From: Candidatus Eiseniibacteriota bacterium
Lineage (GTDB): Bacteria; Eisenbacteria; RBG-16-71-46; DASYSL01
Direction of reading: 5' to 3'
Assembly (NCBI GenBank): GCA_031431875.1
Contig: JANPEF010000029.1
Coordinates: forward strand, 1-20,155
Length of the DNA stretch: 20,155 nucleotides
A program made the position numbers and the translations under genes. Below the pieces are notes generated by a model. The model saw only the letters and a list, made by a program, of their open reading frames with translations. It ran no database searches and was not told the DNA's origin. This document shows, in pieces, positions 1 to 20,155 of the stretch; within the stretch, counting starts at the first letter, position 1; each line of letters begins with the position of its first letter.

Positions 1-1
1 G

Positions 2-2128
2 GCGAACACGCCGGTGTCCCGGAGCGCGCCGCCGCTCCAGACGGCGGGCTGGGAGGCCGTGGTCGACGGCTCTGCCCTCTTCGCCAACTCCGACGGCCTG
101 CGGATGGGGGCCAACTCGTATTGGGATGCGACCGTGCTGCGCCCGCTCGCCGCCGCGGCGGACCACGATCTGTATCTGCATGCGGCCAGCACCGGCGCCG
201 CGGATGGGTTCGGCATCGCGCTGAGCGTCTCGGCCCGCGGGAACGGAGCCCTTGATGCGGTCATCGTGAACCGCAACCTCGTGGGTTGGAACGCCTATGA
301 CGTCGGCGTGGTCAACTACAACGCCAACAGTTCCGACTACGAGGTGGTCCACGCGACCAACTCGGCGCTGGCCTTCGGTGACTCGGTCACGGTGCCGTTT
401 GCGCAGGACCAGATGCTGAGGATCTGGGAATTCTACGTGTCCCCGTCCGACCTCGGGCCGGTGAGCTTCACGGTCGATGTCGATCCAGCCGTCGGTCCCC
501 TTCAGGCCCAGTGGCTGAACCAGGACTTCCAGACGGGTGGGCTCCTTGCCTATTCCGCCGCTTCGCAGACCGATATTGCGGGTCGCGCCCGGATGGATGT
601 CAACATCACCGTCGCCGGCTATCACGCGCTCGTGGTCTACCGCGATGACAACTGGAGCAAGGGGAACGGCCCGATCAATGTCACGATCGAGATCCAGAAG
701 ACCCCGCCGGATTTCGTGCCCCTGCACGCAGCGGGTTGGCATGCGCCCATCGTGCCGCGCGCGGCGTTCGACGGGACCGGCGGTTCGGTACCGGCGCCGT
801 CGACCCTGCCCGGCAATATCGCTTCGACGTTCCTGAACATGGCCGTGCGCAACGAGAGTCCCTCTGATTCACCGGTCGGTCTACCGGGGCATGTCTACAT
901 CGACGGCGGCTACGCTGCCTGGGTGGCCTGGGGAGGGTTTCCGGCCTATGCCGACGGTCTGTTCAACTGGGACAGCCCGTGGACCTTCAGTGGAGGCAGG
1001 CACACGCTGGCCTGGAAGTTGGACGCCGATCTGACGATCGAGGAAATCCACGAGGACAACAACGTCTACGGCGAACAGTGGGTGTGGTCGCCGCTGGATC
1101 TCGTCAACGACACGCCGGTTGTCCGGGACAGCCCGGCTGATCCGTATGGCGGGTGGACCGATCTCAGCACCGGCGAGATCTTCTATCCCAACTGCGACGG
1201 CTTGCGGATGCCGAATGCCGGCGGCTACTGGCGAGCGGTGGCGGTCATGCCCGGTGCCGACAGTGACGTCGACCTGCGGCTGTTCCCGGCCAGTAACGGT
1301 GCGAAAGATGGGTTTGCGGCGAACCTCGCCGGGTCCTATTGGGGCGGGTCTTCTTCGGACTACGTGCTGGTGAACTTCAACGTGGCTCCGGGGGGGTTCC
1401 AGCCCTACGACGCGGGCGCCGTGCGGTACTCCGGTGGGGACAGCTACACGACCGAGTCGACCGCTTCGGATGACCGGCTCATCGGACCGGAGGGCACCTT
1501 CGGTCCGTACAGCCTGCCGACCAACCGTATCGTCAATCTGGTGGAACTCCGCCTGTGGGCCGGTCCGACGGGGGTGCGCCTGATCAACCTGTCCGGATCG
1601 GTGGACTGGGGGATCAGCCTGCACGCCGCGGACCTGGCGTATCAGGGAAAGTCCGACGCCGTGGGCACCTCGTCCAGTGATGGTGGCGCCGGCATGGACG
1701 AACTGCTGGTCGTCGATGTGCCTTCGGATGGCTACTATTGTCTCGCCGTGTGGAAAACCACCACCAGGGAGTTGGAGAGGGCCGGCACCTACGACCTGAC
1801 AATTACGCCGATGGAGGCCGTCGGGGTGGACGATCTCGTGCCGGCGCCCAATGCCCCGACGCTGGTCGACATCACCCCGAACCCGTTCAATCCGGCGACG
1901 AATATCGCCTTCGAGCTTGCCCGTGAAGGGCAGGTGCAACTGGAGATCTACGACCTCCGGGGGCGGCGCGTGCGGACGCTGGTGCATGGGACCGCGGGCG
2001 CCGGTCGGCACGTCGCGACTTGGAATGGCAGTGACGACACGGGCGATCGAGTGGTCAGCGGTCTGTACATTGTCCGCCTGAGCTCCGGAGGTGTCATGGA
2101 GACGAAGAAGCTGATGCTCATGCAATGA
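2..2128 (+). CDS. Large secreted repeat protein (5'-truncated) with CARDB-like segment and C-terminal FlgD Ig-like/T9SS-like sorting domain
   Basis: The frame is open from the window edge (ANTPVSRSAPP...). It has an internal repeat of about 360 aa (NTPVSR..GW..NSDGLRM..YW..DLYL..ASTGAADGF vs NDTPVVR..GW..NCDGLRM..YW..DLRL..ASNGAKDGF). A CARDB-like GRHTLAWKLDADLTIEEIHEDNN segment precedes the C-terminal PNPFNPATNIAFEL..IYDLRGRRVRTLV..WNG.DD.G..V.SGLY.VRL. Stop TGA at 2126-2128. Confidence 0.9.
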   Translation, partial: ANTPVSRSAPPLQTAGWEAVVDGSALFANSDGLRMGANSYWDATVLRPLAAAADHDLYLHAASTGAADGFGIALSVSARGNGALDAVIVNRNLVGWNAYDVGVVNYNANSSDYEVVHATNSALAFGDSVTVPFAQDQMLRIWEFYVSPSDLGPVSFTVDVDPAVGPLQAQWLNQDFQTGGLLAYSAASQTDIAGRARMDVNITVAGYHALVVYRDDNWSKGNGPINVTIEIQKTPPDFVPLHAAGWHAPIVPRAAFDGTGGSVPAPSTLPGNIASTFLNMAVRNESPSDSPVGLPGHVYIDGGYAAWVAWGGFPAYADGLFNWDSPWTFSGGRHTLAWKLDADLTIEEIHEDNNVYGEQWVWSPLDLVNDTPVVRDSPADPYGGWTDLSTGEIFYPNCDGLRMPNAGGYWRAVAVMPGADSDVDLRLFPASNGAKDGFAANLAGSYWGGSSSDYVLVNFNVAPGGFQPYDAGAVRYSGGDSYTTESTASDDRLIGPEGTFGPYSLPTNRIVNLVELRLWAGPTGVRLINLSGSVDWGISLHAADLAYQGKSDAVGTSSSDGGAGMDELLVVDVPSDGYYCLAVWKTTTRELERAGTYDLTITPMEAVGVDDLVPAPNAPTLVDITPNPFNPATNIAFELAREGQVQLEIYDLRGRRVRTLVHGTAGAGRHVATWNGSDDTGDRVVSGLYIVRLSSGGVMETKKLMLMQ

Positions 2129-2414
2129 AGTGGTCGAAGCGATGTAGGATCACGGGTTCGCCGTCGGGGTCAAGTTCTGCACACGGTGGAACGGATTGAG
2201 GAGAACTGGCTAACTATGCCTCCCGAAACCCCACCTGAGGTCACGCCAAAGGGGGGGAGGTTCTGAGCAACTCAGGCCTCAGGGGTCCCTGCGTACTGAG
2301 CACCGACACGCTCCCGTTCCGGATCGATTCCCTTCCCCGCTGGTCGATGGCCCCTGCCAAGCTTAGGATGGGCGAAACAAGAATCCCCTCTGCCCACCCG
2401 AGTCGGAGAAGCCC

Positions 2415-2858
2415 ATGCCTGCAAAGAAATCAGCAAAGAAACCGTCTGGAAAATCGGCGAGAAAAGCCTCGAAGAAGCCCGCGCCGAGACCCGCGCAGGC
2501 GATGAAGCGCGCGGTGGTCGCCAGCCCGGCCAAAAGAGCAGGAAGGAAGGCCACGAAGAAGGTCGTGCAGAAGGCTGCGAGCAGGATTGTAAAGAAGTCC
2601 GGAAAAGAGCCCACGAAGTCGGTCGCTACGGGGGGCCGAGCCCGCGCCGCGGCAAAGCCTGCGCCCGCGGCGGCGCTCCGCGTTCCCGAGCGAGTCCGTC
2701 CTCTCGACGTGCCGCGGTACAAAGGGGAAAATGAGATCGAGTCGGGAGGCGGCCCCGCGACCGTCCCCCGGGCCGATCCGAAGGCCGAGCATGCGCGTGA
2801 GCATATGAAAAAATGGGGGGTATCGATTCGCAACGGGTCGAAGAGCACCACCGAATGA
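2415..2858 (+). CDS. Lys/Ala/Arg-rich histone-H1-like hypothetical protein
   Basis: GGAG at 2405-2408 precedes ATG 2415. N-terminus MPAKKSAKKPSGKSARKASKKPAPRPA is highly basic and low-complexity. The 3' end is uncertain because of an A6/G6 run at 2808-2820. Confidence 0.65.
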   Translation: MPAKKSAKKPSGKSARKASKKPAPRPAQAMKRAVVASPAKRAGRKATKKVVQKAASRIVKKSGKEPTKSVATGGRARAAAKPAPAAALRVPERVRPLDVPRYKGENEIESGGGPATVPRADPKAEHAREHMKKWGVSIRNGSKSTTE

Positions 2859-2928
2859 CGCGCCACAAGAAGAACCAATAGCCCGCTACGAAAGTGACGG
2901 AGCAATCGCTTACCTGCTCGCCGAGCCT

Positions 2929-2988
2929 GTTCATGAACCTCTTGAACTGGCGCGGGTTCCCGTTGCGACGGACGCCGAGGACATCCGC
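2929..2988 (-). pseudogene. Possible short remnant of a KAP-family P-loop NTPase
   Basis: Translates as ADVLGVRRNGNPRQFKRFMN, resembling the NPRxxKRFxN motif of KAP NTPases. No Walker motifs or other parts of the gene are visible. Confidence 0.3.
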
Positions 2989-3082
2989 CGCACATTTTCG
3001 CATCCGGCTCTCGGGTCGTCAGCAGGCCCGGGCCGAGCTGACGGTACTCACTTGACGCGCCCTCCTGAGAACTCGGCGCGTA

Positions 3083-3232
3083 TCAGTTCGTCTCTGCCCA
3101 GACCCGGTCGACGAAGGCGTCATCGCGCAGCAGCGTCTTCACGTCCAGGATGACGAAGGCTTCAAGGTCGTCGGCCCGCACGTACTCCTCATCGCACCGC
3201 TTCACCCGCTCGCGCGTCAGGCAGGCGTATCT
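3083..3232 (-). pseudogene. Fragment of a large serine recombinase (zinc-ribbon to coiled-coil junction)
   Basis: My translation, not in the ORF track: RYACLTRERVKRCDEEYVRADDLEAFVILDVKTLLRDDAFVDRVWAETN*. It matches the Y-x-C-x8-C-x4-(I/V)xAxxLExxV..L.D pattern of LSR zinc-ribbon regions. There is no start codon, and it begins just after the stop of the 3269-4264 gene. Confidence 0.7.
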
Positions 3233-3268
3233 GGTTTTGGGCGGTGGTGCCGGCGTTCGAACGACCCC

Positions 3269-4264
3269 TTAGCGGTACGCGACCTTGAGCGCGCCCCAAC
3301 TCGAGCGTTGCGCCGATGTGGGAGTGCAGTTGAGTCCGGAGAACTGAATCAGGTACTTGGAGCCGCAGGCAACGCGTGCGCGCATGTACAAGACGAGCCA
3401 CAGTCGATAGCGCCCTGGAAGCAGCACTCCGTTGAACGCGATCCCATGCGTGGTCTGCCAGTATCCAAGATCCTCTCCGGGATCCGCGCCGGTCGGCAGC
3501 CGGGACAACTGCCACTCGAGCGTGGTTCGCCCGGACATCGTGATCGTCACCATGGACGCGGTGGCCAGTTCGAACTCGTAGAAGTCCACGTCGTGCGGTG
3601 CCTCGGCGCTCGAGTTCCAACCGTGCGTCCCGCACACCGTGACCTCCGACCCGGTGCAGGGGACCGTGGTTGCGTGACACCCGCCCGCGAGGCTGCAACC
3701 GTTGAAGTCATCGACATAACCGGGGAGGCACGAGTTCTCGCCCTCCTGGATGGCACCGGGTGGGCACCGCACGTACACGGGCTCGCAAGTTCCCGCACAC
3801 TCGTCGATCGAGAGAATGTACTCGCCGCAGAAACCGCCCTCGCCGTCGATCACGACATAGTAGGGCGAGCCACCGACCAGGGATAGTTGGCCGATATATC
3901 CGCCCTTGAGACAATTGCCCGAGTCGCAAACGAGGCGTGTGCGCGAGGCATCATAGACACTCACGGAGCCCCAGAAGGCCGAATTGCACATCGAGATCGT
4001 GACCGTCATGTCGTGGTCGGGAACGTACCGGTAGACCACGTCGGGCGCGCCCGGAGGGTGAGGGCCGCAAATGGTGACGGCATCGTCCCCAAAACCGCAG
4101 GTTGATCCGGTCGCAAGGAGAGGCAGTCCCGGCACGGAAAAGGCGTCGTCGAACGTATCCCCCGGGATCCCTGCTCCGGCCTCTCCCGAGATCGCGCCCG
4201 CGCCCACGAACATCAGGAGCAACCAGGCCGCCACCCGGCCCCGGGCTCGAATCCGATGCGTCAT
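3269..4264 (-). CDS. Secreted Cys-rich protein with PPC-like beta-sandwich modules and C-terminal SWGALKVAYR motif
   Basis: GGGGAG SD upstream of ATG at 4264 (preferred to 4300). Signal peptide MTHRIRARGRVAAWLLLMFVGAGAISGEAGA, motifs APDVVYRY, YYVVIDG and DVDFYEF, many Cys residues. Ends TSAQRSSWGALKVAYR. Confidence 0.85.
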   Translation of the reverse strand: MTHRIRARGRVAAWLLLMFVGAGAISGEAGAGIPGDTFDDAFSVPGLPLLATGSTCGFGDDAVTICGPHPPGAPDVVYRYVPDHDMTVTISMCNSAFWGSVSVYDASRTRLVCDSGNCLKGGYIGQLSLVGGSPYYVVIDGEGGFCGEYILSIDECAGTCEPVYVRCPPGAIQEGENSCLPGYVDDFNGCSLAGGCHATTVPCTGSEVTVCGTHGWNSSAEAPHDVDFYEFELATASMVTITMSGRTTLEWQLSRLPTGADPGEDLGYWQTTHGIAFNGVLLPGRYRLWLVLYMRARVACGSKYLIQFSGLNCTPTSAQRSSWGALKVAYR

Positions 4265-4432
4265 GAGCTGTCTCCCCGCGTGAACCCCGGGAGAGCCCAT
4301 CTCGCTCGGGAAAAGAGCGTTGCGCCGCGACGGGCGAGGGTCAAGAGCTTAGTGGCCTGGTCCGGAAGGAAGTCCGGACGGCGCGATTACCGTCCCGGGT
4401 GTCGGGGCGCGGTCCAATCCGGGGCCGCTCAT

Positions 4433-4449
4433 TGTGCTAAAATTGCACA
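4433..4449 (+). promoter_or_regulatory. Extended -10 element (TG-C-TAAAAT) inside a TGTGC-N7-GCACA inverted repeat; probable promoter/operator
   Basis: TGTGCTAAAATTGCACA forms an AT-rich patch in the divergent intergenic region, about 110 nt upstream of ATG 4552. Confidence 0.45.
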
Positions 4450-4551
4450 CATCGACTTGAGTTCATGATTCCCGGCCGGCCGCTCGTGGCCCGGTCCCCG
4501 ATTCGGTGCGCGGCCTGCGTTTCTGCGCGTTCCGGAAGCGCAGGAGCATTG

Positions 4552-6672
4552 ATGGCCCCCGTCCGCTCGCACGTCGCACCGCTTCTCGCCGCCTGCTTCT
4601 CGCTGGTCCTCGCTTCTCCCGCGTTCGCGGTCACGGCGACCGGGCGCCTCCAGGTCATCCATCTCGACGTCGGGCAGGGAGACGGGGCGGTGCTCATCTC
4701 GCCGCTCGGCCAGGTCGTGATGATCGACAACGGGGTGAGTACCAACCCGACGCCGGCGATGGGAGTGAAGGTCCCGGCCCAGTTGCAGGCGCTCGGTGTC
4801 ACGCACGTCGATTACCACTTCGCGAGCCACTACCACTCCGATCACATCGGGCTGTTCAAGACGATCTTCGGCGTGGGCGGTGTCGCGACCCTCGGCTACG
4901 GCTGGGACCGCGGCTTCTCGTACACGACGCAGACCTACACCGACTACGTCGCCACCGTGGGTACCAAGCGGCGCACGCTCGCCAAGGACCAGGTCATCAC
5001 GCTCGACTCGCTGTCGGCGCACCCGGTCTACATCAAGTGCGTGGACCTCAATGCCCCGGGCAGCACGACGACCGACGAGAACTCGAACTGCCTGGTGCTG
5101 AAGGTGAGCTACGGCGAGTTCGACATGTCCTTCGGCGGCGATCTGCCCGGGGCGACCACGGGAAGTTACGTGAACATGGAGACGACGATCGGGCCCCCGA
5201 CGGGCTCACTCGAGGCCTACAAGGTGCACCACCACGGCTCGGCGAGCTCGAGCCACGCAGCCTGGCTTGCCGCCACGCAACCGAAGGTCGCCGTCGTGTC
5301 GGCCGGCACCGGCAACTCCTACGGACATCCCACGGCCGCGGCGATGAACCGTCTCCACAGCGCGGGAACGAAGGTGTACTGGACGGAGACCGGCTCGGGT
5401 GCCGCGCCGCTGGCGGGCTGGGACAAGGTGTCGAATGGTCAGGTCATCCTCTCCGCGACCTGGGAGCCGGGCGGCGTCGACACGATTCGCGGCAACGGCT
5501 TCGCCGACACGTTCACCAACTCGGGCACGCCGCTCGACACGACGCCGCCGCTCGTGGTGCTGAACGCGCCTGACGGGGGCGAGGACTGGACGGTCGGCTC
5601 CACGCAGGCGATCACCTGGACCGCATCGGATGCCGTTGGCGTGACCGTGGTGGACCTCGATTACTCGACCGACGGCGGAGCGACGTATCCCAACCCGATC
5701 GCGAACGGGCTCGCCAACAGCGGCTCGTTTGCGTGGATCGTGCCCGGCCCGTCGACCAGCGCCGCCCGCGTGCGGGTGACCGCGCGTGACGCGGCAGGCA
5801 ATGCGGCGCAGGACGGCAGCAACGCCGACTTCAGCATCAGCCTCGATGCCCGCAGTCTCACGATTGCCATCGTCGGACAGGGCACTGTCGTCGCGACGCC
5901 GAACCTCGTGTCGTACCCGGATGGCGCGACGGTGCAGCTCGATGCAGCGGCCGCACTCGGCTGGGCGTTCACGGGGTGGAGCGGCGACCAGAGCGGGACT
6001 GAGAATCCGCTCTCGTTCGCCATGCTTTCCGACTTGGGCGTCACGGCCCACTTCGCGGATGTGGTCGCGCCCGACGTCGTGATCAACTCACCCAACGGGG
6101 GCGAGGTGCTCACCGCCGGCCAGCAGAGCACCATCTCGTGGACCGCGGAGGACAATGCCGCCGTGGACTCGGTCCAGGTGGAGTGGTCGCCGTCGGGCAT
6201 GGCCGGGCCGTGGGTGCTCCTCGAGCACGGCCTGAGCAACTCCGGCGAGGTGGGGTGGATCGTCCCGAACCAGGCGACCGACAGCGCCTACGTGCGCGTA
6301 CTCGCGTTCGACGGCGCCGCGAACACGGGGAACGATGCGAGCGACGCTGCGTTCAAGATCCTCGGCTCGGGCCCGGTGGCAGTGGGGGATGGCGCGGCCG
6401 TCCTCGCCCTCTCGGCCCCGGCTCCGAACCCCGCGTACGGCGCCGCCCTGCTTCGCTTCTCGCTTCCCTTTGCGGGCACGGCGCGTCTCGACCTGGTGGA
6501 CATCGCCGGCCGGCGCGTCTGGAGCGTCGAGGGTGCCTTCGCGGCGGGCGCGCACACGTGGACGTGGAGCGGGTCCGCTGCGCAGGGAGGCCGGGTGCGG
6601 GCCGGGCTGTACTTCGTGCGGCTGGTCACGCCGTGGGGAGCGCGCTCCGAGCGGTTCGTCGTGCTCCGGTAG
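4552..6672 (+). CDS. Secreted ComEC/Rec2-type metallo-beta-lactamase-fold hydrolase with Ig-like repeats and C-terminal FlgD Ig-like domain
   Basis: AGGAG at 4542-4546 before ATG 4552. Signal peptide ends ASPAFA. Motifs LDVGQGDG, IDNG, SHYHSDHIG, DENSN, GGDL, KVHHHGS, NSYGHP. Two P(D/N)GGE..G...I.W.A.D Ig-like repeats, an InlB-B-like GWAFTGWSGD module, and a C-terminal PNP..DIAGRRV..GLYFVRL. Confidence 0.92.
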   Translation: MAPVRSHVAPLLAACFSLVLASPAFAVTATGRLQVIHLDVGQGDGAVLISPLGQVVMIDNGVSTNPTPAMGVKVPAQLQALGVTHVDYHFASHYHSDHIGLFKTIFGVGGVATLGYGWDRGFSYTTQTYTDYVATVGTKRRTLAKDQVITLDSLSAHPVYIKCVDLNAPGSTTTDENSNCLVLKVSYGEFDMSFGGDLPGATTGSYVNMETTIGPPTGSLEAYKVHHHGSASSSHAAWLAATQPKVAVVSAGTGNSYGHPTAAAMNRLHSAGTKVYWTETGSGAAPLAGWDKVSNGQVILSATWEPGGVDTIRGNGFADTFTNSGTPLDTTPPLVVLNAPDGGEDWTVGSTQAITWTASDAVGVTVVDLDYSTDGGATYPNPIANGLANSGSFAWIVPGPSTSAARVRVTARDAAGNAAQDGSNADFSISLDARSLTIAIVGQGTVVATPNLVSYPDGATVQLDAAAALGWAFTGWSGDQSGTENPLSFAMLSDLGVTAHFADVVAPDVVINSPNGGEVLTAGQQSTISWTAEDNAAVDSVQVEWSPSGMAGPWVLLEHGLSNSGEVGWIVPNQATDSAYVRVLAFDGAANTGNDASDAAFKILGSGPVAVGDGAAVLALSAPAPNPAYGAALLRFSLPFAGTARLDLVDIAGRRVWSVEGAFAAGAHTWTWSGSAAQGGRVRAGLYFVRLVTPWGARSERFVVLR

Positions 6673-6735
6673 GCTCATTTTCCCGCGTCGTGACCCGGCG
6701 GAAACGAATCGGTCACACGCCGGGCGTAGGGTCTT

Positions 6736-6802
6736 GATCACGGAACGCGGCGGCGATTTCCCGACACCCATTCGACTCCGCACGCCGCTTCGTTCCGTGA
6801 TC
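6736..6802. other. Long inverted repeat (12 bp + 6 bp stems, 27-nt loop)
   Basis: GATCACGGAACG (6736-6747) pairs with CGTTCCGTGATC (6791-6802). GCGGCG (6750-6755) pairs with CGCCGC (6783-6788). Confidence 0.7.
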
Positions 6803-6813
6803 GCGGATGGCAA

Positions 6814-6854
6814 CGGGCCCCCGGGACATTGACCCGGGGGCCCGCATTCTTGTT
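6814..6854 (+). terminator. Probable intrinsic terminator downstream of the MBL hydrolase gene
   Basis: Perfect 12-bp GC stem CGGGCCCCCGGG / CCCGGGGGCCCG (6814-6825 / 6833-6844) with a 7-nt loop, followed by CATTCTTGTT. Confidence 0.6.
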
Positions 6855-6870
6855 CCCGCGGCGGGGGAGC

Positions 6871-6914
6871 GGTTCGAGTCCCATCCGGGGAGCCATCTGT
6901 GGCTGTGTACGAAC
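6871..6914 (+). repeat. att-like site 1: tRNA-Asn-type 3'-end fragment joined to an attP-type right arm (attL-like hybrid)
   Basis: GG-TTCGAGT-CCCAT-CCGGGGA-G-CCA (6871-6895) has tRNA T-loop/acceptor spacing with the Asn-type GGAGCCA end. The right arm TGTGGCTGTGTACGAAC (6898-6914) is identical to 16326-16342. Confidence 0.75.
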
Positions 6915-7070
6915 AGGGTCGGCGCGAGCCGGCCCGTTCGTGTTTCAGGGGCAGACGCTCCACCCGTGGTCCGTGGGGGCCAGGATGAAGCAGGAACTGG
7001 CCCCGGGCAGGCGACCCCGGGCTGCCCGGGGTCGATGGCGCAGGAGCGGACAGCCCGGCTGCCGTTAGGG

Positions 7071-7076
7071 TAGATT
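7071..7076 (+). promoter_or_regulatory. -10 hexamer TAGATT 6 nt before ATG; probable leaderless transcript
   Basis: TAGATT-CCGCCG-ATG, with no Shine-Dalgarno directly upstream of ATG 7083. Confidence 0.5.
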
Positions 7077-7082
7077 CCGCCG

Positions 7083-9755
7083 ATGGCACTCACCCCCGGC
7101 ACCAGGCTTGGACCCTACGAGATCGTTGCGCCCATCGGCGCAGGCGGGATGGGGGAGGTGTATCGCTGCCGCGATACCCGCCTCGGTCGCGACGTGGCCG
7201 TCAAGATCCTCCCTCCCGGCTTTGCCGCCAATGAGGCATCGCGCGCCCGCTTCGAGCGGGAAGCGCGAACCGTGTCGTCGCTGAATCATCCGAACATCTG
7301 CACGCTCTTCGATGTCGGCCGTGAGGACGACACGGACTACCTGGTGATGGAGTTGATCGAGGGCGAGTCGCTGGCCGAGCGTCTCCTGAAGGGCCCGCTG
7401 CCGTTGGAGCAGGTCGTGCGCTACGGGGCGCAGATCGCCGACGCACTGGGCCGCGCGCATCGACAGGGGATCATCCATCGGGACCTCAAGCCCGGCAACG
7501 TGATGATCACGAAGTCGGGGGCCAAGCTCCTCGACTTCGGTCTCGCCCGTTCCGGGCAGGACGCATCGCCCTTGCAGGGCATGACGGTGATGGCGACGCA
7601 GGCGATGCCGCTGACCCAGGAAGGAACGATCCTCGGGACCTTCCAGTACATGGCCCCGGAGCAACTCGAGGGGATCGAGGCCGATGCGCGCACGGACATC
7701 TTCGCCTTCGGGGCGCTGCTCTACGAGATGGCGACGGGGAAGTGCGCCTTCGAGGGAGCCACGCGAACCTCGCTGATCGCGGCCATCGTGTCGGGAACCC
7801 CGCGTCCGATGAGCGAGCTGGTGCCGCTGACGCCGCCGGCGCTCGAGCATGTCGTGCGCCGCTGCCTGGCGAAGGACCCGGACGATCGCTGGCAGAGCGC
7901 GGCGGACGTCGGGAACCAGCTGCACTGGATCTCCGAGGCCGGATCGCGCGCCGGCGAGGCGGCGCCGCTGGCGGCTCGGCGACGCTTCCGTCTCCGTGCC
8001 GCGTGGGGCCTGCACGCCGTGACCGCGGCGGCGGCCGTGGCCGCCACGCTCGGAATCGCCGCGATGCTGCGAGCTCCGGCGCCGGTCTTGAACACGTCGA
8101 TCCTCCCGCCGAAGGACCTGCGCATCGATCTCGGTGTCGGCGCTCCGGCCCTCTCGCCCGACGGCCTGCGCCTTGCCTACGTGGCCGCCAGCCAGGACGG
8201 CAAGTCCGCCCTGTGGGTCCGGACCCTCTCCACCGGCTCCGCGCAGGCGCTGCCAGGGACGGACGGGGCCGCGCACCCCTTCTGGTCGCCGGATAGCCGG
8301 CAGATCGGCTTCTTCGCCTCGGGCAAGCTCAAGAGGATCGAAGCGTCGGGCGGGCCGGCGCAGACGATCTGCGACGTGTCGCAAGGGCGCGGGGGCGCCT
8401 GGGGGGGCGACGGGACGATCCTCTTCACCCCGAACCCATCGGCGTCGCTCCACCGCGTGCCGGTGACGGGAGGGGCGCCGGTCGCGGAAACGGAACTGGA
8501 CTCGACGCGGAACGACACCTCGCACCGGTACGCCGAGTTCCTTCCCGACGGAAAGCACTACCTGTTCCTCGTCCAGTCGTCGATCGAGACCCCGGGAACC
8601 GATCAGGGATTCGCGGTGTTCGCGGGTGTGCTCGGCTCGAAGGAGAGGAAGATGGTGGTCGCAACGAGCGGGCAGGCACGGTTCTCGCCGGAGACGGGGC
8701 AGTTGCTCTTCCTCCGGGGCGGCGCGCTGGTCGCGCAGAAGTTCGATCCCCGGACGGGGTCGCTCTCCGGAGAGGCTGTGCCCATCACCGATGCCGTGCG
8801 GCGGAGCGGGCGCTTCGAGGCGGCCTTCAGCCTGTCCCGGACCGGTCTCCTGGTCTTCCACGCCGGCAGCAGCGGCGAGCCATCCGAACTCGTCCTGCTC
8901 GACCGCACCGGCAGGGATGTCGGGTTGGTCGGCAAGACGGTCGCCGATTACCGTTCGCCGAGACTCTCGCGCGACGGGACGCGCGTGGCGGTGGGGATCA
9001 CCGACCCGGGCACCCAGAAGTCCGACGTGTGGGTGATGGACGTGGCGCGCGGAACCTCCACGCGCCTCACGTTCGATCCCGAGAACGACTTCGGTCCGGT
9101 CTGGTCGCCCGACGACCGGAGGATCTACTTCTCCTCGCTCCGGAGCAAGCGCGGCGACATCTTCGCCAAGTCGAGCTCGGGAACGGGGACGGAAGAGACG
9201 ATCTACGCGGGCCCGAACAACGAGATCCTCACGCAAGTCTCACCGGACGGAGCACTTGCCTGGATCATCGCCGACCAGCCCAGGCAGTCCTGGGACATCC
9301 TCCGCCTCGACCTCCAGTCCGGCAAGGCCACGGACTTCATCTCGACGCCCTTCCTCGAGTGGGGGCCATCCCCCTCACCCGATGGGCGCTGGCTCGCGTA
9401 CGCATCCGTCGAGTCGGGGCGGGGTGAGGTCTACGTCCAGTCGCTCCTCGACGACGGCGGCAAGTGGCAGATTTCCACCGACGGCGGTGGATACATGGCA
9501 TGGACGCGCGGCGGGAGGGAGATCATCTACCAGGGGAACGACCGCAAGCTGATGGCCGTGGACATCCGCCTCGAGCCCACGTTCCAGGCCGGGACACCGA
9601 AAGTCCTCTTCGATCCTCGGATGCAGGTGAGCCCCGGCAAGGAGTGGGACGTCATGGCCGACGGCGAGCGCTTCCTCGTGAACCGCGTGATCGAAGCCCC
9701 GGGCGTGGAGCCGCTCACCCTCGTCCAGAACTGGCCCGCGACGCTCAAGAAGTGA
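7083..9755 (+). CDS. Hanks-type Ser/Thr protein kinase with TM helix and TolB/PD40 beta-propeller domain
   Basis: IGAGGMGEVY, VAVK, HRDLKPGN, DFGLA, GTFQYMAPE. Hydrophobic segment at about aa 316-338. Repeated (W/F/L)SPDG-type PD40 motifs. Ends LVQNWPATLKK. Confidence 0.95.
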   Translation: MALTPGTRLGPYEIVAPIGAGGMGEVYRCRDTRLGRDVAVKILPPGFAANEASRARFEREARTVSSLNHPNICTLFDVGREDDTDYLVMELIEGESLAERLLKGPLPLEQVVRYGAQIADALGRAHRQGIIHRDLKPGNVMITKSGAKLLDFGLARSGQDASPLQGMTVMATQAMPLTQEGTILGTFQYMAPEQLEGIEADARTDIFAFGALLYEMATGKCAFEGATRTSLIAAIVSGTPRPMSELVPLTPPALEHVVRRCLAKDPDDRWQSAADVGNQLHWISEAGSRAGEAAPLAARRRFRLRAAWGLHAVTAAAAVAATLGIAAMLRAPAPVLNTSILPPKDLRIDLGVGAPALSPDGLRLAYVAASQDGKSALWVRTLSTGSAQALPGTDGAAHPFWSPDSRQIGFFASGKLKRIEASGGPAQTICDVSQGRGGAWGGDGTILFTPNPSASLHRVPVTGGAPVAETELDSTRNDTSHRYAEFLPDGKHYLFLVQSSIETPGTDQGFAVFAGVLGSKERKMVVATSGQARFSPETGQLLFLRGGALVAQKFDPRTGSLSGEAVPITDAVRRSGRFEAAFSLSRTGLLVFHAGSSGEPSELVLLDRTGRDVGLVGKTVADYRSPRLSRDGTRVAVGITDPGTQKSDVWVMDVARGTSTRLTFDPENDFGPVWSPDDRRIYFSSLRSKRGDIFAKSSSGTGTEETIYAGPNNEILTQVSPDGALAWIIADQPRQSWDILRLDLQSGKATDFISTPFLEWGPSPSPDGRWLAYASVESGRGEVYVQSLLDDGGKWQISTDGGGYMAWTRGGREIIYQGNDRKLMAVDIRLEPTFQAGTPKVLFDPRMQVSPGKEWDVMADGERFLVNRVIEAPGVEPLTLVQNWPATLKK

Positions 9756-9891
9756 TCGGGCAGCCTTGCGCAGGGGCCTGACGTGAACCGTACCGTGTTT
9801 GCCGGAGGCTCCATTCCCTGAGGGGGTCTGGACGTCGCTTCGACGTGGACTGGGCCCAGGAGCGCAAGGGCTCAAGACTCCCGTGAACCAC

Positions 9892-9999
9892 TCAGGAACG
9901 CAATGCTCCGCGCAGCATTGTTAAGGCATGTAGCTGCAACGCGATCGCCCAATTCGGTCTCAGGCACAGAGTTCGAAATGAGTAAAGGAAGGGGAGCCA
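9892..9999 (-). pseudogene. Remnant resembling the C-terminal tail of a large serine recombinase, overlapping att-like site 2
   Basis: Reads WLPFLYSFRTLCLRPNWAIALQLHALTMLRGALRS*. WLPxxxxxRTLC resembles LSR C-termini that read through their att site (my recollection, not searched). Locally lower GC. Confidence 0.45.
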
Positions 10000-10007
10000 A
10001 ATGTGAC
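9971..10007 (+). repeat. att-like site 2
   Basis: GTTCG-AAATGAGTAAAGGAA(15 nt)-GGGGAGCCA-AATGTGAC. Same spacing as sites 3-5, and CCA-n-ATGTG-n-C matches the start of the site 4 right arm. Confidence 0.6.
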
Positions 10008-10131
10008 CCCCGCGACTCGCGGAACTGCGGGGGTTCGCTATTCGGGTGGTCGGCACGAGCACGGGAGACGCGAAACGGCGTGAGATCGCCGTGTATGCTA
10101 CCGTCGGAGCGCTCTCTCCGGAGGTGCCGCC

Positions 10132-12972
<2,841 letters not shown>

Positions 12973-13131
12973 GGGCGTGAAGGTTGGCTCCTCCCTGCTT
13001 GCGGACCGAAGTCTTTGCACCGGCCGCGATTCAAGGCGCTGCTGGCGAAGTTATGGCAAAGGGGAGGCCCGGTAATCGACCTGTCCGGGGACGCCCCTCT
13101 CGTTCTGGCCCACGAGGATAGCTGGCGTAGT

Positions 13132-13204
13132 TCGTGGAAGACGCGGAATACGGCTCTTTCCGTCGCCCAGGAACCGTTCGTACACTGGGCAACCTGGGGA
13201 GCCA
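13132..13204 (+). repeat. att-like site 3 with about 44 nt of conserved left flank
   Basis: GTTCG(13176-13180)-TACACTGGGCAACCT-GGGGAGCCA. Ungapped alignment to 16251-16323 gives 58/73 identities by my count. GTTCGTACAC is the exact reverse complement of the right-arm GTGTACGAAC. Confidence 0.8.
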
Positions 13205-13327
13205 CTTTCCATGCACTACCCGACGGGTGGGCGTCAGCCGGCCCGTTTGTGTCGGGTGACGTCGTGACTCCGATTCGCGTGCTCTTCGGCAGTGACCCCA
13301 TGCTACCCTTCAGAGCCCTCCAACCCA

Positions 13328-13376
13328 TCATGCTCGCGTCCCTCGGCGCGTCCCTCGGCGCGTCCATCGAGCATGA
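13328..13376. repeat. 12-bp tandem repeat (about 2.6 copies) enclosed by a 9-bp inverted repeat
   Basis: CGCGTCCCTCGG x2 plus CGCGTCC (13335-13365). TCATGCTCG (13328-13336) pairs with CGAGCATGA (13368-13376). Confidence 0.7.
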
Positions 13377-13426
13377 CCGGCCTCACGCCGGCACATGGAT
13401 TCGCACCCATATCGAGGGAGGTCGAC

Positions 13427-16192
13427 GTGTTCATCCCATCGATGAATCCAAGACATCGTACGCCGCTTCGATCCGCGGGACGCTTCCTGGTCGCCCTGGG
13501 GATGACGGTGTGCCTCGCGCCCTGCACGGCATGGGCGCAAGTGCCCGATCCGAAGGTGTGGGTGACCGACGGCGCCGTGGACGCCATCGCACTCGCGGAG
13601 AACACCATCTACCTGGGCGGAACCTTCACCTACGTCGGCCCGAACACCGGGCACTTCGTCGCGATCGGCGCCGAGACGGGGGCCCCGGAACCGGGCTGGC
13701 CGAGGGTCAACGGCATCGTCGAATGCGCCGCGCCGGATGGCGAGGGCGGGTGGTACATCGGGGGATCCTTCACTTTCGTGGGTGGTGTCCCCCGGACCCA
13801 CCTCGCCCACATCCGCGCGGACCGGACGCTCGACGGGTGGAACCCAGGGGCGAACGGATACTTCGTGCACACCCTGGTGGTGAGCGGCTCGACGGTGTAC
13901 GCGGGCGGTGACTTCACGAGCATCGGCGGGCAGAGTCGCAACTACATCGCAGCCCTGGATGCCACCAGCGGACTCGCCACGCCGTGGAACCCCGGGGCGG
14001 ACGCCGACGTGCGCACCCTCGTGGTGAGCGGCCCGACGGTGTACGCGGGCGGAGAATTTTCCAGCATCGGCGGGCAGAGCCGCAGCCACATCGCGGCGCT
14101 CGATGCCACGACCGGGCTCGCCACCCCATGGAACCCCGCGGCGGACTACTACGTGCGGGACCTGGCGGTTAGCGGCTCGACGGTGTACACGGCCGGCAAC
14201 TTCACCAGCATCGGCGGGCAGAGCCGCGATCGTATCGCGGCGCTCGATGTCGCCAGCGGACTGGCGACTGCGTGGAATCCTGGCGCGGATGGCCTCGTGC
14301 TCACTCTCGCGGTGAGCGGCCCGACGGTGTACGCCGGCGGCCACTTCACCAGCATCGGCGGGCAGAGCCGCATCCGCATCGCGGCTCTGGATGCCACGAC
14401 AGGTCTCGCCACCGCGTGGAACCCGGGGGCGGGCAATGGCGTGATCGACCTGGCCGTGAGCGGTCCCACGGTCTACGCGGCCGGCAGCTTCACCGACATC
14501 GGTGGACAGAGCCGCAGGTACATCGCGGCATTGGATGCCGCCACGGGAGCCGCCACCGCGTGGAACCCGGGGGCGAACGCCTACGTGAATACGCTGGCGG
14601 TGAGCGGCTCCGCGGTGTTCGCGGGGGGCGACTTCGCCAGCGCCGGAGGACGGAGTCGCTCGAACATCGCGGCGCTCGATGCCACGACCGGGGCGGCCAC
14701 CGACTGGAACCCGGGGGCGGATGGCGTCGTGCTCACGATTTCGGTGAGTGGCTCGACGGTGTACGCGGGAGGTGGATTCTTCACGATCGGGGGGCACGAC
14801 CGCAGGCACATCGCGGCGCTGGATGCCGTCACCGGACTGGCCACCGCGTGGAACCCGGCGGCGAACTCGAGCGTGCTCGCACTCGAGGTGAGCGGCCCGA
14901 CGGTGTACGCCGGCGGCACCTTCACTAGCGTCGGCGGACAGACCCGCCTGCACGTCGCGGCGCTGGATGCCTTCTCCGGGCTCGCCACCGCGTGGAACCC
15001 GGAGGCGAACTCGGACATCGTTGCCCTGGCGGTGAGCGGCCCCAGGGTGTATGCCGGTGGTTCCTTCGCGTGGATCGGTGGGCAAAGCCGCACCGGCATC
15101 GCGGCCCTGGATGCCGTCACCGGGCTCGCCACGGAATGGAACCCGGGGGCCAATTCGACCGTGCGCACCCTGGTCGTGAACGGCTCGTCGGTGTATGCGA
15201 CCGGTTTCTTCACCAGCATCGGCGGGGAAAGCCGCAGCCGCATCGCGGCGCTGAATGCCACCACCGGGCTCGCCACGCCGTGGAACGCAGGGACGATCGG
15301 TCCCGGGGAGAGCGGCCCCGGGGGGCTCGGCCCGTTCGTCTTCGCCGTCGCGGTGAGCGGCTCCACGGTGTACGTGGGCGGAGGATTCTCCAGCATTGGC
15401 GGGCAGAATCGCGGCAATCTCGCGGCGCTCGATGCCATGACCGGCCTTGCCACGGCATGGAATCCGGGGGCGGACGCCGACGTGCTCGCCTTGGCCGTGA
15501 GCGGCTCGACGGTCTATGCGGGCGGGACCTTCTACTGGATCGGCGGGGGGAACAATCAGGGGTTCGCGGCCTTGCGCCCCGATGCGAGCGCGCCCGCGGT
15601 CCGGGTACTCTCGCCCGACGGCAACAGCCCGCTCCTGATCGGGACGCCACGCCATCTCGATTGGGCTGCGAGCGACGATCTCGATGTGCAAAGCGTGGAT
15701 CTCTACCTCTCGCGCAACGGCCCGGGTGGCCCCTGGGATCTGCTCGCCGCCGCTGCCCCGAATACCGGGTCGTACCTCTGGACCGTCGTGGGCCCGGGAG
15801 TGCCCGGCAACGACGCCTACCTGCTCGTGGCGGCTCGGGACTACAGCGGAAACCTCGGGACCGACATCTCCAACAGTGGGTTCATCATCTCGGGCTCCGT
15901 GGGGGATGCCGGGCCGGACCCTGGAGTCTTCGCGTTCGCGCTCTCCACGCCCGCCCCGAGCCCGACGACCCATCGATCACTGCTGGCCTACGCCGTCCCC
16001 TCGCGAACGCGCGTGCGACTCTCCCTGTTCGACGTGAAGGGCCGCGAAGTGGCCGTGCTGGCTGACGGCGTGCTCGACGCCGGGCGCCACACTGCCACAA
16101 TCGAGGCGACGGAGCTGCATTCCGGGATGTACTTCGCGCGCCTGCAGGCCGCGGGAAGGGAGCTTGCGCGGCGCGTGGTGGTGGTGAAGTGA
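13427..16192 (+). CDS. Secreted beta-propeller repeat protein (14 repeats of about 48 aa) with Ig-like and C-terminal FlgD/T9SS-like domains
   Basis: GGAGGT at 13417-13422 before GTG 13427 (ATG 13442 is an alternative). Signal peptide ends CTAWA-Q. Twelve WNPGAxxxVxxLAVSGxTVYAGGxFTSIGGQSRxxIAALDAxTGLATx repeats plus two divergent ones. Ends LFDVKGREVAVL..SGMYFARL. Confidence 0.92.
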   Translation: MFIPSMNPRHRTPLRSAGRFLVALGMTVCLAPCTAWAQVPDPKVWVTDGAVDAIALAENTIYLGGTFTYVGPNTGHFVAIGAETGAPEPGWPRVNGIVECAAPDGEGGWYIGGSFTFVGGVPRTHLAHIRADRTLDGWNPGANGYFVHTLVVSGSTVYAGGDFTSIGGQSRNYIAALDATSGLATPWNPGADADVRTLVVSGPTVYAGGEFSSIGGQSRSHIAALDATTGLATPWNPAADYYVRDLAVSGSTVYTAGNFTSIGGQSRDRIAALDVASGLATAWNPGADGLVLTLAVSGPTVYAGGHFTSIGGQSRIRIAALDATTGLATAWNPGAGNGVIDLAVSGPTVYAAGSFTDIGGQSRRYIAALDAATGAATAWNPGANAYVNTLAVSGSAVFAGGDFASAGGRSRSNIAALDATTGAATDWNPGADGVVLTISVSGSTVYAGGGFFTIGGHDRRHIAALDAVTGLATAWNPAANSSVLALEVSGPTVYAGGTFTSVGGQTRLHVAALDAFSGLATAWNPEANSDIVALAVSGPRVYAGGSFAWIGGQSRTGIAALDAVTGLATEWNPGANSTVRTLVVNGSSVYATGFFTSIGGESRSRIAALNATTGLATPWNAGTIGPGESGPGGLGPFVFAVAVSGSTVYVGGGFSSIGGQNRGNLAALDAMTGLATAWNPGADADVLALAVSGSTVYAGGTFYWIGGGNNQGFAALRPDASAPAVRVLSPDGNSPLLIGTPRHLDWAASDDLDVQSVDLYLSRNGPGGPWDLLAAAAPNTGSYLWTVVGPGVPGNDAYLLVAARDYSGNLGTDISNSGFIISGSVGDAGPDPGVFAFALSTPAPSPTTHRSLLAYAVPSRTRVRLSLFDVKGREVAVLADGVLDAGRHTATIEATELHSGMYFARLQAAGRELARRVVVVK

Positions 16193-16250
16193 TCGGGAGC
16201 GACGCCCGGGCAGAGGCCCCGTTCCGGCCCGGGAGGGCTCCCGGGATTGG

Positions 16251-16345
16251 TCATGGAAGACGCGAAATACGGCCCTCTCCGTGACCCAGGGCCGGTTCGC
16301 ATACTGGGCACCTCGGGGACCCAGATGTGGCTGTGTACGAACCGG
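16251..16345 (+). repeat. att-like site 4: complete attP-like site (16292-16345) plus conserved left flank
   Basis: CCGGTTCG (16292-16299) and CGAACCGG (16338-16345) form a perfect 8-bp inverted repeat, extendable to 11/13. The 54-bp span is centred on GA at 16318-16319 within GGGGACCCA. Confidence 0.8.
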
Positions 16346-16423
16346 ACTCCCCCGGGGTCCGGCTGAGGCTCGGTCAGGCGGCAAGCGCGGGCAACTCAAG
16401 TGGCGTTCGCAATCAGGCTGCGA

Positions 16424-16459
16424 AATCGCGGCGGCCTCGGCGAATCGCGGCGACCTCGG
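16424..16459 (+). repeat. 17-bp direct repeat with 19-nt period upstream of the FG-GAP gene
   Basis: AATCGCGGCGGCCTCGG (16424-16440) and AATCGCGGCGACCTCGG (16443-16459). Confidence 0.6.
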
Positions 16460-16599
16460 TGGCTTGGACTCTCACATTAGGGTAAGCTTATCCGCGCCGT
16501 TCTTGGTGCCTCGCTGACTCGCTTCGAACTTGGACTCCCGCGGTGGTCCAGCCACTCCCGCCGCAGGGGTTTTCCCACCCGTGGCTGAAGCAGGCGCTC

Positions 16600-19092
16600 A
16601 TGGATCGCTTGGAGACCACACCGCCCATCCGGGGTGAGTTCACTCGCCGGGCCGCAGTCTTCGTGTTTCTCATTGCGAGCAGTGCCTCGGTTGCTGCCAC
16701 GCGATCCGCCGCCGATCCGCTCCTTGCCGCACCGTTCCTCTCGTACGACGCGGGGATCAATCCCTACTCCGTTGCGATCGGAGACTTCAACGGGGACGGG
16801 AACCCGGACTTGGCAGCGGCAAACTCTGGCGCCAGCACGGTGTCGGTGTTGCTCGGCTACGGGAACGGGACCTTCGGGGCGACGACGGACTTCGGGACGG
16901 GGAGTGGGCCCCGCTCCGTGACGATCGGAGATCTGAACGCGGACGGAAACCCCGACCTGGCGACGGCAAACTTCGACGCCAACACCGTGTCGGTCTTGCT
17001 CGGCATCGGCAATGGGAGCTTTGAGGAGAAGACGGACTTCGCGGCAGGGGATCATCCCTGCTCCGTGGCGATGGGAGACCTGGATGGGGACGGGATCCCC
17101 GACCTTGCGATGGCGAACGACTCCACCAGCATGGTGTCCGTGTTGATCGGCAGAGGTGACGGGACCTTCAGGACGAAGACGGACTTCGGGGTGGGGAGTG
17201 AGCCCCACGCCGTGGCGATGGGAGACCTGAACGGGGACGGGATCGCCGACCTGGTGACGGCGAACCGCTTCGACAACACGGTGTCGGTCTTGCTCGGCGA
17301 CGGGAACGGGGACTTCAGGTCGAACCGGGACTATGGCGCGGGGTTGCACCCCATCTCTGTGGCGATCGGGGACCTGAATGGGGACGGGATTCCCGACCTG
17401 GCAACGGCGAACTTCTCCTCCTCCCAGGGGGTGTCGGTGTTGCTCGGCGACGGGAACGGCACATTCGGGGCGAACGCGGACTTCGCGACGACTCCATATC
17501 CCTTCTCCGTGGCGATCGGGGATCTGAATGGGGACGGGAAGCCGGACCTGGCGACGGGGAGCGATGGTTCAAACGTCGGGTCGGCGTTGCTCGGCAACGG
17601 CGACGGGACCTTCGGGACGAAGATGGACTTCGCGACGGGAGCTACCCCCGTCTCGGTGGCGCTCGGGGACTTGAACGGGGACGGATCCCTTGACCTGGCG
17701 ACGGCGAACTGGGGCTCCCGCACAGTGTCCGTGTTGCGCGGCAACGGCGACGGGACCTTCGGGGCGAACACGGACGTCGGGGTGGGGGATCATCCCAACT
17801 CCGTGGCGATGGGAGACCTGAACGGAGACGGGAACCCCGACCTGGCGACGTCGAACGAGGACACGTACACGGTCTCTCTGTTGGTCGGAAACGGCGACGG
17901 AACCTTTGGGGCAGGAACGGATTTCAGCACGGGAGGTCTTCCCTTCTCCGTGGCGATCGGGGATCTGAACGGGGACGACAGAGCCGACGTGGCAACGGCG
18001 GACTACTTCGGCACGGTGTCGATCCTTCTTGGCAACGGCGACGGGACCGTCGGTGTGCGAACGGGCTTCGACACGGGGAAGTATCCCACCTCCGTGGCAA
18101 TCGGGGATCTGAACGGGGACGGGATCGCCGATCTGGCCGCGTCGCTCATCGGCGCAGGCACGGTGGTGGTGTTGCTCGGCAACGGTGACGGGACCGTCGG
18201 AGCGTCAACGGACTTCGGGACGGGGATTGCTCCTTTCTCCGTGGCGATCGGGGACCTGAGCGGGGACGGGATCCCCGATCTAGCGACGGCGAACGCTTTC
18301 GACTACACAGTGTCGGTGTTGCTCGGCAGGGGTGACGGGACCTTCCAGACGAATCGGGACTTCGGGACGGGGGACAATCCCGTCGCCGTGGCGATCGGGG
18401 ACTTGAATGGGGATGGGAGCCCCGATCTGGCGACGGCCAACTACGAGGCCAGCACGGTGTCGGTGCTAGCCGGCAACGGTGACGGGACCTTCAGGACCAA
18501 GACGGATTTCGGGACGGGGAGGAATCCTCGCTCCGTGGCGATCGGGGACTTGAACGGGGACGGGCGCCCCGACCTGGCGACGGCGAACCTGTATGCCAAC
18601 ACGGTGTCGGTGTTGCTCGGGAACGGTGACGGGAGCTTTGGGACGAAGACGGACTTCGGGACGGGGGGTGGCCCCCATTCTGTGGCGATCGGGGACCTCA
18701 ACGGGGACGGAAACTCCGACGTGGTGACGGCGAACGCTTTCGGCAACACGGTGTCGGTGTTGCTCAACCTCCGCAGCGCTGTCTCGGTCCCGGAAGACGC
18801 TGACGCGCTCCCACGCCTGGTTGAGTTCGCTCCGCCTCGCCCGAACCCGGGCCGCGAGAACGTGAGCTTCGAGTTCGCACTTCCGCGCGAAGCCCAGGTG
18901 TCGCTCGCGGTCTTCGATGCGGCGGGGCGCATCGTTCGCAAGATCGCCGAGACCTCGTTTGTCGCGGGACGTCACGTGCTGGTGTGGGATCACCGAAATC
19001 GCGATGGGCAGGCGGTTCCGAGCGGCGTGTACTTCGTCCGTTTCCAGGTCCCGGGTGTGGTCCTGACGAGGAAGACAATTCTGATCCGGTAA
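16600..19092 (+). CDS. Secreted FG-GAP/VCBS repeat protein (14 repeats of about 49 aa) with C-terminal FlgD Ig-like domain
   Basis: Fourteen [20 protein letters not shown] repeats. Hydrophobic N-terminal segment [18 protein letters not shown]. Ends [28 protein letters not shown]. The start is uncertain (ATG 16600 preferred). Confidence 0.93.
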
Positions 19093-19096
19093 GATC

Positions 19097-19126
19097 GGTT
19101 CGCACTCTGGGCAACCCGGGGAGCCA
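19097..19126 (+). repeat. att-like site 5
   Basis: GGTTCG-CACTCTGGGCAACCC-GGGGAGCCA starts 5 nt after the FG-GAP stop. It shares CTGGGCAACC-GGGGAGCCA with site 3. No recognisable right arm. Confidence 0.78.
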
Positions 19127-19208
19127 TGGCACGGGCACCTTCTATTCCGCCCCATCACGCAGGGTGCGCGGGGCGTTCGACCGCCCCGTCATCCACAGGA
19201 GGTCTGTG

Positions 19209-19949
19209 ATGCAAAGCAAAGTGACTGAGATCGCGGCAGATACCTATCGGATCTCCACGTTTCATCCTGAATATGGGATTCAGTTCAACCAATTCCTCAT
19301 CAAGGATGAGGAGCCGTTCCTGATGCATACCGGATTCAAGAGCATGTTTCCAGCAACGCTTGATGGATTGAGTTCGATCATCGATCCCGCCAAGCTGCGC
19401 TGGATCGGATTCAGCCACTTTGAATCCGATGAGTGCGGCGCGTTGAACGAGTTGCTTGCAGTTGCTCCGCACTCGCAGGCGGTTTGCGGTGTGGTTGGCG
19501 CGATGGTCATGATCAACGACTTCGCAGACCGCGCACCGCGGCCGCTGGCCGACAATGAAGTCCTGCAGACTGGAAAGCATCGGCTGCAATTCCTCGCCAC
19601 GCCGCATGTGCCGCACTGCTGGGATGCCGGCCTGTTCTTCGACGAGACCGAACAGACCCTGCTTTGCTCGGATCTCTTCTTTCAGCCGGGCGATCCCGAG
19701 CCGCTGACCGAGTCCGACATCGTCGGGCGGGCGAGAGATTCAATCCAGGACAGCCTCACGGGGCCCCTGGCGAAGGACATGCCCTACACCCCGTACACGG
19801 AAAGCACCCTGCATCGGCTTGCCGACTTGAAGCCAAAGAGCCTGGCGATCATGCACGGCTCCTCGTTCCGTGGCGACGGCGGGAGAGCCATCAACGACCT
19901 GGCGGTAGTGATCAAGGCTCTCCTGGGTGAACCCGGGAGCGGGTCCTGA
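19209..19949 (+). CDS. Stand-alone FprA/ODP-like MBL-fold (di-iron) protein
   Basis: AGGAGG at 19197-19202 before ATG 19209. Motifs [37 protein letters not shown]. No flavodoxin domain. Confidence 0.88.
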
Positions 19950-20155
19950 ACCTTGGGAACTGCGACCTTCGAGGTCCGTCTTCCCATCCGACGCTTCGGG
20001 GGACGCGCCAGGGAACTCCTCGCCACCGAGACTTCGATCTCACAGGAAGAGAGCACAGGATCGCCCGGACGAGAGTATGCTCGTCGACGCCGGCCGCATC
20101 GTATTGAAGGCCCGGTTTGACCTCGGATTCCTTCGGTGGTTCAGCCGCTCCCACC

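Follow-up and report, generated by a model that had tools for sequence, protein, structure and literature searches.

Integrons, with their integrase IntI and their attI and attC sites, are rows of small co-oriented gene units of variable content and order. Other tandem arrays are built from islands. According to the sections of PMC3146451 that describe them, the ssrA islands of Dehalococcoides (DsiB) stand in tandem and carry a serine integrase on the reverse strand that overlaps the left att site and whose stop codon is unclear, while many of their units have no integration module. CIMEs, as outlined in PMC5704250, are decayed elements whose integration genes are gone but whose att sites are kept, and they are stacked by later arrivals. 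In SCCmec and SCC-like elements (CcrAB/CcrC), the att sites of large serine recombinases (LSRs) bound recombinase-less neighbours, which can be excised singly or together in the account given by PMC11470126. For Mx8 IntP and the archaeal suicidal integrases, the corresponding reports place attP inside the integrase gene, such that integration changes or splits the enzyme (PMC6070905, PMC8371274). A recent survey puts serine integrases in <1% of the att-delimited islands of its species (10.64898/2026.01.13.699239). A literature search by title and start of abstract, with subscription papers outside its scope, found nothing on the tRNA-Asn LSR family described here or on its phylum.

The window, by which we mean the whole stretch of 20,155 nucleotides that was analyzed, is all of contig C29 of a 166-contig, 3.75-Mb assembly from a Candidatus Eiseniibacteriota bacterium (GCA_031431875.1). 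We refer to this genome as G000 and to the genomes of relatives as G001 and so forth. The locus works like an accretion array, as it belongs to a system with co-oriented joints downstream of tRNA-Asn (contig C67 and G004:C204) and with decayed LSR-bearing units that keep their att ends. Tandem arrangement at a t(m)RNA 3' end, a reverse-strand integrase over att, and module-less units are all shared with the Dehalococcoides ssrA islands as PMC3146451 presents them. Unlike the islands in that account, the present system has a tRNA-Asn target, units of 1.5-12 kb, and stacks that also occur at tRNA arms away from the tRNA; in addition, the missing integrase C-terminus is identified as a ParB-like helix-turn-helix (HTH) tail, and order swaps are mapped to a central GA dinucleotide. 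Decayed, att-bearing, stacked units are likewise shared with the CIMEs outlined in PMC5704250, the difference being the serine recombinase. SCC elements are described as having an rlmH target and cassettes of 17-26 kb (PMC11470126), whereas the target here is tRNA-Asn, and the LSR of this genome (contig C39) scores only 154 bits against a CcrB model with a cut-off of 900, which places it outside the Ccr/rlmH group. Integrons differ further, since the arms here are of the double-strand LSR type, leaders are long and accompanied by terminators, and the units descend from integrase-bearing islands. The bounding sites are of the LSR type, and an Rfam scan of the window produced no relevant match, with nothing near the gathering score. 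It had been predicted that IntI is absent, which is correct for the window, although an integron integrase is present elsewhere in the genome (TIGR02249, 459 bits, contig C74); a link to it was rejected because C74 has none of the sites. Thus, the locus is probably a small-scale variant of the Dehalococcoides and staphylococcal island stacks, rather than a new kind of integron.

Five sites, each a joint of two arms

A pattern search of the window identified five sites, all on the + strand (6872-6895, 9971-9999, 13176-13204, 16295-16323, and 19098-19126) and none on the - strand. The G of the central GA falls at 6890, 9994, 13199, 16318, and 19121. The chance level is low, with 1 match summed over 300 dinucleotide-type shuffles of the window, and genome-wide the same pattern has 13 matches forward versus 0 in the genome read backwards. 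The sites are where the original prediction had put them, and each adjacent pair, at intervals of 3104, 3205, 3119, and 2803 bp, encloses one called + strand gene. The predicted cargo was likewise upheld by domain search (Pkinase+PD40, Pkinase+TPR, DUF5122 propeller, and FG-GAP+FlgD), and this class of cargo is not special, as the genome has 45 kinase-domain matches on 31 contigs. No integrase gene was called in the window. LSR remnants are present there at 16313-16357 and 3086-3229, both on the - strand, and the latter shows that the DNA to the left of s1 is decayed island DNA as well. A tRNA-Asn was expected at an end of the array, but ARAGORN found no tRNA in the window, and the stack begins instead at a tRNA arm without its tRNA. 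Every site is bridged by a contig assembled from sequencing runs X1 or X4 with ≤4 differences. It should be noted that these two runs may be source samples. The features of the window are listed in Table 1.

Table 1. Features of the window (contig C29), with sites numbered s1 to s5
Feature	Position	Strand	Remarks
Internal LSR fragment, residues 260-307 of the C39 frame	3086..3229	-	75% identical; without att site
ComEC/MBL-fold protein with Ig and FlgD-like domains	4552..6672	+	left neighbour of s1
s1, attL-type joint	6872..6914	+	crossover 6890/6891; arm alignment
Unit 1 cargo: Ser/Thr kinase with PD40 (TolB-like) propeller	7083..9755	+	890 aa
s2	9971..10040	+	crossover 9994/9995
Unit 2 cargo: Ser/Thr kinase with TPR repeats	10132..12972	+	start 10132 or 10210
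Putative LSR C-terminal tail remnant	13101..13199	-	~33 codons, LSR frame from s3 crossover
s3	13176..13245	+	crossover 13199/13200
Unit 3 cargo: DUF5122-type beta-propeller repeat protein, T9SS/FlgD-like tail	13445..16192	+	start uncertain
s4 plus flanking remnants	16216..16357	.	attP-type joint 16295-16342, crossover 16318/16319
Unit 4 cargo: FG-GAP repeat protein with FlgD-like tail	16600..19092	+	
s5	19098..19126	+	crossover 19121/19122
Unit 5 first gene: ODP-family metallo-beta-lactamase-fold protein	19209..19949	+	59% GC; unit runs off contig

When aligned on the central GA, each site proves to be a joint of two arms. Left arms carry GTTCG at either -24 or -19, the latter form being the T-arm and acceptor end of tRNA-Asn, for which there is a single gene on C67; complete right arms terminate at +24 with CGAAC, which inverts the -24 motif. 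The serine-integrase signature set out in PMC3783163 is a 9-bp outer motif at attP positions 16-24 that is shifted 5 bp inwards in attB. The spacing of -24/+24 versus -19 corresponds to this 5-bp attP/attB shift of the zinc-domain motif, which argues that these are LSR att sites. A complete attP of ~48 bp, with inverted outer motifs around the GA, is present at s4 and at joints on C5, C79, and C108. The inward-shifted motif occurs at -19 in the tRNA-Asn arm and is mirrored at +19 in right arms on C106, G001:C267, and L056; no +19 motif was found in the right arm behind the native tRNA.

The five joints differ considerably in composition. On its left, s1 has the same tRNA-Asn-like T-arm (GTTCG at -19) as the tRNA-Asn gene on C67, but the rest of the tRNA is absent; on its right is a full attP-type arm with GAAC ending at +24, followed by a hairpin of class H2 and no LSR stub. 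The left arm of s2 is attP-type but of a second class, also found in G008 and G004, and is not a worn copy of the main class, while its right arm is cut after ~11 nt and continues into hairpin H1, which also follows tRNA-Asn on C67. At s3, an attP-type left arm (GTTCG at -24) meets a right arm that lacks the attP motif yet retains hairpin H2. Inverted GTTCG and CGAAC motifs at -24/+24 make s4 a complete attP-type joint, flanked on one side (left) by a tail remnant of ~100 nt and on the other by a stub in which 15 codons of the LSR 3' end survive (16313-16357, - strand). The left arm of s5 is attP-type, begins 5 nt past the FG-GAP stop codon, and has no tail remnant, and the ODP unit begins to its right. 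This trimming of s5 to 5 nt outside the motif was counted against a model of accretion plus decay. Five sites of the same pattern had been predicted, which is accurate as to their positions; they are not one repeated palindrome, however, but five different pairings of left and right arms, with both arms being attP-type only at s4.

Position-weight scans extended the set to 17 sites on 7 of the 166 contigs, with a single orientation on each contig, and hence the motif is not scattered in both orientations. The reversed-genome control yielded 0 matches for both attP-arm matrices and 8 for the tRNA-arm matrix, the latter with scores ≤22 compared to 36-42 for the five real ones. Arm symmetry and joints between unlike arms thus favor the predicted identity of these sites as serine-recombinase att sites, at which the LSR would cross over at the central GA. 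Judging by sequence, the five sites are probable hybrid attachment sites of an LSR family whose insertion point is the tRNA-Asn 3' end.

The recombinase and its putative tail

The sole PF07508 match in the genome is on C39, where a 467-codon frame on the opposite strand to a site reads through the right arm of that site. Its Resolvase (PF00239), Recombinase (PF07508), and Zn-ribbon (PF13408) domains all score over cut-off. About 64 N-terminal residues, including the catalytic serine, are missing at the contig end and are absent elsewhere in the genome; full-length close relatives exist and are 85% identical. Thus, the lineage does contain an LSR that ends across a matching site, but no intact copy was seen in this genome, where its 5' end lies off the contig. 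We examined 40 loci with relatives of this LSR, which span several phyla. tRNA-Asn is situated directly at the LSR 3' end in 18 of them, all 18 with the same joint, which supports tRNA-Asn as the target of the family; a tRNA-Asn fragment is present in 1, tRNA-Glu in 5, and no called tRNA in 16. Elements with both ends in view measure ~37 kb (G206), ~64 kb (G207), and ~6 kb (G209), and five co-oriented sites run from tRNA-Asn on G004:C204.

Left arms of the main class were also read in the LSR frame past the crossover. All 23 of these arms (s5, which has no tail, and the other arm classes were left out) are open for 23 codons without any change in length. Across motif codons 17-23, the synonymous share was 0.67 in the LSR frame versus 0.05-0.46 in the five other frames, a comparison among related arms made without a formal test. 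Five left arms keep 87-114 codons and end in an HTH. In addition, the database proteins P0010 and P0078 are natural read-throughs from the LSR via attP into the tail domain, and the model of P0078 has a disordered linker, three strands, and a well-predicted helical domain. This model is weakly similar to Noc, ParB, and Spo0J (Foldseek, E 0.14-0.52), and PF17762 was detected in 13 of 16 scanned homologues at E ≤0.05, with most matches near or below cut-off. We refer to the tail as ParB-like because of these two sets of matches; the tail alone had no Pfam match under 0.1 and no match to a solved structure. A search for long tail fusions recovered 1 protein, with a short read-through.

The tail may be either an extension of the LSR or a separate gene. 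In G206, the LSR frame stays open for ~190 codons through the tail at the far end of the element. The LSR and tail of G209 share a frame, different from that of G206, up to a later shift. In G207, one of the three elements, the LSR at the tRNA and the tail at the far end are in different frames. This mismatch and the ATG/GTG at codon 3 of some arms suggest that the tail may be a separate gene, and behind unrelated LSRs the same domain is indeed a separate gene directly following the LSR. Judged by these reading frames, a ParB-like HTH tail appears to be cut off from the LSR at the att site. The circle would then make either a longer enzyme or a coupled partner, and integration would remove the tail. 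The serine integrase described here keeps its three Pfam core domains and loses only the tail, unlike the archaeal tyrosine enzymes and Mx8 IntP, the latter of which we take to be a tyrosine recombinase. The tail is also a candidate answer to an open point in the ssrA-island paper, as far as that text treats it, namely the missing C-terminus of the integrase (PMC3146451).

Decay, stacking, and movement of units

Right arms often run into the LSR 3' end and stop after 26-235 nt, whereas left arms run into the second coding remnant, the HTH tail, for ~25-265 nt (both ungapped estimates). LSR fragments without an att site were found at C29:3086, C67:50931, and C106:74258. Among the units listed with both ends on one contig (9 from G000, 1 from G001, 2 from G002, 6 from G004, 1 from G008, and 2 from metagenome contigs, with genes called by a codon-score script), 9 of 21 contain a single gene and 12 of 21 contain 2-9 genes, with sizes of 1.5-11.6 kb. 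One gene per unit is therefore true of the window but is no general rule, and the units do not share the mostly single-gene composition of an integron. The graded remnants of LSR and tail together with the multi-gene units indicate that the units originate as eroded islands, which the original prediction had named as the more mundane alternative, and not as purpose-built one-gene cassettes. The two ideas are nonetheless compatible, as decayed units still moved. Unit leaders are 90-280 nt in length and contain hairpins. Two classes of LSR-free right arm, in which the attP arm extends to ~+25 and is followed by hairpin H2 or H3, recur before unrelated cargo; these look like a standard non-autonomous end and count against independent decay.

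Stacks occur not only at tRNA-Asn itself (C67 and G004:C204), but also at tRNA-less arms located behind fumC (C39, C79, and G002:C12), behind a gene on C108, behind the MBL-fold gene (s1), and behind a catalase-like gene (G004:C201). All of the tRNA-less arms begin at the T-loop. C39 retains sequence past the position of the arm in G002 and C79, and its own arm is 85 nt further, at another GTTCGA. C39 and C79 carry two fumC alleles that are 88% identical, so one of them may stem from a co-binned relative. We found no att site at the empty loci of relatives, which were inspected behind fumC (G003-G005), before pfkA (G001, G002, and G004), and behind the MBL-fold gene (G001). Among the matches listed, there was also no upstream sequence shared between different loci that would mark these arms as a mobile end. 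Some tyrosine integrases cross over at the T-loop, and such an enzyme could have delivered the tRNA-less arms, but none that would account for them was found. Accretion plus decay leaves the origin of all six unexplained.

Comparison with G002, a congener with 92-95% identity in the neighboring core DNA, revealed a change in unit order. On G002:C12, the order is fumC, a tRNA-type arm, the ODP gene, FG-GAP gene (a), an attP joint, an LSR stub, and FG-GAP gene (b), whereas the window has an attP joint, a shorter stub, FG-GAP (b), an attP left arm, and the ODP gene. The ODP unit is 97% identical between the two genomes, compared to the 92-95% of the core flanks, and the left arms ahead of it are unlike in the two genomes, agreeing only in their final bases up to the GA, with the joint exactly at the GA. 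The 5' part of FG-GAP (b) is 87% identical and in G002 sits behind the longer stub. Both units are LSR-free in both genomes, and since the far end of the stub is common to both copies, the LSR was lost before the copies parted. G001 shows a further swap. There, the kinase-TPR gene (87% DNA identity, G001:C55) lies between two sites with other left and right arms and ahead of the MBL-fold gene, which thus follows it across one site, whereas the window has the MBL-fold gene first and kinase-TPR further on. The G001 MBL-fold gene has a site with an LSR stub ahead of it and none behind; its next gene is the one that follows FG-GAP (a) on G000:C139, a contig that probably continues C29 judging by the G002 order, though the two do not overlap. 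In addition, the kinase-type right flank is found behind 7 sites with differing left arms (the tRNA itself, fumC, and several attP-type), and one locus carries different cargo in G000:C108 and G002:C170. Not all shuffling involves sites, as G001:C348 joins genes from three G000 contigs with no site detected. The G000 versus G002 and G001 orders therefore bear out the prediction that units have been gained, lost, and rearranged with their breakpoints at the sites. These arrangements show apparent site-specific events at the GA that followed loss of the LSR, for which an enzyme acting in trans or a since-decayed neighbor would both fit. Neither a circle nor an empty-site joint was seen among the joints listed from the assembled contigs of 4 of the 20 listed runs, which did not include runs of small share, contigs being prone to drop rare forms. 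A joint of 19126 to 10004 with 7 letters between was considered as a circle, but it matches the chromosomal site C67:38390 instead.

Weighing the explanations

The region probably consists of mobile islands that a tRNA-Asn-specific LSR stacked, which were later worn down and whose decayed units moved again. An autonomous circle, whose LSR gene contains a 48-bp attP within its 3' end, would recombine at the GA with the 3' end of tRNA-Asn or with a tRNA-like arm, leaving the tRNA arm, attP right arm, and LSR body at one end and the attP left arm and LSR tail at the other; this anatomy is apparent in the arms, and the reaction itself is proposed from LSR biochemistry. Later arrivals would use the same joint and push older ones downstream, resulting in the observed pattern of co-oriented joints, some of them complete attP sites. 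Deletions would then remove the LSR and most genes, and cargo of 1-9 genes is indeed what remains between arms bearing stubs of varying length. The order swaps suggest that LSR-less units moved again by crossover at the GA, and most likely an intact relative carried or accompanied them. Finally, integration would cut the ParB-like HTH tail off the LSR, with only attP restoring it; the frame is seen in the arms, and the tail may function to bias the system towards capture.

The recurring H2 and H3 right arms would also be expected of a true cassette system, in which an LSR acting in trans would cut out LSR-free units with standard ends as circles and put them back at the head of an array, with transplanted tRNA arms at several chromosomal loci serving as landing pads. 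Its other support is the changed order of two LSR-free units in G000 versus G002, where unlike left arms are joined exactly at the GA, the higher identity of the ODP unit relative to its flanking core DNA, the exchange of cargo at the C108/C170 locus, and, from the account in PMC11470126, the ability of plasmid-supplied Ccr LSRs to excise recombinase-less neighbors. We nevertheless regard such a system as possible but rather unlikely, as single-gene units are a minority of widely varying size among those listed, the different arms around kinase-TPR in G001 show that cargo is not tied to particular ends, genes from different G000 units adjoin without sites on G001:C348, and the joints listed from assembled contigs of four runs include no circle. 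Furthermore, the attP motif is missing from 3 of the 5 right arms of the window, so that a full attP would be expected from unit 4 alone or perhaps from unit 1 as well. Displaced 3' fragments from tyrosine-integrase islands at tRNA-Asn, eroded to one gene each, are a very improbable source of the array as direct repeats. They may explain the array seeds, given that the six tRNA-less arms, s1 among them, all start at the T-loop and that longer tRNA-Asn fragments precede the LSR in L087, L105, and L106, but s2-s5 match the tRNA only in their last bases, and the three tyrosine recombinases of the genome are on other contigs. For s2-s5 this origin is refuted by the -24 motif and by right arms that run into the LSR gene. 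Hairpins after several sites, the fragmented assembly, and the two fumC alleles could suggest a REP-like or terminator-like repeat or an assembly artefact, to which we assign next to no probability; clustering of the sites on few contigs, their co-orientation, the empty reversed control for both attP-arm matrices, arms that encode LSR sequence, and bridging run contigs rule out both REP-like scatter and artefact.

Returning to the stack of worn tRNA-Asn islands, this work provides a mapped attP/attB pair for tRNA-Asn and the corresponding enzyme family in several phyla, and the target, being conserved, is useful for genome engineering. The order swaps at the crossover and the tRNA-less landing pads provide unusually direct comparative evidence on whether remnants still move. 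An unlikely extension would be a multi-locus cassette network of one LSR family, with cut-and-paste in trans of LSR-free units, whose standard ends would be an attP arm plus a terminator, between the tRNA-Asn locus and several pads of transplanted T-arms, and with the HTH tail, which only attP joints would restore, switching the enzyme between capture and release. Such a network, if true, would do in an uncultured phylum what integrons do elsewhere, with surface proteins and kinases as the genes being shuffled. Accretion and decay can thus yield something that is integron-like in looks and, in part, in behavior.

Unusual joints and neighbouring sequences

Two joints, one in the source genome (G000) and one in its relative G001, pair an attP left arm with a mirrored tRNA-like arm (see table), and in both an inverted attP-like right arm lies about 70 nt or less beyond the mirrored arm. 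The opposite strand of this stretch has a tRNA-shaped look, with a possible acceptor stem. G001 also holds a unit that carries no gene.

Additional features in the window, its genome and relatives (G004, a further relative; C, contig; L, locus; LSR, large serine recombinase)
Feature	Location	Strand	Remarks
attP left arm + mirrored tRNA-like arm	G000:C106:81631-81700; G001:C267 (L133:12523)		
Geneless unit, ~226 bp	G001:C55:1-218		attP right arm + LSR stub (gene 3' remnant), directly fused to attP left arm
147-aa frame, Lys/Ala/Arg-rich	window 2415-2858		resembles histone-like proteins
Integron integrase	G000:C74:4663-5766 (= L010:1450-2553)	-	TIGR02249, 459 bits, above cut-off
194-aa frame	G004:C204:9358-9939		within first unit at tRNA-Asn; judged by eye
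tRNA-Sec gene	G000:C56:20177-20274		ARAGORN call

Within the window, the 147-aa frame had no Pfam match. A short SWGxxKxxYR-like motif forms the C-terminal end of secreted-looking proteins, encoded at 3269-4300 (-) and by many array genes of G000-G004, in which FlgD/T9SS-like tails close other such proteins; genes with either ending often stop just short of a left arm. A TTCGACTCC-containing stretch (6760-6790), 100 nt upstream of the first site and retained in G001, is similar to the tmRNA of this genome at its 3' terminus, which may be a chance likeness.

Integron integrase and a possible tyrosine-recombinase frame

The integron integrase of the source genome lies on a 9-kb contig. The 194-aa frame in G004 looks, by eye, like a bare tyrosine-recombinase catalytic domain.

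fumC alleles and the block before pfkA

The source genome carries two fumC alleles (contigs C39 and C79), 88% identical to each other in DNA and each ~90% identical to that of G002, while neighbouring core DNA is higher at 92-95%; one is followed by the LSR and the other by a kinase unit. Upstream of pfkA lies a 10.6-kb block with a site at each end (G000:C106:71262-81881). Because this block replaces the entire 95-nt spacer, promoter included, whereas G001, G002 and G004 retain a plain spacer, the comparison suggests that it entered via homologous recombination in flanking genes.

Follow-up and report, generated by a model that had tools for sequence, protein, structure and literature searches.

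The stretch of DNA analysed here, called the window below, is 20,155 nucleotides long and makes up the entire contig C29 (JANPEF010000029.1) of a Candidatus Eiseniibacteriota assembly (G000). Five sites lie in it, all on the plus strand and all intergenic, and they bound gene cassettes; positions within a site are counted from its central G as 0. The first site, at 6871-6914, is followed by a Ser/Thr kinase with PD40 repeats (7083..9755). Site 2 (9970..10040) consists of a variant P arm with GTTCG at position 19, a central GA, and a short inner arm with a terminator-like hairpin, and leads to a Ser/Thr kinase with TPR repeats (10210..12972). Site 3 (13101..13204) has a P arm with GTTCG at 19, then GA, and a remnant of a recombinase C-terminal tail upstream; its cargo is a DUF5122 beta-propeller protein (13292..16192). 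Site 4 (16220..16372) is an attP-like P-GA-P' junction with the motif at 19 on either side and remnants of both recombinase gene parts alongside, and is followed by an FG-GAP repeat protein with a FlgD-Ig tail (16543..19092). Site 5 (19097..19126), a P arm with GTTCG at 19 and then GA, heads an ODP-family metallo-beta-lactamase fold protein (19209..19949). The five cargo genes are on the plus strand and take their names from Pfam. A serine recombinase is represented only by an internal remnant of 48 codons on the minus strand (3086..3229), from the zinc-ribbon region, and no intact recombinase is found in the window. Neither ARAGORN nor Rfam calls an RNA gene at the first site, and no tRNA is called elsewhere in the window. 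Also present are a 147-residue Lys/Ala/Pro-rich protein (2415-2858) of histone-H1-like composition, with no Pfam match, and, upstream of the first site, three long inverted repeats (6680-6845), which match no Rfam family and gave only weak matches of 33-40 nt in a 151-genome class sample.

Some of the cassettes recur elsewhere behind other arms. The ODP cassette sits behind a P19 arm in the window (centre 19121) and behind a B14 arm in the related genome G139 (P and B denote element and host arms, the numeral the position of the motif), with the protein 97% identical; the FG-GAP protein has a 77% homologue there, in a different order. The TPR kinase cassette has a homologue on contig C79 with a different left neighbour and different arms upstream (9994 on C29), and the right flank of site 2 matches C79 at 90% identity, starting at the core. 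For both the ODP pair and the second-kinase pair, the shared stretch opens three bases to the left of GA, with the core. In run X10 a contig tracks the window over 7634-9999 and departs right after the site-2 core, with 21 unlike letters beyond it. Contigs of 4 runs contained no clean cassette-skipping joint; the sole joint between sites, in X2, goes from 19126 to 10004 and resembles a junction on C67. Cassette heads with the short inner arm and terminator-like hairpin are seen in the window at 9996-10040, on C67 at 32350, 38387 and 40286, and on C79 at 3499. Heads of this kind, having no outer motif, may leave the junction free for the next insertion.

In the first site GTTCG occupies 6872-6876 and the central GA 6890-6891, so that the last G of the motif is 14 from the central G. 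In the other four (centres 9994, 13199, 16318 and 19121) that distance is 19, and the right-hand CGAAC starts 19 from the central A at two sites, those with centres at 6890 and 16318. An earlier note on this DNA had read the first site as an attL-like hybrid from these spacings, all of which are exact on recount. GTTCG-N15-GGGGASCCA matches 4 times in the window, GTTCG-N10-GGGGASCCA once, and GGGGASCCA-N14-CGAAC twice, each against 0 in 100 dinucleotide shuffles, which speaks for non-randomness only, as the three patterns were derived from these very sites.

The left arm of the first site (6871..6889) is B-type, a tRNA-Asn-like 3' fragment running from G52 to N70, with GGTTCGAGT at positions 19-11. 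The central GA (6890..6891) corresponds to tRNA 71-72, is the symmetry centre of the P-P' sites, and is the predicted crossover. The P' arm (6892..6915) supplies GCCA, carries GTACGAAC at 16-23, and is the leftover of a recombinase gene 3' end in minus-strand reading. A GC-rich hairpin (6917..6940) forms the cassette head, and blastn finds it again after a site on C108 and after tRNA-Gln(CTG) on C122. On C122, at 568-623, that tRNA gene is followed by the hairpin and island-like genes; tRNA-Gln(CTG) is possibly a second target, with CA as its centre. From 6872 to 6917 (46 nt) the site is 87% identical to the one on C39 that the end of the recombinase P0001 runs through, and the similarity stops at 6917. 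Sequence comparison places 6871-6914 as an attL-type hybrid, with a 19-base tRNA-Asn-type 3' fragment, GA, and then a P' arm, and the B-P' geometry first proposed has comparative support.

P0001 is the only PF07508 and the only PF00239 match in the whole genome; C39 stops inside its gene, and its N-terminus is lost at the contig end. PF00239, PF07508 and PF13408 all score above cut-off, giving the Resolvase, Recombinase and zinc-ribbon set of LI/A118-type enzymes. The predicted structure (mean pLDDT 72, pTM 0.35) has long helices at 296-380, in line with the coiled coil of such enzymes, and fold matches to the SPbeta, Bxb1, LI and phiC31 integrases, and phmmer aligns it to 4kis with E = 1.5e-07. 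Close homologues (65-85% identity) start with YTRIST or a preceding IAFY, a possible N-terminal catalytic serine motif. The remnant in the window aligns by tblastn to P0001 residues 260-307 (75% identity, E = 2e-16). The link between window and recombinase rests on P0001, on another contig, as the window has no intact copy of its own. There are 17 site centres on seven contigs of the assembly, including one at tRNA-Asn on C67, which has three P-type sites downstream, one of them degenerate. The assembly may mix contigs of two strains, judging from fumC, which is present on both C39 and C79 at 88% identity. Among the genomes of the class sample that were scored, 3 of the same family and 43 others of the same order, all incomplete assemblies, there was no LSR at E <= 1e-40. 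On C74 (4663-5766) a tyrosine recombinase adjoins small cassette-like genes, with no link to the sites described here; its N-terminus is presumably integron integrase-like.

The recombinase family extends well beyond this genome. A tRNA-Asn-type B14-GA arm lies at the end of the LSR in 45 of 79 metagenome loci; 13 others are cut by a contig end and 21 show no match. ARAGORN finds tRNA-Asn at 34 of the 45 matched loci and tmRNA at none. A genome scan added 68 loci and a virus scan 21, from many phyla and from proviruses; the range covers Eisenbacteria, Planctomycetota, Acidobacteriota, Nitrospirota, Deltaproteobacteria, Chloroflexi and provirus records. This comparison of loci bears out tRNA-Asn as the main target, and the tRNA-Asn 3' end would, by sequence, be what the family principally uses. 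Three close homologues (L049, L052 and L053, 46-47% identity) have ends adjoining sequence that is not tRNA and has no GAGCC core. A stretch resembling a tRNA in the 5' coding region of the LSR (L042, L070, L101, L108, L114) was put down to coding chance; the bare pattern GTTCG-N13-GAGCCA matched in 41 of 41 genomes searched, many times by chance, and a loose regular expression for an upstream motif returned only noise.

For the position of the motif, the centre of each family site was set by a conserved tyrosine codon and the core, with the pentamer unused. Of 172 loci, 104 rows were retained, the others having no C-terminus or no core, and their left arms are B14 in 75, P19 in 11, of neither class in 11, and too short in 7. 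The expectation that family LSRs by tRNA-Asn would carry the pentamer at the +5 offset holds for most arms: CGAAC with up to 1 mismatch is at 19 in 37 of 43 dereplicated P' arms and missing in 6. The exact pentamer is at 19 in 23 of the 43 and at no other offset from 5 to 39. Family members are kin, so such counts overstate independence. With the centre at 71-72 the value 14 is fixed in any tRNA, and the informative value is the 19 in the P arms. Variants of the motif covary on both arms, as GTTAG/CTAAC in G157 and L050 and GATCG/CGATC in L010. Four of 17 hand-picked loci (L048, L186, L231, L240) keep exact CGAAC at 19 while lying at tRNA-Asp (centre CC), tRNA-Glu (CT and GT) and tRNA-Ala (CC). 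In five distant LSR loci by tRNA-Glu (28-31% identity, three from one genome) the motif is at 19 in 0 of 5. GA as the crossover dinucleotide, also claimed at first, does not carry over to all relatives, some of which have CC, CT or GT in its place.

In the LI integrase model of Rutherford et al. 2013 (PMC3783163) a 9-bp zinc-ribbon (ZD) motif spans 16-24 in attP but 11-19 in attB, the first base of the crossover being 0, with the RD unshifted between the two. In that numbering GGTTCGTAC of the element arms occupies 24-16, and the GGTTCGAGT stretch of the left arm falls on the attB zinc-ribbon window, 19-11 (PMC3783163). A shift scan over 34 attL pairs, setting tRNA positions 11-19 against the P' arm, gives 0.64 at +5 and 0.08-0.42 at the 23 other shifts, so the inward displacement of 5 bp from P to B stands in the LI register. 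In the same pairs positions 2, 3 and 12 agree unshifted; position 12 never varies among the 21 P arms or among the 43 P' arms, and in B arms it is G in 35 of 39. As in LI/A118, whose account has three domains, a symmetric attP, an outer motif at 24-16 (P) or 19-11 (B) and unshifted inner positions (PMC3783163), P0001 has the three domains, and attP is an imperfect inverted repeat about GA in site 4, C79, C108, G139, G157 and L010. The motif sequence itself differs from that of LI, and the register alone fits; a base-level likeness had been entertained and was dropped, as the crossover base is numbered 0 in PMC3783163.

The analogy to A118/LI reaches as far as the register and breaks at the two-sided attB motif. 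LI attB has the motif in both halves, whereas the natural B' half of this family has no shifted motif: CGAAC at 14 is absent from the right half in tRNA-Asn flanks and in attR of G157, G158 and L217. The attR pattern itself is found in 3 of 10 genomes and in none of 5 provirus records. Further contrasts to LI/A118 are that the B motif here is a tRNA T-loop, that the site is inside the integrase gene, and that P-P' junctions occur in chromosomes, 4 of them in the host assembly. Such junctions require reactions that are blocked in the integrases covered by PMC3783163; together with the 11 P19 left arms among the 104 rows, they would imply pairings beyond attP x attB, the one pairing expected of this type of integrase when no directionality factor is present. 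The system appears to work like an LI-type integrase, yet with a one-sided attB.

A separate junction type, P19-B'14, exists. It has a P19 arm, GA, and then, in inverted orientation, a tRNA-like arm whose CGAAC or CGAAT is at 14 on the right side (C106:81630; L178 on G151:C267; L183:11618 on G151:C210), and would be attR-like to the textbook, with the right arm a recurring mobile sequence and not a host locus. An insertion into a host pseudo-site was considered for C106:81630 and rejected: in 4 relatives the locus is empty and shows no site of this kind, the island reaches beyond both sites, and the junction type recurs in G151.

The attachment site is placed inside the recombinase gene. The P0001 frame continues through the B14-GA-P'19 site on C39. 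The LSR frame of G157 extends to the centre, and the opposite end of the element, translated separately, continues in frame for 187 residues. This tail has a ParB-type HTH match just under cut-off in G157 (E = 1.5e-4, 22.3 bits against 22.6) and above it in the G158 copy (26.6). Naturally fused forms are found (L010, L089, P0010, P0079), the HTH is a separate next gene in more distant LSRs, and sites 3-5 of the window retain, by reading, decayed starts of the tail. With the site so placed, integration would clip off the ParB-like tail.

Our preferred reading, to which we give about three chances in four, is that 6871-6914 is the attL-type (B-P') junction left by a widespread LSR family, one that mainly targets the tRNA-Asn 3' end, with the T-loop read by the zinc ribbon, the cut at 71-72, and the junction reused to build the cassette stack. 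The zinc-ribbon domain would read GGTTCGANT, the end of the T-stem and the T-loop, at 19-11 in the host arm, and its copy GGTTCGTAC at 24-16 in both element arms, while inner contacts at positions 2, 3 and 12 would stay unshifted. The cut is most likely made at tRNA positions 71-72, where an LI/A118-type enzyme would be expected to cut with a 2-bp stagger at the centre. The P' arm restores GCCA, so the tRNA would survive; nothing constrains the host DNA 3' of CCA, which obliges the enzyme to work with right arms that lack the motif, and from this it would follow that junctions are reusable and cassettes stack. The window would be a stack of this kind at a displaced tRNA fragment, the recombinase genes having since been lost. 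The choice of the zinc ribbon as the motif-binding domain follows the LI structure by analogy, and both the exact cut and the reuse of junctions are what we infer from the arrangement of the sites.

The exact cut was judged from natural recombinants, which have only the core around GA in common. Shared cores span -1 to +7 between the G157 ends and -3 to +4 in the G000/G139 pairs, and complete elements, from tRNA-P' to P-x, are seen in G157 (37.6 kb) and L217 (about 6 kb). Of the proposed crossover at GA in the acceptor stem, the centre at tRNA 71-72 is supported, and the crossover itself is bracketed to a few bases around GA, within which GA is predicted by symmetry. The same width leaves some room for a cut at least one base off GA, or for the T-loop box being read, within the same LSR family, by the HTH tail, the RD-ZD linker or a host factor, and the extra ParB-like tail encoded across the site gives one such reader. 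We consider this unlikely, as the motif fills the LI windows 24-16 and 19-11 exactly, symmetric about GA, and repositioning of the ZD shows itself as just such a 5-bp shift.

The left half of the first site has the T-loop/acceptor spacing of a tRNA and an Asn-type GGAGCCA end, and to that extent the identification as a tRNA-Asn 3' end is upheld; the host gene is where it fails. Among 49 ARAGORN tRNA calls, the host tRNA-Asn on C67 and tRNA-Gln(CTG) agree with 6871-6895 equally well, each at only 20 of 25 positions. Against the tRNA-Asn ends of other hosts (L007, L091, L232) the 19-base left arm has 2 mismatches; it has 1 mismatch to a non-tRNA fragment in L041, and 1-2 over 19 nt to arms of the family. 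There is no 5' T-stem partner for the left half. The left arm is therefore a displaced or foreign tRNA fragment, and not this host's tRNA end. Similar fragments are on C39, C79, C108 and in G139; those 3' of fumC are in G000 and G139 and absent from 4 other relatives with a fumC match. Displacement by a tyrosine-integrase crossover in the T-loop and decay to a half-site footprint both fit. In G000, C39:2205-2283 has about 80 additional bases between GTTCGA repeats 3' of fumC, which G139 does not have, and the insert is possibly the scar of a T-loop insertion. In L007 (G020:C334), downstream of the LSR, the anticodon loop of a tRNA-Asn is split by about 300 bases, presumably a group I intron by its appearance.

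The first of these routes can be taken further, making the left half the 3' fragment displaced by a tyrosine-integrase island, lying passively next to an LSR arm, with the 5-bp offset a coincidence. Tyrosine integrases with T-loop crossover sites are among those described in PMC4383910, several fragments here begin at one base (GTTCG) in unrelated contexts, the C39 insert lies between GTTCGA repeats, and in L204 a tRNA is followed by 5.4 kb of DNA, a half-tRNA and then the LSR. This could account for where the fragment starts, but not for the pentamer at +5 in P arms at intact tRNAs of four types in many phyla; and the genome's 3 PF00589 matches, on C121 and C74, are neither on the window contig nor on any other contig with these sites. 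We regard it as quite improbable. Both arms lie within the LSR frame in the circular form, and their coding for recombinase residues might be all that preserves the P-arm pentamer. This is more doubtful still, since the pentamer is at 19 from GA in two reading frames one base apart with differing codons (18 of 22 and 19 of 20), and minimal arms such as 6892-6915 are retained to position 24 with the gene gone.

In architecture, the LSR system described here is by sequence closest to the Dehalococcoides ssrA islands and the tandem SCC cassettes, going by the parts of PMC3146451 and PMC11470126 that describe them. In the ssrA islands (McMurdie et al. 2011, PMC3146451) the LSR DsiB is likewise on the reverse strand with its 3' end overlapping attL, and the islands are in tandem, some without an integrase; both features recur here. 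Those islands have a six-gene module with a small recombinase, DsiA, and their authors suggest that dsiB is perhaps fully functional only on the circle (PMC3146451). They differ in their target, which is ssrA; here it is tRNA-Asn with the centre at 71-72, and C50, the contig with the tmRNA, has none of the 17 sites. In SCC/SCCmec an LSR (CcrAB/CcrC) also moves tandem cassettes, including recombinase-less ones, at one locus; as presented in PMC11470126 the target is a protein gene, rlmH, CcrAB is a two-protein system, and a tRNA motif does not figure. Tyrosine-integrase tRNA islands (Islander, PMC4383910) are alike in that the tRNA is restored and 3' fragments are left at island ends, and the Mx8 and SSV integrase genes extend across attP as the gene does here, but the enzyme in our case is a serine recombinase. 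It was once stated that tRNA genes are no target of serine integrases (PMC4383910), which are thought to favour protein genes (PMC13626063); the word "tRNA" is absent from the main text of Durrant et al. (PMC10083194). A full-text literature search, with most subscription journals outside its reach, found no account of the T-loop as an LSR half-site motif.

A wider proposal, which we put forward tentatively and at somewhat less than even odds, is that this is an undescribed LSR family using the universal T-loop as a one-sided attB, for which nearly any tRNA 3' end or spent junction would be a target, giving integron-like stacks. With attP within its own gene, the integrase made from the circle would have the 187-residue ParB-like HTH tail and lose it at integration, an activity switch with no separate directionality factor. 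C-terminal extensions, in the portion of PMC12286644 that deals with them, may block the site of a directionality factor. The tandem P-P' junctions and the split gene make control of directionality directly testable. If true, a T-loop-reading family spread over so many phyla would put the 5-bp half-site rule to a natural test and account for the passage of a single enzyme lineage from one host or tRNA type to another, and its integrases would have a landing site in every genome. Recognition of the T-loop is most likely what lets cassettes stack by tRNA-Asn genes in many uncultured bacteria.
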